Sequence record: MN871451.1
Reading direction: 5' to 3' (one strand)
Length of the DNA: 64,000 bases
The translations under genes were made by a program, and so were the position numbers. The notes under the pieces were generated by a model that was not told the origin of the DNA, made no database searches, and was given only the letters and a program-made list of their open reading frames with translations. Shown here piece after piece: positions 1-64,000 of this stretch; positions within the stretch are counted from its first letter, which is position 1; each line of letters starts with the position of its first letter.

Positions 1-12
1 TTTTTTTTTGGT

Positions 13-1299
13 TTAATTTTGGTAGTAGTTCATTGTCAGGGTACGCAGAATCAAATACAGAATAAACGATGTTCGTTCCGCAGAGACTGGCGTAGGTTCG
101 CGTTTACCGGTGGCTGCACGCACAATCTTATCGCCTTCGGTTCTGAGGTACATGACCTCCGGTTCTTTGTTACGGGAGGCGTTCAATACCGCTTTGATGC
201 TGCCGATTAACTCGACGAGGTTGCGTGGGTTGATTCCCTTACCGTGAATAAAGTCGAAAGTATATTCGAGCGTTCTTTCCGTAAACTCAACCAATTGACG
301 CGTTTCTTTACTCTGCTTAACTTCTTTCCCACGGTTGGTGTTAAATAACGTTTCCGGGTTAATGACATGCAAGCTGGTATATTGCAACGTGGCAATTAAC
401 GCTTTTTTCTGCGAAGGGGCATTCTTTGTCAGAATATCCACTAACTCCAAACGTATAAAACTAGCCGGGTCAGTCATTTGTTCAAAGAGGTAACGCCGGT
501 ATTTCGGGAAGGCACGTTTAACGTCTCGCAGCTCGAGGTTACCCTCGACCTCAACCATACTGGAGACCGAGATAACTCGACCATCGTTTTCTCTGACCTG
601 GTAATAGAGCGCCGTTAACGTTTTGATCACGGTTCGAATACGGGTCTGGATATCCGAGAGCATGTACTTGACAGCGTCGTCGTCAGTGAAGGTCTGGATC
701 GTTTTCGCGTGGATGCCGTGAGGCTCAATAATTGACTGTGCGCGGGCCGTAATGAGTTTGCCCCAAGTCTTGTAGATCTTGAGGTCGAAGCGGTTAGTCA
801 TGGCCTCATACGTCCGCAGTGCGATCTGTACGTCTGTTCCATGCGGGAAGTAACGGGTGATGATCCCGCAGATGAATTTAAAGTGGAGAATTCTTAACAG
901 GTTAATCGCGGTTTCTTTTCGTTGTACCGCCGAGAGTTTACCACTGGTCATCGCACGATGGACGCAGTAGACGATCATCAAGTTAAAGGCGTCCGTAGTC
1001 ACGATATGACTTGGATCGATGCAATCCAGTTCGTCGATGTCAGCTTTCAGGTCATCGGGGTCGATTTTTAAAATGTCATCAAAGAACCCGTTGGTTTCGG
1101 TGTTTGTCCAACGAATCCTGACGGTGCCGAGTAGACCGCTACCAAAGAAGTTTGCATGTTCGCCTTTGTTTTCGAAGGTCTTCGTGAAAACAGCGACATC
1201 CCTGGCAAAGCGACTATCGTAAACGACGTTCTTAAAACGATCGTCAAAAAGGTTTTTGATTTCCACAACAGTGTCCTTCAAAATTAGAATGGGTAACAT
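13..1299 (-). CDS. Conserved chimallivirus protein, probably virion structural
   Basis: 428 aa ORF on the minus strand; the FFGSGLLGTVRIRW segment resembles a conserved phiKZ-like virion protein family as I recall it (unverified). Confidence 0.45.
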   Translation of the reverse strand: MLPILILKDTVVEIKNLFDDRFKNVVYDSRFARDVAVFTKTFENKGEHANFFGSGLLGTVRIRWTNTETNGFFDDILKIDPDDLKADIDELDCIDPSHIVTTDAFNLMIVYCVHRAMTSGKLSAVQRKETAINLLRILHFKFICGIITRYFPHGTDVQIALRTYEAMTNRFDLKIYKTWGKLITARAQSIIEPHGIHAKTIQTFTDDDAVKYMLSDIQTRIRTVIKTLTALYYQVRENDGRVISVSSMVEVEGNLELRDVKRAFPKYRRYLFEQMTDPASFIRLELVDILTKNAPSQKKALIATLQYTSLHVINPETLFNTNRGKEVKQSKETRQLVEFTERTLEYTFDFIHGKGINPRNLVELIGSIKAVLNASRNKEPEVMYLRTEGDKIVRAATGKREPTPVSAERTSFILYLILRTLTMNYYQN

Positions 1300-1407
1300 A
1301 AAAACTTTCTAAGAGAATGAAATGCAGTTTTTTTGATGTATATATAGCCAAGGTGAAGAAGGAAAGGTAAAGACCTTTCTGAATAACTAAGCTTAGAGGA
1401 AAAGAAA

Positions 1408-2085
1408 ATGGCTGACTTAAAAACAACCGTAGAAACGGCTAAAGATATTCTGGCATGGTTTGACACTGTAAAGGACACGGAAATTTCCCGGATTGAAATT
1501 GCTTACCAGTTGATTCAGCGCGCAGAGGTGTTCTACAACCTACCGTTAACCGAAGTGTTTATAATGAATAGCGCAGTGAGAAGGATGCTAATTTCTGTAT
1601 CAACAACGCGAGGTTCTATTCGTGATTCAACACCATCTGGGGAAGAGTTAACCCTTATTGCGGCGTCTTCGATCATTGATGGATTGAAAGAAATTATTAC
1701 GCTTTCAGAAGAACCGTTTGAAGTAGTTCGTCTCGAAGATACTCCTCAGGTAGATATCTACGGCACACCCGATAATTCTAAAGTCGTTGTTTTTGAAGAC
1801 GCTGACACAATCAACGATAAAGATGTCGCAGCATTACTCCGACTTTCGGAGCAAACCACCAACCACTCTATGTTTTCTACGGAGCCAAGTAATGGTTATG
1901 GTATTTCTGGTAGTCCGGTCATTGGTCTTTATGCAAATAAAGGACCTAGCGCCCCTGGCTTTGTAGATTTTGATGGCGATGTAATAAAAGCATATCGTCT
2001 CACGCTGTCGAGCCCAATTAAACGTGGTCCGGGTAAAGGTCGTATTCGCGTTGTAAGTCGCTTCATTTCCGTTTTCAACCAATAG
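1408..2085 (+). CDS. Hypothetical protein
   Basis: 225 aa ORF with GAGGAAAAG RBS. Confidence 0.7.
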   Translation: MADLKTTVETAKDILAWFDTVKDTEISRIEIAYQLIQRAEVFYNLPLTEVFIMNSAVRRMLISVSTTRGSIRDSTPSGEELTLIAASSIIDGLKEIITLSEEPFEVVRLEDTPQVDIYGTPDNSKVVVFEDADTINDKDVAALLRLSEQTTNHSMFSTEPSNGYGISGSPVIGLYANKGPSAPGFVDFDGDVIKAYRLTLSSPIKRGPGKGRIRVVSRFISVFNQ

Positions 2086-2094
2086 AGGTTAAAC

Positions 2095-2415
2095 ATGCGC
2101 TTTTCAAAAATGAACTCCGTGGTCTTTCTCGAGAACGATATCGAATCAAACGACGTCCGCAGTATCGAGCTGATCTTTTCCCACGATGACGCCAACGCGC
2201 TGGGCGATCGCCTTCTCCTGCCCGGGGATTCGTACAACACCGTTGTATTAGTTCGTAAAGCAGACCATAGCGTCTACGAGGCGGCATTGAAGATACTGCA
2301 AACCTACGACGACTACATCTTCACGCTGACCAATCATTACGTCGAACCCGCGAGCATCGTTTGCTTCACTATCGATGCGGGCGTCTTCAAACGGTTAGTT
2401 AAAAACATTTCCTAA
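2095..2415 (+). CDS. Hypothetical protein
   Basis: 106 aa ORF with GAGG RBS, in operon. Confidence 0.65.
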   Translation: MRFSKMNSVVFLENDIESNDVRSIELIFSHDDANALGDRLLLPGDSYNTVVLVRKADHSVYEAALKILQTYDDYIFTLTNHYVEPASIVCFTIDAGVFKRLVKNIS

Positions 2416-2456
2416 GACATTCTTTTACCTCAACAATTCTACCGGAGTATCCAAAA

Positions 2457-2846
2457 ATGATCACTTTCACTGATAAACAAACCCTCGCTATCACCGCTGC
2501 TCGCATCGCCGGTTTACTGAGAGCGCTTTACCACGAAACTGAATTCGTCGATACTCCGGCACAGATTCTTTTCGAAACCGAATACTACCCGCTTTATGCG
2601 CAGCTGCAAGACATTGCCTTCGACCGTAAAGGTGATATCAAATGGCTGTTACTGAACGCCATTGAAAACACCAACGATAAATACCGTGACATCGAATGTT
2701 ACAAAACCGATCTGGGCTTTGGTATTCAGATTCGTAAAAACGTTCGCATCGAAGTTGCTTCTCGTCAGGAAGCATTGCGCCCAGGGAAAGAAGTTGGTTT
2801 CGATTTCCCTTCAGAAATTCGTATCAAAATGGCTGAAGCCGCTTAA
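2457..2846 (+). CDS. Hypothetical protein
   Basis: 129 aa ORF with GGAG RBS. Confidence 0.7.
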   Translation: MITFTDKQTLAITAARIAGLLRALYHETEFVDTPAQILFETEYYPLYAQLQDIAFDRKGDIKWLLLNAIENTNDKYRDIECYKTDLGFGIQIRKNVRIEVASRQEALRPGKEVGFDFPSEIRIKMAEAA

Positions 2847-2914
2847 TCCTATTTACACTTCCTTCGGTCGTTTGACCGAAGGACTATGCTAACTAAACCA
2901 ATAAGGAATTCAAA

Positions 2915-3280
2915 ATGAACTTTACTCAGAACGTTGCCAAACAATGGGACTCAGCGAAAGAAAAAGAAAATACTATTGTCCCTAAGATGGTTCTTAGTCG
3001 TCACTACGCCAAAAAGCTCCGGGCGACTATCGCCGCTGACCTTGAAGAAAATCAGGGCGAAGATATTCTGGTCCGTGTCATCGATATTGACGACGGTCTT
3101 CTTCAGATCTGGTTAGGCAATCGTCACTACTGGAAGCTAACTCGCAGTCAGGCGTTTCGTTTGATGTTACGTTGCGAAGCTTTCTTAGCGAAACGTCAAT
3201 CTGATCGACTGGTGATGTCTTTTAACCAAGTGCGTTTTTCTCAAATTCAGCTGATGGCGGTAAATAAAAATGGCCGTTGA
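2915..3280 (+). CDS. Hypothetical protein, paralog of 3270..3635
   Basis: 121 aa; shares W(K/D)LTRxQAxxL...LAKR motif with the next ORF. Confidence 0.7.
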   Translation: MNFTQNVAKQWDSAKEKENTIVPKMVLSRHYAKKLRATIAADLEENQGEDILVRVIDIDDGLLQIWLGNRHYWKLTRSQAFRLMLRCEAFLAKRQSDRLVMSFNQVRFSQIQLMAVNKNGR

Positions 3281-3635
3281 GATTCAAGTTTACGGGTATC
3301 GAGATATGGTTATCGAGCCCCGTGAAATGAAAGCGCTCTATAACGCGCTGAATGACAAGCTAACCGACTCTATCAAAACCCCTGGTCATTTACTGACGTT
3401 GGAATTACCGACGCTGAGAGAGCGTCTCATCGCTTCTGAGAACAATATCATCCGTATCTCCACGGGCGCTTACTGGGGGTTCTGGAAATGTGTCACGCGC
3501 AAAGAGATTGTCTGGGACTTAACCCGGCTACAAGCAATCAAACTGCGGGCGGTGCTGGAACGTGCGTTGGCGAAACGAAAACGGAGCCGTATTACTGTCA
3601 GTAAACGGTTTCTCGAGATCGTTCCGATCAGCTGA
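3270..3635 (+). CDS. Hypothetical protein, paralog of 2915..3280
   Basis: 121 aa; WDLTRLQAIKL...LAKRKR; overlaps previous stop. Confidence 0.7.
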   Translation: MAVEIQVYGYRDMVIEPREMKALYNALNDKLTDSIKTPGHLLTLELPTLRERLIASENNIIRISTGAYWGFWKCVTRKEIVWDLTRLQAIKLRAVLERALAKRKRSRITVSKRFLEIVPIS

Positions 3636-3668
3636 AAAGAGAGGGGTTCGCCCCTTTCTTTTTTTTTG
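3636..3668 (+). terminator. Intrinsic terminator
   Basis: GAGAGGGG-TTCG-CCCCTTTC hairpin followed by a T run. Confidence 0.85.
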
Positions 3669-3688
3669 TTTCAAATTGAATTAAAAAC

Positions 3689-3704
3689 TATATCACGTTA
3701 TTGA
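3689..3704 (+). promoter_or_regulatory. Putative early (virion RNAP) promoter
   Basis: TATATCAC-GT-TATTGA, matching the recurring TATATYAC-NN-TATTGA motif; phiKZ early promoters contain TATATTAC. Confidence 0.65.
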
Positions 3705-3729
3705 ATGTACTAACTAGAGGAGTATTACC

Positions 3730-4137
3730 ATGGCCATTCGCCACTATGACGTTGCGGAACGTTTCCTTCGCTCTTTTGGATTCAGTGATGACTATATCGA
3801 TCGGTTAATCCCTTCTGAGAAAAATCCAGAGATTTCTGACAATGAACTCTTTGAACGTCTCTCTCGTTACTTAGAATCCCCGAAACGCCGTCCGCTGCTC
3901 TTACGCATTAAAGTCTTACGGACGTTTGACGAACTGACGGAACCCGAGCAACGCCTACTGAAACGTTTTATGAAAAACCCGATGTTGTTCTGGTTAGGAG
4001 ATCGTTTCGGTTTACGAGTGGATCGGTCATTGAAAGAGATTCGTCTCTTTAAGGAACAAATGGAACGGAACGATTTCAAACTTCCCGATTCGATGGTCAG
4101 TGAGATTTTGAAGGTAATCGCGTTGTACAAAAGTTGA
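3730..4137 (+). CDS. Hypothetical protein
   Basis: 135 aa ORF with GAGGAG RBS downstream of the early promoter motif. Confidence 0.75.
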   Translation: MAIRHYDVAERFLRSFGFSDDYIDRLIPSEKNPEISDNELFERLSRYLESPKRRPLLLRIKVLRTFDELTEPEQRLLKRFMKNPMLFWLGDRFGLRVDRSLKEIRLFKEQMERNDFKLPDSMVSEILKVIALYKS

Positions 4138-4212
4138 TTCATCGAAAAATAAATTTATTTATATTTATCTGTTGACCTTCGCACGGCGAAGCCTGTGCGT
4201 TAATTAGACCGT

Positions 4213-4259
4213 AGGTCCATCCTTAGAGTTATGACTCTAAAAGTCATAACGGTTAAGTA
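4213..4259. repeat. Structured intergenic element, copy 1 (second copy at 43993..44040)
   Basis: AGGTCCATCCTTAGAG-[hairpin GTTATGAC/GTCATAAC]-CGGTTAAGTA; same flanks and spacing as copy 2. Confidence 0.55.
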
Positions 4260-4336
4260 GTTGACCTTGACTTCGATTTGCAAAGTCACGTTACCTTCTC
4301 TTGATTTGTTAGACTAACCTTAATACGGAAAAGAAA

Positions 4337-4984
4337 ATGAGTAAACCAGAACTTAAAATCTTCCAGACCGGTAACTTCACGTTGGATAACGCTACGGAAA
4401 CTTTGACCCTGACCGTTCCAATCAGTGCGGAAGAAACTCAAAACTTCGAGAACGTGCCACACCCAGGGAGCAAGTTATTGGACGAACCCGTTGTCTTCAG
4501 TAGTGTTATCGGTCAGTACGGTAGCGCAACCGCTATTGAGGAACTGAATGCAGCGGTAGGAGAGGATCACAAAGATCTCTTCTGGGTACTCTTTGAACTC
4601 TGTGCGACTTTCCCAACAGTGCAGCAGATTGCTCTTGATCTCACTCGCCCGGATATTCCTGCGGTGATGTTGAAGGTGAAAGAAGGCGTGCACAAATACG
4701 CATGGTGGCATCGAGGAACAACACACATCTTCGTGGCGGCAGAAGTATTGTCATTGCCTGTCGATAACGTCGAGGGGAACAGTATACCGTTTAATCCGGG
4801 TGAGCTGCTGTACGCATTCAGTGTCGTCGCGGAACATATCCGACTCGGTACTACGCGTTTTGTTATTGGTAATCTGGTTGACCGTGAACGCGTCTATATC
4901 AGCTTCTTTGATCACGAGATTGTCGATTTCCGGACGAATCTTGATTTCCCTTTGATGAAAGAGCGGGTGATTTCGGTACAATAG
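4337..4984 (+). CDS. Hypothetical protein
   Basis: 215 aa ORF with GGAAAAG RBS. Confidence 0.7.
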   Translation: MSKPELKIFQTGNFTLDNATETLTLTVPISAEETQNFENVPHPGSKLLDEPVVFSSVIGQYGSATAIEELNAAVGEDHKDLFWVLFELCATFPTVQQIALDLTRPDIPAVMLKVKEGVHKYAWWHRGTTHIFVAAEVLSLPVDNVEGNSIPFNPGELLYAFSVVAEHIRLGTTRFVIGNLVDRERVYISFFDHEIVDFRTNLDFPLMKERVISVQ

Positions 4985-5080
4985 TTCGCCTTTCTATAGT
5001 CAGGGTATGCCCGGTTACGTTGAGATACGTAACCAAGGGTTACCTTGGCTTTCTTTTGATTTGAATAGGAAATATGAGAA

Positions 5081-5761
5081 ATGCCAAACTATTTCTGGGC
5101 GCTTGTCCTTTGCCTGGTAAGCATTATTGCTACCCCAGCAACCGCATCTGTCTCGACTAATAGCGTAGGCTTTGCAAAGCATAGCGATACCTTATATCGA
5201 GTATCTCAAAAAACCGACGTTAAAATGATTGACTTGGTTACCATGGCTTCCATTGAAAGTACGATGGGCGCCGGTATGCACAATAAACACTCTTCAGCAA
5301 AAGGACTATTTGGTTTTACAGATCGAACGTGGCGAGCCACGGTAAAGAAGTACGGTAAACAGTACGGGGTCAAACCCGGAACCAGTGTAAAAAACTCACG
5401 TGCGAACACGCTTATGGCGGTAGCGTACATGAAGGAGAACAAAGAGTTTTTAGAGCGTTCACTCCAGCGTCAGGTCGGGATCAATGAAATCTACATGGCC
5501 CATCTGTTAGGACCCGGCGGTGCAGTGAAAATATTGAAGGCACGAAATGATCGGTTAGCGGTAAGGGTGGCAGGAGGCGCAGCAGGTAATCGCGCGTACT
5601 TCTACACTGATAAAGGTAAACCCCGCACAGTTGCCGGATTCAAGCAATACGTCAACTCCGTCGTTTCAAATCACCGCAAGGCGTATAAACAGGAAGTCAC
5701 GCTTTACGCGTTTCAGAACCAGTTACCTATAGCCCTTGCAGATAACCATTCACCTCGCTGA
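5081..5761 (+). CDS. SLT-type lytic transglycosylase with N-terminal signal peptide
   Basis: Hydrophobic leader ending ATPATA; catalytic Glu in ASIES; GLFGF...TW; YMAHLLGPGGA as in phiKZ gp144-like catalytic domains. Confidence 0.75.
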   Translation: MPNYFWALVLCLVSIIATPATASVSTNSVGFAKHSDTLYRVSQKTDVKMIDLVTMASIESTMGAGMHNKHSSAKGLFGFTDRTWRATVKKYGKQYGVKPGTSVKNSRANTLMAVAYMKENKEFLERSLQRQVGINEIYMAHLLGPGGAVKILKARNDRLAVRVAGGAAGNRAYFYTDKGKPRTVAGFKQYVNSVVSNHRKAYKQEVTLYAFQNQLPIALADNHSPR

Positions 5762-5826
5762 ATAAAATACTCCCCTCTAGAGACGTTTCCGTCTCTAGAG
5801 GTTCTATAATCGTTAAGAGGGTTTTT

Positions 5827-6171
5827 TTGATGAAATTGCCTATGAGTATAATTAAAACTACACCTTGTGTTAAATTTTATCGCAATGAAAAAAGAATCAT
5901 CGCTACCTTTTCCCGGGCGGTTCGTAGAAGTTGTCGAATACCTGACGTCAAGGTAGAAATTGGAACCCTGGAAAATAAAGAAATGTTTCGATTCCGGTTT
6001 CTTCCTTTAGAGAGTAACGTGGGAAGACGCGTCCGTGCCAACGAGACATCATGGCCTGTTAAATACGTTTTTGATAAGGAATGGATTCCATTGGAAGGCG
6101 GAAGTCGGATCGTTGTCACGTTGGCGCCGGATGGATGGTGGTACGGAAATTACACCGACAGGATCGAATAA
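5827..6171 (+). CDS. Hypothetical protein
   Basis: 114 aa ORF; start uncertain. Confidence 0.55.
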   Translation: MMKLPMSIIKTTPCVKFYRNEKRIIATFSRAVRRSCRIPDVKVEIGTLENKEMFRFRFLPLESNVGRRVRANETSWPVKYVFDKEWIPLEGGSRIVVTLAPDGWWYGNYTDRIE

Positions 6172-6172
6172 G

Positions 6173-6691
6173 ATGACGACAAGTGAATACCTGCATTTGT
6201 TGAGGAAAGTCTACAAGGAGTTCTTTCTGACTAACAACCTAAATCTCGGTCAACATTGTTGGGACTGGGGGATAGTGCGGGCGAAAGAAATCGGTTTTGT
6301 TCCAGGCGATGATTTTGATATCTGGTTATACGGTTCAGCGGATCAAGGCCCTGGCGAAGTCTATTCAGGGTGTTGCTTAGCCATCAGTGATTTAGGTAAA
6401 GAACTGTGTACCGATCACCCGGAAGAATTTTTATTTTATTACCAAGAGATTTCTTACGACGACAATACGCCGACTGATTTTTGTTTTGGTCATTCGTTAT
6501 TGAAAGTAGGGGATTATTATTACGATCTTTTATACCCTGATGGGTTATTAGATTATCGGGATCATTTCCTTTGGCAAGAAGACGAGGAGAATCGGTTTTA
6601 CCTTCTCAGTCCTTCGGAAGCCCCAGAACAAATCGGTTACCAACCAGAAGCTTTCAAACTTTTTAAAGGATTACTCAGTGATTACATTTGA
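6173..6691 (+). CDS. Hypothetical protein, possible papain/transglutaminase-like Cys-His-Asp fold
   Basis: YSGCC, GHSLLKVGDYYYD; start moved to ATG 6173 right after the upstream stop. Confidence 0.5.
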   Translation: MTTSEYLHLLRKVYKEFFLTNNLNLGQHCWDWGIVRAKEIGFVPGDDFDIWLYGSADQGPGEVYSGCCLAISDLGKELCTDHPEEFLFYYQEISYDDNTPTDFCFGHSLLKVGDYYYDLLYPDGLLDYRDHFLWQEDEENRFYLLSPSEAPEQIGYQPEAFKLFKGLLSDYI

Positions 6692-7130
6692 ACTAACAGG
6701 CTGCGCCGGTCTACAAGAGCGCCGTGAAGACGGGATGGTTGCGACTATCCATCACGGAAACCTGCTCTTGGCAAAGGACGGTAAACTGATCGCGGAACTC
6801 TCGGCAGAGAATTACCGGGAAGTCAAAGGTCAAGTCACTAAAATGGAGATCTACAAGCTCTACAGTGATCTTCAAAATAAAGTGATGTGCCGCACCTACC
6901 GTATTGTTTCTCGCCACCCTGTCGCGTATGATGACAGAAAATTCGAGTATGAATATCGTTGGCTGGAAGACAAGAAAGAAGACGTGGGCTACCTTACACT
7001 CGAGTTCAATACGGGAACGGTCGCAGAAGGACTGCGTAAAAAGCGGATTACTTCGCCCACTAACCGTGACGACCTGAACGATAAGATTCTTCGTTTGGTG
7101 TTAGAGAACGCGTTAATCGCTGGTCAATAA
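6678..7130 (+). CDS. Hypothetical protein
   Basis: 150 aa ORF overlapping the previous stop. Confidence 0.65.
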   Translation: MITFELTGCAGLQERREDGMVATIHHGNLLLAKDGKLIAELSAENYREVKGQVTKMEIYKLYSDLQNKVMCRTYRIVSRHPVAYDDRKFEYEYRWLEDKKEDVGYLTLEFNTGTVAEGLRKKRITSPTNRDDLNDKILRLVLENALIAGQ

Positions 7131-7164
7131 CCGTACCGCCACGCCAGTAAATAAGGAGCGAGTA

Positions 7165-7719
7165 ATGTACTATAATTTTGATCTGGGCAAAATTAGAGCG
7201 AAGAGTTACGTGACACAAGGGAACGTCATCCATGAATTACGACACTACGGCTCGTTAGTGACGTCGTTTAAAACGAAAGAGGCGAAAACTGATATTCAGA
7301 ACATCGTCAAAGAACACTACAGTACGCTGGTACTTAAATACGCGCTGAAAGAACCGAACAAACGATTCCCAGTTACCCAGTTGGGGGTTGACATAGCAGA
7401 CCTCTATCTTTCCATGACCGGTGACGACATCAATCGTCTCGCGTCAGAAGGAGGGTATTGCCTTAACGTTCGCGGGTTCACCGAGCAGTGGGACATTCTC
7501 ACCGAGAAACATCCGTTACCGTTAAGAGCGATCAACGCAGGGTTACGGTTAGAGCTTGGTAAAGTTTTTCTCTACGCAACGTTCGAAAGTCAGTTCGGAC
7601 AGATCAGGCTGAAGGAACAACTCCCGCCTGGATTAGATATCCAACTGAAGGCTGCGGTGCTCGCTAAATACATTAAAGAGTTGAATTCTTTCCAACGTCT
7701 TTTGGCCGGGTTTTCATAA
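7165..7719 (+). CDS. Hypothetical protein
   Basis: 184 aa ORF with AAGGAG RBS. Confidence 0.7.
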   Translation: MYYNFDLGKIRAKSYVTQGNVIHELRHYGSLVTSFKTKEAKTDIQNIVKEHYSTLVLKYALKEPNKRFPVTQLGVDIADLYLSMTGDDINRLASEGGYCLNVRGFTEQWDILTEKHPLPLRAINAGLRLELGKVFLYATFESQFGQIRLKEQLPPGLDIQLKAAVLAKYIKELNSFQRLLAGFS

Positions 7720-7756
7720 TTTATTCCTCTTGCTATTTATAGTGCATCTGTCACGA

Positions 7757-7792
7757 AAGAAGGTGTTTTCACACCTTCTTTTTTTATTTTTT
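7757..7792 (+). terminator. Intrinsic terminator
   Basis: AGAAGGTG-TTTTCA-CACCTTCT hairpin followed by a T run. Confidence 0.8.
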
Positions 7793-7892
7793 CTGTTTCT
7801 TTTTTGGCCTTCGGACGTTACTTATGCAAGGTAGGCGAAATGACCAGTGGTTCCCTACCGTCCAAATTAACTACAGAATAACGAGCTTCTTC

Positions 7893-8510
7893 ATGGGTAA
7901 TAAAAAGAGTAACGAAAATGAAGTAGCCATTTTCTTTAAGGTCGATGAGGCGAGTTTCCGAAGACTAAAAGAAAGTACAGGCGACTATTACCAAATAACG
8001 CAATCAGAAACGAATGCGTTAACAACAAACAATACCCGCATTACCGTTCGGGTTAGACGAACTGAAGTTTTCTCCGAAAGCAAAGACGTTGCTGGTCAAG
8101 TGGTTTATGAAGCGGCGACGAAGTATCGTTTACCTTACGATGCTAAAACTCAGACATCTCGGTGCATTGAACTTGAAAAGGTCATTACACCAGAAGAGTA
8201 TGAAATGGCATTACCGTTCGGCGAACGTCTTTACCAAAAAAGACGCTCACTGATTGATCTGGGTAACGGGATAATTGGGGAACTGGACTGGTACTTCGAT
8301 AAAGAAGAGAATGACTTTGGCCGCTATTGTAAACTCGACATCAATACACCACCAGAGGGATTCACTACCGGACAGATTACGGCGCTGTTGAAAAAACTCC
8401 CTGATCTCGGGATTGTCATTTCTGAACTGATCAACCCGCCATGGATCGCCAGTCCGCGAATCAAAGATCGCATTAGCGAATTAATGGAAAAACGTTGGAA
8501 TTTACTCTAA
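7893..8510 (+). CDS. CYTH-like (triphosphate tunnel metalloenzyme) protein
   Basis: N-terminal ENE motif, then RVRR, TK, ELE, KRR and ELDWY, in CYTH order; start set at ATG 7893. Confidence 0.55.
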   Translation: MGNKKSNENEVAIFFKVDEASFRRLKESTGDYYQITQSETNALTTNNTRITVRVRRTEVFSESKDVAGQVVYEAATKYRLPYDAKTQTSRCIELEKVITPEEYEMALPFGERLYQKRRSLIDLGNGIIGELDWYFDKEENDFGRYCKLDINTPPEGFTTGQITALLKKLPDLGIVISELINPPWIASPRIKDRISELMEKRWNLL

Positions 8511-8540
8511 TAAATACACACTGGCCACGGGAGGCGTTGA

Positions 8541-9002
8541 ATGAGTACTACAGTTCGTTTTACCGATGGCCATCTTCTTGATCTCACTTTAATGAACGAC
8601 ACGGATTGTCTTTTAACCCTTTCGCTTTCCTCGAAGACAATTCGACATAGCGTGGTAGTTGCCATTGACGGAACACTCGTTGTTTACCGTATTCTCAGGA
8701 AGAGTAAAGAAGCTGGTCCGATTAGAAGCCTGTTAAATCAGGTAGAAGAGAACCTTTCTTCGCATTATCATTTCGAGATGAAAGGGTTAGTCTGGGGGCA
8801 GCCTGCAATCACCCGGATCAAAGGGCGATGGTGGTGGCTCTTAAACGAAATCCCAATCATTGATGAGTTGGGTAACTTATCTGCTTTATTCCAGGAAATT
8901 TTAGACAAGTATAACATTGTTGTTACCGATAAGACGCAGTTGCTCCAATATTTTAATAGCGTTAGAAATACGGCTGTGTTTAAAAGATTAGAAACAAACT
9001 GA
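8541..9002 (+). CDS. Hypothetical protein
   Basis: 153 aa ORF with GGGAGG RBS. Confidence 0.65.
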   Translation: MSTTVRFTDGHLLDLTLMNDTDCLLTLSLSSKTIRHSVVVAIDGTLVVYRILRKSKEAGPIRSLLNQVEENLSSHYHFEMKGLVWGQPAITRIKGRWWWLLNEIPIIDELGNLSALFQEILDKYNIVVTDKTQLLQYFNSVRNTAVFKRLETN

Positions 9003-9022
9003 GTTTATACCTGGGGGTAGGA

Positions 9023-9844
9023 ATGGAGACGGTAGTTGAAAATGCAGTGGGCTTGTCTACATCAGAGAAATCGAAGGGTACTGTCAGTATACATCCGCTT
9101 CCTAAAAAGAGTGACATCGGTATTGGGACGATTCTCGTCACGATGACGTTCCCTACCGGTGGTCACACGGTTTGGGCGATATCGTTTACCGGCGTCCCTG
9201 AAACCGAGACACCTTCGCTATCGTTACTAGAAGTTTCTTTGTTGCTGTCGGATGTCGATGCGATACCGGACGACGCGGTAGTCGCTGCAGTGTTCCAGAT
9301 AAAGGAACTTAACGAAGGCTCACCGTTCCCTTACGTCAATGGTGGAGTGTACGCCAGGCCCACCTTTGACGCTGACGGTATTTTAGATTTCTACGAACTG
9401 ATGGCGAAGAACAATGAAGATTATTTCATCTTTTGGAATATCGAAGAAGGTTTTGAAATAAAGGACAGCAAGACCAGCAAAACTTTGTTGGTCTATCAAT
9501 ACGCTGACCAGAATAACCCGCACTTCATTGGTAAAGATGCGCTCTTACTCATCGAAGAGAGAACCAACGCCAGAATCCTGTTCTCTGTCTTTCAGGGAGA
9601 AACGTGGCAGGAATCAGAATGGAACTACGTTATCGGTTCCATGCTTGCGATGTGCTACGGGACGGTCGAAGGTTATACGTTTGCCAGCGGAAAAACCGAG
9701 ATTGAAGAAACCGTTTACAGCGATCGATTAATGGGCGCAGTGAACGAGGTCAACTTTTACCGCCTTGCTATCTCCGATAAAGAAAACGAAGGGGTCACTG
9801 CGATTGATCTCGACGCTAGTTGCGTCGTATTACGACTACACTAA
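9023..9844 (+). CDS. Hypothetical protein
   Basis: 273 aa acidic ORF. Confidence 0.7.
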   Translation: METVVENAVGLSTSEKSKGTVSIHPLPKKSDIGIGTILVTMTFPTGGHTVWAISFTGVPETETPSLSLLEVSLLLSDVDAIPDDAVVAAVFQIKELNEGSPFPYVNGGVYARPTFDADGILDFYELMAKNNEDYFIFWNIEEGFEIKDSKTSKTLLVYQYADQNNPHFIGKDALLLIEERTNARILFSVFQGETWQESEWNYVIGSMLAMCYGTVEGYTFASGKTEIEETVYSDRLMGAVNEVNFYRLAISDKENEGVTAIDLDASCVVLRLH

Positions 9845-9878
9845 ACATAGAGGTAGGAGGGTTTACCCCTCCTACCCG

Positions 9879-10709
9879 TTATGCGCCACCGCCAATCAAA
9901 TTACGGAGATACCACGAGTTACGTGTATCATCGTTACTGAACTGAACCATCTGCCATTCGTTCTCGTAATACTCAGAATACTGTTCAGCAGCATCAGAGT
10001 AGCTGTCCACGACATTTTGGATCTCTCCCAGCTCGGTACCACCTGAAAGATACCCGCCGTTCAACTTAACTTTTAACGTGTTGTAGATGTACGCTTTACA
10101 AGCCAGTTGACAGAGTTTGGAGAACTGTGGAACTGCACGGGGACCGATAGAATTCATCTCGGAATCGTGGCTCACTAAACAAACCAATGAACCTTGTGTA
10201 ATCGAGCCGATATAGTCGTTAATCGTTACCGTGTTTTCACCGATCAATCTTACTGCCGCGGTACCGGTAGCATCGGAGTTCGCGGAGGATTGTAGGATTC
10301 GACTGGCCTGTGCCATTAACGGTGAGTTACCACACGTGTTGCTCGAGTAGTTATTGGCCATGTAGCCACCAACTTGACCGATCGCCCCGGTGTAGTAGTA
10401 ATAGTTAAAGTAAGTGGGGAGCACGATAGAACGTCCGCCGGTTAATGACTTAGGGATTCTTACCGTGTTGCGGTAAAGACCGCTGGTATCGTAAGTTACT
10501 TCTGCGTTTGCCAGCGGAATGTTCATTTCCAGCGCACCCAGTAAATTACAATCGGGTCTGACTTTCGCGTCGATCACTTTGTTACGAATTTCCCAATCCA
10601 ATGAACCGGGTCGTTTTCTTTCCAACCCGACGTCACCTAAAAAGGCAACTTCGAGTACCTCTTTAGGAATGATAAAACGAATATCAGAAATCACTTTCTG
10701 TAACACCAT
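9879..10709 (-). CDS. Conserved chimallivirus protein, probably virion structural
   Basis: 276 aa, divergent from tubulin, which matches phiKZ-like synteny. Confidence 0.5.
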   Translation of the reverse strand: MVLQKVISDIRFIIPKEVLEVAFLGDVGLERKRPGSLDWEIRNKVIDAKVRPDCNLLGALEMNIPLANAEVTYDTSGLYRNTVRIPKSLTGGRSIVLPTYFNYYYYTGAIGQVGGYMANNYSSNTCGNSPLMAQASRILQSSANSDATGTAAVRLIGENTVTINDYIGSITQGSLVCLVSHDSEMNSIGPRAVPQFSKLCQLACKAYIYNTLKVKLNGGYLSGGTELGEIQNVVDSYSDAAEQYSEYYENEWQMVQFSNDDTRNSWYLRNLIGGGA

Positions 10710-10795
10710 CTTTGAGATCCTCCATCGATTATTTTACGTCTTGTTATAAAGTACTATGATACGACTTTTGGTCCAACATAAGGAGCGACCGTATT

Positions 10796-11764
10796 ATGTC
10801 ATCGAATAACACAGTAACTATTTACGGCGCAGGTGGTGCGGGTATCGACATCCTCACTAAACTCATGCGCACCGATCTTTCTGAACTTGCTAACGTCAAA
10901 GAAGCGTATGTTGACGGTAGTCGTTCCAACGTTTCCGAGCGGTCTGTTCAAGACCCTGACAAATGGTATTTCCTCGAGGGCGTAGACGGCGCAGGGAAAA
11001 TCCGTAAAACCAACTACGACGTCACGAACCGAAGCATCAGCGACATTCTCTTTAAGTTGAAGCCGTCCGATCTCAACATTCTGATCTTCTCCGCCTCCGG
11101 CGGCAGCGGTTCGGTCATTGGTCCGAAACTGATCGAAGCGCTTTATGCGCAGAATAAAGCGGTGCTGGTCTTTTTAGTCGGTTCGACAGAATCGGGTAAT
11201 ACCACCGAAAACACCATGAAGACTATTTCGTCGCTGCGTAACATTGCGATCAAGAACAATCAGTTCTGTAACGTCTGTTACGAGAGCAATGAGAACAACC
11301 TGCGCAACGCCGAAGTCGATGCGATCATGATCGCTACCATCCGCGCCGTTCTGGATCTTTATTCCGGGAAACATCATGGACTGGATTCTGCGGACGTACT
11401 GACCTGGGCGAAACCCGTTCTTGGTGCAGGCGTAAGCCCGGAGCTCGGTCTCCTTGACGTCTTCCAGGACCGTGATGATGCAGTGAGCGTTAACGCACCT
11501 ATTTCAGTTGCGGAACTCTACGGCGACAACAAGCCGGTAGCCGGTACTATCCCAGCGGACTATAACACGTTCGGTACCCGTAAACGTACAGGGGAAGATT
11601 CGCTTTATTTTGTCATTCATACAGATGGACTGAATGAGATCTTAATGGAACTTCGCCAAACGTTTGACGACTACGAACAACGTCGCGCTGCACGCGATAA
11701 GAAGTCCAAGGCTGCGCAGAACTTTATCCGTGGCGATGTTCAGGGCGACGGGATGGAACTCTAG
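10796..11764 (+). CDS. phuZ: Phage tubulin PhuZ/TubZ
   Basis: GAGGAG N-terminal loop, GAGK, SASGGSGSVIG tubulin signature, DSAD T7 loop, C-terminal GDGMEL tail. Confidence 0.95.
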   Translation: MSSNNTVTIYGAGGAGIDILTKLMRTDLSELANVKEAYVDGSRSNVSERSVQDPDKWYFLEGVDGAGKIRKTNYDVTNRSISDILFKLKPSDLNILIFSASGGSGSVIGPKLIEALYAQNKAVLVFLVGSTESGNTTENTMKTISSLRNIAIKNNQFCNVCYESNENNLRNAEVDAIMIATIRAVLDLYSGKHHGLDSADVLTWAKPVLGAGVSPELGLLDVFQDRDDAVSVNAPISVAELYGDNKPVAGTIPADYNTFGTRKRTGEDSLYFVIHTDGLNEILMELRQTFDDYEQRRAARDKKSKAAQNFIRGDVQGDGMEL

Positions 11765-11812
11765 TCGTTAGTATGTAGGACTTTTATCTGCTTCAATCAT
11801 TTAAGATCATCA

Positions 11813-11846
11813 ACGGAGCGGGGTTTTCCCGCTCCGTCTTTTTTAT
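11813..11846 (+). terminator. Intrinsic terminator after phuZ
   Basis: ACGGAGCGGG-GTTTT-CCCGCTCCGT hairpin followed by a T run. Confidence 0.85.
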
Positions 11847-11874
11847 TTTGTTTTGTTGGAAAAGAAATAGGACA

Positions 11875-11890
11875 TATATTACCCTATTGA
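11875..11890 (+). promoter_or_regulatory. Putative early promoter
   Basis: TATATTAC-CC-TATTGA. Confidence 0.7.
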
Positions 11891-11968
11891 ACATAGTTGT
11901 AATCGCTTTGTACGGGTTTATCAATTTATTTGATAGATAGTACTACTGACAGTAAAAAGAGGCTTAGA

Positions 11969-12379
11969 ATGACTTACAGGAAGTCTGGTGACGTCATGAT
12001 TGTTAAAGGCGAGATCCCAAAGATCTTTTACTGGATTAATTCACCTTATCACGGTATTTTCACCGTGAAAGAAATTTTCTACGCGACCTGGATGACGTGG
12101 TTTCATTTCCGGGAAAGAAAGCATTGGGCGCAAGGGATCTATTTGTTAACCGATAAGGTAGAACCCAGCAAAATGCTACCGGGTAGAGATAAACGTGATT
12201 TTAACGCAATGATCGAAGCGATCTTCAATCGAGTTAATGAAAAAGAAAAGGAACTCACTACGCTCTTTCAATTGGAGGGTGTCCCGCGTCATTATCGTGT
12301 CCTCGACTTTTCTTTCCAACACAATCATTTTGAAATTACACTGGGAACTGAAGACCATGTTGATTGTCATCGATATTAA
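11969..12379 (+). CDS. Small protein, member 1 of diverged paralog array
   Basis: ATG 11969 with GAGG RBS; C-terminal RVLDFSFQHNHFEITLG. Confidence 0.65.
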   Translation: MTYRKSGDVMIVKGEIPKIFYWINSPYHGIFTVKEIFYATWMTWFHFRERKHWAQGIYLLTDKVEPSKMLPGRDKRDFNAMIEAIFNRVNEKEKELTTLFQLEGVPRHYRVLDFSFQHNHFEITLGTEDHVDCHRY

Positions 12380-12761
12380 GCATTTTCTCGATATGACACC
12401 GACAATGGATCGGTTCTATCGGTTAAGGATTTTAGCCCACTGGTTAGACCGGACGTATAACACGATTCCGCCTGAGTATTTAATTATTGATAATGACCAT
12501 TGGGAGACAGAGAAGATATGGCAAGTAGCCAGGGTATTGGAAAAAGAGTACGGTGGCGTACCATTGAAACTTCCGGTTAATCTGCTTCATATCGAATCGC
12601 TCGATATACAACGGAACGCATTAATGGTTTGGGTAGATGATGAAGAGTTTCGTCAGAGGAATCCTGATTTATGGCAGTGCAAAAATATCTCTTCGAAATC
12701 CCCCCGGCGCTTAAGGTCTTCACCGACGGCTATAAGGGTCTCTGGCGGGATCAGATTATAG
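12357..12761 (+). CDS. Small protein, paralog array
   Basis: MLIVIDIKH... and HIESLDIQRNALMVWVD. Confidence 0.65.
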   Translation: MLIVIDIKHFLDMTPTMDRFYRLRILAHWLDRTYNTIPPEYLIIDNDHWETEKIWQVARVLEKEYGGVPLKLPVNLLHIESLDIQRNALMVWVDDEEFRQRNPDLWQCKNISSKSPRRLRSSPTAIRVSGGIRL

Positions 12762-13075
12762 ACGCTTTCCTTTCTACCGCGTACCACTGGGAAAAAGGAA
12801 AAGCTAAAGATTATAACAAACTGTTCATTGAGATTTATTACTCGAACAACATTGACCCGCTGGAAAGCGATTTTGAAACGATTCCCGATGATCCTTATTA
12901 TCGGGACCAGTTATCGTTTTACATGTCTCTTCAGGAAGAAATTGAAAAAATGAAAAATACAGGCGTATTAGAAAAAATCCTTAGCGATCTTCGTTCTCAA
13001 TGGGATCGATACGGTATTTACGGTGAATGTTACACGGAACGGATGAACTCACGTACCTATCTTGTTTATCGATAA
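12671..13075 (+). CDS. Small protein, paralog array
   Basis: 134 aa, overlapping its neighbours. Confidence 0.65.
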   Translation: MAVQKYLFEIPPALKVFTDGYKGLWRDQIIDAFLSTAYHWEKGKAKDYNKLFIEIYYSNNIDPLESDFETIPDDPYYRDQLSFYMSLQEEIEKMKNTGVLEKILSDLRSQWDRYGIYGECYTERMNSRTYLVYR

Positions 13076-13085
13076 GGTCTCTATT

Positions 13086-13589
13086 ATGCGTTATGTTATT
13101 GATATTGATTATCTCGCCAGACGACTATCGTCCATTCTCTATTCAGTCCGTCGCCAACACAGTGTTATCGACCGGTACGCTGACAAGAACCTTCGTGTAG
13201 AAGATCTTAAGGAAACCGCCCTCCGTCTCTTTTGGAATGCCATCAATAAAGACGCTAAATATCCTTGGGAATGTTGGGACGACGATGCTGCTATTCGTGG
13301 TTGGTTTAAAGGTTACACGTTAGAGCCTATTGGTTTTAATCCGTACAACGAAGAGATCGTGGATGAGCCGTCCCAAGAACTCTACCGCGAAGTTATCGAT
13401 ATCTTTATCGTGTTCGCGGTAGAGTATTTTCGTGACATGGGGATACGAAAAAATAGGTTCTGGGATGAAATTGTGGTGGTCGAAGTCAGAAACAACGCAT
13501 TGATTGTCGAGAACCTTGGCGATTGGCGAATTCGGGATTGGGAAAGGATACAACGAGAAAAACGTGAAGAACAAAATAGAGATTATTGA
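13086..13589 (+). CDS. Small protein, paralog array
   Basis: MRYVIDIDY... and IVVVEVRNNALIVENLGD. Confidence 0.7.
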   Translation: MRYVIDIDYLARRLSSILYSVRRQHSVIDRYADKNLRVEDLKETALRLFWNAINKDAKYPWECWDDDAAIRGWFKGYTLEPIGFNPYNEEIVDEPSQELYREVIDIFIVFAVEYFRDMGIRKNRFWDEIVVVEVRNNALIVENLGDWRIRDWERIQREKREEQNRDY

Positions 13590-13926
13590 CATCGCGTTAT
13601 TACGACCTCGCCTCGAGAAGATCTACCGTTGCTTTTTCTCTGACACTTTAGAGCCGGTGACGTTTGGCGAGGCGTATGGTTTACTTTTGCTCTTTAGTCT
13701 GGAGAAACTGATTTATGGTTACTCTACGATGGAACAGCGGTTACTTTCCGTTTTTTCTACGCCTGAACTAAATTTATCTGATACTGACGCACTTCTGGAA
13801 TTGTCGCTACAAGAAATCAAAACGTTTCTTGAGAAAACAAGCGAAGAACGTATCATTGACTATTATGGATGGGAGATCTCACGTGACCAACGGTCGATTA
13901 GATTATTCACAAACCTTCATCTATGA
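13564..13926 (+). CDS. Small protein, paralog array
   Basis: Probable GTG start; IEIIDIALLRPRL; C-terminal WEISRDQRSIRLF. Confidence 0.6.
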   Translation: MKNKIEIIDIALLRPRLEKIYRCFFSDTLEPVTFGEAYGLLLLFSLEKLIYGYSTMEQRLLSVFSTPELNLSDTDALLELSLQEIKTFLEKTSEERIIDYYGWEISRDQRSIRLFTNLHL

Positions 13927-14296
13927 CCTGCATTGGGACGCGTCAGAAATAAAGAAAATAGAAAACCTATACTCAATACACAGCCGGGAGATTATTCTCC
14001 CGGCTTTTCTATTTTCTTTATCACGTTACCAAAGAACCTTCTTCATGCCCTTCTTTTTCAAGGCTAACGAAGAAGCGGAAAAGGTCTTAGATAACTTATT
14101 GTGCTCCGACGGAATGGAACATCTGGACGAGAAGCTCAAAGAAGAATTCAAGCGAAATTTCTACATCGATATTCAATTATTAGGCTCGAAGATATCAAGG
14201 AAGACTTTAGCCATGAAAGATATCGTTTTGAGTCCTGATCAAATCAGAAACGTAAGATTCGTTAGAGGAGACCTCTATGTTACCGTCAGTGACTGA
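13829..14296 (+). CDS. Small protein, paralog array
   Basis: Up to 155 aa, start uncertain; C-terminal IRNVRFVRGDLYVTVSD. Confidence 0.6.
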   Translation: MRKQAKNVSLTIMDGRSHVTNGRLDYSQTFIYDLHWDASEIKKIENLYSIHSREIILPAFLFSLSRYQRTFFMPFFFKANEEAEKVLDNLLCSDGMEHLDEKLKEEFKRNFYIDIQLLGSKISRKTLAMKDIVLSPDQIRNVRFVRGDLYVTVSD

Positions 14297-14687
14297 AACT
14301 ACGACACGTCTTTTTGTTTTGCCTTATCGAAGAGAGACCGCTGCCATACTGCACGAACTGATGTATTGCGATTTACTCTATCGCCGACTTGTTCTGCAAA
14401 TGATATTCGACTTCATTATCGGCACCGACGAAGAAAATCTATCGTTATCGGGTACGCGGCGTATCAGAGTTGAAATCGAGAATTTCTTACGTTCGTATCC
14501 GCACGCTAAGATGCCGGATGTTACGACGCAAGAGTTGATAGAGACAGCAGAAGAACTCTTCGTCTCGTTTTATCGTGATTATCGACGGGAGATACGAAGT
14601 AACTTTTCACGTTCCCCCCGTATTGATTTTGTAGAATTACGCCACCACGGCATCGCCTTCCAACTGACTGTTCGCAGAGGATCTTAA
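14277..14687 (+). CDS. Small protein, paralog array
   Basis: 136 aa; C-terminal IDFVELRHHGIAFQL. Confidence 0.65.
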   Translation: MLPSVTETTTRLFVLPYRRETAAILHELMYCDLLYRRLVLQMIFDFIIGTDEENLSLSGTRRIRVEIENFLRSYPHAKMPDVTTQELIETAEELFVSFYRDYRREIRSNFSRSPRIDFVELRHHGIAFQLTVRRGS

Positions 14688-15151
14688 TGTCCCGTTTCTT
14701 TCGTACTATCTTAATCTTTACGGTGAAGGATTGGCCAACGTCAAACTTTCACCTTTTCTTCAGTCGATATATCGATGGGTTTAATCGTTATATCCCCCGA
14801 AACAAAATTCGTTTTGAAGTGACTGACTTTATCGGCTGTACCATCGCTTATGTATTGGACGTTAAGCACTTCGGTCAGCAGGAGGCATCGGAAAGACTCG
14901 ATGACACGATTGATCTTTTCTTTGTCCCTGATGCAGATGATCCCAGCGATCAGTTACGGTTAGATAGGGGTACTCGACACCGGTTGCTTTGTTACATTGA
15001 AGATATGGCTGAAGTGATTGCGACCGATTTACTGTTGTCCTTCGAGAGGAGTCAACTCCGATATCACGAAGATATCGATATCGGCGACGTACTCTTACGA
15101 AACAACGCAATCTCATTTGTAGTGGAGGACCTTAGCCGGGAGGTATGGTGA
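14687..15151 (+). CDS. Small protein, paralog array
   Basis: TAATG coupling; C-terminal IGDVLLRNNAISFVVED. Confidence 0.7.
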   Translation: MSRFFRTILIFTVKDWPTSNFHLFFSRYIDGFNRYIPRNKIRFEVTDFIGCTIAYVLDVKHFGQQEASERLDDTIDLFFVPDADDPSDQLRLDRGTRHRLLCYIEDMAEVIATDLLLSFERSQLRYHEDIDIGDVLLRNNAISFVVEDLSREVW

Positions 15152-15573
15152 AAAACAAAAATGCAACGTTGGTTGTTTTACCCTGCCAGTCTTTTTATTC
15201 TGGTTTATCGACGCTCCTAGATAATATGCCAAGAGATGTCTGGATAAAAGCACGTGATCTTTCGTCGCTTTTTGTCGAAGATATTTTGGAACCGGAAAAA
15301 ATGGCGATGCACCCCGAGGTCTTAAAAGGATTCTTTATTGCGAGTGATCCTGGTTTACTCGAGTACGGCATGGAAATCATTCTGGAAAACTACGATTGTC
15401 TCCATACTCGACTTTACCGTGAGATGGAGAAAGTCCATCCCTTCCTATTAGAGAAACGTTATCATCTTGAGAACTTATTCCTGTACACGGGAAGTTATTC
15501 TCTTGGTTTAAGGATTGAAGAACATGAAAATAAAAGTTCTTACTTCCCTTGTACGACTCCCTTTAATCTTTAG
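15145..15573 (+). CDS. Small protein, paralog array
   Basis: 142 aa with GGAGG RBS; C-terminal LENLFLYTGSYSLGLRIE. Confidence 0.65.
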   Translation: MVKNKNATLVVLPCQSFYSGLSTLLDNMPRDVWIKARDLSSLFVEDILEPEKMAMHPEVLKGFFIASDPGLLEYGMEIILENYDCLHTRLYREMEKVHPFLLEKRYHLENLFLYTGSYSLGLRIEEHENKSSYFPCTTPFNL

Positions 15574-15874
15574 TTATTTTTATCAGGGTCTTTTAGACGA
15601 AGTCCAATGCGATGAAGATGATGATACGGTTATTGACATCGAATACCTAAAGGACTCGACCAGGAAGCTCGTATTGGAAGTCATTGACAGCGGATTGAAA
15701 ACTACTGTTCCTTCTATTGAACACGGTGAGATTGCTGGTCATCTTTTTCTCACCCACGAAACCTTGAAAGAACGAGTGGAAGAAATCACCAGTAAAACAA
15801 CCTTTCGTTATGTAGACCTCGAGTACTTCGACTCTACTACGTTAATGTTGCTTTTCGAATCGGGAGAAAATTAA
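15524..15874 (+). CDS. Small protein, paralog array
   Basis: ATG 15524; C-terminal YVDLEYFDSTTLMLLFE. Confidence 0.6.
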   Translation: MKIKVLTSLVRLPLIFSYFYQGLLDEVQCDEDDDTVIDIEYLKDSTRKLVLEVIDSGLKTTVPSIEHGEIAGHLFLTHETLKERVEEITSKTTFRYVDLEYFDSTTLMLLFESGEN

Positions 15875-16297
15875 ATGACGTCTACAGACCTCATCCTCGG
15901 TAAATTTACACTGAACTCCACGGTGACCTTTCAGGTTTATCCGTCTGCGCTTTACGGGGATGTTTTCCGTAACGTGGTTCCGACTGACATTGTGTCGGCC
16001 AGAGGTGCTACTAAATTCGGTATTGACCCGGAAGCAGAGCACGCGAAGGTTTATCCTCTTCTGCCATCGGGTAGCGTTGAAGACAATGCCCGTTCTTACA
16101 ACTGGTTGGTATTGGCCTTAGAAGACGGCACAGAACGCGTCATCGGATTACCCTGGATCAAAGTTGATACGATCAACGTTGTTGAGACAGTGAATGCCCT
16201 TGTCACTATTCCCGGGATTGGTACAGGCGATATTGAAAAGATCCGGCTGGCGATTAACAGCGCAGGCTTCAACAATTTCACCATCGTCACCAGTTAA
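15875..16297 (+). CDS. Conserved chimallivirus protein upstream of DNA polymerase
   Basis: 140 aa, starts immediately after the upstream stop; synteny with phiKZ-like genomes. Confidence 0.6.
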   Translation: MTSTDLILGKFTLNSTVTFQVYPSALYGDVFRNVVPTDIVSARGATKFGIDPEAEHAKVYPLLPSGSVEDNARSYNWLVLALEDGTERVIGLPWIKVDTINVVETVNALVTIPGIGTGDIEKIRLAINSAGFNNFTIVTS

Positions 16298-16302
16298 CTA
16301 TT

Positions 16303-16356
16303 CTCTTCTCCTGTAACCGAAAGGTTACAGGAGAAGGTTATCTTTTCTTTTTTTCT
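16303..16356 (+). terminator. Intrinsic terminator
   Basis: CTTCTCCTGTAACC-GAAA-GGTTACAGGAGAAG hairpin followed by T-rich sequence. Confidence 0.8.
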
Positions 16357-16409
16357 TTTTTCAGTGACCGTACTATTCCTGTAGAAGACCGATTACATAG
16401 GACGATAGC

Positions 16410-18626
16410 GTGAAAGTTTCTAACCCATTTACGCGCACCGCTAAGGATTACCATCGAGACCTTGGCGTGCACGAGTCGTACATTATTCAAACTGCTTTAT
16501 TCATACAACGCAGCACTGGAAGACCTTTCGAAGAATGTCGTGACTTTGTTGTCGAGGAACTGAAAAACCCGGATAACGGCGTGACCGATCCTGTTTTTTG
16601 CATGTTGGAACGCGATGAGAATCTGGATCAAAAACCGATTATGGTACCTTTCTCACAGTACCTCAAAGACATTCTCGATAACGAATGGTTAATGGCACCT
16701 ACGTTCACGACCGTGTTACCGCCGCACCAAAAGTTATCGTTACTCTCTGAATATATCAAAGGTAACTTGAAAAAGCGCTCCGCCGAAAAACATGAAATGT
16801 TTGAAGCGAAGAAAGTCGGTAACTTTATTAAGGCAACCTTCCACAACAACAATCAGAACAACAAAAAGATTCTGAACAACGCCATCTCCGGTAACCACCG
16901 TTCTGAGCACTCACCGCTTTACGACCGCTCAACGCACCCGGTATTGACAAGTTGCTGTCGTATTGCCAACGGTATTGCCAACTCCAACAATGACCGTTTA
17001 TTGTCTGGCTCTCGCCACTATTGGCGACCTGATGTTGTCTACGCTAACTTGACCAGTATTCTTGAACTGACCGATTGGGCAAAAGTAGAAAATACCGTTA
17101 AGAAGTTTAATCTGCATATCCCGTCGGTTGAAGAAACGTTAGCGGTACTGTCGTATTCGTCTGACCTCTACTGGCGATCAGAAGGGGGAGACCGCAATTT
17201 AAAACGTTTCCTGAAAGGCTGTAGCGATTACGAACGAGCAGCGTTCGTTTACATGGGCGACCTTTATCATATTCGTCAGTTCAACGAGGCGATTGTAAGG
17301 GATCTGATTCGTGGTTTAGTCACTCCAGCAGAAACGCCGGTACCTGACTACGAAGGATGGATGAAGTTTGTCGATGAAGACACCATCGCACAGATCACGG
17401 TTATGTTCCCGGAAATCATTGGCGATAAAAACCCGTTCCACGAAGAAGTTATTGCTAAAGCCGATTACTGGCGTTTAGGTTCCACCTGTGCACTCATTTA
17501 CCAGACGCTGGACAAATATAAAGAAATCATCGATACGTTCCTGATGTCAAGAAACATCCCGTTCCTGATTTCTGACTTCCCCCATGCCGTTAGACGCAGT
17601 GGTGTAGGGTCTGATACCGACTCCGCTATCTTTACGGTTCAGGATTGGATTCGTTGGTACTCTGATAATGATTTGCTAACGAAAGAAAACATCATTCTAG
17701 CTGAAGGGATTGCGTTCCTTGTCTCGCAGACGACCACGCATAACCTTGCTACCATGACCGTAAACATGGGTGTTCAGGACGAGAAAGAAGTCTTCCGTCT
17801 GGCAATGAAGAACGAATTCCTTTTCCCGGTGTTCATGTTGACCAGTCGTGCTAAGCACTATGCGGCAAACAAACGCGTACAAGAAGGGGTCTATATCGAA
17901 GACCGAGAGAAGAAAGGCGTAGAGCTCATTGCTTCCAACTCACCAGCCGGAGTACGTAAAGATCTTGATTTGATGATCGAAGAGATTGTCGACAGTGTTA
18001 CGGAAGGGAAAATGTTGGAACTGAGCCGTTACTTACGGTGGGTAGCCCGGTGGGAGTATACGATCTACGAATCGATTCGTAAAGGGGAGACCACGTACCT
18101 TAAAGCGGCACGTGTTAAAGAAGAGGAAGGGTACACTAAGAAGACCGAAGAACAGAATACGCCGTATCTGAACTACGAACTGTGGCAAGAAGTCTTTGCG
18201 CCGAAGTTTGGTCTTATTGAACCGCCGCCATACTCAGCGTTGTCGTTCAGTATTATCCACGATACGAAAACCAAAACGGAGAAATGGTTAGCGAACTGGA
18301 AAGATCAGGAAATGGCGAAACGAATGCGACAATTCCTGGCAGCGAAGAATAAGACTTATTTGGGTCGTATCCTGCTGCCAGAAAGTATTGTCATGTCAAT
18401 CGGGATTCCAGAGGATATCCTTGAGGCGACAAACATTCGTAAAATTATCGGCAGCGCCATGTCACCTTTCTACCTGGTTCTTGAGTCACTGGAATACTAC
18501 CTCTTTGATAAAGACCAATCTAAACTGGTCTTTGATCAAATTTCTCGTGAGGATGCTTTCTCTGACTTTAACGAAGTGGAATCAGCACTTCGTCCAACAG
18601 AACCTGTAGAGTATCTTGAGGATTAA
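16410..18626 (+). CDS. Family B DNA polymerase, polymerase-domain subunit (phiKZ gp50-like split polymerase)
   Basis: KKRSAEK...NNQNNKKILNNAISG (motif B-like), GSDTDS (motif C), AKHYA; located upstream of chimallin; GTG start. Confidence 0.85.
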   Translation: MKVSNPFTRTAKDYHRDLGVHESYIIQTALFIQRSTGRPFEECRDFVVEELKNPDNGVTDPVFCMLERDENLDQKPIMVPFSQYLKDILDNEWLMAPTFTTVLPPHQKLSLLSEYIKGNLKKRSAEKHEMFEAKKVGNFIKATFHNNNQNNKKILNNAISGNHRSEHSPLYDRSTHPVLTSCCRIANGIANSNNDRLLSGSRHYWRPDVVYANLTSILELTDWAKVENTVKKFNLHIPSVEETLAVLSYSSDLYWRSEGGDRNLKRFLKGCSDYERAAFVYMGDLYHIRQFNEAIVRDLIRGLVTPAETPVPDYEGWMKFVDEDTIAQITVMFPEIIGDKNPFHEEVIAKADYWRLGSTCALIYQTLDKYKEIIDTFLMSRNIPFLISDFPHAVRRSGVGSDTDSAIFTVQDWIRWYSDNDLLTKENIILAEGIAFLVSQTTTHNLATMTVNMGVQDEKEVFRLAMKNEFLFPVFMLTSRAKHYAANKRVQEGVYIEDREKKGVELIASNSPAGVRKDLDLMIEEIVDSVTEGKMLELSRYLRWVARWEYTIYESIRKGETTYLKAARVKEEEGYTKKTEEQNTPYLNYELWQEVFAPKFGLIEPPPYSALSFSIIHDTKTKTEKWLANWKDQEMAKRMRQFLAAKNKTYLGRILLPESIVMSIGIPEDILEATNIRKIIGSAMSPFYLVLESLEYYLFDKDQSKLVFDQISREDAFSDFNEVESALRPTEPVEYLED

Positions 18627-19662
18627 TCCCCGTTATCGGTGTCAGGTAACCTCCGTTAACAAAACGCGCGTACCAACGTTCCAGTTGAGTTTTTACACTA
18701 CCGTTGTCTTTAGACCCTGTTTCACCAGAAAGACGGGACAGGGTACTTAAGTACGGTAAATTTGCCAATGTGTAAAGACCGAGGTTCTGACGGTTGAAAA
18801 AGATATCCGGGATCGTAATCGCTTCAAGAAGTGTTTCTGTAAATAACCCGGGGATTTGTGCCGGAAGGTCAATGAAGCGCCGCGGAGCGCTTCTGGCGCG
18901 TTGTAACCACTGTTCCCAGACTTTATCAACCAGTGGACGTAAATCGTAGATTGCCAAGCCGTGTCGTGCGGCGTCATCGTTAACCGGGATATACCCTGTC
19001 GACAACCGAAGACGATTGAAGAAACAAAAATTCATGTCCTCTTCGATCATGTTGACTAAAGGGTACTGATAAACAAATTGGTTGATAGAAACGGGATGCG
19101 GGTTCGCTTCTGTACCGACGTTAAACTGCGACCAGTGCCGATACTGGACTGCCAGAAGACCGATGTCGATAGACAGGAAAGCGTTTCCTTTATAGTGACT
19201 AAAGTGCTGCCCGTCACGGGCGTTAAAAGAAAGCCCTGTCAGATTGTGCGAAATTGGGCGTACTGGAATAAGTTCTTGCCAGTAGTTCTTTGCGTCGAAT
19301 CGATAAGGGAGATCTTTTTCCTCAACGATGTAGAACTCGGTCATACCTTGACCGTAAAACCATGGTTTACTGGCTTTACCAGAAAGCACGGTTTCCGTAT
19401 TGAGGTTCAACGCCCTGTGTGTCAGTTTACTGGCGGAGTGACAGAATCGATAATACTGTTCATCGTTCATGTCTACCCGTGACGGTAAATGTTGAAGTAT
19501 CTGAATCAGTATATGATCACTCTCAACAGCACGGATGCTATTACGGTAATGTTGTTTAATGTTCTTTAAATTAATGCCGGCATTGTTGCGCAGCAAGGTG
19601 AGTTGTCCCGGAAAAAACGTCTTCACGGATTGACGGTTTAGAAATTCGAAAGCTGAGATCAT
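18568..19662 (-). CDS. Conserved chimallivirus protein, probable virion/head protein (phiKZ gp52-like position)
   Basis: 364 aa antisense gene between DNA polymerase and chimallin; synteny only. Confidence 0.55.
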   Translation of the reverse strand: MISAFEFLNRQSVKTFFPGQLTLLRNNAGINLKNIKQHYRNSIRAVESDHILIQILQHLPSRVDMNDEQYYRFCHSASKLTHRALNLNTETVLSGKASKPWFYGQGMTEFYIVEEKDLPYRFDAKNYWQELIPVRPISHNLTGLSFNARDGQHFSHYKGNAFLSIDIGLLAVQYRHWSQFNVGTEANPHPVSINQFVYQYPLVNMIEEDMNFCFFNRLRLSTGYIPVNDDAARHGLAIYDLRPLVDKVWEQWLQRARSAPRRFIDLPAQIPGLFTETLLEAITIPDIFFNRQNLGLYTLANLPYLSTLSRLSGETGSKDNGSVKTQLERWYARFVNGGYLTPITGINPQDTLQVLLDEVLIPLR

Positions 19663-19867
19663 TAGTTTTCTCCGAGCGACTAATCATTTTTAAAGTGCAT
19701 CTGCTATATTATGAAAGAACTCCTTCATAACGAAGGACTAGCCCTAAATGGGCATAATGACTATTATATGTAGAAAGTTCTAATCGGAAACCCGATTGAC
19801 TCTCTATTGAGTGAGGTCTATTATATCTCATCGCTATAAAAGACCCATTTCAAACTTTTTTCACATC

Positions 19868-19883
19868 TATATCACAATAGTGA
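19868..19883 (+). promoter_or_regulatory. Putative early promoter for chimallin
   Basis: TATATCAC-AATAGTGA about 70 nt upstream of the start codon. Confidence 0.55.
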
Positions 19884-19946
19884 AGAAGGTAATGAGTACC
19901 TTCAGAATCGCGATAAAAATTGTTTTAACTCCTAGGAGATTTAAAG

Positions 19947-21848
19947 ATGGCCTTACGTGATGACGATCACAACAAAAACAAAGCAGAAGAAGCAGCAGTA
20001 GAAACTGGTGCGCAGGAAACTTCTCGCGACGAAGGTCGCCAGGAAGAATCCTCTGCACGCCGCCGTTCCTTTTACACCCGTTCCAACGAAAATGATTCCC
20101 GTCAGGAGAAAAAAGTGACTTCATCCTATAACTTCCGTAAAGATGCGCCAGTACTGTCCCTGAACTCTGCGGCAGGCGACGTAGCCAAATTCGTCGAACT
20201 GACCAAAGAAATCCAGAAACAGCACAGCGCCGCGATCAGCCTGAACGGTGTCCTGGAATGGACGGTAACGCCGGCAACAGGCAAAGATACCCAAATGAAA
20301 CTGGACGCTGCGGTCATCGCTGCCCGTCTGAAAGACAACGGCATGATCTTCGCGTCTACCGTGATCTTCGTGGGTAACACCGTGATGCCGAAACAGGCCG
20401 TGCAGGTTGGTCGTGACCACACCGTGCGTTTCACCACCACCGCAAACGACCAGTACGAAGCGATCGGCTATAAAGAGTCCCTGGACGATCTGATTGCCCT
20501 GTCCAACCCGGCATTCACCGGCCAGGTTCAGCATCTGGCGGCGTCCCCGATCTTCCTGGACAAACCGACCGACGCAGAACTGGAGCGTATCGCTTCTGCC
20601 GTGATCAACCAGATCATCTATTCCGTTAACGCGATCCTGACCACTAACGAGTTCAGCATTGCGGCGCTGGACCTGAAAAATAACGATCTGCTGGCGAACA
20701 TCGCGTTCCATCAAGGTGACGTTGCTGACGACATCACCGAAATGCCGCATCGCGCCGATATCGTTGTTGATCTGATGGTGGCGCCGCGTGACGAACGTCG
20801 TGGCGGTATTGTTAACGTATTGTCCGAGCGTGAGTCCACTCAGCTGGCCGGTCTGATCTCCCACGTCGACCTGTATTACAAAGGCGAAGAAGAGCAGTCC
20901 AACAGTTTCTTTGCACTGCGCAAAAAGAAAGCGGAAGACTTCGATACCCGTATCTACGGTATCGCTCTGGTGATCAGCGATCTGAAATGCGTGGCGATTC
21001 CTGAATACCTGATGTTCTCTCTGGCACAGGTATCTGCACTGATGACTGAACCGGCTCTGATTCAGGGTCTGCGTCCGCTGAACACCAAAGGCGCGCTGCG
21101 TACCGCTGAAGCTCTGACCTATGAACTGAAAGGCGAGTTTGAAAAACTCCCGGAAGTTCTGAACGACGACGAATGGGCTGGCCTGGTGGCTAACGTTGTT
21201 CGTGAGAACAGCCAGATCGTTCAGATCCAGATCCCGCGTTCTTCCATCAACACCCCGCTGCTGCAGCTGCTGGTTGATGCGTGCGACGAAACGAACCCGA
21301 ACCGTAAAGAAGCTGTTGACGTGCTGATCGAAGCCGCCGACAACATCTCCGGCGATCGTTTCTCTACCATCATGAACACCTCAGATCTGTACGACGTGGG
21401 TATCATCCGCGACATGCCGCAACTGCTGGGCACCTGGATCGACGAACAGGGTCATAAACGTGACCTGCGTGAAATCGGTTACTACGAAATTCTGACCAAC
21501 TTCGGTCTGAAATCTCCGCAGGTGGTTGCCGATTACGATCGTTGCCTGAACGACGATTCGATCGATCTGCAAGTCCGTATGGACCAGATGGAAAAAATCA
21601 TCGAAGACTACACCGGCGGTCAGTATCAGATCACCGACCGTGCAGACGTCATCGAAGTGAACGCCAACTGGCTGTTCGGCCTGACCCGCGCACTGTCTGC
21701 AGCAGGCATGGTGGTTACCGCTGATGGTATTACTCAGGATGGCCGTACCAGCCGTCGTGGTTATACCTCTCGTTACGAATCCAACGGCTATGACGGTGCA
21801 GGTTTCCGTTCTCGTGCCCGTTCTTCTTACGGTTTCGGCGGTCGTTAA
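19947..21848 (+). CDS. chmA: Chimallin, major phage nuclear shell protein
   Basis: 633 aa; lies directly upstream of the nvRNAP beta'-N gene as in phiKZ gp54/gp55; very strong high-expression codon bias; disordered N-terminus and R/G/Y/S-rich C-terminal tail; phuZ nearby. Confidence 0.85.
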   Translation: MALRDDDHNKNKAEEAAVETGAQETSRDEGRQEESSARRRSFYTRSNENDSRQEKKVTSSYNFRKDAPVLSLNSAAGDVAKFVELTKEIQKQHSAAISLNGVLEWTVTPATGKDTQMKLDAAVIAARLKDNGMIFASTVIFVGNTVMPKQAVQVGRDHTVRFTTTANDQYEAIGYKESLDDLIALSNPAFTGQVQHLAASPIFLDKPTDAELERIASAVINQIIYSVNAILTTNEFSIAALDLKNNDLLANIAFHQGDVADDITEMPHRADIVVDLMVAPRDERRGGIVNVLSERESTQLAGLISHVDLYYKGEEEQSNSFFALRKKKAEDFDTRIYGIALVISDLKCVAIPEYLMFSLAQVSALMTEPALIQGLRPLNTKGALRTAEALTYELKGEFEKLPEVLNDDEWAGLVANVVRENSQIVQIQIPRSSINTPLLQLLVDACDETNPNRKEAVDVLIEAADNISGDRFSTIMNTSDLYDVGIIRDMPQLLGTWIDEQGHKRDLREIGYYEILTNFGLKSPQVVADYDRCLNDDSIDLQVRMDQMEKIIEDYTGGQYQITDRADVIEVNANWLFGLTRALSAAGMVVTADGITQDGRTSRRGYTSRYESNGYDGAGFRSRARSSYGFGGR

Positions 21849-21869
21849 TTCGTAGTTTGGTAATACTCT

Positions 21870-21902
21870 AAAAAGAAAGGACTTCGGTCCTTTCTTTTTT
21901 TG
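21870..21902 (+). terminator. Intrinsic terminator after chmA
   Basis: AAAAGAAAGGAC-TTCG-GTCCTTTCTTTTTT. Confidence 0.9.
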
Positions 21903-21931
21903 TCTTGACTTTTAATGCTTAGAGGGGAATC

Positions 21932-23386
21932 ATGGGCATTTATTACGCGTTACCTGACTACGACAAAGACATACAACGGCTCAAACGTCCTCCTATTATT
22001 CTCAATGAAATTCGTTCCGACGAATATGAACTCATTGACCCTGTCCGTGAATTAACCATGACAGAGTATGAAGGCGACGTGATCGATACGTTACCCTCGT
22101 GTGAATGTGGGATGACCACTGGTCGTTATAATACCTCAACCAAACCTGGCACCGCCAATACCGTGTGTCCGTATTGTGACACTGAAGTGATGTCACCGAT
22201 TGACCGAGGTTTTGAGTCCAGTGTTTGGATGAAAGTCCCTCATGGCGTTAGAGCCTTTATACGCGTTAATGCGCTCGATATGTTAATGCGGGCTTTTAAG
22301 CAAGACGATTTTAGTGCGATAGAATGGCTCTGTAATACGCGGTATGAGCCTAAGAATCGCAACAGCATAGTCTATGAACGATTCAAGAAGTTAGGGATAC
22401 CAAGAGGGTATAACCACTTCATTGATCACTTCGACGAAATTCTGGAATTACTGATGACGGCCCCTGTCTTCAAACCCGACCAGAAGCGAACCGAAGTTTA
22501 TGACTTCATGCGCAACAATCGTCATCTCCTCTTTTCGCAATATATCCCGTTACCCAGTCGGCGTAGTATCATTACAGAACTCTCAAACAAAACGCGCTTT
22601 TGCGCGGAGGGCTATGTCAATGTGGTTGACGCAGCAAGGGCCATTTACGGGCTTGTTGGGAAAGAGGAACCCCGTTATCAAAACACCCGTGAGCATAATA
22701 CGTTTAAAGCATTAACAATGCTGATTGCGTATCGTGAGTTTGTCGATAAGAATGTTTTGGGTTCGAAACCTGGTTGGTATCGTAAACAGATCTTCGGTTC
22801 TCGTACAGGACCGACTTATCGTGGCGTGGTGAGTTCGTTGTCCGGTGCACATGACTACGAAGAAATGCACATGCCTTGGGGTATGGGTATAACCTTGTAT
22901 CATACGCATCTTCTTGGGATGTTAATGCGTGACGGATTAACCTTGGCGCAGAGTGAGCGGTTCATTTTGGATTGTGTAGGGCAATACGACCCGTACATGC
23001 ACGATCTTCTCAATCGTCTGATTGATCGTTCTCCTTACGAAACGCTTCAGGGTAAACGTGGCTTACCGCAGATCTTGGGTCGTAACCCGACCTTAAACCT
23101 GCGTTCAGTACAGTCTCTGTTCGTTACACGCTTCAAGACAGACCCTCACGACAATACCATCGGTCTAAGCTTACTCGTGCTCCGAGCCCCCAACTGCGAT
23201 TTCGACGGGGACCAGCTCGCGGGAATGCCTATTCTTTCACGTGAGGACTTTATTGCTATACGGAAGCTTTCTCCGCACACGGGGACTTTTGATCTCAATA
23301 AACCTCTGAGTTTGAATAGCAACATGGAGATTGGGAAACCTGTGCGTTCCACAATCAACAATTTCTTATACGGGAGACACTTTTGA
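21932..23386 (+). CDS. Non-virion RNA polymerase beta' N-terminal subunit (phiKZ gp55-like)
   Basis: Zn-binding CECG...CPYC, GKRG, RNPTL, catalytic NCDFDGD; no intron. Confidence 0.92.
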   Translation: MGIYYALPDYDKDIQRLKRPPIILNEIRSDEYELIDPVRELTMTEYEGDVIDTLPSCECGMTTGRYNTSTKPGTANTVCPYCDTEVMSPIDRGFESSVWMKVPHGVRAFIRVNALDMLMRAFKQDDFSAIEWLCNTRYEPKNRNSIVYERFKKLGIPRGYNHFIDHFDEILELLMTAPVFKPDQKRTEVYDFMRNNRHLLFSQYIPLPSRRSIITELSNKTRFCAEGYVNVVDAARAIYGLVGKEEPRYQNTREHNTFKALTMLIAYREFVDKNVLGSKPGWYRKQIFGSRTGPTYRGVVSSLSGAHDYEEMHMPWGMGITLYHTHLLGMLMRDGLTLAQSERFILDCVGQYDPYMHDLLNRLIDRSPYETLQGKRGLPQILGRNPTLNLRSVQSLFVTRFKTDPHDNTIGLSLLVLRAPNCDFDGDQLAGMPILSREDFIAIRKLSPHTGTFDLNKPLSLNSNMEIGKPVRSTINNFLYGRHF

Positions 23387-24003
23387 AAATTGCAATTATC
23401 GATGGCGGTGAGTCTGTTTTTAGGGCAGCGGCCTTCGGTCTTCCCGATCGTGAGGACATTCAGCGCTCTTACGATAGACTGGAGCGTTTTAGTTCCAATC
23501 TGTCTGACCGGGCGAAAGGAATGCTGAACTCGGCGAAGACAATGATTTCATCGCTTTATGATGACACAGTCAGAAGTCAGCTCAAGCGTTTGAACAGCAG
23601 TAAACGCGGTCTCTATCGTGATAACATCATTCAGTTCTTGGACAGTCCTGAGGAAGTGGCCAGTGCACCGCTGAAGATGCGGCGTTGGTTACTCAGTAGT
23701 CCGAGAACCCGTTCACTTTGGGATCGCCAGAGTACGCACGGCTGGGGCTCTAAACGCGACGCCTTTGTGTTTGAGACTACGCCGGAAAACGACCCTTACT
23801 GGAAAGCGATTCGCAACGGAGTCGCAGAGAAAAACAGTAAAGGGGAGTGGTGGGTGGAATACACCTATGGCGCTTGTGATGTTGAGGGTGAAGAACATCT
23901 GACGTTGGAACAGCAGATGGAACTTTGCGCGACCTTTGACGTGATCAATAACGCGATTGATGAAGGCATTGACCCCTTCAGTCCGTTAGGTGAGAAACTG
24001 TAA
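23383..24003 (+). CDS. Conserved core-block protein
   Basis: 206 aa with TTG start overlapping the previous stop. Confidence 0.65.
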   Translation: MKIAIIDGGESVFRAAAFGLPDREDIQRSYDRLERFSSNLSDRAKGMLNSAKTMISSLYDDTVRSQLKRLNSSKRGLYRDNIIQFLDSPEEVASAPLKMRRWLLSSPRTRSLWDRQSTHGWGSKRDAFVFETTPENDPYWKAIRNGVAEKNSKGEWWVEYTYGACDVEGEEHLTLEQQMELCATFDVINNAIDEGIDPFSPLGEKL

Positions 24004-24009
24004 AATAAT

Positions 24010-24040
24010 AAAAGAAAGGGGTTCGCCCCTTTCTTTTTTG
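24010..24040 (+). terminator. Intrinsic terminator
   Basis: AAAAGAAAGGGG-TTCG-CCCCTTTCTTTTTT. Confidence 0.9.
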
Positions 24041-24089
24041 TTTCTGTTCTGTATTTCTGTAGACCAAACTTAATAACTAGGAGTAAAAA

Positions 24090-24488
24090 ATGGCCACTGT
24101 ACACCCCAGTTTAAACGGTCACGGTTATACGAAAAATCCTTTTGTGATTGCCGATGAATTATTCGCTTCCTCTATTTGGGCAAAGGACAGTCAGTCTGAA
24201 CTGTATCACGGTCAAATCATTTCCCTTGACATGATGATACAAAGGTACTCGGATGACCCGAATAGCCTTTGTACGGAAATGACGGAACAATACACTACTT
24301 TATTCAGTACGCATTTTTCCGACGTAAAAGTCCTGGTTACGCCTGAAATCGACGAGACAAAAGATACCTTCGGTGTAATCTTCAAAGTGCGTTTTACGCG
24401 AGAAGGGAAAAGTTACGACTTCTCACGAATTATTGAATATTACAACGGTGTGATTAAAAATGTTTTGGGGGTTTTAAATAATGACTGA
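24090..24488 (+). CDS. Conserved core-block protein
   Basis: 132 aa with GGAG RBS. Confidence 0.7.
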   Translation: MATVHPSLNGHGYTKNPFVIADELFASSIWAKDSQSELYHGQIISLDMMIQRYSDDPNSLCTEMTEQYTTLFSTHFSDVKVLVTPEIDETKDTFGVIFKVRFTREGKSYDFSRIIEYYNGVIKNVLGVLNND

Positions 24489-25038
24489 TGCAACGCCTAA
24501 GTTAACAAGAGAAGACCTGGAACGGGATCTGAGCGACGTTATGCAATATTCCGCAGAGATGATCAGTAAGCTCAGTATGCGGGATTTTGCAGCCAATTGG
24601 GCGCCGCGTTTCTTTAACACCGAACCAGCTGTCCAAACACAAGCGTTAGAGGAATGGGAGCGCCTGATTGCGTTTGGGCGGAATAAACCGGTTTTCCTCT
24701 TCGATGAGGATAGAACGATTAAATGGGTTTTCCCGCCTATTCTCGGCGATTTCCAACCTCGTTACACCGGCGAACATAATTCGTTATTTTCCATCGGGAT
24801 GGAGATAAAAACGGTTATGAATCGGATGCGTAAACAGGGCGAAGCCATGAGCGAGAAAATCTACTCCTCACTCGCGCTTGAAACAGCCGATAAAGAAATG
24901 TGGCAACGTCACCTCCACGAAATCAGGATGCACTGTGGTTATCCTTATCCTGGCCAAACGACAATAACGACAGGTAAAGGGAACGCTGCTCCTGTAACTC
25001 CCTCTTCACTGAGTCAACCGGACGATTATGATTTCTGA
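24481..25038 (+). CDS. Conserved core-block protein
   Basis: 185 aa, coupled to its neighbours. Confidence 0.7.
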   Translation: MTDATPKLTREDLERDLSDVMQYSAEMISKLSMRDFAANWAPRFFNTEPAVQTQALEEWERLIAFGRNKPVFLFDEDRTIKWVFPPILGDFQPRYTGEHNSLFSIGMEIKTVMNRMRKQGEAMSEKIYSSLALETADKEMWQRHLHEIRMHCGYPYPGQTTITTGKGNAAPVTPSSLSQPDDYDF

Positions 25039-26149
25039 CAAAAAACTCACAATAGGTGCTGTCAGCGATATTCACTTCTTCCATAAGCGAACCAAATCCC
25101 CGCGAATGCTTGCGGGGTTAAGGCGACTTTACCCGATGGAAGAAAAACCCGATTTAGACATCCTCACGGTGTCAGGGGATTACTTCGATCATTTGGTCAG
25201 TTTCAATGAGCCCGATATATACTACGCAATTGAAGGTGTTCGTCATCTCTTGCGCTATTGTAAAAAATGGAACATTTTACTCCGTGTATTAGAAGGGACC
25301 AACTCTCATGACCGTCGACAGAATCAGATTTTCGATTTTATCAACGACGGCGAGGGGATTGACGCGCAACTGAAATACGTTGATACGTTGAGTATCGAAT
25401 ATTTTGAGGCGTGGGATATCAACGTACTTTACCTTCCCGATGAATGGACTCATAACGCGGAACTAACGCTCCAGCAGGTTAAGGATTTGATTCATTCTCG
25501 CGGGCTGGAAAAAGTCGATATCGCTATTGTTCATGGGGGCTGTACTTATCAGTTGCCTGGGATTCATTCCCCTGCGTTACACGATGCGGTGAAATGGAGT
25601 GATCTTGTCTCCCTGGTCGTTCTCTCTGGGCATATCCATAACCACAGTCGGTATCTGAAATGGGTCTCTGTAGGCTCATTGGAGCGACTTGGTCATGGGG
25701 AAGAAGAACCTAAAGGTGTGATCGAACTGACGTTCTTAAACGGGAAAGAGGTCGACTTTAAACGCCGGATTAATCAGCAGGCGAAAATATATCGTACGCT
25801 TTCTGCTATCGGTTTAGATTTCCCGGAAATTATCGATCTCATCGACAGGCAGAGTGATCTTCCGAAAGGCTCGGCGATAAGATTAGAATTTATGTCCGAT
25901 GACCCGGTGACGGCGTGGATGGAAATTCTTAAATCTACTTTCCCTGATTATGAACTCAGTGAGATCAGAAGAGGGAAGAAAACCCAAACGGTGGCGGGGA
26001 GCACGTTCACTCAGAAACGTTTTGAGTTTACTCCTATCACGCCGTCAAGTATTCAACCTCTGTTCAAACAGCGCTGGGAGAACGAACAAATCCCGGCAAG
26101 TAAAATTGAAAAGACGCTTTCGTTATTGAATGAATTAATTGAGGAATAA
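25028..26149 (+). CDS. sbcD: SbcD/Mre11-like metallophosphoesterase nuclease
   Basis: SDIH, GDYFD, GTNSHD, HGG and GHIH calcineurin-like motifs. Confidence 0.85.
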   Translation: MISDKKLTIGAVSDIHFFHKRTKSPRMLAGLRRLYPMEEKPDLDILTVSGDYFDHLVSFNEPDIYYAIEGVRHLLRYCKKWNILLRVLEGTNSHDRRQNQIFDFINDGEGIDAQLKYVDTLSIEYFEAWDINVLYLPDEWTHNAELTLQQVKDLIHSRGLEKVDIAIVHGGCTYQLPGIHSPALHDAVKWSDLVSLVVLSGHIHNHSRYLKWVSVGSLERLGHGEEEPKGVIELTFLNGKEVDFKRRINQQAKIYRTLSAIGLDFPEIIDLIDRQSDLPKGSAIRLEFMSDDPVTAWMEILKSTFPDYELSEIRRGKKTQTVAGSTFTQKRFEFTPITPSSIQPLFKQRWENEQIPASKIEKTLSLLNELIEE

Positions 26150-26375
26150 GATGGATAAGCCGGCGACGAACATTATTCTGGAGATTATTGCGGCATCAGG
26201 ATTTTGGTTTTTATTTTGGTTTATGTCCTCTTTCGCCAGTCTCTTTCACCCTAATGACTACAACGTTCCCGCTCATGCGACATTAGCGTTGTTCGCATTG
26301 ATTTTGGCCCGGGTCATCTATGCGATTTTAAGCTCGGTGACCAAAAGTAAGAACGTCGACCAAGGAGCAGAATGA
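26139..26375 (+). CDS. Small membrane protein
   Basis: Two hydrophobic segments; start may be ATG 26151. Confidence 0.6.
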   Translation: MRNKMDKPATNIILEIIAASGFWFLFWFMSSFASLFHPNDYNVPAHATLALFALILARVIYAILSSVTKSKNVDQGAE

Positions 26376-27217
26376 ATATCTACGACATCCTTGCGAGAAG
26401 AGCGGTAGGGGAACTACCGCTCAGCATCGGTACCAGTTTGGCTATGGAGACCCTTGAACCAAACAAACGTTACGGAGGGCTCTGGATCAACACACGGACG
26501 CTTTATCGTAACATCTACGATGCGTTAGACGGTGAAGACAGAAAAGCGCTTGTAGGGTCTCTGATGCAGGATAAAAGCCAGCGTAATAATCAGGTGGTGG
26601 TCGCAGCATTTGCCGATACCCTCGAAGAAGAGCTCCATCAAATTCTTCAGTACGGGCAAGGGAAACTTGACAAAGTTACCTTATATCACCGTGAATACGC
26701 CAACTTGTTACGAGACTATCGTCACGCGATTTTGTTTAACCCGAAGACTCCGCTTCAGAAAACGTTTCGTCATTTAATGGACAATGTTATCGATGAGGTT
26801 TTACGTCGACCTATCGGACGCTATGTCGACTTTGATAAAGGCTCTCAATTAAAAGGGGAACCCATCAAAGCTCTGATCATGACTCATTACTCCATTGACT
26901 TACTTTCCCGTACTGAGTTTACGCAATTACGTTTGATTGAATCGTATTCAGGTGCGATCAAATCGAAGAGTCAGTGGAACACCAAATTGACGGATGGAAA
27001 GCTCTACCCGAGGATTCCGTTTAACGCGTTCACGATTCAGGTCTTCGGTGACCGAAATATTCTTTTTATGCGTTACCCCAAACCGGTGAGGGAGGCTGTT
27101 CTTGAATTGTCAGAACGTTTCAAATGGACAACGATGACAACGATGGACAAAATAAGGCTCAACCTGAACTGGATGAACGACCGCTACACTGCTGAGATGC
27201 TAAAAAGACTTTTCTAA
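26372..27217 (+). CDS. Conserved chimallivirus protein, possible flap/5'-3' exonuclease-like fold
   Basis: 281 aa; WINTRTLYRN, THYSIDLL and FGD segments; core-block synteny; function tentative. Confidence 0.45.
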   Translation: MNIYDILARRAVGELPLSIGTSLAMETLEPNKRYGGLWINTRTLYRNIYDALDGEDRKALVGSLMQDKSQRNNQVVVAAFADTLEEELHQILQYGQGKLDKVTLYHREYANLLRDYRHAILFNPKTPLQKTFRHLMDNVIDEVLRRPIGRYVDFDKGSQLKGEPIKALIMTHYSIDLLSRTEFTQLRLIESYSGAIKSKSQWNTKLTDGKLYPRIPFNAFTIQVFGDRNILFMRYPKPVREAVLELSERFKWTTMTTMDKIRLNLNWMNDRYTAEMLKRLF

Positions 27218-27287
27218 GAGTCTCAGTTTTTACGCGAGGGTGAGTTAATACGATACCCTTTTCTTAACCGTGAAATTAAGGCTAGTT

Positions 27288-28106
27288 ATGGCTAACAACA
27301 ATACATTTGATCTCGGACGTCCTCTTCGCGCGATGGATGCTTGGGACTGCCGTTTGAGCGCGCCCGCAACACAAAGCAGTGACGGTAAAGAGCCGTTTCT
27401 GTTCGTCGATTTCCGTTACCACAAAGTTGACGGTAATCACGTTAAAGTCCGTGATATCAAAATGGGCGTGAACCTGCGTAAACAAGGTCGTGACGGGAAA
27501 ATCGATTTCTACCCTTCGTTGACGCAGTTCAGAATGATCACAATAGCAATCGAAGACATTGCTTCGGGTCGCGCGCTGGATGAGAATGGGCAGCCGCTTT
27601 CGATCGTTAAACTTGAAAGCATGACTACTTTCATGTTCGGCAAAAAGCTCGATCGCCCTGAAACCGAAGTCATGGTTGTTGTAGGTAAAGACCAGGAAGG
27701 CGTTTTCATTGGTCTGATGATGAAAGGGCGCGATAACGTGAAGTTCTACTTCACTCCGCCGAAGATGACGCAGCTGCGTCTTTCTTCCGGTGAAGTCCTG
27801 ACTAACGGTTATGTTTCCTCTCTGGCGGCCCGTGCTCGTGCAGACATCTGGTGGGATCACGTTAACAGCATTCTGAAAGCGGGTTATATGTCTGACCAAG
27901 AAGTTCAAGAAGCGAAAGACCGTAACCGTCAGCAGAACCAGCAGAACTTTGCTAAACGTCAAGGCGGTAACGGCGGGGGGAACTGGAACAACAATTCCGG
28001 TGGTGGTAACGGCGGTAATAGTTGGGGTGGCGGCAACCAAGCGTCTTCTCAACCTGCAGCACCTGCGGCGCCGCAAGGCACTTTTGATAACGACGTTCCT
28101 TGGTAA
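27288..28106 (+). CDS. chmC: ChmC-like nucleic-acid-binding protein (phiKZ gp67 position)
   Basis: Directly upstream of the gp68-like gene; Q/N/G-rich low-complexity C-terminus ending DNDVPW; strong codon bias. Confidence 0.65.
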   Translation: MANNNTFDLGRPLRAMDAWDCRLSAPATQSSDGKEPFLFVDFRYHKVDGNHVKVRDIKMGVNLRKQGRDGKIDFYPSLTQFRMITIAIEDIASGRALDENGQPLSIVKLESMTTFMFGKKLDRPETEVMVVVGKDQEGVFIGLMMKGRDNVKFYFTPPKMTQLRLSSGEVLTNGYVSSLAARARADIWWDHVNSILKAGYMSDQEVQEAKDRNRQQNQQNFAKRQGGNGGGNWNNNSGGGNGGNSWGGGNQASSQPAAPAAPQGTFDNDVPW

Positions 28107-28160
28107 CAGGAATACCCGAGCGAGTCGTGAGACTCGCTCGGTTCCATTTGTTTTCGTGCA

Positions 28161-28176
28161 TATATTACTCTATTGA
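28161..28176 (+). promoter_or_regulatory. Putative early promoter
   Basis: TATATTAC-TC-TATTGA. Confidence 0.7.
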
Positions 28177-28200
28177 TAGCCGTAAACCCGAGGAAAAACC

Positions 28201-29742
28201 ATGCAATTTTATTTTGATGAAAGTTTAGGTGGTCGAGCAAAAACACGTGTACTCTGTATGAGTCACGGGGAATACGACACGCTCTTTTGGGAGATGAAGA
28301 AATTAACCTGGAACGAAACAACGTTTCGTGACATTAATCGATTCTTCTCTTATCTCGAAGAAGACATTCAGGAAAAGGTCTTCTTAGTTTATCGTAATAT
28401 TCGTGATAAACTGGACAATGCGTACGAATTCAATACCACGAGTAAAATGGTCAACGAGGACATCATTGAACTTTATCAGTTCTTGCCGTTAGCCTTGATC
28501 GATCACTGGATGCGTCACTACAGCGATATCCGTTTACCCCCAGATTTGAAAACGTCTTTGCTGGAAGATGATCGTCCAGAGCAAACGTATCTGGAACCGG
28601 ATTATCGTCAACTGACCGTGATGTCGATTGCTCTGAAAGCAATGGTGCCGATCTGGAGTGAGTTCTTGGCGTTGGAATCCGCAATGGCAGAATCCAACAA
28701 AGAGATCTACGCGCAACAGCTTTTACGTCGAACTGAAATCTATGAATCACAGGCGATGGAACGTTTCCGTGAGTTCGTAGATGCGGTGGTTTCGGGGACG
28801 ACACCGGGGATGAAGAATATCATCTTTGGGATCGGTTCAGCGGATATTCCCGAATGGATGTTGGCGTATCTCGTGGTGAGTCGGTTGTCAGTGATTCAGT
28901 TGAGTCATGATGATGACGATGATCAAGTCGAAACCGTTAACCTGATCAGTAAGATGTGGAGCGCGATCAAAACGCAGCTTCCAAGTGACGGCGGACGGAG
29001 CGGCAAAGATGACGTCAGACCAAAAACCATGGTCAAAGACTCAGGCGGGGAAGAAGATAACCTGTCTACGGCGGAAAGTTATAAAGTCAGGGAAAGTATT
29101 TCTGACGGCGAACGTATCGCGTTTGACTATTGGGCGAAAGAACTGCGGGCGAAAGCCAGTCGTATTCTCGGTGATGACTACGACCAAGCGTTACTTTTCT
29201 CGGTGATTGCGCGTAATAAGTCCAGGAAGTTTTTCAACCCGAACGAAGCGCAACTGAAGTTGGTAGCGGTGACGTTACATCAACAGGTTGTTACGCGTTC
29301 TATTCCGCATACGGAGCGCAGCGGAGCGATTGATCTGATCTCTATTGCGCAGGTCTATCTTTATCAAAACGGGTTCGCGGCGCTGGCGGACTTGATTGGT
29401 GCTACGCAGAAAGAAAGAATCCAAAATATCTTCAATGCAGGACAAATCAAAGAGGAGCAACTGAATGTCTTCAATGAAATTTATCCATATCGACGCTATT
29501 CAACTTTAGGGTCTGCCCGCTCTAAAGCCATGCTAAAAACTCCCGGCGAAATCGCCGTTAACGCCTTCTATAATGAATTTGCGAACAACTATTGGCAACG
29601 CGATGTCGTTGCTGAGATTGCAAACGAAAGTACGATGATTGAAGATAATCATCGCGGATTAATGGTACCGCCTAACTTTAAACAGTTACTGGCTGAGTTC
29701 ATTATCTTCATTAAGACGCGTTCTACCATTGCTAAACCTTAA
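28201..29742 (+). CDS. Non-virion RNA polymerase fifth (sigma-like) subunit, phiKZ gp68-like
   Basis: 513 aa, largely helical; position three genes upstream of the beta-C gene region; synteny-based. Confidence 0.65.
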   Translation: MQFYFDESLGGRAKTRVLCMSHGEYDTLFWEMKKLTWNETTFRDINRFFSYLEEDIQEKVFLVYRNIRDKLDNAYEFNTTSKMVNEDIIELYQFLPLALIDHWMRHYSDIRLPPDLKTSLLEDDRPEQTYLEPDYRQLTVMSIALKAMVPIWSEFLALESAMAESNKEIYAQQLLRRTEIYESQAMERFREFVDAVVSGTTPGMKNIIFGIGSADIPEWMLAYLVVSRLSVIQLSHDDDDDQVETVNLISKMWSAIKTQLPSDGGRSGKDDVRPKTMVKDSGGEEDNLSTAESYKVRESISDGERIAFDYWAKELRAKASRILGDDYDQALLFSVIARNKSRKFFNPNEAQLKLVAVTLHQQVVTRSIPHTERSGAIDLISIAQVYLYQNGFAALADLIGATQKERIQNIFNAGQIKEEQLNVFNEIYPYRRYSTLGSARSKAMLKTPGEIAVNAFYNEFANNYWQRDVVAEIANESTMIEDNHRGLMVPPNFKQLLAEFIIFIKTRSTIAKP

Positions 29743-29770
29743 TACCAAACTACCGAAAAGGAACCTGTAA

Positions 29771-31294
29771 ATGAAACCGACTGTAATTAGTGCATTCTTC
29801 TTCACCACTTCTAATTACGATGACCAATACGGTAGCTCATTCACGACTCATTTCGACAATGGCGTGAAAGACCGTCTTGTCAAAGCAACCGATCGCGGCA
29901 GAAACATCAACTCGATTTCGTTATCAGCAGCTGTTAACGATGCGATCAGCATGACTGCAAAACGCGGTTCGATTATTGATATCCCCGGGGGTTGGGGTGA
30001 GAAACGTTTGAGTTTCATTATCACGTTCCTGATCTCTGACTATGCTGGATCTACCCAACGTCAGGTACTGACCGGGTTCACCGATTATAACGGCGTCAGC
30101 ATGGTCAGCGGTGAACTGGATGACCAAATGGATCTCTTCATCAATAACTCCATCATCATCCGTGACACCGTTCTCGATACGGGCCGTGGCCGTATTCTGC
30201 GTCCACAAATTGAATCCTCTGAGTACGTTATCCGTGGTCGGGGCCGTAACGAAGGCCAACGTGGTCTTCGCCGTGACCGTGGCGAGCGTTTAATTCGTCC
30301 GCACGATATCTTCAATGACGTAGGTATCCAAGATTATCAGCGTTACCATTCTGGCGGCGATCAGATTATCGATACCCGTGCTGATCTGGTGGGCGATATC
30401 AAGATGGGTTCTCGTCGTGAAAATAATGCGGCGGATTACATCTCGACGGTATTGAAGGCGGGTGTACTGGCGGAGACAATGGAGCAGCCGAGCTGGAACC
30501 CCGACTCTGCGTTAGCAGGGGAAGAGATGTCAAAATCGGAACTGGCGGCAGGAGCAGTTAACCTGAGCAAAACAGAAGATAACCCACTCTTTGCACAGTT
30601 CCTGCAAGAATGCGACTTCTATCAAGAAGGCGTCATTCGCCTCGAAGACTTAGCGCGGATGGTAGATTGGCCAGAGACTTATCGTGGTCAGCCCGTCACG
30701 CAGTTTATCAATCCGAAACAGGTCGAAGAGCGTGGTTATAAAAGCTATGAACGTGGACGTGGGAACAACCTCGGCGGTGCAGGTGTTGATGCAGTAGCCG
30801 TTCGTATCATCTCTCAAGCCGTACCTTCTATCCTGATGACCAACCACATCTCTGATGCCATGATCGCTTTCAGTAATGATAACGATATCGGAGAAATGCA
30901 GGTTGAGGTCTGGGGTGAACGTCCGTTGATTCCGGGTTCGAACGTCTCGGGCGCGGTGAACGCGGTTCGTCAGTTGATTGAGTATCAAGTAGCGAAACCC
31001 GTTTCCCATAACGGTCAGATGATCGTTACCTGTACGATCGACTGTTCTGCAATCACGGACATTAAAATCAATCTGTCGTTAGACGGCCAACCGGAAGAAC
31101 TTTACGTTATTCCAATGTATTGCGATGGTCTTATCTCACCGCAGAAAACTGATGACTACGATCTGGCATCTAAGATCGTCACTGACTTGCAAAGTACGAT
31201 CACCGAATTGGCAGACAGTCAATTCTCCATGGAAGAAAACCGTATCGATGACGCGTTGACTGGTTTCAGTTGGGGCGGGAACGGCCGTTTTTAA
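29771..31294 (+). CDS. picA: PicA/Imp1-like nuclear import protein (phiKZ gp69 position)
   Basis: 507 aa directly after the gp68-like gene; GWGEKRLSF segment; mainly synteny-based. Confidence 0.6.
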   Translation: MKPTVISAFFFTTSNYDDQYGSSFTTHFDNGVKDRLVKATDRGRNINSISLSAAVNDAISMTAKRGSIIDIPGGWGEKRLSFIITFLISDYAGSTQRQVLTGFTDYNGVSMVSGELDDQMDLFINNSIIIRDTVLDTGRGRILRPQIESSEYVIRGRGRNEGQRGLRRDRGERLIRPHDIFNDVGIQDYQRYHSGGDQIIDTRADLVGDIKMGSRRENNAADYISTVLKAGVLAETMEQPSWNPDSALAGEEMSKSELAAGAVNLSKTEDNPLFAQFLQECDFYQEGVIRLEDLARMVDWPETYRGQPVTQFINPKQVEERGYKSYERGRGNNLGGAGVDAVAVRIISQAVPSILMTNHISDAMIAFSNDNDIGEMQVEVWGERPLIPGSNVSGAVNAVRQLIEYQVAKPVSHNGQMIVTCTIDCSAITDIKINLSLDGQPEELYVIPMYCDGLISPQKTDDYDLASKIVTDLQSTITELADSQFSMEENRIDDALTGFSWGGNGRF

Positions 31295-31322
31295 ACGATA
31301 AGATTCTCTTTGAGGAAAAGAA

Positions 31323-32576
31323 ATGAACAAGAAAAAGTTGACTACGATCTATCGCGAGATTCTTACCGCGTTAGGTTTTGAGGTGGATGAGAAGGGCGGC
31401 GTCTATTTCGAAGCATTGGGCGTCAGAGCACCTTTCACCATGAACAAACGTCAGTTGGTTATTCCGACCGACGAATGGCTGAAAAATCCGGATTGGGAAA
31501 ATACTATCCCGTTCCACCCGCTATCCGAAAACACCCAACGGAAAAAGTCCGAAGTACTGGAACGGTTGACGCTCTGTGTTTGTAACCGACTCTATCAGGT
31601 TGGGGCAACGATGATCTGTTTCCTGACCGAACTGGCCGCGGACACAGATCGCCATGCAAAACTGACGCCGGAGCAACGCGACTATCTTCGCCTCTTACCG
31701 GAAGCCGATAAACGTACGGTTGAAGATACCCGTAAACTGATGATGTCGAAGTTGACCTTTAAAGGCGATAACGCGTTTATCAACATATTCATCAAACGTG
31801 GCGGCGTATGGAAAGGCGAAGAGTATTCTCGCGTGGCGGTAACCACCTTCCCGATTGCGGACCAGGAGAATAACGAAGATAAGAAAATCTTCGATGTCAC
31901 CTTCCGCGTTCGTGACCGTGCAGCGCTGTTTAACCTGCTCCGTCACATCTTCCCTAATTTCGATAAATCGATTGACGAATATAGCTATGGTAGTCGTTCA
32001 TCGGTCGCGCCGAATTTCCATTCGCTGATGATGGCGTTTGCAAATCTGGCGTTTGATCTGAATAAGGTCACGAAAGTATTCCAGGAAGACTTTGAAGAAA
32101 TGAAAGGTCTGTTGATCGGAACGAATTGGGTTAAGAACATGGCGGAGCTGACGGAGTATCGTAATGACATTCCGCCGCTGGAAGGTAACGAAGGCGAAGC
32201 GAACGAAGACGAGCTGGCGAAGCCTAAGGCTAAAGCGGAAAACCGCGAACGTATTCGTGAAGAACGCGAACAACGTCGTGAAGTTTCCTCTGGCCGTCGG
32301 CAAGTACTTCGTTCAACAGATGAGCGTCGTGATGAACCGCGGAGTTTAATCGGCGGAAGTCGTAACGATCGTCGTTACGAAGATGATCGCCGGGGCGGTG
32401 GCTTACTGCGTCGTGTTTCTCATGACGACCGGGACGATCGTGATTACGATGAGGATCGTCGTGGTTCACGTCCTCGTTCATTACTCGACCGTTACGATGA
32501 TCGTGACTACGACCGTCGCGGAAGCGGATTCGGAGAACGAAGTGCATTTGGTTCCCGCAACCGTTTCCGTCGTTAA
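31323..32576 (+). CDS. Conserved core-block protein (phiKZ gp70 position) with R/D-rich tail
   Basis: 417 aa; FHPLSEN; last ~110 aa are R/D/E/G low complexity. Confidence 0.65.
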   Translation: MNKKKLTTIYREILTALGFEVDEKGGVYFEALGVRAPFTMNKRQLVIPTDEWLKNPDWENTIPFHPLSENTQRKKSEVLERLTLCVCNRLYQVGATMICFLTELAADTDRHAKLTPEQRDYLRLLPEADKRTVEDTRKLMMSKLTFKGDNAFINIFIKRGGVWKGEEYSRVAVTTFPIADQENNEDKKIFDVTFRVRDRAALFNLLRHIFPNFDKSIDEYSYGSRSSVAPNFHSLMMAFANLAFDLNKVTKVFQEDFEEMKGLLIGTNWVKNMAELTEYRNDIPPLEGNEGEANEDELAKPKAKAENRERIREEREQRREVSSGRRQVLRSTDERRDEPRSLIGGSRNDRRYEDDRRGGGLLRRVSHDDRDDRDYDEDRRGSRPRSLLDRYDDRDYDRRGSGFGERSAFGSRNRFRR

Positions 32577-32630
32577 GACATAAAACCGAGAGAGGGCATT
32601 TGCCCTCTCTCAATCTGTTCTTTTAAGGAG

Positions 32631-32861
32631 ATGAAAATGCGTCAATCAAAAGACGATTCGCAGATGAAACTTATCCTCGACGACGTAGAGGCACAAGTTA
32701 ATCTCTACCGGACAACGATCGATAATCACCTGCATCGTTTGGTGGTATCGGCGGCTGAGCGGGGCTATCTCAACGAAGAAATTGCTGCGTTTCTGGAAAT
32801 ACCGGTCGGTGCTGTAGACAACTTTCTTAGCTACTCACCCGATGTTTTCGAACCCAATTAA
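32631..32861 (+). CDS. Small helix-turn-helix protein
   Basis: RGYLNEEIAAFLEIPVGAV resembles a sigma region 4/LuxR-type HTH. Confidence 0.55.
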   Translation: MKMRQSKDDSQMKLILDDVEAQVNLYRTTIDNHLHRLVVSAAERGYLNEEIAAFLEIPVGAVDNFLSYSPDVFEPN

Positions 32862-32952
32862 TTCGTTATAAACGAGAAGAGGTTTTCGCCTCTTCTCTTT
32901 ATTTTTTGTTTTCTCATTTTCAACGGCTGGGTCTAATGATATAGAAAACCTT

Positions 32953-33303
32953 TTAATTCGTCGGCAGAGACGACGTATACCGCGTGTATATCTGCTCGAT
33001 TTTATTAATTGAAGGGAAGATGAGCAAATCAAACTTTTCCCCGAATTGATCGGGTGATGTCATGTTGTTAGCACGAAGATAAGGGTAAAAGTATTGTGGT
33101 TGCGTTACCTTCGCTACGTCACGGAGGAAAGCGTAGAACCTTCCTTTATACCGTGCTCGCTCCATTCCCGTGGGACGGTAAGTTTCGCCGTTACCTGGGT
33201 CTTGAAGGAACAGTAAATGATCTTCAACACAATTCAGCCAACTTTCCGTGTAATATTGAGGTTGTCCTGGGTTCCTCAATTTCGTTATTAAAGGTTCTGC
33301 CAT
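32953..33303 (-). CDS. Small protein, possibly LysM-like or virion
   Basis: 116 aa; YLRANNMTSPDQF...LLIFP resembles the C-terminal half of LysM. Confidence 0.4.
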   Translation of the reverse strand: MAEPLITKLRNPGQPQYYTESWLNCVEDHLLFLQDPGNGETYRPTGMERARYKGRFYAFLRDVAKVTQPQYFYPYLRANNMTSPDQFGEKFDLLIFPSINKIEQIYTRYTSSLPTN

Positions 33304-33332
33304 AACAAGGTTTCTCCAACTGACTTAAAGAA

Positions 33333-33348
33333 TATATCACTCTATTGA
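33333..33348 (+). promoter_or_regulatory. Putative early promoter for nvRNAP beta-C/beta'-C
   Basis: TATATCAC-TC-TATTGA. Confidence 0.7.
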
Positions 33349-33420
33349 AGGCTGTTTAGACACTGAGTCTAAATCTATTTTTAACTATCGTGAAAGAAGC
33401 ATAAAGGGGTTTAGTCTGTC

Positions 33421-35691
33421 ATGAGAGAAAAGTTACCTAATGAACATCAAATGGATGTTGATCTGATAGGGACAGCCACTCACCTCGGACCCTGGGCAGT
33501 TTGTACTTCGCCTTCTCGTTTGGTTATGCTGGCATCGCAGATACAGCAAAAACTGATCACAAAAGGGATCAATCGACCCCGCTTTTTCGTGGGTGTTGAG
33601 AAAGAGTATGCCGAATATACTTTCGGTTGTCGTGTTCAGTTCCCTGCGGAAGTGATTGCGGTAATCGACAAGTTTGAGGTGGGTCGAGGTTCCGAGAGTT
33701 TTAAAAGTAACCCGAAAAAGATTGTTATCGTACGTAACATGGAAACGCGTGAATACGACTACCTGGACTACGATACCTATTGTTCCCATCACACTAGCTT
33801 CGGCTTTGAATTCGTCCCGGTCATAGAGAATCAAAAACTCATGCGGCCTGGCGAGATTCTTCAGCGAGGAGTTCGACTCAATCGTTCTCCGGGGGTAACG
33901 CCAGACGGCGATTACATTTATTCTACCCGTACCAAAACAACCTTCCAAAGTCATCACGCTGTGACCGAAGACGGTTTTCTGGTGTCAGAAGAATGGTGTA
34001 AGGAGAATCAGACCACGGGCTTTGGCGAGGTCACGATTATTGTTCCTAAAGGTAAGTACCCGATCAATACCTACGGGAACAGTAAACGTTATCGTCCTCT
34101 TCCGTTACCAGGTGAGCAGATTCGTAAAGACGGACTCTTAATGGCGCTGCGCGAATATGACGACATGTTAGGTTGTGTCGAAATGACAGCGGAAGCCATG
34201 GAAGATTACGACTACTATTTCGATGAGAAATATTTTATCGAAGCAGGCGTTGAGAATGCGCGAGTCGTTGATATCGACCTGTGGATGTCTGATGGGGATA
34301 AACTTGATGCCATGCCGGAGTTTACCGGGAAAGAATACGGTGAAGATGATGCGATCACACGTCTGTGGAAAGCGAAATTGCGTTACATGGATGCGATCGT
34401 CAAAGTCTATCGTCAACTGCGTCGTGAAGCAGGGCAAGGAAAGGAACCCGCACTGTCGAAGAAACTCCATCGTCTTATCACTGATGCAATCGTCTTCACT
34501 TCGGCCCCAGAAGGAAAACGACGTTTCCGTTTAAAGAAACAGAGCATCCCCACGCTGTACGTGAAGATCTCTTTCATGTACGACATCACCCCCACTATCG
34601 GTTATAAGCTCTCGACTGACTATGGCATGAAAGGCGTTATCTGTGCGAAGAAACCTCGTGCTAAAATGCCGCGTTATGAAGACGGAACGACTGCTGACCT
34701 GATCGTTGACGGTTTCAGTATTGCAAACCGAATGAACCCCAGTATGTTCATCGAGCAGTATTGTAATTACATCGCCGAACAGAGGGTGGAGAAACCGATT
34801 CGTGCCATGCTGAAGGAGAGTAAGAGTAAGGAGACGTATCTCGAATGTTACGAATTACTTCGTCGTTATTATCGGGCGGCGACGCCTGTTTATCTCGATA
34901 AGATTGATCAGCAAAACTGGTCGTTTGATCGGATTAAACAACACGTTGATGCCGTGGCAGAAGATGCGATTTTCGCCTATATGCCACCGTACACACCGGG
35001 CCTGGGGGCAGAACAATGTCGGCGGTTACGTGAGGCATTTCCTGAACCGGTTGAGCATGTTACCTGGATCAATGATCTGGGCGAACGTGTTACCAGTACG
35101 AAGCCAACGATGATCGGGGAAATCAAGGTCATTGTCCTTGAGAAAACCGGCCATGACTGGGGTGCAGTGGATATCGCTAAACGACAGGTGCATGGTGTTC
35201 CTACCAAGCCTTCCGGTCGTGAGCGTTTCAACTTACCTTTCCGTAAAATCCCGTTCCGTCTCTTCGGTGAATCGGAGATTCGAAACTATGTTGGTATCGT
35301 TGGCGGGAAGTGGGCGGCTGATATGCTGGATCGTGCCAATAACCCGAAAGCGCAGGAATACCAATGGAGTAAGATTATCTCTGCGGAAAACCCTGTTGAT
35401 CTCGATTTCTGTATTGACCGTAACGAGATCCCGCTGGGTAACAGCATGGCGCTGAACTATCTGAACAATACACTCTATTGCTCAGGGGTGAAAATGGCGT
35501 ACATGAACGTGGATAACATTACCCCAGTGGAAGAAGAGAAAATCCGAGCGGCAACCCGAACCAAGCCGGGTTACAGAGACGATTTCTCCGACATTCCTGA
35601 AATAGAAATCAACTACGATGAAGACCCGGAACTGGAAGATGAGTTTGAAATTCCAGAAGAAGATAACGACGCGCTCGAAGAGGATGAATAA
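33421..35691 (+). CDS. Non-virion RNA polymerase beta C-terminal subunit (phiKZ gp71-73-like)
   Basis: SPSRLVMLASQIQQ, EDGFLVS, GYKLSTDYGMKGVI, NRMNP, RLFGESE; no intron. Confidence 0.9.
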   Translation: MREKLPNEHQMDVDLIGTATHLGPWAVCTSPSRLVMLASQIQQKLITKGINRPRFFVGVEKEYAEYTFGCRVQFPAEVIAVIDKFEVGRGSESFKSNPKKIVIVRNMETREYDYLDYDTYCSHHTSFGFEFVPVIENQKLMRPGEILQRGVRLNRSPGVTPDGDYIYSTRTKTTFQSHHAVTEDGFLVSEEWCKENQTTGFGEVTIIVPKGKYPINTYGNSKRYRPLPLPGEQIRKDGLLMALREYDDMLGCVEMTAEAMEDYDYYFDEKYFIEAGVENARVVDIDLWMSDGDKLDAMPEFTGKEYGEDDAITRLWKAKLRYMDAIVKVYRQLRREAGQGKEPALSKKLHRLITDAIVFTSAPEGKRRFRLKKQSIPTLYVKISFMYDITPTIGYKLSTDYGMKGVICAKKPRAKMPRYEDGTTADLIVDGFSIANRMNPSMFIEQYCNYIAEQRVEKPIRAMLKESKSKETYLECYELLRRYYRAATPVYLDKIDQQNWSFDRIKQHVDAVAEDAIFAYMPPYTPGLGAEQCRRLREAFPEPVEHVTWINDLGERVTSTKPTMIGEIKVIVLEKTGHDWGAVDIAKRQVHGVPTKPSGRERFNLPFRKIPFRLFGESEIRNYVGIVGGKWAADMLDRANNPKAQEYQWSKIISAENPVDLDFCIDRNEIPLGNSMALNYLNNTLYCSGVKMAYMNVDNITPVEEEKIRAATRTKPGYRDDFSDIPEIEINYDEDPELEDEFEIPEEDNDALEEDE

Positions 35692-37658
35692 TGCAAGTTG
35701 TGTGGGCAGAAGACATCGTACACTGGACCGAGGAAGAACTCTGGAAAAAGGAACACGACCACGATCGATTTCGTTTAGTCTTCAGTGATGGCGAGATCAT
35801 TACAGATTGGTCGCAGACGATTGTTAGTTGGTATTTCTGGGAGGTATTTCGAGACTACCCTGACGCACAAATCAGTATTCGTCATCATCTCTGGGATGAC
35901 TTTGATTCGCCGGGGTTGGAATTAAAAATCCTCAACCGCATGAAGGAGGTTGTTCTCGAAGCGTATCCGCATGAAGACATTGAAAACCTACAGGCTGCTA
36001 TCTATCGCGGCAATAACCGGTTACACAATGCCTTCACGACGCGCGGCGAGGCGTATATCGATACCGTTGATGTTCTGACGTTATTGGATATCTACGACCG
36101 CCCTGAGATCCAGAATGCGCTCTATAACATGGAACCGAGCCCTGGCGGGGTCAACCGTGCATACGGGGTGATTTCCCGTGTGATTGCCACTGACCCCTTC
36201 TTACAAGGGAACAGCATGGCGCTGGCCTGTCACATCGGTCAGACGAAGATGGCGCAGTTCCACCAGGTCATCGGGAAACGAGGGTGGTGTTCTGAAGTTG
36301 ATCAGAGCATCTTTCCTAACGTCGTCAATGCGGGTTTCTTCGAAGGGATACATCGGGCCAGTTTCTTCGCCATGATCTCCAGAGACGCCTCTAAAGCGCT
36401 CCAGGCGACGGACGATCCTGTTAAGCAGACGGAGTATTATAACCGTGAGCTGCAGCTCTTTACGTACGTTGTGAAGAGCATTTGGATGGGGGATTGCGGA
36501 AGTACGGAAACGATCCCGTGGACGGTGAAGAAAAACGAACTGGATAATATCTTACCCGGTAAGTTTTATCTCACTGAAACAGGACAACTCAAAGCCATTA
36601 AGGCAGGAGACGTCTTCCTGGTAGGGAAAACGATCCAGCTGCGGAATGTGGCGTGTTGTTGGCACCCCGATGACGGCGTAGTCTGTAGCACCTGTATGGG
36701 CCAGTTGGCGCGATCCGTACAACGAGGCACTAACCTGGGACATGCTGCAACCGTAACCCAGAACGAAAAGGTCTCTCAGGACGTTATCTCGACGAAACAC
36801 CTTCTGCGCTCTGCTGAGACGGAAGGTTTTGAAATCGATCCGTTCTATAAGGACTATATGGTCAATGCGTCGGATATTTCTGAGCTGATGCTGTCTGAGG
36901 CGATCTGGAATCATCATGTGGAAATCGAAATCGATATGGCGTATCTGCCACGTCTTTCCGATATTCATGCGATGACCGAGTTCAGTCAAAATGACCTCCG
37001 CCGTATTTCAGGCGTAGAAGACGTCATGATCATCGTTCACCAAGGCGATGTCAAAGGGACTATCAAGGAAGAATTGATCGCTACAAGTCATTCGTCTTAT
37101 AAACCGTTCTTAACCGCTGCCTTTATTCAGCACATGAAGGATTACGGTTTCCAGAACTTAGGGCGTAAGATTCGGGTTGATCTGAAAAACTGGGACCCTT
37201 CAGAAAGTATTCTGAAATTCCCGGAACGTCATAGCTCGACGCTCGAGATGATGATGGAGTTAAAATCCAATATCTTCATGTCGAGTAAGGAATCGAAAGA
37301 GCGGTTACGGTATGACTTAACCGACCCTGACATTCTGGCGATGGCGTTGAAAGACATTTCGGAAATGACGAACCGTAAGTTCTCGGTTAACCTGGCGATT
37401 GTGGAAATTGTCCTTTACGCCATGATGTCGCGTGATCCGAAGAATGGCGATTTCCGTTTACCGAAGAAAGGGACGGGACGTTACTTCGCTACGAAATCCG
37501 ATATCATGTCTGGACGGAGTCTCTCGGTGAAATGTGCTTACGAGAAGCAGTATCAAAACATGCTCTCTCCGGGCTCGTATGACCCGATTAAAGAGAACCA
37601 TCCCTTCGACTATCTGTTGTTGGATGTCGATAAGGAAATGCGTTTAAAACGTATCTAA
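35691..37658 (+). CDS. Non-virion RNA polymerase beta' C-terminal subunit (phiKZ gp74-like)
   Basis: DCGS, Zn site CCW...VCSTCMG, SQDVISTKH trigger-loop region; TAATG coupling. Confidence 0.9.
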   Translation: MQVVWAEDIVHWTEEELWKKEHDHDRFRLVFSDGEIITDWSQTIVSWYFWEVFRDYPDAQISIRHHLWDDFDSPGLELKILNRMKEVVLEAYPHEDIENLQAAIYRGNNRLHNAFTTRGEAYIDTVDVLTLLDIYDRPEIQNALYNMEPSPGGVNRAYGVISRVIATDPFLQGNSMALACHIGQTKMAQFHQVIGKRGWCSEVDQSIFPNVVNAGFFEGIHRASFFAMISRDASKALQATDDPVKQTEYYNRELQLFTYVVKSIWMGDCGSTETIPWTVKKNELDNILPGKFYLTETGQLKAIKAGDVFLVGKTIQLRNVACCWHPDDGVVCSTCMGQLARSVQRGTNLGHAATVTQNEKVSQDVISTKHLLRSAETEGFEIDPFYKDYMVNASDISELMLSEAIWNHHVEIEIDMAYLPRLSDIHAMTEFSQNDLRRISGVEDVMIIVHQGDVKGTIKEELIATSHSSYKPFLTAAFIQHMKDYGFQNLGRKIRVDLKNWDPSESILKFPERHSSTLEMMMELKSNIFMSSKESKERLRYDLTDPDILAMALKDISEMTNRKFSVNLAIVEIVLYAMMSRDPKNGDFRLPKKGTGRYFATKSDIMSGRSLSVKCAYEKQYQNMLSPGSYDPIKENHPFDYLLLDVDKEMRLKRI

Positions 37659-37660
37659 GG

Positions 37661-37698
37661 TGAGAGAAGGAGGGGTAATTCCCTCCTTCTTTTTTTTG
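37661..37698 (+). terminator. Intrinsic terminator
   Basis: AGAAGGAGGG-GTAATT-CCCTCCTTCT followed by a T run. Confidence 0.85.
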
Positions 37699-37724
37699 TT
37701 TTATCTACGGTATTTTTACACTAA

Positions 37725-39908
37725 GTGAGTAATTCCTATAGAGACCTATACCTAGAGAAAAGAATCTACGAGATTCGATTATCACCTGTGAGGGCTAAGA
37801 CATTGGATCTACGTATCACGCAATATAGCCACTACTTTTCCGTTTTTGCCTATACCGCCAAAGGCCGACAATTCCGTCGACAATTCACTGAGCACTTTAT
37901 TGAGAAAAACTTAGTGAAGAAACGTGGGCGATTCCGAATGGAACCTACCAAGGTTTACGCACGCCGAGACCTTGAAACGGAAGAGACGTGTTTCCACATC
38001 AACACACTGGAACGCTTTAAACAGGAAGCGGAAAAATACCAATGGAATGGCTGCACGTTTGAAATCGATGTTGTTCCGATGTACGAACCGGTGAAGTTTG
38101 AGTTTGAGATGGACTTCACACCGTGGGATAACCAGGTGCCGATTATTGAATTCGGTTCGGGTCCCGGTATCCAGAAAGCGATCACCGCAGAGCCTGGGTT
38201 CGGTAAGGCTCAGACGCTTTCTTCTAAGATCAGAGTCCCTGACGGTTGGTTAACCATGGGCGAGATGAAAGTCGGGCAACAGGTCGTGACACCTAAGAGG
38301 CGCCTCGCTTCTGTCATAGGGGTCTTCCCGCAGGGCGTGACTGACGTCTGGCGTATCCACTTTGCTGATGGGCGGTATACCGATGTTAACCCGGAACATC
38401 TCTGGTCAGTACGAGAAAACGAGGAACAACAAGATAAAGTTATCACGACCCGCGAAATAAAAGACCGGCTAGGGGAAAGTTCTTTCTCTGTGCCGCTCAT
38501 TCTCGGTCAGACTTTACCTGCCGACTTCCGAATGGTAACAGAGACCTCGCAGGACGAAATGGAGTTTACGGTTAGTTTAGGGGGCCTTGAATTGTTGGAG
38601 GCAATACAATATACCGCACGGGCTTATGGTGGCCTTGCCTACTTAGATGAGGCAAGGGACACATTACGTGTCGATTTCACCCAAGAGCGGTTAGCTATTA
38701 CTTCAATCGAAGAACGCGAGCCTGAGGCCACTCAGTGCATCATGATTGATGACCCTGAACATCTCTACATCACCGATGACTATATCGTGACCCATAACAC
38801 GGCTTGTTCATTGGCGATGGCAAAGAATAACGGAACCCGTTTTGCGGTGGTAACACTCGGCGGCTACGAGGATCGATGGATACCGGAGTTTTACGCTAAA
38901 CTCAATCTCAAGCCGGAAGAGGTTCGTTCGTGCTGCGGTTGTGTAAAGCTCTATCGTTTATTACGGGAAGCGAAGACTACCGGTATTGATAATGTTAAGG
39001 CGATTTTCATTTCCACAGCCACGTTGAGGGACTTTTACAAGAACTGGAATAACGGGAGAGTGGTTGGGACTGATTGCGAAGATATCAATCCGAGAGATCT
39101 CTGGGAGTTTCTGGGGATAGGTCTGGTTATCATTGATGAAGCGCATAAAGAAATTCATGCGAACTTTGTCTCTGATCTCTATTCGCATGTTCCGAAAAAG
39201 ATTTATTTGACCGCTACGTTATTGGCTAAGATGGATTTTCAACTTTTCATCTACGAAACCTTCTTACCGAAAAAACTGCGGCGAAATGGCGGGCAACCAA
39301 GTAGGTATATCGATCTGGTGAAAGTCCAGTATAATCTGAAGGATTGGCAGAAAGCGAAAGTCGTCGGAGGTCAAGGGTCGTACAGTCATACGACGTACGA
39401 AGCCTGGATCATGGCAGACAGGCAACGAGAGCAACGGTGGCAAGAATCGCTTTTTGACTACACCAAGGATAACTGGTTAGAGAAGAGGAAAAGGGAACAT
39501 AAGCTGTTAATCTTCTCGGCGACTATTGAGATGTGCCAGCGCCTGGCCACGTTCTTCAGGAAACGTCTCCCGGAACTGGTGATCAACTCCTTTACATCAG
39601 GAGACGATTATCAATTGTTACTGGATTCGGATATCATTTTCAGTACGATTGGTAAATCCGGTACCGCGGTGGATATCCCTAACTTGACGCAAGCCTATCT
39701 GACCGTTGCGATTGACTCACCAAACGCGAACGTTCAGGCGTTAGGGCGTTTGCGTGAACTCAAAGGGGAGAAGAAATTCCCACAGAGTTATCATTGCTTT
39801 GTTTGCATGAACATTGATAAACATCTCGACTACTGGCGGAGTAAAGAGGTACTCTTCCGGGGAAGGGTATTGAGCACACGTACCGCACACTTGAATCAGA
39901 TCATCTAA
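37725..39908 (+). CDS. SF2 (UvsW/XPB-like) helicase, phiKZ gp75-like, intein-containing
   Basis: Walker A GFGK|T split by an intein, IIDEAH, TAT, QALGRLR. Confidence 0.85.
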   Translation: MSNSYRDLYLEKRIYEIRLSPVRAKTLDLRITQYSHYFSVFAYTAKGRQFRRQFTEHFIEKNLVKKRGRFRMEPTKVYARRDLETEETCFHINTLERFKQEAEKYQWNGCTFEIDVVPMYEPVKFEFEMDFTPWDNQVPIIEFGSGPGIQKAITAEPGFGKAQTLSSKIRVPDGWLTMGEMKVGQQVVTPKRRLASVIGVFPQGVTDVWRIHFADGRYTDVNPEHLWSVRENEEQQDKVITTREIKDRLGESSFSVPLILGQTLPADFRMVTETSQDEMEFTVSLGGLELLEAIQYTARAYGGLAYLDEARDTLRVDFTQERLAITSIEEREPEATQCIMIDDPEHLYITDDYIVTHNTACSLAMAKNNGTRFAVVTLGGYEDRWIPEFYAKLNLKPEEVRSCCGCVKLYRLLREAKTTGIDNVKAIFISTATLRDFYKNWNNGRVVGTDCEDINPRDLWEFLGIGLVIIDEAHKEIHANFVSDLYSHVPKKIYLTATLLAKMDFQLFIYETFLPKKLRRNGGQPSRYIDLVKVQYNLKDWQKAKVVGGQGSYSHTTYEAWIMADRQREQRWQESLFDYTKDNWLEKRKREHKLLIFSATIEMCQRLATFFRKRLPELVINSFTSGDDYQLLLDSDIIFSTIGKSGTAVDIPNLTQAYLTVAIDSPNANVQALGRLRELKGEKKFPQSYHCFVCMNIDKHLDYWRSKEVLFRGRVLSTRTAHLNQII
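38208..38798 (+). mobile_element. Class 3 mini-intein (197 aa) in the helicase P-loop
   Basis: Starts AQTLSSKIRVPDGW; block B VNPEHLW; block F TQCI; ends VTHN followed by extein Thr; W-C-T signature; no intact LAGLIDADG motif. Confidence 0.88.
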
Positions 39909-40023
39909 GTAAAACACATCGACTGAGAGAGGTTTTGCCTCTCTCAGTCGTGCGCCTGTGTAATTATTTTGTTATCGTTAAAATAGTAAGAAGTTAATTA
40001 ACCAGTGAAGTTGGTTTAAAACA

Positions 40024-40039
40024 TATATTACCTTAATAG
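40024..40039 (+). promoter_or_regulatory. Putative early promoter
   Basis: TATATTAC-CTTAATAG. Confidence 0.55.
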
Positions 40040-40085
40040 AGCTAACAGGAAGCTCTGTAAGCGATTTCATTTTCAGGGGAATAAA

Positions 40086-40568
40086 ATGACTCGTCCAAAA
40101 CTAATAAAAAGCGTAGAGACTATCACGGAACGTTTTAAAGAGACTTTCGTACAGATTAACGACAGCAGCGAGATTTATCGTTTGTGTCTGGAACACGAAC
40201 TCTATTTGTACAAAGGGAAAATGTTAGAGGCGCTCTACGACCAACGGCAAGGAGAGATTCCATGCCGAGCGATTTTCTACCGGGAAGACGCTGTTGTGGT
40301 ATTAATACCAGGGGAACGCGGGAACAAACGAGTCTGGGAAGGAATGCTTTACGTGAGGTCTAGTTATCGGGGAACCGGCTTAGCAGTAGAATTGGTAAAA
40401 GCGATTATGCCAGAGGCAGAGGATAAAGAAGTCTATTGGCATCCATGGGACTTGCAAAGCTGCGGCTTCTTTACGAAATTAAAACGAGAAGGAATTTTAA
40501 ACGAGACGCACTTCGACGACAAGGCGCGGGCCATGTTCAAAGCCGCCAACCTGGTTCGCCGCTGCTGA
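40086..40568 (+). CDS. GNAT-like acetyltransferase
   Basis: LYVRSSYRGTGLAVELV acetyl-CoA motif A; FFTKL. Confidence 0.6.
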   Translation: MTRPKLIKSVETITERFKETFVQINDSSEIYRLCLEHELYLYKGKMLEALYDQRQGEIPCRAIFYREDAVVVLIPGERGNKRVWEGMLYVRSSYRGTGLAVELVKAIMPEAEDKEVYWHPWDLQSCGFFTKLKREGILNETHFDDKARAMFKAANLVRRC

Positions 40569-40780
40569 TCGCCCCGCCGCCTATTCACTTATACCGAACG
40601 GCAATCTCTCTCCTGACGGAAGGAGGGAGAGTTTTATTTCTTTCTATCGAAAGATTCTTTAGTATCGTTAATTCAAGGATTAAATAAACTAAGAAATAAA
40701 TATTCCTAATCTATTCTCTCTAACGTTCGAATAGAGGAAATTAAAATTTTACTACTTTTATTATTATGAACAAAATTGAA

Positions 40781-40902
40781 ACCGGCAAGAAGAGAGGAGT
40801 GAAGGGAACGAGAGCGAGAGTAGTGTAGTAGACTCACACTCGTAGAGGGGGAGGATACGGAACGGAGCGAGATCGAGTAGACTGAACGACATCCTTGCCG
40901 GT
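40781..40902 (+). ncRNA. Candidate small RNA: 9-bp stem closing a 104-nt purine-rich loop
   Basis: ACCGGCAAG/CTTGCCGGT; TTATGAAC motif 10 nt upstream; no ORF. Confidence 0.35.
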
Positions 40903-41020
40903 TACTGGGGTTGACCTATTCTTTTAGGGTAATCATTTTTTAAATACTATTTGATTAACTATTTATCGGAGTCCGTGAGGGACTTCGTTTTATGCTCTTA
41001 AAATACCAAACGGAGGAGAA

Positions 41021-41701
41021 ATGACCGAAGCTCAGTTGTACGTACAAGATTGCTTAAAAACGTTGATTACATTATTTCATCTGACAGGACCGAAATACGA
41101 AACAGTCGACGAGAGTCGATTCATTCTCAGTAACGGGTGCTGTTATCAAGTTCGACAAGCGCTGAGTGTCGCGCTCCTGAAGAAAGGCTATAGCGCCGTC
41201 TGGAATGACCACGGCTGGCACGCGTGGATTGAGGTCGATGGGAAAGCCTTCGATTCGCTCCAACCCCTGGGCTATAGTACCAGTGTCAGCGAGTATTGGT
41301 TGGTCGGTGAGATGTTCCCGAATATGGATGTGGAACACGATGGTTCAGGGCACGTAGTGGATTGGGATAAAGTGGCACTCTCTCCCTACGCTCGTTTAAC
41401 TGTAGCGCTCAAAGCGTTTGTGCAGTACTACGGGTTGGCGGTAGAACCTCAAAGACGAAAAGCAAACCGTTACAAGCTCCGGCGGTTTCAAAGGCGTTTA
41501 GAAAAGAGACAGAAGGCAGGTACCGATGTCGTCGTGACGACCTATCCGATCTCCAGTCCGAACGCGTACTTTACTGACTCGATTGAACCTGTGGATAATG
41601 GTCGGGTATTGTTACCGTATCCGTATCGACTGAGTCATCGGTTTTGGATGTCACGGGTAAAAGACCTGAAGAAAAGAAATCTCCCTATTTGGCAACGTTA
41701 A
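41021..41701 (+). CDS. Hypothetical protein with papain/transglutaminase-like motifs
   Basis: NGCCY, HAWIEVDGKAFD. Confidence 0.55.
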   Translation: MTEAQLYVQDCLKTLITLFHLTGPKYETVDESRFILSNGCCYQVRQALSVALLKKGYSAVWNDHGWHAWIEVDGKAFDSLQPLGYSTSVSEYWLVGEMFPNMDVEHDGSGHVVDWDKVALSPYARLTVALKAFVQYYGLAVEPQRRKANRYKLRRFQRRLEKRQKAGTDVVVTTYPISSPNAYFTDSIEPVDNGRVLLPYPYRLSHRFWMSRVKDLKKRNLPIWQR

Positions 41702-41803
41702 CCATTTTCTTTGTTTAGAGATATCTTTGGTCGGGTTTGAAGAGAAAACCGCTGAGGATGGATTCTGTGAAGCATTTAACGATAATGAGAACAGGAGAAG
41801 AAA

Positions 41804-42247
41804 GTGGGTATTTTATATTTGCGGAAAGGGGATTTGTTTGAGGAAGAGGCTGAGGTCGTAAAGGTCGTAACCGTAAATTGCGTAGGGGCAATGGGTGCTG
41901 GAGTCGCCTTGACATGCAAGCAACGCTACCCTGAGGTCTACGCGCGGTATAGAGCGCAGTGCGATAAAGCCCAATGGAAACCAGGGAACGTCTGGTATAC
42001 GGAAGCGAACGACGGGACGCGACTGTTACTGGCGGCGACTAAAGACCATTGGCGTTACCCTTCTCGGTACCCGTGGGTAGAAGCCTGTTTAAAACGGATC
42101 GCAGTCTTTGTAGAACGGGAACAGGTCAACACGCTTGCATTAACGCATTTGGGCTGTGGTAACGGTAAGTTAGACCCGGTCATCGTGAGGAGGATGACAG
42201 ACGATGAATTGGGTGCAGCCTTAGTTGATGTTCATTTGTATTTTTAA
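41804..42247 (+). CDS. Macrodomain protein (DarG/TARG1-like ADP-ribosyl hydrolase)
   Basis: KGDLF, VNCVGAMGAGVA, TKDHWR, LGCGNGKL. Confidence 0.85.
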   Translation: MGILYLRKGDLFEEEAEVVKVVTVNCVGAMGAGVALTCKQRYPEVYARYRAQCDKAQWKPGNVWYTEANDGTRLLLAATKDHWRYPSRYPWVEACLKRIAVFVEREQVNTLALTHLGCGNGKLDPVIVRRMTDDELGAALVDVHLYF

Positions 42248-42256
42248 GGACGAAGG

Positions 42257-42622
42257 ATGAAAGTCACGATCGATATTACCGCTAACCAAACTCGACCGAT
42301 GTCAGGGTTCCTGAATGCGCCTCTGAGCATCGATCAGTTAGTTTTGGATAAGTACTACCTTATTGCAGTGAAAACGCCCTCAGAGATTCCTGAGGGTTAT
42401 TTAACGACCGCCAATGACTTCTTCGAAGAACAGCGGTTGATCGAAGAATGGAAACGACGGAATAATGTTGTTTATCAATCGGGACACCTTAAACATATCC
42501 GATTAGTGAAAATCATCGGGTACAGTGATCAGGGTTTTCCGATCGGATTAATCAGCGAAGGGAAATCTCAACCCTTAGTTACTATCCCTGACGAATACTT
42601 CAACAGACTCATTAAACACTAA
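42257..42622 (+). CDS. Hypothetical protein
   Basis: 121 aa ORF. Confidence 0.65.
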   Translation: MKVTIDITANQTRPMSGFLNAPLSIDQLVLDKYYLIAVKTPSEIPEGYLTTANDFFEEQRLIEEWKRRNNVVYQSGHLKHIRLVKIIGYSDQGFPIGLISEGKSQPLVTIPDEYFNRLIKH

Positions 42623-42635
42623 AAAGGAAAATAAC

Positions 42636-42878
42636 ATGACTTTAGCACTGATTGAACACGATCTGAAAAAGCTGGCGACGCTGGATGAAGAAACTTGTAA
42701 GAATTTTCGTAAACGTATTCGTGAAGCGTTACGTGAAAGAAAACGACTGCCTGTCGGGATCCGTAGCCAGATTGTCATTAATCAAACTTTCCTTCGCATG
42801 TTAGGTCAGAGAGATCTTTCCGGGTTAGAGAAAGTTGGGTTTGTCGTCAATTTGAAGTACGGGGAGAAGGTCGCATGA
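42636..42878 (+). CDS. Hypothetical protein
   Basis: 80 aa with AAGGA RBS. Confidence 0.65.
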   Translation: MTLALIEHDLKKLATLDEETCKNFRKRIREALRERKRLPVGIRSQIVINQTFLRMLGQRDLSGLEKVGFVVNLKYGEKVA

Positions 42879-43258
42879 AAAAGACACTGTATCGCACGGA
42901 GCAAGTAGAAGAAAATAATGATCTCGACATTTATTTCGATGGTAAAGATTTAGAGAACTCAATTGAACGGTTCAATCATCTTTTTGGAATAGATCAACAA
43001 GATCTCATTGCTGTACAATTTTTCAGTCAGCGAAATGGGGTTATGGTACGGCTACCGGGTGATTCTTTATTCCGATCCAACGTTGCTACCAGTACTCATT
43101 TTAATCCTTCATGGGATAAGAAGAAACGGAAAGAAACCGTGGTTGATTTATTTCGGCGTTTTGCTGAGGCCGAATATTGCTTTACCGATTTAGCCCTTGA
43201 CGATAGTCAAATAACTGAATATTTTCAAGAGGCTGCCCGGCGGTATATCGGAAGTTAA
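42875..43258 (+). CDS. Hypothetical protein
   Basis: 127 aa, ATGA coupling. Confidence 0.65.
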   Translation: MKKTLYRTEQVEENNDLDIYFDGKDLENSIERFNHLFGIDQQDLIAVQFFSQRNGVMVRLPGDSLFRSNVATSTHFNPSWDKKKRKETVVDLFRRFAEAEYCFTDLALDDSQITEYFQEAARRYIGS

Positions 43259-43363
43259 ATTTTCGATAAATGTACCTTTCAAATTGACACCGACTTTGGG
43301 GTAGGGTTATTAAGGAAACCTAAAGATCCGGAGTTAGCTGGGGTCATTGCCAATATTCGCAGA

Positions 43364-43846
43364 ATGAAGGAGCTTCAATTTTCGGTTAATTTACCAGAGG
43401 AACGTGTTATTGAACTCATTGATCGAGAGGTTAATTCTCTTTATCATGGCGATAACGAAGATGAGTTTGGACTGGGTGTTCCACTGGATCTTATTCTACG
43501 CAATCCAGAAAAATACCAGTTGGTCATCAGGCACTCTGGCTGGAATTTTGATCGTTTCGTTTTAGATCCATCCGATAATGTTTACAAAGATTATTTCGAT
43601 CACTACGAATCCTTAGATGGGATCGATACTCAAAGTAAACTCATCAACCTGATCGTTTCTCTTGGTTACGCGTATTATGAAAGACCCTCTATCAATCGTT
43701 ATAGGGATGTTCATAAATCAGATAGCGAGTTTAAGAAGGCGATTTTTTACCACAATTTGATCTTAAACGAATACCGTGACAGATCCTATTTCCCGATTAT
43801 TGAAACTGAATTATTTCGTTATCGGTTTATTGAGAAAAGTAATTAA
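43364..43846 (+). CDS. Hypothetical protein
   Basis: 160 aa or longer; the frame is open upstream. Confidence 0.6.
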   Translation: MKELQFSVNLPEERVIELIDREVNSLYHGDNEDEFGLGVPLDLILRNPEKYQLVIRHSGWNFDRFVLDPSDNVYKDYFDHYESLDGIDTQSKLINLIVSLGYAYYERPSINRYRDVHKSDSEFKKAIFYHNLILNEYRDRSYFPIIETELFRYRFIEKSN

Positions 43847-43992
43847 TATTTTTTAACGCTTTTTCTTTATATGTGAATCAAAGGTCGTTTTACTGGTCAC
43901 TTTGAGGGTAATGGTAAAAATAAAGTTTTGGGGGAAAGGGGGTGGTTTTAAATAATGCACCAATCCGAAACAGTTAGCTATTACGTACTGCA

Positions 43993-44040
43993 GGTACCTT
44001 CCTTAGAGAGAGTGAACACAGTGAACTCTCGGTTAAGGTA
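43993..44040. repeat. Structured intergenic element, copy 2 (first copy at 4213..4259)
   Basis: AGGTACCTTCCTTAGAG-[hairpin GAGAGT/ACTCTC]-CGGTTAAGGTA. Confidence 0.55.
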
Positions 44041-44182
44041 AAGAGGTACCGGAAGGGAGTAATACTCCTTCAAGTAATCTGATTGAAATGAAGATTACGC
44101 TGGTAGTTAACAATACGAATAATTGACCTGGAGAGAGAGTATAAAACTCTCCTCTGGGATTATGTCTCTTGAGGAGGAAAAG

Positions 44183-44857
44183 ATGAAGAAATCGTTGAGT
44201 ATTGAGGAGTTAGTGAAATGGACAAATACACAGACTGACTTATTAACTTTAACAAAGACTATTGTTGAAAGGTTAGAGTATCAGCATAAGCTGGGTCAAG
44301 CTAACCCTGAGATTGATAAGATGCTTGCGGAAACAAAAGCGATCTTAGCAGAGATCAAAAAGCTGAATATTGGCGTGGGGTTTTTATCCGGTATCCCACA
44401 AAGGAAATTAGCGGAGATGTACGAACTCTCTTCGGCCAGGATTTCTCAGATTATTAAAGAGTTAAAAGGCCCTAACATTATCGATTCTGAGCACAAAGAG
44501 ATAGAATTCATTCTGACTGAACTCCCTTGTTATTCAGCCGGAAATTGGCAGATAGCCATAGTTCCCCCAGAAAATTATAAGGCTCTGGGAGGTTTTCATA
44601 CGGATGATCAAGACTTCTTAGTCGAAAGGGGTTTAAAGGAGTTCCAAAATATTCCGTTTGAGGCATTTGGTTTCAGGGAAACTCACCGTCTACAACAGAG
44701 CGACCTTTTCCGTGATAACATCCAGATTATCAGGGATGCAGCAGAAAGGTTGTTCTCGTCCGAGAACAACCCTACAGAGAGCGTCGTGATTAAAGGTGAT
44801 TTTGCTCACAACACTCAAAGATGGATGTTTTATGTTTCATTGAAGGAAGAAAAATGA
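44183..44857 (+). CDS. HTH-containing protein
   Basis: GIPQRKLAEMYELSSARISQII sigma region 4-like HTH; start at ATG 44183 with GAGGAGG RBS. Confidence 0.6.
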   Translation: MKKSLSIEELVKWTNTQTDLLTLTKTIVERLEYQHKLGQANPEIDKMLAETKAILAEIKKLNIGVGFLSGIPQRKLAEMYELSSARISQIIKELKGPNIIDSEHKEIEFILTELPCYSAGNWQIAIVPPENYKALGGFHTDDQDFLVERGLKEFQNIPFEAFGFRETHRLQQSDLFRDNIQIIRDAAERLFSSENNPTESVVIKGDFAHNTQRWMFYVSLKEEK

Positions 44858-45219
44858 ATACCCCACAGATGACCAAAGTAAGAACGAAAGATATCACCCT
44901 GGGAACCCCCGCAGGTAACTTTGACTTCTACAACCCGAGTACGTTAGAAGAACTCGTTCCAGGGGACAATGTTATTTACATCAACAAAAAAGAAGGCGAC
45001 GGTTTCATGATGATCCCCTTCCAAACGTTAAACGAGGAGACCTTTGAACATTGCATTAAAGCCGTCGTTTACAACGAGTACGGTGTTTCAGCCGTCTTTT
45101 ACAAGGTCATTGATAACAGTAATGGGGTAATGGTTCTTCAGCCGTACTTTGAACGAGACGGTACTGAATTAGTTATTAACCGTTACGGCAGTGTAGAGAA
45201 GTCTACGGCAATCAATTGA
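44854..45219 (+). CDS. Hypothetical protein
   Basis: ATG 44854 coupled to the upstream stop. Confidence 0.65.
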   Translation: MNTPQMTKVRTKDITLGTPAGNFDFYNPSTLEELVPGDNVIYINKKEGDGFMMIPFQTLNEETFEHCIKAVVYNEYGVSAVFYKVIDNSNGVMVLQPYFERDGTELVINRYGSVEKSTAIN

Positions 45220-45243
45220 GTTTTAAAGGGAAAGGGAAAAGAA

Positions 45244-45585
45244 ATGACCAAAGAACCCTATTTGGATTTTAACCGATTAACTCAGGAGGATCATTACACT
45301 GCTCGTTTTGAGTTAATCGTGAATCAGCTTCAAAAGGATCTCTTACGTTTAAAGAAAGAAGATCCTCAGGACGTCGACCAGTATACACGCTTTATTCAAG
45401 AATCTGAAAAAGCCGAAGGGTTACGTCTCTTTATCGATTGGCTACGGAAAAGTAAAGAGGGTTGGCAGGATGATACTGTCATCCTGTACCATTCGCTGGA
45501 CAGAGCCACTTTTAACGCCCGGTGGGCAAAAGGAGTGTTAGAATTTATTAGACGCTACCGGGAATTTGATATACAGGAAAAATAA
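45244..45585 (+). CDS. Hypothetical protein
   Basis: 113 aa ORF. Confidence 0.65.
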   Translation: MTKEPYLDFNRLTQEDHYTARFELIVNQLQKDLLRLKKEDPQDVDQYTRFIQESEKAEGLRLFIDWLRKSKEGWQDDTVILYHSLDRATFNARWAKGVLEFIRRYREFDIQEK

Positions 45586-45629
45586 AAAATACCCCTCGAT
45601 AAAATTCATTACTTAACGGAGGAAATGAA

Positions 45630-45977
45630 ATGTACGGAATCAATCGATACAAAAAGGGTTACGTCGTGATGTACAATAAATATCAGTTGTCGATTAACGA
45701 CTTACCCATGGACAGAAAGGTCACGAGCTACGACGACGAATACCGTTATACGCATGAAACTGATCAATTTGGTTGTCGGACTTTCTCGGTGTATGAGACC
45801 GCAGAAGACGCTCAGCGCCACGCTGACGCGTTAAACGAGAAAGAACAGGAATTACTGGCCAAAGAAAGGGAACGTCTCTTAGAGCGTAATGGATCGCTGA
45901 GTAGTGCATTTAAACCCGTTGTCTTAGGGATTTTCATCGGTACGCTTTTTGGTATTGCTTTAGGGTTATTGGTTTAA
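45630..45977 (+). CDS. Hypothetical protein with C-terminal transmembrane anchor
   Basis: VVLGIFIGTLFGIALGLLV at the C-terminus. Confidence 0.7.
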   Translation: MYGINRYKKGYVVMYNKYQLSINDLPMDRKVTSYDDEYRYTHETDQFGCRTFSVYETAEDAQRHADALNEKEQELLAKERERLLERNGSLSSAFKPVVLGIFIGTLFGIALGLLV

Positions 45978-45989
45978 AGAGGGGACGAC

Positions 45990-46628
45990 ATGAGTCGAGT
46001 GTTGAATACAACTTTTCGGTACACGGATAAAAAACAATCGATTATCGGTGAAGTAGGTAAACACGGGGAGTTGGTAAAAGCCAGTATCTTCTTTGGTGAG
46101 CGCGCAATTGTGAGCTTAACCTGCGATATGCACAAAGTGCGTGACTTCGACGGGTTAATGGCAATAAATACCCAAGGGGAATTGTCGCAACTGATCGGGA
46201 TTTATTTCCACGGGAACTTATACCCCTATAGCTGGAAGACCTTAGCGGACGATATCGTCAAGTTGATTCACAAAGGGGTTGAGAAAGGGCGAAGTGCGCG
46301 AGTTATTTTCTCCTCGTTAAAATACGTTGATGCGTTACCCGAAAAAGGAATAGAAGTTCCTTACTTGTTGGGCGGCAAGACAAAGGTGTTTCGCGTTAAT
46401 TATTTCGGAAGTGCTTTTGTTGACGGGGAATTGGCGAATAAAGCCTTAGGAACAGATCGGCGTTTTATTGAAAAACAAGGTAGGGTAATAGCCAACCAAT
46501 TGAGTAAAGGCGAGGGGTTTGTGAAGTTTGTTTCAGGGAAAGGAAACGCCATGATTGGTGACAAGAAGACAAAAGCACAATTAGTCAGTAAAGTAGAGAA
46601 TCATCCTGTTTTAGTTCCCATTAATTAA
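45990..46628 (+). CDS. Hypothetical protein
   Basis: 212 aa with GAGGGG RBS. Confidence 0.7.
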   Translation: MSRVLNTTFRYTDKKQSIIGEVGKHGELVKASIFFGERAIVSLTCDMHKVRDFDGLMAINTQGELSQLIGIYFHGNLYPYSWKTLADDIVKLIHKGVEKGRSARVIFSSLKYVDALPEKGIEVPYLLGGKTKVFRVNYFGSAFVDGELANKALGTDRRFIEKQGRVIANQLSKGEGFVKFVSGKGNAMIGDKKTKAQLVSKVENHPVLVPIN

Positions 46629-46655
46629 ATCCATTTTTGTTCAAGGAGACAGTCA

Positions 46656-47924
46656 ATGTCCTTACATGCTTTCCGCGAAGAATCAGTAGAACTTCTAGCA
46701 CCTTGGGAAGAAGCAGTCGAAGAAGAAACTAATACTGAATTAGCTTCTCGTACTGCGATCTTTCATGAGCTATTATTGAATTACCCGCCGCTCAATGAAG
46801 CATCTCGTACTAAAAAGTACGAAGAAATTAAAGAATTCCACCGTCTGATTTTTAAAGGACTTTACCCCACGGTAGAACGAGTTAGCGAAAACTTAAATAG
46901 TCAGGTATTACTAATGCGTTTCTTTCAACTGCTTGAAAGGGAAGCAGTGAGTATTCAAACGTTCATTAACTACGAACGTCCTTTTGGTGATACGGCCTTT
47001 CAATTTGAAATGGAAGTACTGAAACTTTTCTTGGACAAAATGAATCAGTACGGAATCTATACTGAACCATTTAGCCACAGGAGCTTCTTTATCTTTCGTG
47101 ATGATAAAATTGTAGGGACATGCCAAATAGAAGATAATGGTAGTCAGCAAAGATTTCTTTACGTTGGTGACTTTTCGATCGGGAAAATCCTCAAAGATAT
47201 TTTCAACAGCTTCCAAAATAAAGAGAAGAATATTACCATTCGTCGGCTCTGTTTAACAGGTAACAATGATGTTCAAAGTCAGTATAAAACACTGAAACAA
47301 CGGCGCACAGTTACCGATCCAAAAGCCTTTTGGCCATTCGCACCCAAGTCACCTCGTGAGATGGCAGCCGAGTTTGAAGCCAGTGACTCGAACGTACTGA
47401 TTTTGTACGGCGAGCCAGGGTTAGGTAAGAGCCAATATATCGCCGAGATGATCAAGTGGAAAGACGAGAACTCTTACGGTACCGTATTTGTTTGCGACGA
47501 TAACCCGGTATTTAAATCACCGCGGTTTACACCTTACGTTCACGACATGCCAAGTAACAGCTGGTTAGTGACCGAAGATGCTCATGAAATGATCGAAGCA
47601 CGTGATATGGGTAACAGTCTGATGGCCGGGATACTGAATGCTGCCGAAGGGATCACCTCTGGTAATGTCAAATTCATTATCTCAACTAACATCACGTCGT
47701 TAAAAGACGTTGATCATGCCCTGTATCGTCCAGGTCGTACTTTACGCGTCATCCCGTTCAAAGCGTTAACAGCTGATCAAGCTAATGCCGCCCGCGCTGC
47801 GATAGGGCATCCTCCAATTGATTTCGGTAACGTGTCCAAACTCAGCTTAGCGGAAGCATTAAACTGGGAAGCGTATCAGGCGCTGCAAAGCGAGATCAAA
47901 CAAGGCGGCTTTATCGGTTGTTAA
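46656..47924 (+). CDS. AAA+ ATPase (paralog A)
   Basis: GEPGLGKS Walker A, LVTED Walker B, ISTN sensor 1, RPGR arginine finger. Confidence 0.85.
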   Translation: MSLHAFREESVELLAPWEEAVEEETNTELASRTAIFHELLLNYPPLNEASRTKKYEEIKEFHRLIFKGLYPTVERVSENLNSQVLLMRFFQLLEREAVSIQTFINYERPFGDTAFQFEMEVLKLFLDKMNQYGIYTEPFSHRSFFIFRDDKIVGTCQIEDNGSQQRFLYVGDFSIGKILKDIFNSFQNKEKNITIRRLCLTGNNDVQSQYKTLKQRRTVTDPKAFWPFAPKSPREMAAEFEASDSNVLILYGEPGLGKSQYIAEMIKWKDENSYGTVFVCDDNPVFKSPRFTPYVHDMPSNSWLVTEDAHEMIEARDMGNSLMAGILNAAEGITSGNVKFIISTNITSLKDVDHALYRPGRTLRVIPFKALTADQANAARAAIGHPPIDFGNVSKLSLAEALNWEAYQALQSEIKQGGFIGC

Positions 47925-47964
47925 CCGTATGGGCGGGAATTCCCGCCCCATGTCTATTTACGTA

Positions 47965-47980
47965 TATATCACTTACGTAG
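47965..47980 (+). promoter_or_regulatory. Putative early promoter
   Basis: TATATCAC-TTACGTAG upstream of ATG 48004. Confidence 0.5.
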
Positions 47981-48003
47981 ATACCCTAAGGAGTCCAAAT
48001 GAC

Positions 48004-48348
48004 ATGGCACGCAAAACGAAGTTTAATAGTCTCGATCGCCAAACGTATCGTTTAGGTCGCCAGATCGAACGTGAGCGGTTATTTCCTGAATTCAGTGCAG
48101 AGCTTTCTCCTACAGTCTTAAGGGTACGCGGGCTTTCTGATGAAGAAATAGCCCATGTTTTAGAATGTCCCGTAGGAGACGTTGAGAAAGTTATCGAATT
48201 TGACCGCCACACTGCCGCAGTGAGTGCAGGGTCGGATAAAACGCTTGTGAAGGAATTAGCGTCGGTTGACAAAGCGCTCGCCGAGATGGAAGTACAACTC
48301 AGTATTTTGGAAACCGGGATGAGACCCCCAAGTAGGAAAAAGAAATGA
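48004..48348 (+). CDS. Small HTH plus coiled-coil protein
   Basis: RGLSDEEIAHVLECPVGDV; AAGGAG RBS before ATG 48004. Confidence 0.6.
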   Translation: MARKTKFNSLDRQTYRLGRQIERERLFPEFSAELSPTVLRVRGLSDEEIAHVLECPVGDVEKVIEFDRHTAAVSAGSDKTLVKELASVDKALAEMEVQLSILETGMRPPSRKKK

Positions 48349-48425
48349 TCGTGCTGACCATTGAAGATGTCATCTGCGAAAAGTGCTACGGGAGTATTTT
48401 CTCTGGTGGTTGTACTTGTCAATAA
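48345..48425 (+). CDS. Possible 26-aa Cys-rich microprotein
   Basis: MIVLTIEDVICEKCYGSIFSGGCTCQ; ATGA-coupled. Confidence 0.3.
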   Translation: MIVLTIEDVICEKCYGSIFSGGCTCQ

Positions 48426-48452
48426 CTAACTTTGTTTAATAAGGAAATCTAA

Positions 48453-49622
48453 ATGGCTAATGAAAGTAAAAACAATGTTTTGACTAAAGATTTTACGTCA
48501 AATGCACGCGCCGATTCAGGTAAGCTCAAAGAAGAAATGATGGAATTTTTCGATATTTACTGCCGGATAAATGTCGAAGGTCGAAGTAACGGCGACCATG
48601 TTAAAAAAGCGATCAAAATTTTCTTGGGGGTCAATAATCGCCCTATGGGTTTCTCAAGGAAAGGGTTTTGGTTAACAGGGAATGCACGCGACTTAGGGAA
48701 AAGTGTTGAGGAACTGCTTTCCAATCAGTTACGTAATTACCTCTCGAAATTCGACACTTTTGTTTACAGCGAAATTATCCCTGGGGCATTCCTTCTCGCT
48801 AACCTACGAGGAGAGATTGTAGGGATGCTCTATTTCGGGTCCGGCGTCTCAGAAAACTTTGTATTCTGTTACGGGCCTGACGATCTCTGCCAAGGGTTCG
48901 GGGAAATTATCAGTACGTTCTTCACGGCCCGCTTACCAGAAACGGTTTCTCGTTTGTCGCTGAATGCTGGCGGTAATGTCGTTGCGCGGAATAAACGACT
49001 GCAAGATAAAAAAGAGATAAAAGACTTTAAGGGATTCTGGCCTTATTTCTCATTATCCCCTGCGGAATTGGCGGAAGCGTTTGATAAATCAAACAATAAT
49101 GTTTTAGTCCTTTATGGTGCACCAGGGTTAGGTAAGAGCCAGTTCATTCGTGAAATGATACGGTGGAAAAATGAACAAAAAAATGATAACGTCGTTGTAG
49201 CGGATACTGCAGACGTACTCAATTCGCCATCTATTGTTCCGTATATCCATGATTTGGATGACGGTACTTGGCTCGTCACCGAAGACCAGCTAGTTATGTT
49301 GGAGCGTCGCGAAAACGGTAATAGTTTAATGTCCGGTTTATTAAACGCCGCAGAGGGGATCACTTCCGGTAACGTCAAATTCATTATCTCAACTAACTTA
49401 CTTAACCTCAAGTCAGTCGATAATGCAATTATTCGCCCCGGCCGTTTGTTTAAAGCCCTGTCATTTAGAACGTTAAACGAAACCGAAGCAGCGAAGGCCC
49501 GGAGCGCAGTTGATCTCGAACCGGTAGATTTCGCTGGTCGTGAGAAAATCACGTTGGCGGAAGCATTAAACTGGGAGACCTTCATCGAAACTGAAAGTAT
49601 GATCAAAACAAGTTTTATTTAA
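48453..49622 (+). CDS. AAA+ ATPase (paralog B)
   Basis: GAPGLGKS, LVTED, ISTN, RPGR; shares NAAEGITSGNVKFIISTN with paralog A. Confidence 0.85.
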   Translation: MANESKNNVLTKDFTSNARADSGKLKEEMMEFFDIYCRINVEGRSNGDHVKKAIKIFLGVNNRPMGFSRKGFWLTGNARDLGKSVEELLSNQLRNYLSKFDTFVYSEIIPGAFLLANLRGEIVGMLYFGSGVSENFVFCYGPDDLCQGFGEIISTFFTARLPETVSRLSLNAGGNVVARNKRLQDKKEIKDFKGFWPYFSLSPAELAEAFDKSNNNVLVLYGAPGLGKSQFIREMIRWKNEQKNDNVVVADTADVLNSPSIVPYIHDLDDGTWLVTEDQLVMLERRENGNSLMSGLLNAAEGITSGNVKFIISTNLLNLKSVDNAIIRPGRLFKALSFRTLNETEAAKARSAVDLEPVDFAGREKITLAEALNWETFIETESMIKTSFI

Positions 49623-49634
49623 TTTGGAGGTAAA

Positions 49635-49922
49635 ATGATTGTTTATACCAAACATCTCTTCAAAGTAGATTCCCAGGCCAGCGAAAAAGGGAATGTCGTC
49701 ACGATTGAAACCGATAACGCGTTCCACGCTATTGATCTTATTAACGTCGATGCGATGTCATTCTCGGTAGAAGACGGCCTGGAACCCTATCAAAAACTCC
49801 TGTTGATCGTTAACGGATCGACAATTGAATTCCGTCACCGTACCGAAACCGGCTTTAATCCGATGGTGAAAACGGGTTTCCAGAAGTTATTTAAACAGCG
49901 CTTTAATGCCGCGCTTCGTTAA
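49635..49922 (+). CDS. Hypothetical protein
   Basis: 95 aa with GGAGG RBS. Confidence 0.7.
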   Translation: MIVYTKHLFKVDSQASEKGNVVTIETDNAFHAIDLINVDAMSFSVEDGLEPYQKLLLIVNGSTIEFRHRTETGFNPMVKTGFQKLFKQRFNAALR

Positions 49923-49980
49923 TCAAAGTTTAACGTTGTGATTATTCTTTGTGCAACTCTCAATTAGGATTCGTACGTAC

Positions 49981-50403
49981 ATGATTACCGAAGAACAAAA
50001 GATCAAGATTCAACGCGTCATTCTGAAAACCAAAGGCTTAGCCGAAAGTACAGGTTATCTCCCCGAAGTGAAATTCGTTGAGACCCTGGAAGAAGCCGAA
50101 CAGTTAGCTTTCGCGGCCAATGCTCGTATCCTTTTGTCTAATCGCATTCATTCCCATGGTGATCGTTTTGATGCAAAAGAGTTTGTTTCTCTTTTTGGTC
50201 AAGGTGCTCGCGCGCTGGATGTCGCAAAAACAATTGACCGTGTTTGTAAATGCGGGTTAGGTACAGTGCGTGTTCACATCGCCATGAAGGGCAAAGTTGG
50301 AGCCCGTACCAATGCGATCAAAATCTATGTCGAAGTTGACTGGGATCATTTTGATCAGCAGGAATATTTGTTCTCCTGCAAAAACGTACTGATGGCCGAA
50401 TAA
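49981..50403 (+). CDS. Hypothetical protein
   Basis: ATG 49981 preferred as start. Confidence 0.65.
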   Translation: MITEEQKIKIQRVILKTKGLAESTGYLPEVKFVETLEEAEQLAFAANARILLSNRIHSHGDRFDAKEFVSLFGQGARALDVAKTIDRVCKCGLGTVRVHIAMKGKVGARTNAIKIYVEVDWDHFDQQEYLFSCKNVLMAE

Positions 50404-50460
50404 TTTACTGGGTAGGGGTTTCGACCCCTACCTACCCTTATTTTGTTTTAGGAGAATAAC

Positions 50461-51039
50461 ATGTCAGAATTAATCTCGTTAGGAAAATTTGTTGCTGCGT
50501 TTAACTTGGCCGGAAAAGTTTCTGCTTCCACTGCCAAACACATTCTTATCACGGTTACCCATATCTCGCCCCCTGGAACGAGCATCGTTGACCTGGACGT
50601 AGAGAATGACGCTAAAAACATCCTTGGGTTTGATCTCCCTTTTAATTACGAACTCAACGAAACACTCGACGAACTTTATGCCGCCGGAGTGCGTCAAATC
50701 AAAGCATATACGCTGGAAGATAAAGCGCGCAATATTACGCGGTTATCTATTACTCCGGTAATGGAAAGTTTTGACTGCGAAGAGTACGTCGCCTGGATGA
50801 AAGATATTTTAGTCGAGTACGCTTATAAGCTACTCCCGGATTTCGATTCTTTAATGGCACAAGTTCACCAACGTAATCTGCCGGATGATGTTGACGGTGA
50901 TCGGTACGAACCGGCTGTTAATGTCGCAGGGTTTCGCTACATTGCGAGAGCTTTTGGCTTCCAGTGGATTTTGGCCAGCCGTATGGATTTAGGCGGTCAT
51001 TACAGCGGGGTGGTTTTACGGTTGGCTATGGTAGATTAA
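50461..51039 (+). CDS. Hypothetical protein
   Basis: 192 aa with AGGAG RBS. Confidence 0.7.
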   Translation: MSELISLGKFVAAFNLAGKVSASTAKHILITVTHISPPGTSIVDLDVENDAKNILGFDLPFNYELNETLDELYAAGVRQIKAYTLEDKARNITRLSITPVMESFDCEEYVAWMKDILVEYAYKLLPDFDSLMAQVHQRNLPDDVDGDRYEPAVNVAGFRYIARAFGFQWILASRMDLGGHYSGVVLRLAMVD

Positions 51040-51044
51040 TCTGC

Positions 51045-51076
51045 CAAAAAGAAAGGGTACGCCCTTTCTTTTTTTT
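51045..51076 (+). terminator. Intrinsic terminator
   Basis: AAAAAGAAAGGG-TACG-CCCTTTCTTTTTTTT. Confidence 0.9.
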
Positions 51077-51096
51077 ATTTTACGTCGTTAACTAGT

Positions 51097-51104
51097 TTAT
51101 GAAC
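51097..51104 (+). promoter_or_regulatory. Putative nvRNAP (late-type TATG) promoter
   Basis: TTATGAAC; identical copies at 40764, 53637, 55499 and 57091, all intergenic. Confidence 0.5.
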
Positions 51105-51139
51105 AAACTTTATTTTCACTCTTATCGTAAGGAAATCAA

Positions 51140-51907
51140 ATGGCTAAGTTACACGAAGTATTGGCAGCAGAACCCACTCGCACCAAACAAGTGCAAGTCC
51201 TGATCGAAGACGCCAGTAAAAAATTCAATAAATCGGCTGAATATTTCAGCGGGTTTGATAAAACCCTGAAACTGCACGAAGACAACGACGCCAACGCCGC
51301 GATCGAAAAAAGCGAAAGTACCAGCAAGGCAGTGATCACCACTGTAGCCGAAACGCTGCAGTACCTCTTCGAATATTTCGCCACGGCAGAAGACCTTCGC
51401 CTGCAAAAAGCCCTGACTAACCAGGTAGCAAAAGCAGACATCATGTTCAAAGGCGAAGTCCTCGTTTCTGGAGTGCCGGTAGATGAACTCCTGGGCCTGG
51501 AAAAACGCCTGGCGGAACTGCGCAAACTGATCGCCGCTGCCCCTACTCTGGATTCGTCCAAACAATGGGAACGCGATAGCAACAGCACCTACGGATTCCG
51601 TACCGTGACGGACGAAGTCACGACGAAAACCGAGAAAGTGCTCACTCCGGTTATCCTGGCGCCGGCTACCGACCACCACCCTGCACAGGTGAAAGAATCG
51701 GAAAGCACCGTCGTAATCGGTAGCTTCACCCGTAAAAGCTATTCCGGCGCCTGCACCCCGATGCAGAAAGCCAACGCACTGCGTGATATCGACGAACTGA
51801 TCGTTGAAGTCACTAATGCACGTATGCGTGCAAACTGCACCGAAGTTGTTCAGGGTTCTATCGGCGAAGTACTGACCAACGTGATTCTGAAAAACTTCAC
51901 TGCTTAA
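51140..51907 (+). CDS. Helical protein of unknown function with APATDHHPAQV motif, linked to the downstream tRNA-like RNA
   Basis: 255 aa; strong high-expression codon bias; resembles an uncharacterised phage/bacterial family recalled from memory (unverified). Confidence 0.8.
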   Translation: MAKLHEVLAAEPTRTKQVQVLIEDASKKFNKSAEYFSGFDKTLKLHEDNDANAAIEKSESTSKAVITTVAETLQYLFEYFATAEDLRLQKALTNQVAKADIMFKGEVLVSGVPVDELLGLEKRLAELRKLIAAAPTLDSSKQWERDSNSTYGFRTVTDEVTTKTEKVLTPVILAPATDHHPAQVKESESTVVIGSFTRKSYSGACTPMQKANALRDIDELIVEVTNARMRANCTEVVQGSIGEVLTNVILKNFTA

Positions 51908-51909
51908 TG

Positions 51910-52415
51910 TGTTAGTAATGGGTATTCTCACGAGTGCCCATTGATAATAAAGATTGAGGCCAACCTTATCTTTATTGTTAGTCCGTGTTGCAGGTGTGAT
52001 GACCCCACTGGAAGTTCGACTCTTTCTTCTCCCACCAAACTATGGGAGAATGGCGGAATTGGTAGACGCAGTCATCAATGCACCCATAATGCGACCCGGA
52101 TGGTTAGTGTTAACTTTATCTTATCGCCTCACACGCTTAAAGATAAAGAGTAAACAGTAAAATAGCGGACTGAACTTTCTTTCTCTTACGGAAAGAATTC
52201 TAGAGGTCGCGGATTCGAATTCCGCTCTGCCTACCTGGACACATTCACAGAGTGTTTCTTGGAGGCAGATAGCTCAGCCGGTAGAGCACTAGATTATAAA
52301 ATAAAACTTCCAATCTTATTCTTAGATAGGTCGCGCTAAATTCTGTTTATAGCTGAATGGCTATGGGCGGTGTTGGGGATGGTTATATCCTTACCTCCGC
52401 CCTTCTTACCACAAA
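51910..52415 (+). ncRNA. Structured RNA with two circularly permuted tRNA-like (YrlA/Y-RNA-like) modules
   Basis: Module 1 at 51999..52075 and module 2 at 52199..52293, each ordered T-arm, 3' acceptor strand, linker, 5' acceptor strand, D-arm, with 7-bp acceptor pairing. Confidence 0.75.
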
Positions 52416-52546
52416 AGTTTCTTTTTCAAAGAGATCACTTTTTGATAAATAAATTAATCGAGAGAGGAGGGAATTCCCTCCTCTCTCCTATGCTTTTTTA
52501 CGGTAAACTGTTTTAATGTAGAAGACACTTTTTAATTGAGGAATTT

Positions 52547-53434
52547 ATGGATAACTCAACCGTTGTCATTATTTTGACGTTGAGCCATAGGCTCCGTAAA
52601 TCAATGACTACACTGGCTAATGAGAATAGCGATTGGATGATTCTCTCCCATTGCCTATTGGAATGGTCGGTGCAACAATTTGTTTCACGTAAACCGGTAG
52701 AATTGATCCCTATCTTCAAAGATCTCTACGAACGCTTTCTCAAAGAGCACGAAGAGGAATTCTTTAAGGTTCGGATGGGTTACGGGTTACAAAAAGCAGA
52801 ATGGAAAGACGACACGGTTTGGTTACACTTTGCAAATCGTGACCCTAAACATTTCCCGGATTGGACTATTATTAACGGATTGAAGATTCCCGACGTTAAT
52901 GATAAGACGATAGAGGGCGTTGTAGTTTATCATCCGAAAGACTCCGCGGTGTATTATAGTGAAGTCAGTCGAATGCCAAGGCACGCAGTAGTACAAACAG
53001 AAGAATTTCTTCGCCTGGGTATCCACAGTAGCAAAGTCCTTCAGAACGCTTTTGATGCTACCCCTATCAATTTACTGGCGTCACGATTCTTGTTAGTGAA
53101 TGACCATGAGAAATGCTGGGCAGTTTCAAAAGGTTTCTCTATGTGGTGGAAAGACACTCGTCAAGGTTACCCTACGGTTACTGAAGATCAGAGCGACGAC
53201 TACGGACAGGAAAGAAAAACCAAACCAGTCTGGCGTGATAAATTCGCCGAGTCTCGTCAGAAGCCAAAAAGTAAAAATCCGAATAACCCTGATTACAAGC
53301 GAAGAGTGAAAGTAGGTAAGAAAGAGTACCAAAACGCTTTCAAATGCTCTCAGGGAGAATCTATTCAACCAAGAGAAGTTTACGCCCGTTGCTATTCTAA
53401 ACGACCAGAATGGGCAGAGTGGAACTTTATTTAA
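52547..53434 (+). CDS. Hypothetical protein
   Basis: Up to 295 aa with a basic C-terminus; start uncertain. Confidence 0.7.
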   Translation: MDNSTVVIILTLSHRLRKSMTTLANENSDWMILSHCLLEWSVQQFVSRKPVELIPIFKDLYERFLKEHEEEFFKVRMGYGLQKAEWKDDTVWLHFANRDPKHFPDWTIINGLKIPDVNDKTIEGVVVYHPKDSAVYYSEVSRMPRHAVVQTEEFLRLGIHSSKVLQNAFDATPINLLASRFLLVNDHEKCWAVSKGFSMWWKDTRQGYPTVTEDQSDDYGQERKTKPVWRDKFAESRQKPKSKNPNNPDYKRRVKVGKKEYQNAFKCSQGESIQPREVYARCYSKRPEWAEWNFI

Positions 53435-53456
53435 TTCCCTTCAGGAGGGACAGGTT

Positions 53457-53612
53457 ATGAAAAAGCATCACGAATACGAATGCAAAAATTGCTTGACCTC
53501 TCCAACGGATAAGCAGTTAAAAGAATTTAAACTGCAAGATAAACCGCTACTCTGTAAGAATTGCGGATCGGATGATTTCCAGCAAACTCCTTTACCTGAA
53601 GACTCGAATTGA
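53457..53612 (+). CDS. Small zinc-ribbon protein (51 aa)
   Basis: HEYECKNC...LLCKNCGS; AGGAGG RBS; below the ORF-track cutoff. Confidence 0.65.
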   Translation: MKKHHEYECKNCLTSPTDKQLKEFKLQDKPLLCKNCGSDDFQQTPLPEDSN

Positions 53613-53639
53613 TCAAAAAATACTCTGCTCAGTCATTTA

Positions 53640-54030
53640 TGAACCCAACCTTCAGGTTCCTTTTCACGGTAGTAAACCCCCTGTCGTTGCGAATGAACGC
53701 CAAGGGAATCACAACAACTCTTTTATCTCAATGCGGGCTGGCTGGTAAGATAAACAGGTGATTCCTTTTCAAGGTTCTTTCCATGAATGGAGAGACGACG
53801 ACACTTCTTCACCGACGCAGACGCCTAGCTAATTCAGGCGCCTGTCTTTTTACAATAGATGATATCTACAGATAAGGCTGACCTTAAATCGGCATAATTC
53901 AACTTACTCCTACTGTGGCCCGGAATCCAAAGATAGGAAAGCTGAAAGTTTGTAGATGTCATCGCCCCTTTTGAGGGGCTGACTTGCAACTAACTTAATC
54001 TTAAACCCTTACAGGTAGCACGAAACAAAG
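53640..54030 (+). ncRNA. Candidate structured RNA or long leader
   Basis: ORF-free; follows TTATGAAC; stems GGAATCAC/GTGATTCC, GATATCTACA/TGTAGATGTC, GCCCC/GGGGC. Confidence 0.35.
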
Positions 54031-54147
54031 GCGCCTCTTTATTCCGTGACATGATTAATGCACATGTTGGGCCAACTTGTCAGCCTCTCAAATTCACTGT
54101 GGCGGTTATGCCGCTTGACACCCATACTTTCCTTAAAGGGAATGCAA

Positions 54148-55005
54148 ATGAAGAAACTTGCTTTTGCCGTTATTTCGGTAGCGTTACTTTGCATGAGTGC
54201 TGGCGTATCCGCGGCCGATGGCAAAATTGTTATCACCACCGGTCAACAAGGTTTAACCTATAACGCCATTTATGGTGTAAACTTAGCCAGTGCTCTGGGT
54301 GAGTACGGTTACCAGACCTCGGTTGTCCCTTCTAAAGGCTCGCTCGATAACCTTGATCGTGTAGCCTCTGGAGAAGCCACTATCGGGTTTACCCAAGCTG
54401 ATGCCTATCAGTTCTGGCGTTCGCGCCATGCCAACGAAGCCCAGAACGTTGATATCATTGGCGAACTGGCCAGTGAGTGCGTCTTTGTCGCCGTCAAGAA
54501 AGACGGTAAGGTCACCAGTAAAGGTGATTTAAAAGAAGGTACGAAGATCGCTGTGGGTGAACCTACCTCTGGATCTTACGCTTCGTGGCAGTATCTCCAG
54601 ACATTGGAGAAAAACTACGCGAAAGTTGAAACGTATGCCAAAGGCGGTATCCGTTCCCTGGCTAAAGTGAATACTGGCGAATACGACGCGTTCCTTTGGG
54701 TTTCTGCACCCGACCGGAATAATAAATTCCTGGACGCAGTCATGCAAAAAGACTCGGGACTCGAGATCATTGATTTCAACTCCTGGAATGCTGATGCAAA
54801 ACTGCCGAACGGTAAAGCGGTGTACACGATCGAAAAAGCAACAACCGACTCGGGTATCATTTTCAATTCGACCGTAAAAGTCCCTTGCACTAAAACCCTG
54901 GTGGTAGCGAATACCTCAGGCGACAGCGACCAGTTCCTTGAAGATGCCTCTACAATTCTTCTGAAGAACTCTGCGCGCGTTCAGGGTACAGCGTCAGGAA
55001 AATAA
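54148..55005 (+). CDS. TAXI-family (TRAP-associated) periplasmic solute-binding protein-like
   Basis: Signal peptide MKKLAFAVISVALL; TTGQQGLTY, SKGSLDNLDRV, GFTQAD, KIAVGEPTSGS. Confidence 0.7.
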   Translation: MKKLAFAVISVALLCMSAGVSAADGKIVITTGQQGLTYNAIYGVNLASALGEYGYQTSVVPSKGSLDNLDRVASGEATIGFTQADAYQFWRSRHANEAQNVDIIGELASECVFVAVKKDGKVTSKGDLKEGTKIAVGEPTSGSYASWQYLQTLEKNYAKVETYAKGGIRSLAKVNTGEYDAFLWVSAPDRNNKFLDAVMQKDSGLEIIDFNSWNADAKLPNGKAVYTIEKATTDSGIIFNSTVKVPCTKTLVVANTSGDSDQFLEDASTILLKNSARVQGTASGK

Positions 55006-55008
55006 GTT

Positions 55009-55173
55009 ATGCTGAAAAAGATCGGCTGGTTAATATTACTGGCCGTCATCTTTTTAGTGTTGTTTCGAATGGCAGGCGTATTGATTGATATTGTCCTGCT
55101 TATTATTCTCGCTGGTGCAATTGCCGTTTATGTGCAGCTTGCTTTCAGAAAGAAAAAGAAACAATCGAGCTGA
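55009..55173 (+). CDS. Small two-TM membrane protein (54 aa)
   Basis: MLKKIGWLILLAVIFLVLF...IAVYVQLAFRKKKKQSS, 3 nt after the TAXI-like stop. Confidence 0.65.
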   Translation: MLKKIGWLILLAVIFLVLFRMAGVLIDIVLLIILAGAIAVYVQLAFRKKKKQSS

Positions 55174-55225
55174 CGGTATTTTACAAAGAGTACATTTATG
55201 TGCTCTTAATAAAACATCGTTTTTC

Positions 55226-55301
55226 GGCCCTGTGGCGCAGTGATTAGCGCAGGCGACTCATAATCGCTTGGTCGCGGGTTTGAATCCCGCCAGGGCCACC
55301 A
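55226..55301 (+). tRNA. tRNA with CAT anticodon, likely Ile2 (lysidine type)
   Basis: Full cloverleaf with CCA; anticodon arm GGCGA-CTCATAA-TCGCT matches E. coli tRNA-Ile2; T-loop variant TTTGAAT. Confidence 0.85.
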
Positions 55302-55306
55302 TATTT

Positions 55307-55388
55307 GCCCGGGTGGTGAAATCGGCAGACACAAGGGATTTAAAATCCCTCGCTTAATCGCGTGCGGGTTCGAACCCCGCCCCGGGCA
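55307..55388 (+). tRNA. tRNA-Leu(TAA)
   Basis: Cloverleaf with long variable arm; CCA not encoded. Confidence 0.9.
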
Positions 55389-55395
55389 CTCCTTC

Positions 55396-55472
55396 GTCCC
55401 CTTAGTTCAGTAGGATAGAACACAGGTCTTCTAAACCTGCGGTCACTGGTTCGAATCCAGTAGGGGACACCA
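55396..55472 (+). tRNA. tRNA-Arg(TCT)
   Basis: CAGGT-CTTCTAA-ACCTG, TTCGAAT, CCA; acceptor stem has a one-nt irregularity. Confidence 0.85.
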
Positions 55473-55566
55473 ATTCAAAATTTAAGTATTTCAATATCTT
55501 ATGAACAAAGATTGTAACTTTCTCTCCGGAATGTTAAGACAACAATCTGATAGTTCAAACTTTAAT

Positions 55567-55642
55567 GCAAGCATAGCTCAGTCGGTAGAGCGATGTCCTT
55601 CCAAGTCATAGGTCGCGAGTTCGAACCTCGCTGCTTGCTCCA
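55567..55642 (+). tRNA. tRNA-Gly(TCC)
   Basis: 76-nt cloverleaf, discriminator T, CCA. Confidence 0.9.
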
Positions 55643-55649
55643 GATACAA

Positions 55650-55751
55650 TGTTCTCGTAGCTCAACTAGGTAGAGCGCCTGCATCGGCGGCCACTGCGCC
55701 GCCCACTGCTTAGCAGGAGGTTGCCGGTTCAAATCCGGAAGGGAACAACCA
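55650..55751 (+). ncRNA. tRNA-like RNA with a 30-nt hairpin-containing insert in place of the anticodon loop
   Basis: D-arm GCTC/GAGC, stem CCTGC/GCAGG, T-loop TTCAAAT, acceptor TGTTCTC/GGGAACA, A-CCA. Confidence 0.7.
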
Positions 55752-55758
55752 AACAAAA

Positions 55759-55833
55759 GGTGCTATCGTCTAGCGGAAAGGATACCTCCCTGTCACGGAG
55801 GAGACCGGAGTTCGATTCTCCGTAGCACCGCCA
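55759..55833 (+). tRNA. tRNA-Asp(GTC)
   Basis: Cloverleaf, discriminator G, CCA. Confidence 0.92.
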
Positions 55834-55839
55834 AACAAT

Positions 55840-55916
55840 GACTCTTTAGTTCAGTTGGTTAGAACGGCAGCCTGTTAAGCTGTAGGTCCCAGGTTCAAGT
55901 CCTGGAAGAGTCGCCA
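55840..55916 (+). tRNA. tRNA-Asn(GTT)
   Basis: Cloverleaf, discriminator G, CCA. Confidence 0.92.
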
Positions 55917-55923
55917 TTTTAAT

Positions 55924-56013
55924 AGAGAGTTGGATGAGCGGTTTAAGTCGCTCCCCTGCTAAGGGAGTGTATCCGAAAGGGTACCGAGAGTTCGAATCTC
56001 TCACTCTCTGCCA
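55924..56013 (+). tRNA. tRNA-Ser(GCT)
   Basis: Cloverleaf with long variable arm, G73, CCA. Confidence 0.92.
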
Positions 56014-56019
56014 AATAAT

Positions 56020-56245
56020 GACATCTTGCTTAGACTAAAGGTAGGGGTTAACCAGGCGACTTAATGTTGCGGAGAGTTAATCTTGGCCTAAGGCAAAAGT
56101 TGACCTCGGCGTGCTGAGGGGGATGTCTCCTTGTTATCCCTACGTAAATCATCGACGAATAAATGAGCCGTTAAATACGACCCATTTAAGCATAATTGCA
56201 TCTCGGCTAAACACCGGGCGCTGCTGGTGTAGATGATACTCATTG
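56020..56245 (+). ncRNA. Candidate pseudoknotted RNA between tRNAs
   Basis: ORF-free; crossing helices identified by eye. Confidence 0.35.
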
Positions 56246-56266
56246 AGTGCTAGGGAACCTATTCAA

Positions 56267-56374
56267 TGATAGGCTAGCTTAAAGGTAAAGCGCGGGCATT
56301 AGGCCCCCTCTCATACGAGGGGCGCCTTAACATGGGAGCCTGAGATAGCCGTTCGATTCGGTACCTATCAACCA
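56267..56374 (+). ncRNA. tRNA-like RNA with a 40-nt hairpin-containing insert in place of the anticodon loop
   Basis: Acceptor TGATAGG/CCTATCA, D-arm GCTT/AAGC, stem CGGGC/GCCTG, T-loop TTCGATT, A-CCA. Confidence 0.7.
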
Positions 56375-56379
56375 AAGTT

Positions 56380-57030
56380 GGACTTAAAAGAGAGAGTGCG
56401 AGTTAATGGGTCGCACAACGCCACTAGGCGAGACACCGGAGTCAGTGGTGGCGCTAGTAGAAGAAGTCAGTTACCGGTATGCGGCCGCAACAAATTAACT
56501 GATACCCATTCTACACTTTTAAAGTCCACGTAACCTTTACAATACTGCTCTAGTCAAGTGATATTGTTTACAGAGAGTGCAGGTTCGACTCCTGCTCGGT
56601 AGTAGAGGCTCGGTAGGAAGGGAGTTCGGAATCGTATCCGAATGATTTGTCCAATAAGCAATAACTTATTGGTAACTCTCGTGAGACAAAGACTTCGGCG
56701 ACCCGCCGGTTAAACGCGCCGCGGAATCGGCCGAGGGGTACTAATTATGACGCCTGTCAATTTCGGCGGCCTACGCCTTAGAGCGAAAATAGGCGGCCAT
56801 AGACCATAGACCTCAGCCGGGGATTCCGGCGAAAGAGGTGCAAGGAGCCGGCAAAAATGTCCGGGGGCGTCACCCTATTCGATCCATTTCTCCAACGTAG
56901 AAGGGATCGGGTATTAAAAATCTGGAAATTAAGCTAACTCGTATAGCCGAGAATAAACATGTTTCGGTGGCGACCTTAACATGAAAAGGATGATGTGCGA
57001 TAAGTCATTTATGAGCTAAACACTGAGATC
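56380..57030 (+). ncRNA. Candidate large multi-domain structured RNA
   Basis: About 650 nt ORF-free and GC-enriched; many helices, GNRA/UUCG-type loops and an internal T-arm GCAGG-TTCGACT-CCTGC. Confidence 0.5.
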
Positions 57031-57049
57031 CTTTTGACTATTAGTCAGT

Positions 57050-57080
57050 ACGAGAGAGGGTCGAAAGACCCTCTCTTTAT
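57050..57080 (+). terminator. Terminator closing the tRNA/ncRNA unit
   Basis: GAGAGAGGGTC-GAAA-GACCCTCTCTTT. Confidence 0.7.
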
Positions 57081-57136
57081 GCTGTTAATTTTATGAACCA
57101 TACATTTTCTTTTTCATCAATTGAAGGCGCAAAAAG

Positions 57137-57289
57137 ATGATCGGTACTATTCTCGGTGTAGTAGTAGTTGCAATTATTGCGATCTTTGTTTATCGTAAAC
57201 ACAAAGCTAAAATGGATCCGGCGCTGGACAAAGTAGCGGAAAAATTTAACGAAGTGAAAGACAAGGTTAGCGATAAACTGGGCAGCTAA
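57137..57289 (+). CDS. Small membrane-anchored protein (50 aa)
   Basis: MIGTILGVVVVAIIAIFVYRKHK...; follows TTATGAAC at 57091. Confidence 0.6.
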   Translation: MIGTILGVVVVAIIAIFVYRKHKAKMDPALDKVAEKFNEVKDKVSDKLGS

Positions 57290-57467
57290 TTTAAATTAAC
57301 AGCGGTGACCTGTTATTATGTAAACAGCACCACCTGTTAACCGAATCGCGATGCCAGCGCGGTAGCTTCGTCTGAGAAATCAGCGTGGCAACAATACGAC
57401 TTTGCTTGTCGTGAGACATTCAAATAATCGGGCTAAGGGGAGGGCGGAAGCTCTTCCCTTTATGCCA

Positions 57468-57986
57468 TCACCATTTTAAATACCAAGGAATTTTACCTAG
57501 GCTTTTAACAACAACTTTAATAGGGTTTTTCACGTCGATACAAATCCACTCATGCATATTAGGGATACTGAATTTATAACGTCGCTGTATTGCAATAGAA
57601 AGCTCCTGAGGAATAGGAATAAACTGATCATTAATGGGATCAATCGTCTCCAGCACAATCTTTCCAAATGCTTCAGCGACTTGGATTTCGTCAGTAAAAC
57701 TTGTAGGCATCCCCAATCTAATTTCAAGAACGTTCCCTTTTGTAAAGTCTGCTTTGGCGATTCCGTGAGTATTATTAAACCCCCCAACGGTAATACCACG
57801 ATACAAAGAATCGGGAAAGACAAAAGGTTGAGTTTTCTTTACAGAGTCACCGATTCTTTTAAGCTCAGCCTGTGTTTGTGTACCGTCGCGCATAATCCAC
57901 TTAGCGGCGAGTTTCATTAGTACTTCGTCTTTGAGATATTGATTTACTACCTTCTCATCGATATTGTAATATTTGTCTACTTTCAT
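57468..57986 (-). CDS. ADP-ribosyltransferase-like protein (R-S-E type)
   Basis: LYRG, PTSFT and HEWI in the expected order. Confidence 0.6.
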   Translation of the reverse strand: MKVDKYYNIDEKVVNQYLKDEVLMKLAAKWIMRDGTQTQAELKRIGDSVKKTQPFVFPDSLYRGITVGGFNNTHGIAKADFTKGNVLEIRLGMPTSFTDEIQVAEAFGKIVLETIDPINDQFIPIPQELSIAIQRRYKFSIPNMHEWICIDVKNPIKVVVKSLGKIPWYLKW

Positions 57987-58045
57987 TGTTAACCTTTATT
58001 CCAATAAATTACCAGATCCATAGAAATATTATTAGGAGAGAAACC

Positions 58046-58522
58046 ATGGAATTTGTTTTATTACTGGGTCCTGAAGATCCGGAAGCTATCAAGTATGAAA
58101 AAGAACTTTTAGACATGTTTCATGTCATGGATAAAAACGAAGCGACTTTATGGAAATCGAGAAGTAATCTCGACATCCTCACTAACGAGTTAAAAACAGA
58201 AAGACTCATTGATCGTTGGACTGACCAAACTAACATTCTTCTGGTAATAGATAAAGAGAATGTCGTAGGGTTTGTTGAGTATATACCACCTGTCGTAAAC
58301 GGAAGTGTTACATGGATGTCGATTAATTATCTGTACATCAAGCGACATTATCGAAAAATGGGCTACGGGAAGGCACTGGTAAAACAAGTTAGAATGTTTG
58401 CTAAGCACCTATCAGTTGACCAAGTTAGTTTGTCTGTCCACGTCTCTAACGTAAATGCCCAGAAATTCTATGAGTCGCAGGGTTTTCTGGAACAAACCAA
58501 ATACATGTGTGTAAAACCATGA
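58046..58522 (+). CDS. GNAT acetyltransferase
   Basis: INYLYIKRHYRKMGYGKALV, NVNAQKFYESQGF; ATG 58046 with AGGAG RBS. Confidence 0.85.
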   Translation: MEFVLLLGPEDPEAIKYEKELLDMFHVMDKNEATLWKSRSNLDILTNELKTERLIDRWTDQTNILLVIDKENVVGFVEYIPPVVNGSVTWMSINYLYIKRHYRKMGYGKALVKQVRMFAKHLSVDQVSLSVHVSNVNAQKFYESQGFLEQTKYMCVKP

Positions 58523-58707
58523 CGTTCCAGTGGACCGGGATGGATTGCCCTATGTGCCAAGCTATGCACTGTTCTCAAGTATACGATGAGGACGACAATG
58601 AAATAACTTGGGAATGTAGGGAATGTAAACATTTTTGGCTAGAACCTATCGATGCTGAAAAACCGACCAGAACAGAATTAAACCAAAGGAGGAATTATGT
58701 TCGCTAA
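58519..58707 (+). CDS. Small zinc-ribbon protein
   Basis: DCPMCQ...WECRECKHFW. Confidence 0.6.
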   Translation: MTFQWTGMDCPMCQAMHCSQVYDEDDNEITWECRECKHFWLEPIDAEKPTRTELNQRRNYVR

Positions 58708-58814
58708 GAACGCACTTACTATTTTTATCGGGATGCAAAGATTAAATCTGTTTTCCGCAGTTACTGCAAACCCGTATGAAAATACTCAGCTCAAGATAAA
58801 AGAGAGACCAAGTC

Positions 58815-59316
58815 ATGAACTTAACCGAACACTTGCTCGAACGTCATTACGACGTAAACCGCTACCCGACTAATTGGTTAACGGAAACCAGCCTTACTGT
58901 ACCTTTGTTTGGTTTCGATTATAAACTGCACGGTTATCAGGTTTATACACCCGATGCCCCCAAGAAAACAAAGAACCCTAAAGAAGCCCGTTATTTCACG
59001 AGACTCCTCGGTAACGTCGGTGTTTTTGGTTTAGAAATTAGAACTGAAACCTGGTCCCGTATTCTTAACGGAGTCTGTCTTTAAATCAGCCAGTCTCCAT
59101 GTCCTGGGTTTAAATAGCTGGAGCGCATTAGGTTCTGACCTTTCCCCTCAACTAAAACAACAGTTATTGTTACTTCCTTACGAATTTGTTTGTTTGGGAG
59201 ACGATGATAAGGCGGGTGAGAAGTTTAGTCGTAACTTCCGCAGAGGGTCGACTAGTCGAGATTTAGACGAACTAACAGAAGAAGAAAGATGGGCGGTATT
59301 AAAACCTTACTTATAA
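58815..59316 (+). pseudogene. TOPRIM/primase-like gene broken by a +1 frameshift near 59035
   Basis: Frame 1 ends ...VFGLE; the +1 frame continues LELKPGPVFLTESVF...CLGDDDKAG to TAA 59316. Confidence 0.7.
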
Positions 59317-59357
59317 CTGACAGATTGGAGACATCAGTCTCCAATCTGTTTTGTGTA

Positions 59358-59373
59358 TATATCACGCTATTGA
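59358..59373 (+). promoter_or_regulatory. Putative early promoter
   Basis: TATATCAC-GC-TATTGA. Confidence 0.7.
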
Positions 59374-59396
59374 AATCCGATAACAAAGGAAAGGAA

Positions 59397-59933
59397 ATGA
59401 ACACTGTCCTGACAGAAGACCAAGTTAAGAAACACGTTGAACTCGCCGCGAAAAGATTTTTATCTGAGAATGTCACAGCGTGTAATTTTTATTACACCAA
59501 CATGTACGACTTTAAGTTCCAATCGACGTCTGTACCAACCCCAGGTGAAAAGACACCTTGGGAAAACTTTCTTTACCACCTTAATCTCATCGGCGTCAAA
59601 GGTTTCAGTTACTGTTTTGACCGCAACGAACTTTACTTTATCAGCCCGATCATTAGCGAAGCTCCGTCACATCGAGTTAATACAACCGCGATAATTACGA
59701 TACGGGAACTATTCACCGAACCGTATCTTCGTAATTGTGCCGCGAGTCATTTCGATATCACAGAACAGCAGCGGTTATTCTACAAAGAGTTCTGTCCACA
59801 GCGCTACGCTTCTGCGACCGAATTTGCTCACGCTCTCGGTGAAAGGTTTGATACTTTAACATATTTCGAAGCGCTTAAAGCGGCCAGTCTCTATCGTGAT
59901 CTTGGTATCACTTCCATCGAGTACAATGGCTAA
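59397..59933 (+). CDS. Hypothetical protein, paralog of 60008..60553
   Basis: ATG 59397 with AAGGA RBS; CNFYY, W..FL..L..GV..FSY...LYF..PII.E. Confidence 0.7.
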   Translation: MNTVLTEDQVKKHVELAAKRFLSENVTACNFYYTNMYDFKFQSTSVPTPGEKTPWENFLYHLNLIGVKGFSYCFDRNELYFISPIISEAPSHRVNTTAIITIRELFTEPYLRNCAASHFDITEQQRLFYKEFCPQRYASATEFAHALGERFDTLTYFEALKAASLYRDLGITSIEYNG

Positions 59934-60007
59934 GTTTCCGGTCAAAGTGAAATTTATTTTTCATTTAGTGAATATAAACAAACTAAACTAATATTAAGGA
60001 ATTTAAA

Positions 60008-60553
60008 ATGCGGATTAAATTAACTGAAGTCGTAATCGAAAAATATGTTGAAGCGTGTGCAAAAATATTTTTGGGGTCAGAGATTAAAGACTGTAACTTT
60101 CTTTACAGTAAGGGTATTGAATACAAATTTTGTCCGACGCACACGTATCGTGAAAACAATGAAAATGAACATTGGGGTCACTTCTTAAAATTTTTAGAAG
60201 CACTTGGCGTCCAAGCCTTTAGCTATGGCATCAATGACGGAACGTTGTATTTTGTCGGACCTATCATCACTGAGACTAGTAGCTACGATACTGACGCGCT
60301 GGCGGCGAGTGTAATTAAGGAACTTTATTCCGACATTATCGATTCTGTTTTGCCCCTTAAACCTGATTACGTTAACGACCCGGATGCAGGTAAAGTTAAT
60401 TTTAAAACCTTCAACGTGAAAGACTATGAAAACATTGATGGTTTAACCATCGACATGGTTCGTACGTTTGAACATTCAAGTTACGCTAACTGTAAAAAGT
60501 TGGCTGAAATAATTTTAGAACTTGGCATGGTTAATTTCGCCGTTAGTATTTAA
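60008..60553 (+). CDS. Hypothetical protein, paralog of 59397..59933
   Basis: CNFLY, WGHFLKFLEALGVQAFSY...LYFVGPIITE. Confidence 0.7.
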   Translation: MRIKLTEVVIEKYVEACAKIFLGSEIKDCNFLYSKGIEYKFCPTHTYRENNENEHWGHFLKFLEALGVQAFSYGINDGTLYFVGPIITETSSYDTDALAASVIKELYSDIIDSVLPLKPDYVNDPDAGKVNFKTFNVKDYENIDGLTIDMVRTFEHSSYANCKKLAEIILELGMVNFAVSI

Positions 60554-60594
60554 ACACCCCCTCCTACTTACTTCAGTCAATAAGGAATTCATAA

Positions 60595-60978
60595 ATGAAA
60601 AACATTTTTATCGCGTTGATTCTCTCCGTCATTTCCGCCACCTCCTTTGCAGCAGAAGGATACGCATCGCCTGATGTTAAATATGCTAAACCGTGTGTCG
60701 CGGAAGCCAAACAAAAAGCGGCGATCATGCTCAAGACATACGCGGCGATGGGAGAATGGAATTACGATCAGGTTGATAACCTTCCCCCAGCGTTCCCTAA
60801 AGCGTTCAAGAACCCGGTTCGTCCAGAGCAATACATTCACCCTATCGAGTTTACCGCGGCCGTCTCACGATTCAATGATACGCGTATACGGGTCATGTAC
60901 GCTAACTCTTCGACCACTGACCCTTCTCTCTGTGTTTTCATGGGAATTGAATTCCTTGATCTGACAGACGCAAACTAA
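60595..60978 (+). CDS. Secreted protein with signal peptide and two Cys
   Basis: MKNIFIALILSVISATSFA leader; Cys near both ends suggests a disulfide. Confidence 0.7.
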   Translation: MKNIFIALILSVISATSFAAEGYASPDVKYAKPCVAEAKQKAAIMLKTYAAMGEWNYDQVDNLPPAFPKAFKNPVRPEQYIHPIEFTAAVSRFNDTRIRVMYANSSTTDPSLCVFMGIEFLDLTDAN

Positions 60979-61039
60979 TATAAGTTTCCCTACTGCCTAG
61001 TGGCAGTAGGGAAACTATCCGCTATATTCTTTTTTTTTG

Positions 61040-63004
61040 CTACGTGTATTGCGGAATGGCTTCAAGTGACCAAGCTTCCAGGGCTACCGCCTCCTCTTTC
61101 ACACCAAGTATTTGGTTCACTTGTTCTTCCGACCAGGTTAAGATATCAAGTGTTCGACTACTGATGTTAGGTTCCGATGTCTCCAAATAGAATTTAAAGA
61201 CATAAGTTTGGGCGCTTTGGTTAATACGGTCGATACGACCGATAGCCTGTTCCATGATGTAATCGCGGAATGGCGCGTTGATGGCTAAAATAACGTTCGC
61301 TGCGATCAAGGGGACCGAAGTAGACAAACTTTGATAGGTTGCAATTAATGGGTTGATGCCGCTGTCATCAAAGAACCGTTTTACTTGTTTAGTTAAATCC
61401 TCACCTTCCCCGTAAACGGTTACAGGTTTGAATCCTTTCGACACCAGATAGTTTTCTGTCATTTCTACCGCTTTCACGTAGCTAGTAAAAATGATAGTTT
61501 TCTTCTCTGCCGCTTTAATGTATTTAGGAAGATCACACTCCGCGATTAAAGCAAGTGTAACTTCTTCTCTGCGCTTCCCTACGACGTTACCTAAACACTC
61601 ACCACGAACTTTTAACGGTAAATATTTGATCACTGATTTGTAACTGCGGAAATTCTTTAACTCTTCCCCGCGCAGCAAAGGCTCGATTAAATTCTTTTCA
61701 AACTTATTACAGAACATCATCTCTTCTTTCACCATTTGGTAATCGGTGGTTTTAGAGATTTGCTCAACAAAACGTTGGTATTGTTTTAATTGAGCTTCTT
61801 GTTCTTTAGTCTTAACAGTACGAGCATATTTGTCTACGCCAGAATAGTAACCTAACTTAACTTGCGGCTCAAGTTTTTTCCAGTACTCAATCCGCTCCAG
61901 AATATAGTCTTTCATGTCCATTTTCAACGTAGACAGTAAAAACCTATCCGGGTCTTTCAGTTTGATCGGAACATTCTCGATGATTGGGTTGGTTTTAACA
62001 ATTTCCACTTTAAACATGACATTGCCCATACGATGACGTATGATGTCAAAACATTTCTTACTTGACTTCCCGTATAGTTTCTTAAAGGCTTCCATGGCCT
62101 CTAACGTCATCATCTTATCAAACGTCGCCAGCATTGGGATAGCTTCTGAACCATACGCTTTGATCGGTGTTGCGGAAGCCCATAACGTTGTAACGGGTTG
62201 TATACGCTTACAAAATTGTAAAATATCTTGAGTGCGCTGAGAACTAAGCTCATTCAGTTTGTGAGATTCGTCGAGGATTAATGCAATTTTCTTACCAGTG
62301 AATCGCCCGGAATCTTCCAGTAATTTACCAATGGCTTCCATATGGTAGATTAAATACTTCGGTAAAGTTCCCGAGGGCAATGATCCATCTCGTGCCTGAA
62401 CCCAGTACTCAGGTGTCTTTTTGTAATCATTTTGCATCGCATCTTCCCAGACACGATAAATAGACGCTTTTAATGATACCATGATAATGATATCAACATT
62501 GAGCATTTCTGCGATCATTAACGAAGACAAGGTTTTCCCGGACCCAGTATTCATAGCCATACAGTAACCGCTGAGCTGCCATTTAGGAACAACAGTATCG
62601 TAATGATCGATGAATTCCATTTGATGGCGCAGCGGGCTTTTGGTAAACAGACTCAGTTTACTACGATCTAGAATAGGGTCGTGATCTACCTGAGTAGACC
62701 GCATCCAAGTATTAGTGAGAATACCTTCTTTCACTTGTTTCAATGTTTTCTTCGCAATCATACTTCGCCCCTGTTTGGCGATAATCTGATCGAGAATGTA
62801 AACAAACTCTACCGCGAAGAAACTGTAAAATTCGATACTGTAAGGCGTAATCTTAGTGAACATACTTTGTTCGATACGAGAGGTACGCCAGGTATTATAA
62901 ATTTCCCCTAAAGCGTCCTTAGAACGAATAGCGGTGACCTTAATCTTTCCGTTCGCTTCTTCTACTTCAACCATTCCAAATGCGGCTTTGGCAAAATTAA
63001 ACAT
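61040..63004 (-). CDS. SF2 helicase (SNF2/DEAD-like)
   Basis: TGSGKT, LILDESH, SATP, QAIGRIDR. Confidence 0.88.
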   Translation of the reverse strand: MFNFAKAAFGMVEVEEANGKIKVTAIRSKDALGEIYNTWRTSRIEQSMFTKITPYSIEFYSFFAVEFVYILDQIIAKQGRSMIAKKTLKQVKEGILTNTWMRSTQVDHDPILDRSKLSLFTKSPLRHQMEFIDHYDTVVPKWQLSGYCMAMNTGSGKTLSSLMIAEMLNVDIIIMVSLKASIYRVWEDAMQNDYKKTPEYWVQARDGSLPSGTLPKYLIYHMEAIGKLLEDSGRFTGKKIALILDESHKLNELSSQRTQDILQFCKRIQPVTTLWASATPIKAYGSEAIPMLATFDKMMTLEAMEAFKKLYGKSSKKCFDIIRHRMGNVMFKVEIVKTNPIIENVPIKLKDPDRFLLSTLKMDMKDYILERIEYWKKLEPQVKLGYYSGVDKYARTVKTKEQEAQLKQYQRFVEQISKTTDYQMVKEEMMFCNKFEKNLIEPLLRGEELKNFRSYKSVIKYLPLKVRGECLGNVVGKRREEVTLALIAECDLPKYIKAAEKKTIIFTSYVKAVEMTENYLVSKGFKPVTVYGEGEDLTKQVKRFFDDSGINPLIATYQSLSTSVPLIAANVILAINAPFRDYIMEQAIGRIDRINQSAQTYVFKFYLETSEPNISSRTLDILTWSEEQVNQILGVKEEAVALEAWSLEAIPQYT

Positions 63005-63106
63005 AATCTGACCCTTCGTGATAAATTGATCTCATAACAAAAAATACGTACCCACAGCTACTATGAGCCCGCTAGGAGGCTCTAACAAAGAAAAGGTACG
63101 GTCAAG

Positions 63107-64000
63107 ATGAACCATCAAGTAAAAATTGTAAGTAACGACTCCATGATCGTTTATTTCTCATTGCAGGATGTTGCTAAAGCCTGCCTGCTGCCCATTGATA
63201 AAGTAGCCCAGGTAATAAGCGCCGTAAAACAAACTACTCCGCCTATTTTGGCTTATGTTTCCGTTGTGTCTCGTGAAGAAGCTAAAGATAAAAATAACCA
63301 AATGGATTATTTCCCTTCTTTATCCGAAGCCAAATTCACCCTAAATACCCATCAGCTTCAGGGCGATCTTTCCGGAACAATTTATTCGGTCAAAATCACA
63401 TTACTGAACCCCAATACCCCACACGAACATTTCCTCCAGTATGCAAACGGATTACGTGACGGTGAATTCAGTTTTTATCCACGTTTATCCGTCAATGGGC
63501 GTTATATTTATCCTACATTAGACACGAGTAAAGAAGCCGAGGGAAATAATGGTAATGTTAACATTACCGGATTCGATCTTATTTTTAATGGATATATCAA
63601 CGACCAATTGGAAATTGCCCCTCAGCCAACCCATGAAGAACATATTACTGAAAAAATCAATGATATTTTTGGTAAATGTAAATCCCCAGATCTTTCATCG
63701 TATCGCACACCGCAATTCACGGTAACTGGGTTAATGCCAAACGACCGCCCTGATCCGAGTTTTACACCCACCCCAGTAAATGAAAGCTCGCGAAATAAGT
63801 ATGTGATAGATCTTAATGACCCTGCTGAACTGAATTTTTTGACAGAAAAATTCATTAATATCAATTCACCTCTTATTGACCTCTCTCTGACTAATCCAGA
63901 TGAGATAAAACGTCGTGTCGCTCTCCTCGCCCCTGATTACGATAATAAAAAAGAAGTCGTCGTAAAAGACCTTATTTATTTCTTTTTGGGAGATGGTCTT
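63107..64000 (+). CDS. Hypothetical protein, truncated by the window end
   Basis: Open frame from ATG 63107 (MNHQVKIVSNDS...) to the end of the window; not in the ORF track. Confidence 0.6.
   Translation, partial: MNHQVKIVSNDSMIVYFSLQDVAKACLLPIDKVAQVISAVKQTTPPILAYVSVVSREEAKDKNNQMDYFPSLSEAKFTLNTHQLQGDLSGTIYSVKITLLNPNTPHEHFLQYANGLRDGEFSFYPRLSVNGRYIYPTLDTSKEAEGNNGNVNITGFDLIFNGYINDQLEIAPQPTHEEHITEKINDIFGKCKSPDLSSYRTPQFTVTGLMPNDRPDPSFTPTPVNESSRNKYVIDLNDPAELNFLTEKFININSPLIDLSLTNPDEIKRRVALLAPDYDNKKEVVVKDLIYFFLGDGL

What the first reader, a model, noticed from the sequence alone, without database searches (positions are those of the whole stretch)
51097..52415. Candidate new ribonucleoprotein system: abundant unknown protein plus tandem permuted tRNA-mimic RNA
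Seen: a TTATGAAC motif, a 255-aa helical gene (motif APATDHHPAQV) with the same strong codon bias as chimallin, and then about 500 nt of ORF-free paired sequence with no terminator in between. That sequence holds two tRNA-like modules whose halves are in reverse order (T-arm, 3' acceptor strand, linker, 5' acceptor strand, D-arm), and the anticodon stem continues into long closing helices (51981-51997 with 52079-52101; 52151-52171 with 52327-52349). Established: this topology is that of bacterial YrlA-type Y RNAs, which normally partner Ro60/TROVE proteins. No Ro60 ORF is in this window. Inference: the upstream protein is the partner of a two-module tRNA-mimic RNA that may act as a decoy for anticodon nucleases or other tRNA-targeting defences, or as an RNP scaffold. 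tRNA scanners would miss it because of the permutation.
Basis: partly seen in the sequence, partly recalled or inferred. Interest (0 to 1): 0.9.

Follow-up and report, generated by a model that had tools for sequence, protein, structure and literature searches.

The report
Phage protein gene plus permuted tRNA-like RNA
A Klebsiella jumbo phage carries a highly expressed gene of unknown function followed by a long structured RNA with two "inside-out" tRNA look-alikes, and the same gene-plus-RNA pair turns up in about eighty unrelated phages, so it looks like an undescribed viral protein-RNA system tied to tRNA biology.

Summary
Window 51075-52500 (+) is one terminator-to-terminator unit. It holds a codon-biased 255-aa gene (Pfam DUF7873, no fold match) and about 590 nt of ORF-free structured RNA. 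That RNA has two circularly permuted tRNA-like domains: T-arm, 3' acceptor strand, N-CC(A/U), linker, 5' acceptor strand, D-arm. The flanks form the anticodon stem, which runs into closing helices.

A permuted module lies downstream on the same strand in all 77 metagenomic DUF7873 loci examined. It is also present in all six cultured relatives checked (Ralstonia, Rhizobium, Vibrio, Gordonia, Arthrobacter and Pseudanabaena phages). All 21 core base pairs covary.

The RNA is the best-conserved segment of the locus: 95% identity against 89% for the coding sequence. It is not a YrlA member. It scores 37.6 bits against a threshold of 69, lacks the Ro-binding motif, and the 302-kb genome has no Ro60 or RtcB hit. 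Published annotation calls part of it a "suppressor tRNA", which is a misreading.

That the protein binds the RNA, that RNase P and CCA trimming process it, and that it acts as a decoy are all inferences. The protein is acidic. I rate this a new variant of a known kind (a YrlA-type tRNA mimic) with a new partner protein. Interest is high.

The parts
51046..51073 (+). Intrinsic terminator of the upstream gene; it marks the 5' boundary of the unit
   Evidence: 12-bp stem plus T-run
51097..51104 (+). TTATGAAC motif, a candidate phage promoter element (weak evidence)
   Evidence: 7 copies against 2.85 expected; 4 lie in AT-rich intergenic DNA, 2 of them after terminators
51140..51907 (+). Gene for the 255-aa DUF7873 protein; strongly codon-biased and acidic (pI 5.55); alpha+beta fold with a long beta-hairpin
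   Evidence: Pfam PF25283 at E 2.7e-72. Nc 40.9, RSCU r = 0.78 with chimallin. AF2 pLDDT 87. No Foldseek, PDB, PHROG, NCBIfam or PADLOC match
51918..51980 (+). Two hairpins just after the stop codon (51918-41 and 51942-80). The second carries CUUAUCUUUAUUGUUAGU, which aligns with the (A/U)(U/G)CGU repeat array of relatives
   Evidence: MFE helices; alignment of two-module loci
51981..52101 (+). Permuted tRNA-like module 1 (tRNA-Leu-like D-arm). Closing helices 51981-97/52080-52101; anticodon stem 51998-52003/52071-76; T-arm 52010-26; 3' acceptor 52027-33; ACCA 52034-37 within the 10-nt linker 52034-43; 5' acceptor 52044-50; D-arm 52053-69
   Evidence: Regex hit. CM R1 41.7 bits, E 5.5e-14. MFE. 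Substitutions against FBKp24 are compensatory or structure-compatible: U51989-G52093 becomes A-U, and A51999-U52075 becomes G-U
52114..52148 (+). Inter-module hairpin with the UAUCGCCUCACAC box, conserved in two-module relatives
52150..52350 (+). Permuted tRNA-like module 2. Closing helix 52150-71/52329-50; side hairpin 52177-97; anticodon stem 52199-203/52289-93; T-arm 52209-25; 3' acceptor 52226-32; ACCU 52233-36; linker hairpin 52233-62 with CAUUC...GAGUG; 5' acceptor 52263-69; D-arm 52272-87; single-stranded AAUCUUAUUCUU at about 52310-52323
   Evidence: Rfam YrlA 37.6 bits and beta_tmRNA 24.8 bits, both partial. CM R1 46.4 bits.
52351..52455 (+). Three further hairpins (52351-62, 52365-402, 52416-55). 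The middle one keeps its pairing through multiple changes in FBKp24
52460..52500 (+). Strong intrinsic terminator that ends the unit
   Evidence: 12-bp, 8-GC stem plus U-tract

Best explanation
Shown:
- Window 51075-52500 is one transcription unit of a chimallin-encoding (phiKZ-like) Klebsiella jumbo phage, KpYy_2_45. It encodes an abundant-looking DUF7873 protein, then a large structured non-coding RNA of about 550 nt.
- The RNA contains two circularly permuted, L-shape-competent tRNA-like domains. The gene-plus-RNA cassette is conserved across very diverse phages.

Inferred mechanism:
1. The RNA is co-transcribed with the gene.
2. Each domain folds like a tRNA body: a 7-bp acceptor stacked on the T-arm, with the D-arm/T-loop elbow intact.
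3. Host RNase P cuts at the 5' acceptor strand, and the linker is trimmed back to N-CCA, as documented for Mycobacterium smegmatis YrlA. This leaves a two-piece tRNA mimic that has an acceptor end but no anticodon loop.
4. DUF7873 is its dedicated partner protein, in the role Ro60 plays for YrlA or SmpB plays for tmRNA. It may bind the conserved single-stranded repeat boxes that flank the domains.
5. The particle engages machinery that reads the tRNA acceptor end or elbow. Candidates are tRNA-directed toxins or defences acting on the CCA end, tRNA processing or repair enzymes, and the ribosome. This would fit the gene's frequent position inside phage tRNA gene clusters.
For: Structure:
- z = -10.4.
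- In 63 distinct modules, all 21 pairs covary: 97.4% of cells are paired against 58.5% in shuffles and 38-50% when partners are slid.
- In the CM-derived set of 140 distinct hits, 93.5% are paired against 56.7%.
- The anticodon stem, which the detection regex did not require, has at least 4 consecutive pairs in 63 of 84 modules, against 12 (maximum 20) with permuted partners.
- U8 and A14, also not required by the regex, are at least 90% conserved.
- G-U pairs are frequent on the + strand, which points to an RNA-level structure.

Linkage:
- CM hits of at least 29 bits lie within about 1.5 kb downstream on the + strand in 73 of 77 IMG/VR loci.
- The other four loci have the module with 80-560-nt linkers.
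- Phages of Ralstonia, Rhizobium, Vibrio, Gordonia, Arthrobacter and Pseudanabaena also carry it.
- Flanking protein genes differ between loci.

Selection:
- The RNA is 95.0% identical to FBKp24, against 88.8% for the coding sequence (71.5% at third codon positions) and 58-83% for neighbouring genes.

Processing cues:
- N-CCA follows the acceptor strand in 52 of 84 modules and in 24 of 25 short linkers.
- Short linkers end in U at position -1, just before the 5' acceptor strand.
- Linker length runs from 6 nt to about 560 nt and can host an HNH ORF, so the linker is dispensable.

Expression:
- Codon bias is second only to chimallin.

Context:
- The gene sits in or next to tRNA clusters.
- A CCA-adding-type nucleotidyltransferase and an RNA ligase lie upstream in L084.
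Against: - There is no direct evidence that the protein binds the RNA.
- The protein is acidic (pI 5.55) and matches no RNA-binding family or fold.
- CCA is not universal. Module 2 in the window has ACCU, and Leu-like modules often have ACA or AUC with the acceptor closed into a long hairpin. RNase P/CCA maturation therefore may not apply to every module.
- Without an anticodon loop, the RNA cannot decoy classical anticodon nucleases.
- In some loci, 0.5-1.3 kb with small ORFs or a GIY-YIG gene separates the gene and the RNA.
- No transcript data were available.
Confidence: 0.55

Rival explanations
1. The RNA is a cis-acting 3'-UTR element. The tRNA-like domains would act as processing and stability modules (RNase P cleavage, exonuclease-resistant tRNA-like 3' end) that raise expression of the upstream gene. 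This resembles the MALAT1/mascRNA arrangement or plant-virus tRNA-like 3' ends. On this view the protein does not bind the RNA.
For: - The RNA is always downstream on the same strand, with no terminator in between in the window.
- The gene looks highly expressed.
- The protein is acidic and has no RNA-binding signature.
Against: - The RNA is more conserved than the coding sequence, and conserved sequence boxes lie outside the helices.
- No other highly expressed gene in the genome carries such an element.
- In some loci 0.5-1.3 kb and extra ORFs separate the gene from the RNA.
- An exclusive pairing kept across distant phage lineages suggests a shared function rather than a generic stabiliser.
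Confidence: 0.2
2. It is a genuine Y RNA (YrlA) that works with a Ro60/Rsr protein supplied by the host. DUF7873 would be unrelated to it.
For: - The Rfam YrlA model aligns end to end at 31-38 bits in four loci.
- The topology is the same as YrlA, including the RNase P/CCA precedent.
Against: - All scores are far below the gathering threshold of 69.
- The Ro-binding helix columns are deleted or unpaired in the alignment.
- The GNCGAAN0-1G motif does not occur in 51908-52500.
- No TROVE or RtcB hit is present in the 302-kb genome.
- Linkage to DUF7873 is universal, and no Ro60 appears in any context examined.
Confidence: 0.07
3. It is a tmRNA-like ribosome-directed particle. A two-piece tRNA-like domain would be charged by an anticodon-independent synthetase, with DUF7873 standing in for the missing anticodon arm as SmpB does.
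For: - The gene order matches two-piece tmRNA genes.
- The Rfam beta_tmRNA model matches T-arm, acceptor, intervening hairpin and 5' acceptor at 23-25 bits in four loci.
- N-CCA is conserved.
- Module 1 is Leu-like with A73. By established knowledge LeuRS does not read the anticodon.
Against: - No tag reading frame exists. A 2-nt indel against FBKp24 lies in the only open stretch.
- The D-arm is canonical, unlike tmRNA.
- ARAGORN finds no tmRNA.
- CCA is absent or base-paired in many modules.
Confidence: 0.07
4. These are permuted genes for functional tRNAs, including the annotated suppressor tRNA-Sup-TTA, matured by end-joining.
For: - Relatives are annotated tRNA-Sup-TTA or tRNA-Stop.
- Permuted tRNA genes do exist in some algae (established knowledge).
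Against: - No anticodon loop, or any sequence that could become one, is conserved. The anticodon stem runs into variable helices and junctions.
- The annotated 'tRNA' pairs a poor 5' strand with the module-2 T-arm. ARAGORN does not call it in this window.
- No circularising enzyme or RtcB hit is present in the genome.
Confidence: 0.03
5. It is chance similarity, decayed tRNA pseudogenes, or the junction of two adjacent tRNA genes.
For: The CM also hits junctions inside real tRNA arrays, mostly at low scores.
Against: - No complete tRNAs flank the modules.
- The 3' acceptor strand pairs with the downstream 5' strand in every locus, with covariation.
- Nucleotide conservation is 95%.
Confidence: 0.01

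Closest known systems
YrlA-type bacterial Y RNAs (Rfam RF02553) with Ro60/Rsr
   Same: - Permuted tRNA-like domain: T-arm, acceptor stem closed by a loop, D-arm.
- The anticodon stem continues into a long helix.
- The 7-bp acceptor version (M. smegmatis) is cut by RNase P and receives CCA.
- Encoded next to its partner protein's gene.
   Different: - Scores only 31-38 bits against a threshold of 69.
- Lacks the Ro-binding helix and the GNCGAAN0-1G motif.
- No hit to TROVE/Ro60 or RtcB in the genome.
- The partner gene is DUF7873, with a different and unassigned fold.
- Often has two tandem modules.
- Has extra conserved flanks and repeat boxes.
- The total RNA is about 400-550 nt and lies 3' of the protein gene.
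Two-piece (permuted) tmRNA with SmpB
   Same: - Gene order: T-arm, 3' acceptor-CCA, intervening segment, 5' acceptor.
- The intervening hairpin resembles the beta-proteobacterial one (CAUUC...GAGUG).
- The helix that replaces the anticodon arm leads into further structure.
- A dedicated small protein partner is plausible.
   Different: - No tag reading frame or pseudoknot set was detected.
- Has a true D-arm.
- No G3:U70 pair.
- CCA is not universal.
- ARAGORN and the Rfam tmRNA models do not call it.
Large ornate phage-associated ncRNAs found near tRNA genes (GOLLD, ROOL)
   Same: Large structured RNA of unknown function, carried by phages and often placed among tRNA genes (from my own knowledge).
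   Different: No Rfam hit to either family. The architecture here is tRNA-like, and a conserved protein gene is attached.
tRNA-like 3' elements (plant-virus TLS, MALAT1 mascRNA)
   Same: [quoted passage not shown]
   Different: Those elements are not permuted and are not paired with one specific protein family.

Membership tests
YrlA (Rfam RF02553) / bacterial Y RNA | Score at or above the Rfam gathering threshold (69 bits) | tested here: not met
   37.6 bits in the window; 31.3-32.9 bits in three relatives
YrlA (Rfam RF02553) / bacterial Y RNA | Permuted tRNA-like domain (T-arm, closed acceptor stem, D-arm) | tested here: met
YrlA (Rfam RF02553) / bacterial Y RNA | Ro60-binding helix with the GNCGAAN0-1G motif in the 5' strand (PMC4201824) | tested here: not met
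   The motif does not occur in 51908-52500. The model's outer helices are deleted or non-canonical in the alignment
YrlA (Rfam RF02553) / bacterial Y RNA | Ro60/TROVE protein encoded nearby or in the same genome | tested here: not met
   No TROVE family appears among the Pfam hits for all 104 ORFs of at least 280 aa in the 302-kb genome (six weak A4 families with E above 1e-5 were not displayed). None appears in the 20-kb contexts of two relatives. Host-encoded Rsr was not examined
YrlA (Rfam RF02553) / bacterial Y RNA | Physical binding to Ro60 | not testable with these tools
   Needs immunoprecipitation
tmRNA (one- or two-piece) | Tag-peptide reading frame with resume codon and pseudoknots | tested here: not met
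   ARAGORN finds none. Only the T-arm/acceptor part of beta_tmRNA matches, at 24.8 bits against a threshold of 84. A frame-breaking 2-nt indel against FBKp24 lies in the open stretch
tmRNA (one- or two-piece) | G3:U70 alanine identity pair and a degenerate D-loop without a stem | tested here: not met
   Acceptor pair 3:70 is G-C in both window modules, and both have canonical D-stems
Canonical or suppressor tRNA | Contiguous cloverleaf with a 7-nt anticodon loop | tested here: not met
   No ARAGORN or Rfam tRNA call in 51908-52500. The halves are in permuted order
Pfam DUF7873 (protein) | Full-length match above the gathering score | tested here: met
   243.8 bits against a cutoff of 27, residues 1-251. 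A profile search finds 2273 cluster representatives at E of 0.001 or less, nearly all of about 250 aa

The most novel reading that the evidence does not exclude
DUF7873 and its permuted tRNA-like RNA form a previously unrecognised, phage-specific ribonucleoprotein class that is independent of Ro60. After RNase P and CCA processing it would present an anticodon-less tRNA body. That body would neutralise host immunity or toxins that act on the tRNA acceptor end or elbow, or would act directly on ribosomes or tRNA repair during infection.
Probability: 0.3. Interest if true: 0.9.

Novelty: new variant of a known kind. Interest (0 to 1): 0.8.

Why it matters
- It defines a widespread, strongly conserved phage non-coding RNA family absent from Rfam 15, and gives the first functional lead for the Pfam family DUF7873. 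That family has more than 2,000 cluster representatives and is essentially phage-restricted.
- It extends tRNA mimicry of the Y-RNA type to viruses that encode no Ro60.
- It corrects a published "suppressor tRNA" annotation in Klebsiella jumbo phages that are being considered for therapy.
- The system is easy to test. It occurs in BSL-1 phage-host pairs (Gordonia terrae/Ronaldo, Arthrobacter globiformis/Racecar) and could be expressed in E. coli K-12.
- If it is an RNP aimed at tRNA-directed defence or at translation, it would be a new kind of player in the phage-host conflict over tRNAs.

Tried and rejected
- Foldseek of the AF2 model against the PDB and BFVD gave no match below E 0.01.
- A profile search against PDB sequences gave nothing.
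- PHROGs, NCBIfam and PADLOC gave nothing for the protein.
- The literature holds no paper naming DUF7873. No paper describes a phage permuted tRNA or a Ro-less phage Y RNA. The phiKp24 structure paper does not mention gp048.
- Tag ORF in the single-stranded stretch of module 2: rejected because of a 2-nt indel in FBKp24.
- Junction of adjacent tRNAs: rejected because no flanking tRNAs exist.
- attP-type tRNA fragment: rejected because the two halves pair within one molecule and covary, and these phages look lytic.
- MAFFT alignment of natural module sequences misaligned the anticodon stem (A5). I replaced it with a fixed-format, N-padded alignment (A6).
- My first regex "missed" four loci. 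Inspection showed very long linkers, not absence.
- The (A/U)(U/G)CGU repeat box is clade-specific. It is strong in beta/gamma-proteobacterial phage loci but replaced by CUU/UGU in the window and by A(A/G)ACU-type boxes in actinophage, Vibrio and Rhizobium loci. I do not claim it as a universal motif.
Full report
**What the window is.** The window is identical to Serratia/Klebsiella phage KpYy_2_45 (MN871451.1, 302 kb) at the same coordinates. Ten near-identical isolates exist, plus vB_KpM_FBKp24 (phiKp24) and Centimanus at about 90% identity. A Pfam scan of all 104 ORFs of at least 280 aa in the whole genome shows a phiKZ-like, nucleus-forming jumbo phage. Hits include chimallin at 19947-21845, PhuZ-type tubulin, the phiKZ major capsid protein and split RNA polymerase subunits.

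**The observation.**
- An intrinsic terminator at 51046-73 ends the upstream gene. TTATGAAC follows at 51097 and the ORF runs 51140-51907. No terminator occurs until the strong one at 52460-87.
- The ORF is a full-length member of Pfam DUF7873 (E 2.7e-72).
- Its codon bias (Nc 40.9) is second in the window only to chimallin (Nc 31.6); the window median is 53.7. Its codon preferences correlate with chimallin's (r = 0.78) far better than with neighbouring genes (r = 0.40).
- The 596 nt from 51905 to 52500 fold with z = -10.4.
- Both modules have the order T-arm, 3' acceptor strand, discriminator plus CCA (module 1: ACCA) or CCU (module 2: ACCU; ACCA in FBKp24), linker, 5' acceptor strand, U8-N9, D-arm. 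The anticodon stem is formed by the sequences flanking the module.
- ARAGORN calls nothing here.
- Rfam's YrlA model aligns end to end on module 2, but at 37.6 bits against a threshold of 69. A betaproteobacterial two-piece tmRNA model matches only the T-arm/acceptor/linker part.

**Is it more than chance?** Three independent lines say yes.

First, conservation. Against FBKp24 the RNA (51908-52350) is 95.0% identical. The DUF7873 coding sequence is 88.8% identical (third codon positions 71.5%), and neighbouring genes are 58-83%. The few substitutions are compensatory or structure-compatible:
- U51989-G52093 becomes A-U.
- G51987 becoming A is matched by C52096 becoming U.
- A51999-U52075 becomes G-U.
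- A52153-U52347 becomes G-U.

Second, comparative genomics.
- A profile of 35 DUF7873 proteins retrieved 80 loci from IMG/VR at 33-50% amino-acid identity.
- A simple structural regex found a permuted module 50-1500 nt downstream on the same strand in about 75 of them, and almost nowhere else in the loci. The regex required a T-arm, a 7-nt 3' strand, a perfectly complementary 5' strand within 90 nt, and a D-arm.
- A covariance model built from 63 distinct modules gave hits of at least 29 bits in that position in 73 of 77 non-redundant loci.
- The remaining loci (L037, L041, L061, L069, L072) have the module with linkers of 80 to about 560 nt. In L072 the linker contains an HNH endonuclease ORF.
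- In the entire 302-kb KpYy genome, only the two modules score well: 46.4 and 41.7 bits.
- Cultured phages with the gene carry the module too: Ralstonia phiRSL1 ORF270, Rhizobium RHph_Y65, Vibrio K479, Gordonia Ronaldo, Arthrobacter Racecar and Pseudanabaena PA-SR01.

Third, covariation.
- All 21 core pairs show double-sided changes, with 4-6 pair types each.
- 97.4% of cells are paired, against 58.5% in shuffles and 38-50% when partners are slid.
- That set was selected by a regex demanding pairing. The CM-derived set of 140 distinct sequences gives 93.5% against 56.7%.
- The anticodon stem, which the regex did not demand, has at least 4 consecutive pairs in 63 of 84 modules, against 12 (maximum 20) with permuted partners.
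- U8 and A14 are at least 90% conserved and G53-C61 is nearly invariant. The tRNA elbow is therefore preserved.
- Frequent G-U pairs place the structure on the + strand RNA.

**Anatomy beyond the modules.**
- About half of the proteobacterial-type loci have two modules. The first has a tRNA-Leu-like D-arm and the second a GCUCAGYGGUAGAGC type. Others have one module, often tRNA-Glu-like.
- N-CCA follows the 3' acceptor strand in 52 of 84 distinct modules. Short linkers (20 nt or less) have it in 24 of 25 cases, and they end in U just before the 5' acceptor strand.
- Long linkers form a hairpin that extends the acceptor stem, often with a CAUUC-loop-GAGUG core. This is the part that resembles the tmRNA intervening segment.
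- The flanks are also conserved. Repeated (A/U)(U/G)CGU boxes spaced 6 nt apart lie before, between and after the modules. ATCGT is enriched 7.7-fold downstream.
- Further conserved elements are a UAUCGCC...CAC box, and in one clade GGGGAAACC and CCGG-ACGGCAGGUACGCACG hairpins.
- In the window these boxes are present in diverged form, with CUU or UGU in place of CGU. In actinophage, Vibrio and Rhizobium loci other short repeats take their place.
- The functional RNA is therefore about 400-550 nt, not just the tRNA-like cores.

**The protein.**
- DUF7873 has no literature, no PHROG, NCBIfam or PADLOC family, and no PDB sequence relative.
- The AF2 model (pLDDT 87, pTM 0.57) is alpha+beta. It has four long helices and a 16-residue-per-strand beta-hairpin, and finds no structural neighbour in the PDB or BFVD.
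- An exhaustive profile search finds 2273 cluster representatives, almost all of about 250 aa and single-domain.
- Only 11 hits occur in 185,579 species genomes, all on MAG contigs, so the family is essentially phage-borne.
- The protein is acidic (pI 5.55). Invariant K/R/H/D/E positions exist but do not identify a function.

**Comparison with known systems.** The topology, and the plausible RNase P/CCA maturation, are those of YrlA. M. smegmatis YrlA has a 7-bp acceptor, is cut by RNase P, and receives CCA in vivo (PMC4201824). Membership in YrlA fails on three tested criteria:
- The score is below threshold.
- The Ro-binding helix and the GNCGAAN0-1G motif are absent.
- No Ro60 is encoded. 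One caveat applies: six weak families (E above 1e-5) in the second Pfam batch were not displayed.

It is also not a tmRNA, since it has no tag frame, a real D-arm, and no G3:U70. It is not a tRNA either. The "tRNA-Sup-TTA" reported for phiKp24 and the "tRNA-Stop(tta)" of Centimanus and LPKP23 are scanner artefacts built on the module-2 T-arm plus the upstream hairpin.

**Most likely mechanism (inferred).** The gene and the RNA are co-transcribed. Each domain folds as a tRNA body. RNase P cleaves at G+1 of the 5' acceptor strand, and 3' trimming or CCA repair removes the linker. The linker's dispensability is shown by its 6 to about 560-nt length range and by an endonuclease gene inserted in it. 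DUF7873 associates with the resulting two-piece RNA. The particle would then interact with factors that read the acceptor end or elbow of tRNAs.

The recurrent placement of the cassette inside phage tRNA clusters points to tRNA biology. So does the CCA-adding-type enzyme and RNA ligase next to it in L084. Classical anticodon nucleases are poor targets because there is no anticodon loop.

I put about 0.95 on [quoted passage not shown]. I put about 0.5 on direct protein-RNA partnership, and about 0.15 on any specific decoy role. The main rival is a cis-acting 3'-UTR processing and stability element (0.2).

**Verdict.** This is a new variant of the YrlA-type tRNA-mimic theme, with a new protein partner, and it is widespread in phages. 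Interest is 0.8.

Noticed in passing
window 52157-52236 (equivalent to L001 5060-5139): Relatives annotate a suppressor tRNA here: tRNA-Sup-TTA in phiKp24 and tRNA-Stop(tta) in Centimanus and LPKP23. The phiKp24 preprint discusses it as a possible suppressor. It is the module-2 T-arm plus an upstream hairpin, not a tRNA.
   Followed up: yes
window 55651-55747: An eighth tRNA-like hit (Rfam tRNA, 38.9 bits, 97 nt) lies inside the tRNA cluster, and ARAGORN does not call it. Similar over-long tRNA hits occur in L019 5566-5689 (124 nt) and L089 2162-2287 (126 nt). They may be tRNAs with an insertion or intron.
   Followed up: no
L072 4968-5465; L032 5067-5711: Homing-endonuclease-like ORFs are inserted in the cassette. 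An HNH type sits inside the acceptor linker of the module (L072). A GIY-YIG type sits between the DUF7873 gene and the RNA (L032), and is absent from its close relative L031.
   Followed up: partly
window 52241-52255; also L009, L011, L013, L089 linkers: The linker hairpin core CAUUC-loop-GAGUG recurs in many modules and resembles the intervening segment of betaproteobacterial two-piece tmRNA genes (Rfam RF01850 positions 86-150). It may be a shared processing signal.
   Followed up: partly
window 51972-51986, 52121-52134, 52310-52323; L014-L045 flanks: Short single-stranded repeat boxes flank the tRNA-like domains at three conserved positions. They read (A/U)(U/G)CGU every 6 nt in many relatives and CUU or UGU variants in the window. 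Other clades use different repeats (A(A/G)ACU-type). They could be a binding array for a multimeric protein.
   Followed up: partly
window 51149-51931 (- strand): A 260-aa antisense ORF is longer than the real gene. It is a by-product of the gene's strong codon bias and is not a gene, since the + strand ORF is the one that matches DUF7873.
   Followed up: yes
window 54058-55005: A phage-encoded TAXI-family TRAP solute-binding protein (NMT1_3 and Phosphonate-bd hits) lies between the cassette and the tRNA cluster. It looks like an auxiliary metabolic gene.
   Followed up: no
L092-L095 (KpYy_2_45 genome outside the window): The genome also encodes a Tad3-like Thoeris inhibitor (E 1.2e-24) and NAD-salvage enzymes (NAPRTase, NAMPT N-domain, PRPP synthetase-like). 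This suggests counter-defence against NAD-depleting immunity.
   Followed up: no
window 40764, 51097, 55499, 57091: TTATGAAC(A)AA sits in AT-rich intergenic DNA, twice directly after terminators. It contains TATG, which by my recollection is the core of phiKZ late promoters. It may be a promoter motif of this phage.
   Followed up: partly
L084 5760-9392: In one relative, a PolyA_pol/CCA-adding-type nucleotidyltransferase and an RNA ligase (PF09414) lie just upstream of the DUF7873 gene.
   Followed up: no

Follow-up and report, generated by a model that had tools for sequence, protein, structure and literature searches.

Klebsiella jumbo phage KpYy_2_45, a relative of phiKp24, carries two tRNA-like genes (T1 and T2) in which a GC-rich hairpin stands in place of the anticodon loop. 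Our tentative reading is that T1 and T2 are non-decoding, tRNA-shaped stable RNAs, which either display the hairpin or mimic the body or CCA end of a tRNA. They probably do not decode unless the insert is enzymatically removed. The DNA analyzed was a 64,000-nt stretch of the phage sequence (MN871451.1), hereafter called the window, in which the anatomy of the two genes was observed directly, as were, by comparison with other sequences, their conservation, their structure-preserving substitutions, and the recurrence of the design.

Anatomy and setting of the two tRNA-like genes

A motif scan of the 64-kb window for a T arm followed by a perfect 7-bp acceptor stem and NCCA returned eight sites, namely six tRNAs, T1, and T2, whereas dinucleotide shuffles (n = 100) gave a mean of 0.05; the tRNA-like modules are far beyond chance. 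The Rfam tRNA model (RF00005) recognized T1 with 38.9 bits (gathering threshold, 29), though only with 28 nt aligned as an anticodon-loop insertion, and no Rfam match to T2 was obtained even at E ≤5. Default ARAGORN called neither gene. When introns were allowed, T2 was called at the default sensitivity, as a tRNA-Pro(tgg) with a 33-nt intron, and both genes were called at a relaxed score threshold (-ps90). In the record of the relative MJ359, both homologous spots are annotated as "tRNA-OTHER."

The sequence confirms the positions and features given in the preliminary description: the U1-A72 pair, the extra linker base, the irregular T-stem junction, A73-CCA, and the hairpin-bearing insert (Table 1). 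The linker before the D stem consists of three bases (GTA in T1 and CTA in T2), not two, and neither gene has the canonical geometry of two linker bases at positions 8–9 and a 5-bp T stem stacked on the acceptor. The 3:70 pair is U-A in T1 and A-U in T2. In a decoding tRNA, a 5-bp anticodon stem bears a 7-nt loop in which position 33 is U and position 37 a purine; the loops here are 30 and 40 nt long. Compared with shuffled sequences, the hairpins had folding z scores of −2.9 (T1) and −3.95 (T2). The predicted T2 fold is robust (ensemble probability, 0.8–0.99). The T1 cloverleaf-plus-hairpin fold exceeds the minimum free energy by 1.2 kcal/mol, with an ensemble probability of only ~10% for the anticodon stem. 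Neither hairpin sequence recurs within the 64-kb window, even with up to three mismatches, and a mobile palindromic element was therefore rejected. The hairpin loop of T2 is TCATAC in KpYy and CCATGC in FBKp24, Centimanus, and L017, so that only C-A-T and the final C are constant. This cap had been likened to a CAU anticodon loop, a likeness that fails because it is a 6-nt loop of variable sequence on an arm ~10 bp too long; the geometry and the loop variation rule out a working CAU anticodon.

Table 1. Positions of T1, T2, and the surrounding RNA features in the window
Feature	Position	Strand	Description or support
tRNA cluster	55226..56013	+	Seven standard genes around T1 (ARAGORN, Rfam): Met/Ile2-CAT, Leu-TAA, Arg-TCT, Gly-TCC, Asp-GTC, Asn-GTT, Ser-GCT
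T1 tRNA-like gene, 102 nt	55650..55751	+	Rfam, relaxed ARAGORN, motif scan, conservation
T1 acceptor stem	55650-55656/55741-55747		TGTTCTC/GGGAACA, 7 bp, U1-A72
T1 D arm	55660-55676		GCTC-AACTAGGTA-GAGC
T1 anticodon stem	55678-55682/55713-55717		CCTGC/GCAGG, encloses 30 nt
T1 insert, 30 nt	55683..55712	+	Replaces 7-nt anticodon loop
T1 insert hairpin	55686-55703		GGCGGC-CACTGC-GCCGCC; flanks 5′ ATC, 3′ CACTGCTTA
T1 T arm	55723-55739		Outer pair G.A, extra A before 3′ acceptor strand
T1 A-CCA	55748-55751		Encoded
T2 tRNA-like gene, 108 nt	56267..56374	+	ARAGORN with introns, robust predicted fold, conservation
T2 acceptor stem	56267-56273/56364-56370		TGATAGG/CCTATCA, 7 bp, U1-A72
T2 D arm	56277-56291		GCTT-AAAGGTA-AAGC
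T2 anticodon stem	56293-56297/56338-56342		CGGGC/GCCTG, encloses 40 nt
T2 insert, 40 nt	56298..56337	+	In place of anticodon loop
T2 bulged hairpin	56301-56327		(A)GGC-CCCCTC-TCATAC-GAGGGG-C-GCC(T)
T2 hairpin core	56305-56322		CCCCTC-TCATAC-GAGGGG; flanks 5′ ATT, 3′ TAACATGGGA
T2 T arm	56347-56363		T stem of 4 bp plus A.A pair
T2 A-CCA	56371-56374		Encoded
Structured insertion, 160 nt	56375..56533	+	Directly 3′ of T2 CCA; alignment of relatives
Conserved structured RNA, ~210 nt	56534..56745	+	Downstream of T2; contains T-arm-like hairpin
Terminator-like hairpin	57053..57093	+	AGAGAGGGTC-GAAA-GACCCTCTCT, T-rich tail; closes RNA island

T1 and T2 lie within a 1.9-kb non-coding RNA island (55226 to ~57093) that contains seven tRNAs and other structured RNAs. 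The spacers in the tRNA cluster are 5–7 nt long, except for a 94-nt gap between Arg and Gly, and six of the seven standard tRNAs encode CCA. T1 is placed as a gene would be, 7 nt 3′ of tRNA-Gly and 7 nt 5′ of tRNA-Asp, with spacers like those of real tRNAs. The 160-nt insertion that follows T2 has a closed three-arm fold (z = −3.7); it is present in KpYy, MJ359, and KpLz, missing from FBKp24, Centimanus, and L017, and skipped in the joint of metagenome contigs. In the three relatives that lack it, the ~210-nt RNA directly adjoins the T2 CCA. RNAalifold analysis of five relatives gave this RNA 56 pairs, 14 of them with compensatory changes; at E ≤5, Rfam gave no family for it. In FBKp24, the place homologous to the closing hairpin bears an annotated terminator, with a compensatory T-A to C-G change. 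Besides T1 and T2, the island thus contains one or more strongly covarying RNAs that are unclassified, as well as the strongly folding insertion.

Conservation, recurrence, and ancestry

T2 occurred in every relative examined and T1 in all but one (L017), with identities of 93–100% for T1 and 96–100% for T2. The preliminary description would have been refuted by relatives with normal tRNAs here and unconserved inserts; every relative bearing T1 or T2 kept the insert. Compared with FBKp24, the identities were 99% (T1) and 97% (T2), against 75–89% for the non-coding DNA that follows and 83% for the ORF that precedes; overall, the coding and non-coding flanks are 75–90% identical. Judged from these alignments, the conservation of T1 and T2 equals that of bona fide tRNAs and exceeds that of the flanks; for T2, both FBKp24 and L017 show higher conservation of the gene than of the DNA on either side. 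In L017, HNH endonuclease genes stand in place of T1 and most tRNAs, and T2 survives. Cluster tRNA genes are often replaced or destroyed by such elements, and no partial or decayed copy of T2 was seen.

The substitutions occurred in loops, in unpaired flanks, or at already mismatched outer T-stem positions, or else preserved pairing. All existing stem pairs survive the 11 substitutions observed, several of which restore pairing or make it better. In T2, pair 28:75 changes from G.U to G-C, A81>G in L017 turns the outer T-stem A.A into G.A, and the hairpin loop accounts for the other changes. The T1 variant X32 differs at positions 55679, 55680, and 55715, which change together with all anticodon-stem pairs kept (5/5), and the 3′ flank is changed at four sites. 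Centimanus T1 has A-U for the outer T-stem G.A, and A..U for U..A at T-loop positions 54/58. The flanks of the T1 insert vary (55684 T>C and 55704 C>A), no change was seen in its hairpin stem, and the U33 equivalent is C in FBKp24 and KpLz_1_41; the decoding constraint on T1 looks relaxed. The earlier view of a shared design that is maintained rather than decaying is thus borne out by both the identities and the structure-respecting substitutions. With so little sequence diversity (five distinct sequences of T1, three of T2, and one variant visible only in part), any selection on the hairpin stems is at most putative.

The two genes are not shared across Chimalliviridae: BLAST and pattern scans found them only in the narrow phiKp24/KpLz group. 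BLAST against 50,697 phage records, pattern scans of IMG/VR and JGI data, and protein-anchored retrieval returned only near-identical phiKp24-group sequences, and the upstream NMT1-like protein used as an anchor led to bacterial contigs without tRNAs. No insert-free allele occurred in 13 phage records, IMG/VR, the JGI metagenomes, or Logan/ENA contigs. In BLAST searches, T2 minus its insert matched only T2, with no tRNA relative detectable as an insert-free ancestor. Meanwhile, the same architecture was found in unrelated phage contigs (L019, L027, L064, L071 type, L092, and L039), in which the acceptor stems and discriminators differ; to judge from these sequences, the insert-bearing design is one that arose independently in unrelated phages. 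In L019, the tRNA-like gene (L019:6983-7096) stands alone, with no other tRNA, flanked by SSB and Gam genes, and that in L027 adjoins a tRNA-Glu.

The bodies of T1 and T2 point to a phage tRNA-Pro origin. The D arm, anticodon stem, and variable loop of T1 are nearly the same as those of T4 tRNA-Pro and rV5 trnP (UGG) (GTAGCTCA..GGTAGAGCGCCTG / CAGGAGGT), T2 retains the TGGGA half of the Pro anticodon loop, and both genes share A73 with phage tRNA-Pro(UGG) and encode CCA, as does rV5. Unlike these tRNAs, they have a 30- or 40-nt hairpin insert for the 7-nt loop, an extra base at the 7/8 junction, a mismatched outer T-stem pair, and U1-A72 instead of the C1-G72 of T4 and rV5. T1 and T2 are paralogues, 61% identical in their cores, and common descent is the simplest explanation of their shared oddities. 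The identity of E. coli-type tRNA-Pro depends on A73, C1-G72, and G35/G36 in an accessible anticodon, and G72 is a determinant for E. coli ProRS. T1 and T2 have A73 but U1-A72, and the GG of T1 is buried in the hairpin stem. Because C1-G72 has been lost and no GG anticodon is accessible, T1 and T2 should be poor ProRS substrates.

Possible roles of the inserts

The tRNA clusters of phages are commonly seen as sets of ordinary tRNAs for codon supply or anti-defense. T1 and T2 keep the features used for the recognition, processing, and stabilization of tRNAs, yet lack the part that reads codons. For such stable RNAs, we infer expression, processing, an absence of splicing, and a partner. They would be transcribed with the tRNA cluster as part of the RNA island, and because the acceptor stem, the D/T elbow, and the encoded A-CCA are intact, they would be excised like tRNAs, with RNase P acting at the 5′ end and the usual 3′ trimming halting at CCA. 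The tRNA fold would then stabilize the product. The extended anticodon arm ends in a stable GC-rich hairpin instead of the anticodon loop, so that codons could not be read. The RNA could serve as a natural "tRNA scaffold" that offers the hairpin to a partner, either protein or RNA, or it could imitate the body or CCA end of a tRNA before factors whose recognition of tRNAs does not involve the anticodon. T4 offers a precedent: two stable RNAs, C and D, come from its tRNA cluster, and rnaC has a T arm. Searches for a partner or target of the hairpins gave none in the 64-kb window or in plasmids, nor, for the T1 insert, in E. coli genomes.

The main alternative, possible but unlikely, is that the inserts are short, protein-spliced tRNA introns, cut out by an endonuclease (33 nt in T2 and ~23 nt in T1) and followed by joining by the phage RtcB, which would yield tRNA-Pro(UGG) and tRNA-Pro(CGG) for CCA/CCU-rich genes. 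Only after exact removal of 33 nt (56301-56333) does T2 acquire a decoding loop, the textbook Pro(UGG) loop A-U-U-G-G-G-A with U33 and G37, in a normal 75-nt cloverleaf, and the 5′ side of the T1 loop (A-U-C-G-G) places the Pro CGG anticodon at 34–36 in a body closely like that of T4/rV5 tRNA-Pro. Furthermore, no other tRNA-Pro is known in the phage group, the phage uses the codons CCA and CCU more than its host does, by factors of 1.9 and 2.5 (the ORFs of the window agree), and FBKp24 (phiKp24) encodes RtcB (Pfam E = 4e−120). The T2 loop, the missing tRNA-Pro, the over-used codons, and RtcB, together with the T1 cloverleaf not being the minimum free energy fold, weigh against non-decoding stable RNAs. 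Short tRNA introns have also been reported in Lak megaphages (10.1101/356790), and two IMG/VR examples could regain canonical loops (Asp GUC in L071 and Lys UUU in L047).

Against splicing, the insert positions differ (33/34 or 34/35 in T2 and 36–38 in T1), and no single excision gives T1 a conserved anticodon with both U33 and a purine at 37: the spliced T1 would have a pyrimidine there, and U33 is C in two relatives. In L019, L027, L064, L039, and L092, a U33 loop is not regained by any single excision, and no consistent excision rule common to T1, T2, and the IMG/VR examples was found. CCG, which CGG reads, is under-used by the phage, and the U1-A72 pair, the extra base at the 7/8 junction, and the weak T stem are likewise unfavorable to a working tRNA-Pro. 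No splicing endonuclease was found. Phages commonly carry RtcB for repair, and the proteins flanking it here lack Pfam matches, so the RtcB neighborhood was discarded as a candidate splicing operon. The contigs of four RNA-library runs, at ~4x depth, were unspliced with no spliced joint, although these contigs may be DNA and contigs cannot show absence. A processed, intron-like insert, as the preliminary description had also proposed, is possible for T2 and weak for T1. That the inserts are genuine tRNA introns removed by a protein endonuclease and the phage RtcB, which would be the first bacterial-virus tRNA splicing without a group I intron, is rather unlikely. If true, splicing may time or gate the tRNA-Pro supply, the many insert-bearing tRNA genes of other phage contigs may belong to the same pathway, and bacteria-infecting viruses would possess a protein-based tRNA splicing route, of which we know of no description.

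It is quite unlikely that T1 and T2 are tRNA-Pro pseudogenes of a young lineage, with insertions in the anticodon loop, that act at most as RNase P punctuation for neighboring RNAs. All known members of this narrow family are close relatives, which makes high identity alone weak evidence. T1, Asp, and Asn are 99–100% identical between KpYy and FBKp24, which could reflect recent recombination, and T1 differs from that of Centimanus by 7%, a divergence similar to that of the neighboring non-coding DNA. The loss of T1 from L017 without apparent harm and the adjacency of T2 to the covarying 210-nt RNA in three relatives would also fit, the latter as a processing signal. However, the intact stem pairs among all 11 substitutions, the conservation of T2 above both flanks, and its retention in every genome despite frequent HNH replacement of cluster tRNAs, with no decayed copy, argue against decay, as does the occurrence of the same design in independent phages, one of them without any other tRNA.

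It is very unlikely that T1 and T2 are decoys for a host tRNA-targeting defense, as the preliminary description had suggested for an anticodon nuclease or an uncharged-tRNA sensor, for although phage tRNAs are known to counter tRNA-cleaving defenses, the tRNA body and CCA end are intact, and phiKp24 encodes a RelA/SpoT-like enzyme, both anticodon nucleases and the ribosome-bound RelA sensor need the anticodon loop that T1 and T2 lack, and no defense-related gene is linked to them. A variant in which the hairpins mimic CRISPR repeats as an RNA anti-CRISPR was rejected: they match no repeat in the window and no array-like plasmid sequence, and the T1 insert has no match in E. coli genomes.

Comparison with known RNA systems

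The group I introns of bacterial tRNAs (Leu-UAA, fMet, Ile, and Arg) likewise interrupt the anticodon loop, and the T2 insert lies at or next to the 34/35 position of the tRNA-Leu intron. These introns exceed 200 nt, however, whereas the inserts of T1 and T2 are 30–40 nt long, lack the terminal G, and are far shorter than the ~200-nt group I core. They have no Intron_gpI match at E ≤5, nor any other Rfam intron or ribozyme match, which upholds the earlier judgment that they are too short for group I introns. The archaeal and eukaryal tRNA introns are also short anticodon-loop inserts that pair with anticodon bases, and they use an RtcB-family ligase, which this phage group encodes too. When 185,579 genomes were scanned by pattern, many tRNAs of DPANN archaea with introns of this kind came up. 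These introns have two 3-nt bulges and a 4-bp helix, which T1 and T2 lack, and the inserts are not consistently at 37/38. By inspection, neither predicted fold appears to contain a bulge-helix-bulge; each has a 3–4-nt 5′ bulge, a 6–10-bp hairpin, and a 9–11-nt 3′ single strand, with no second bulge 4 bp away. Moreover, the EndA-like endonuclease of those systems was not found in the phage, whose host is a bacterium.

T1 and T2 also differ from tmRNAs and Y RNAs. At E ≤5, Rfam assigned no ribozyme, intron, tmRNA, or Y RNA to T1 or T2 within 54800-57400. ARAGORN reported no tmRNA, and neither gene has G3.U70. Matches to the Y RNA model (YrlA, RF02553) stayed below the threshold (22.5 bits against a gathering value of 69) and fell mostly on ordinary tRNAs, one of them (55611-55676) covering the first 27 nt of T1. 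In a Y RNA, the tRNA-like module is closed at the acceptor end and the RNA ends lie in the Ro-binding stem, whereas T1 and T2 have the opposite topology, ending in the acceptor stem.

The T4 stable RNAs C and D (species 1 and 2, rnaC/rnaD), which have been neglected for 50 years, are small stable RNAs within a phage tRNA cluster, beside tRNA-Arg, and the cluster also holds the homing endonuclease gene segB. rnaC has a canonical T arm and paired ends. By location and tRNA-like ends, T1 and T2 would fit a class of stable RNAs processed from a phage tRNA cluster. The T4 RNAs are longer (139 and 119 nt), have no evident sequence relation to T1 and T2, and do not form a plain cloverleaf in which the anticodon loop is replaced (the only Rfam match, to tRNA-Sec, is weak, at E = 0.9). 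The short introns reported in tRNAs of Lak megaphages were called "enigmatic" (Devoto et al., bioRxiv 10.1101/356790). Compared by description, these tRNAs are also over-long and unclassified by bacterial tRNA finders, and their inserts, like those of T1 and T2, are tens of nucleotides long and highly conserved, with no known splicing mechanism; they were assigned, however, to Phe, Gly, Thr, and Tyr tRNAs, with excision points predicted by a eukaryotic model, and in a host and phage lineage different from those of KpYy. Identical in architecture is the engineered "tRNA scaffold" for recombinant RNA in E. coli (Ponchon and Dardel; PMC3753655), in which a structured RNA is placed on the anticodon stem and the chimera is processed and stabilized like a tRNA. 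That scaffold is man-made, whereas T1 and T2 are natural, conserved, and recurrent in phages, with a 6–10-bp hairpin as the payload. If unspliced, they would be natural counterparts of the engineered scaffold and members of a neglected class of phage small RNAs.

Two tRNA-like genes with a hairpin for an anticodon loop

The 302-kb phage KpYy_2_45 (MN871451.1, titled Serratia phage) has Klebsiella pneumoniae as its isolation host. Window positions 55200-57000 match its record with 100% identity and unchanged coordinates. Its relatives are KpZh_1, KpSz_1, KpXa_1, KpLz_1_41, KpLz-2_45 (Siatvirus), LPKP23, MJ359, Centimanus, and phiKp24/FBKp24 (Maaswegvirus). Tubulin and nucleus-shell homologues have been reported for phiKp24 (10.1101/2021.03.02.433402), and the nucleus-forming lineage guessed in the preliminary description is therefore reasonable for this phage. 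The tRNA-like genes T1 and T2 were as unusual as first described: both have a U1-A72 pair, three rather than two linker bases ahead of the D stem, a mismatch at the outer T-stem pair (with an additional A in T1), an encoded A73-CCA, and an insert that starts with AT and contains a GC-rich hairpin (GGCGGC/GCCGCC in T1 and CCCCTC/GAGGGG in T2). The spacers flanking T1 resemble those among the neighbouring tRNA genes (5–7 nt).

T1 scored 38.9 bits with the Rfam tRNA model, which passed over 28 nt of its anticodon loop as an insertion; T2 gave no match. With introns allowed, ARAGORN called T2 at default sensitivity and both genes at a relaxed score threshold; in one GenBank record, both homologous genes are labelled “tRNA-OTHER.” When the whole window was scanned for NCCA together with a T arm and a fully paired 7-bp acceptor stem, eight sites were found, namely six tRNAs, T1, and T2, compared with a mean of 0.05 in shuffled windows. 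The insert hairpins were stabler than shuffled sequence (z = −2.9 for T1 and −4.0 for T2). The predicted ensemble of T2 was dominated by the cloverleaf-plus-hairpin fold; for T1, this fold lay 1.2 kcal/mol above an alternative, with a predicted anticodon-stem probability of about 10%.

Features in the window (unprefixed positions) and in other sequences
Feature	Location	Strand	Remarks
NMT1/TAXI-like ORF	54058-55005	+	Upstream of tRNA cluster
Seven ordinary tRNA genes	55226-56013	+	ARAGORN, Rfam
T1	55650-55751	+	7 nt 3' of tRNA-Gly, 7 nt 5' of tRNA-Asp
T2	56267-56374	+	253 nt downstream of tRNA-Ser
160-nt insertion	56375-56533	+	Directly 3' of T2 CCA; 11-12-bp terminal inverted repeats
Structured RNA, about 210 nt	56534-56745	+	56 predicted pairs, 14 with compensatory changes (five relatives)
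Non-coding stretch, 300 nt	56746-57052	+	Between the structured RNA and the terminator
HNH homing-endonuclease genes in tRNA clusters of relatives	L017:1-1560; L004:1625-2086; L005:1790-2245; L255:529-1666
Extra tRNA-like element	L017:1910-2000	+	Acceptor ATCGGGT/ACCCGAT, A-CCA end, T arm GTAAG-TTCGATT-CTTAC
phiKp24 suppressor-like tRNA, anticodon TTA	L011:4070-4154 (FBKp24 46,041-46,120)		About 3 kb upstream of cluster
L019 tRNA-like gene	L019:6983-7096		42-nt insert; lone, flanked by SSB and Gam genes
L027 tRNA-like gene			27-nt insert, CCCCC-GCGA-GGGGG hairpin; beside tRNA-Glu, near DNA polymerase/primase and HNH endonuclease genes
L184 tRNA-like gene	L184:2469-2567	+	Cyanobacterial MAG, dense tRNA array; 99 nt, 31-nt anticodon-loop insert; ARAGORN “tRNA-???”
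L090 tRNA-like gene	L090:3505-3630	+	120-kb viral contig; 57-nt insert with CTGATGAG...GAAA
Recurrent over-long tRNA-like genes	L041, L042, L044, L060, L062, L079, L081, L086, L096, L103, L110, L127, L148		Large viral contigs (IMG/VR)

Conservation within an unstable tRNA cluster

T2 was present in all relatives (96–100% identity) and T1 in all except one (93–100%). Between KpYy_2_45 and FBKp24, T1 was 99% and T2 97% identical, compared with 75–89% for the downstream non-coding DNA, 83% for the upstream ORF, and 82% to 100% for bona fide tRNAs. The few substitutions observed respect the predicted fold. In T2, two converted the hairpin loop from TCATAC to CCATGC, one turned an anticodon-stem G.U pair into G-C, and one lay at the outer T-stem position, which was mismatched beforehand. 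In T1, Centimanus had A-U for the outer T-stem G.A and A..U for U..A at T-loop positions 54 and 58, while a diverged sludge-metagenome variant changed 55679, 55680, and 55715 together, keeping all five anticodon-stem pairs. In the unpaired flanks of T1, the U33 equivalent is C in FBKp24 and KpLz_1_41, and 55704 differs in KpXa_1; the 3' flank of the sludge variant changed at four sites. The distinct sequences compared, five for T1 and three for T2, showed no change in the hairpin stem; with so small a sample, selection on the hairpins cannot be claimed. No insert-free allele of either gene was found in the phage records, IMG/VR, JGI metagenomes, or Logan/ENA contigs searched. Kept across relatives with fold-respecting substitutions, the genes are maintained rather than decaying, as initially proposed.

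The cluster itself is unstable: HNH endonuclease genes separate or interrupt tRNA genes in Centimanus, KpLz-2_45, and the relatives L255 and L017. In the diverged metagenome relative L017, such genes replace T1 and most tRNAs (the 5' part of tRNA-Arg, and mid tRNA-Gly through to just upstream of T2), and T2 is retained at 96%; cluster content therefore varies from phage to phage. ARAGORN found no counterpart of the phiKp24 suppressor-like tRNA at the matching place in the window. The ORF upstream of the cluster encodes an NMT1/TAXI-like solute-binding protein, whose closest non-phage relatives (72–74% identity) lie on contigs bearing the enterobacterial sRNA STnc100, suggesting acquisition from a host.

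The 1.9-kb stretch containing T1 and T2 runs from 55226 to about 57093, lacks a convincing ORF, and is closed by a conserved terminator, which shows a compensatory change in FBKp24. KpYy, MJ359, and KpLz carry the 160-nt insertion, which has a closed three-arm predicted fold (z = −3.7), whereas FBKp24, Centimanus, and L017 lack it; one possibility is a small RNA that is mobile or was acquired on its own. The structured RNA of about 210 nt is conserved and matched no Rfam family; its helices include long-range closing ones, and a T-arm-like hairpin (GCAGG-TTCGACT-CCTGC) lies inside it. The following non-coding stretch is 97–99% conserved in most relatives, including L017, and 89% in FBKp24, and is probably another RNA. 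The extra element of L017, whose body is not a cloverleaf, is inserted at the equivalent of window position about 56744, and this insertion was also seen as loose ends in run X17.

Similar genes in other viruses and prokaryotes

In unrelated phage contigs of IMG/VR, pattern scans turned up tRNA-like genes whose anticodon loop is replaced by a hairpin: L019, L027, L064, the L071 type (five contigs), L047, L092, and L039. They differ in acceptor stem, discriminator, and CCA status, and the design is therefore convergent. No single excision restores a U33 loop in L019, L027, L064, L039, or L092; one could do so in L071 (Asp GUC) and L047 (Lys UUU). When one pattern was run over both IMG/VR and 185,579 prokaryotic genomes, the latter yielded mostly intron-bearing tRNAs of DPANN archaea and a single clear example from bacteria, which lies in a tRNA array of a cyanobacterium (L184). 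The recurrent over-long viral genes carry an extra 40–60 nt, made up of a hairpin and, after it, a conserved ACAGCAA or GCAGCAA motif, and their anticodon stem could not be placed. The insert pattern of L090 resembles a hammerhead ribozyme core.

Origin and possible roles

T1 almost matches T4 and rV5 tRNA-Pro(UGG) in its D arm, in its anticodon stem, and in its variable loop, and its insert reads AU-CGG on the 5' side. Removing 33 nt from T2 would leave the loop AUUGGGA, a Pro(UGG) loop with G37. The T1 and T2 cores are 61% identical and have the odd junctions in common. The two genes are best seen as paralogues from one altered tRNA-Pro-like ancestor. In both, U1-A72 stands in place of the C1-G72 of T4 and rV5 tRNA-Pro.

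Protein-dependent splicing of the inserts is unlikely, and plausible mainly for T2, which would regain a perfect loop. Also in its favour, no tRNA-Pro is known in the phiKp24 group, CCA and CCU are used about twice as often as in the host (the window ORFs concur), phiKp24 encodes an RtcB ligase, and “enigmatic” short tRNA introns have been reported in Lak megaphages. However, neither gene has a bulge-helix-bulge motif in its predicted fold, the insert position differs between them, and both have lost G72; splicing would leave T1 with a pyrimidine at position 37, T1 varies at U33 and drifts in its 3' flank, the phage under-uses CCG, and no endonuclease candidate adjoining RtcB was found. RNA-library runs contained no spliced joint, in data too thin to count as evidence. 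We consider it quite improbable that T1 and T2 are near-neutral relics or serve only as processing signals. It is very improbable that they are decoys for specific defences that target tRNAs, and the anticodon-nuclease decoy suggested earlier is not supported because T1 and T2 lack the target loop.

We tentatively favour, with somewhat less than even confidence, the view that T1 and T2 are non-decoding tRNA-shaped RNAs, which would be processed and stabilised like tRNAs and would either show the hairpin to a partner or imitate the tRNA body and CCA end; here we infer expression, processing, charging, and any partner. The stable RNAs C and D of phage T4 are the classical parallel and are also encoded in a tRNA cluster.
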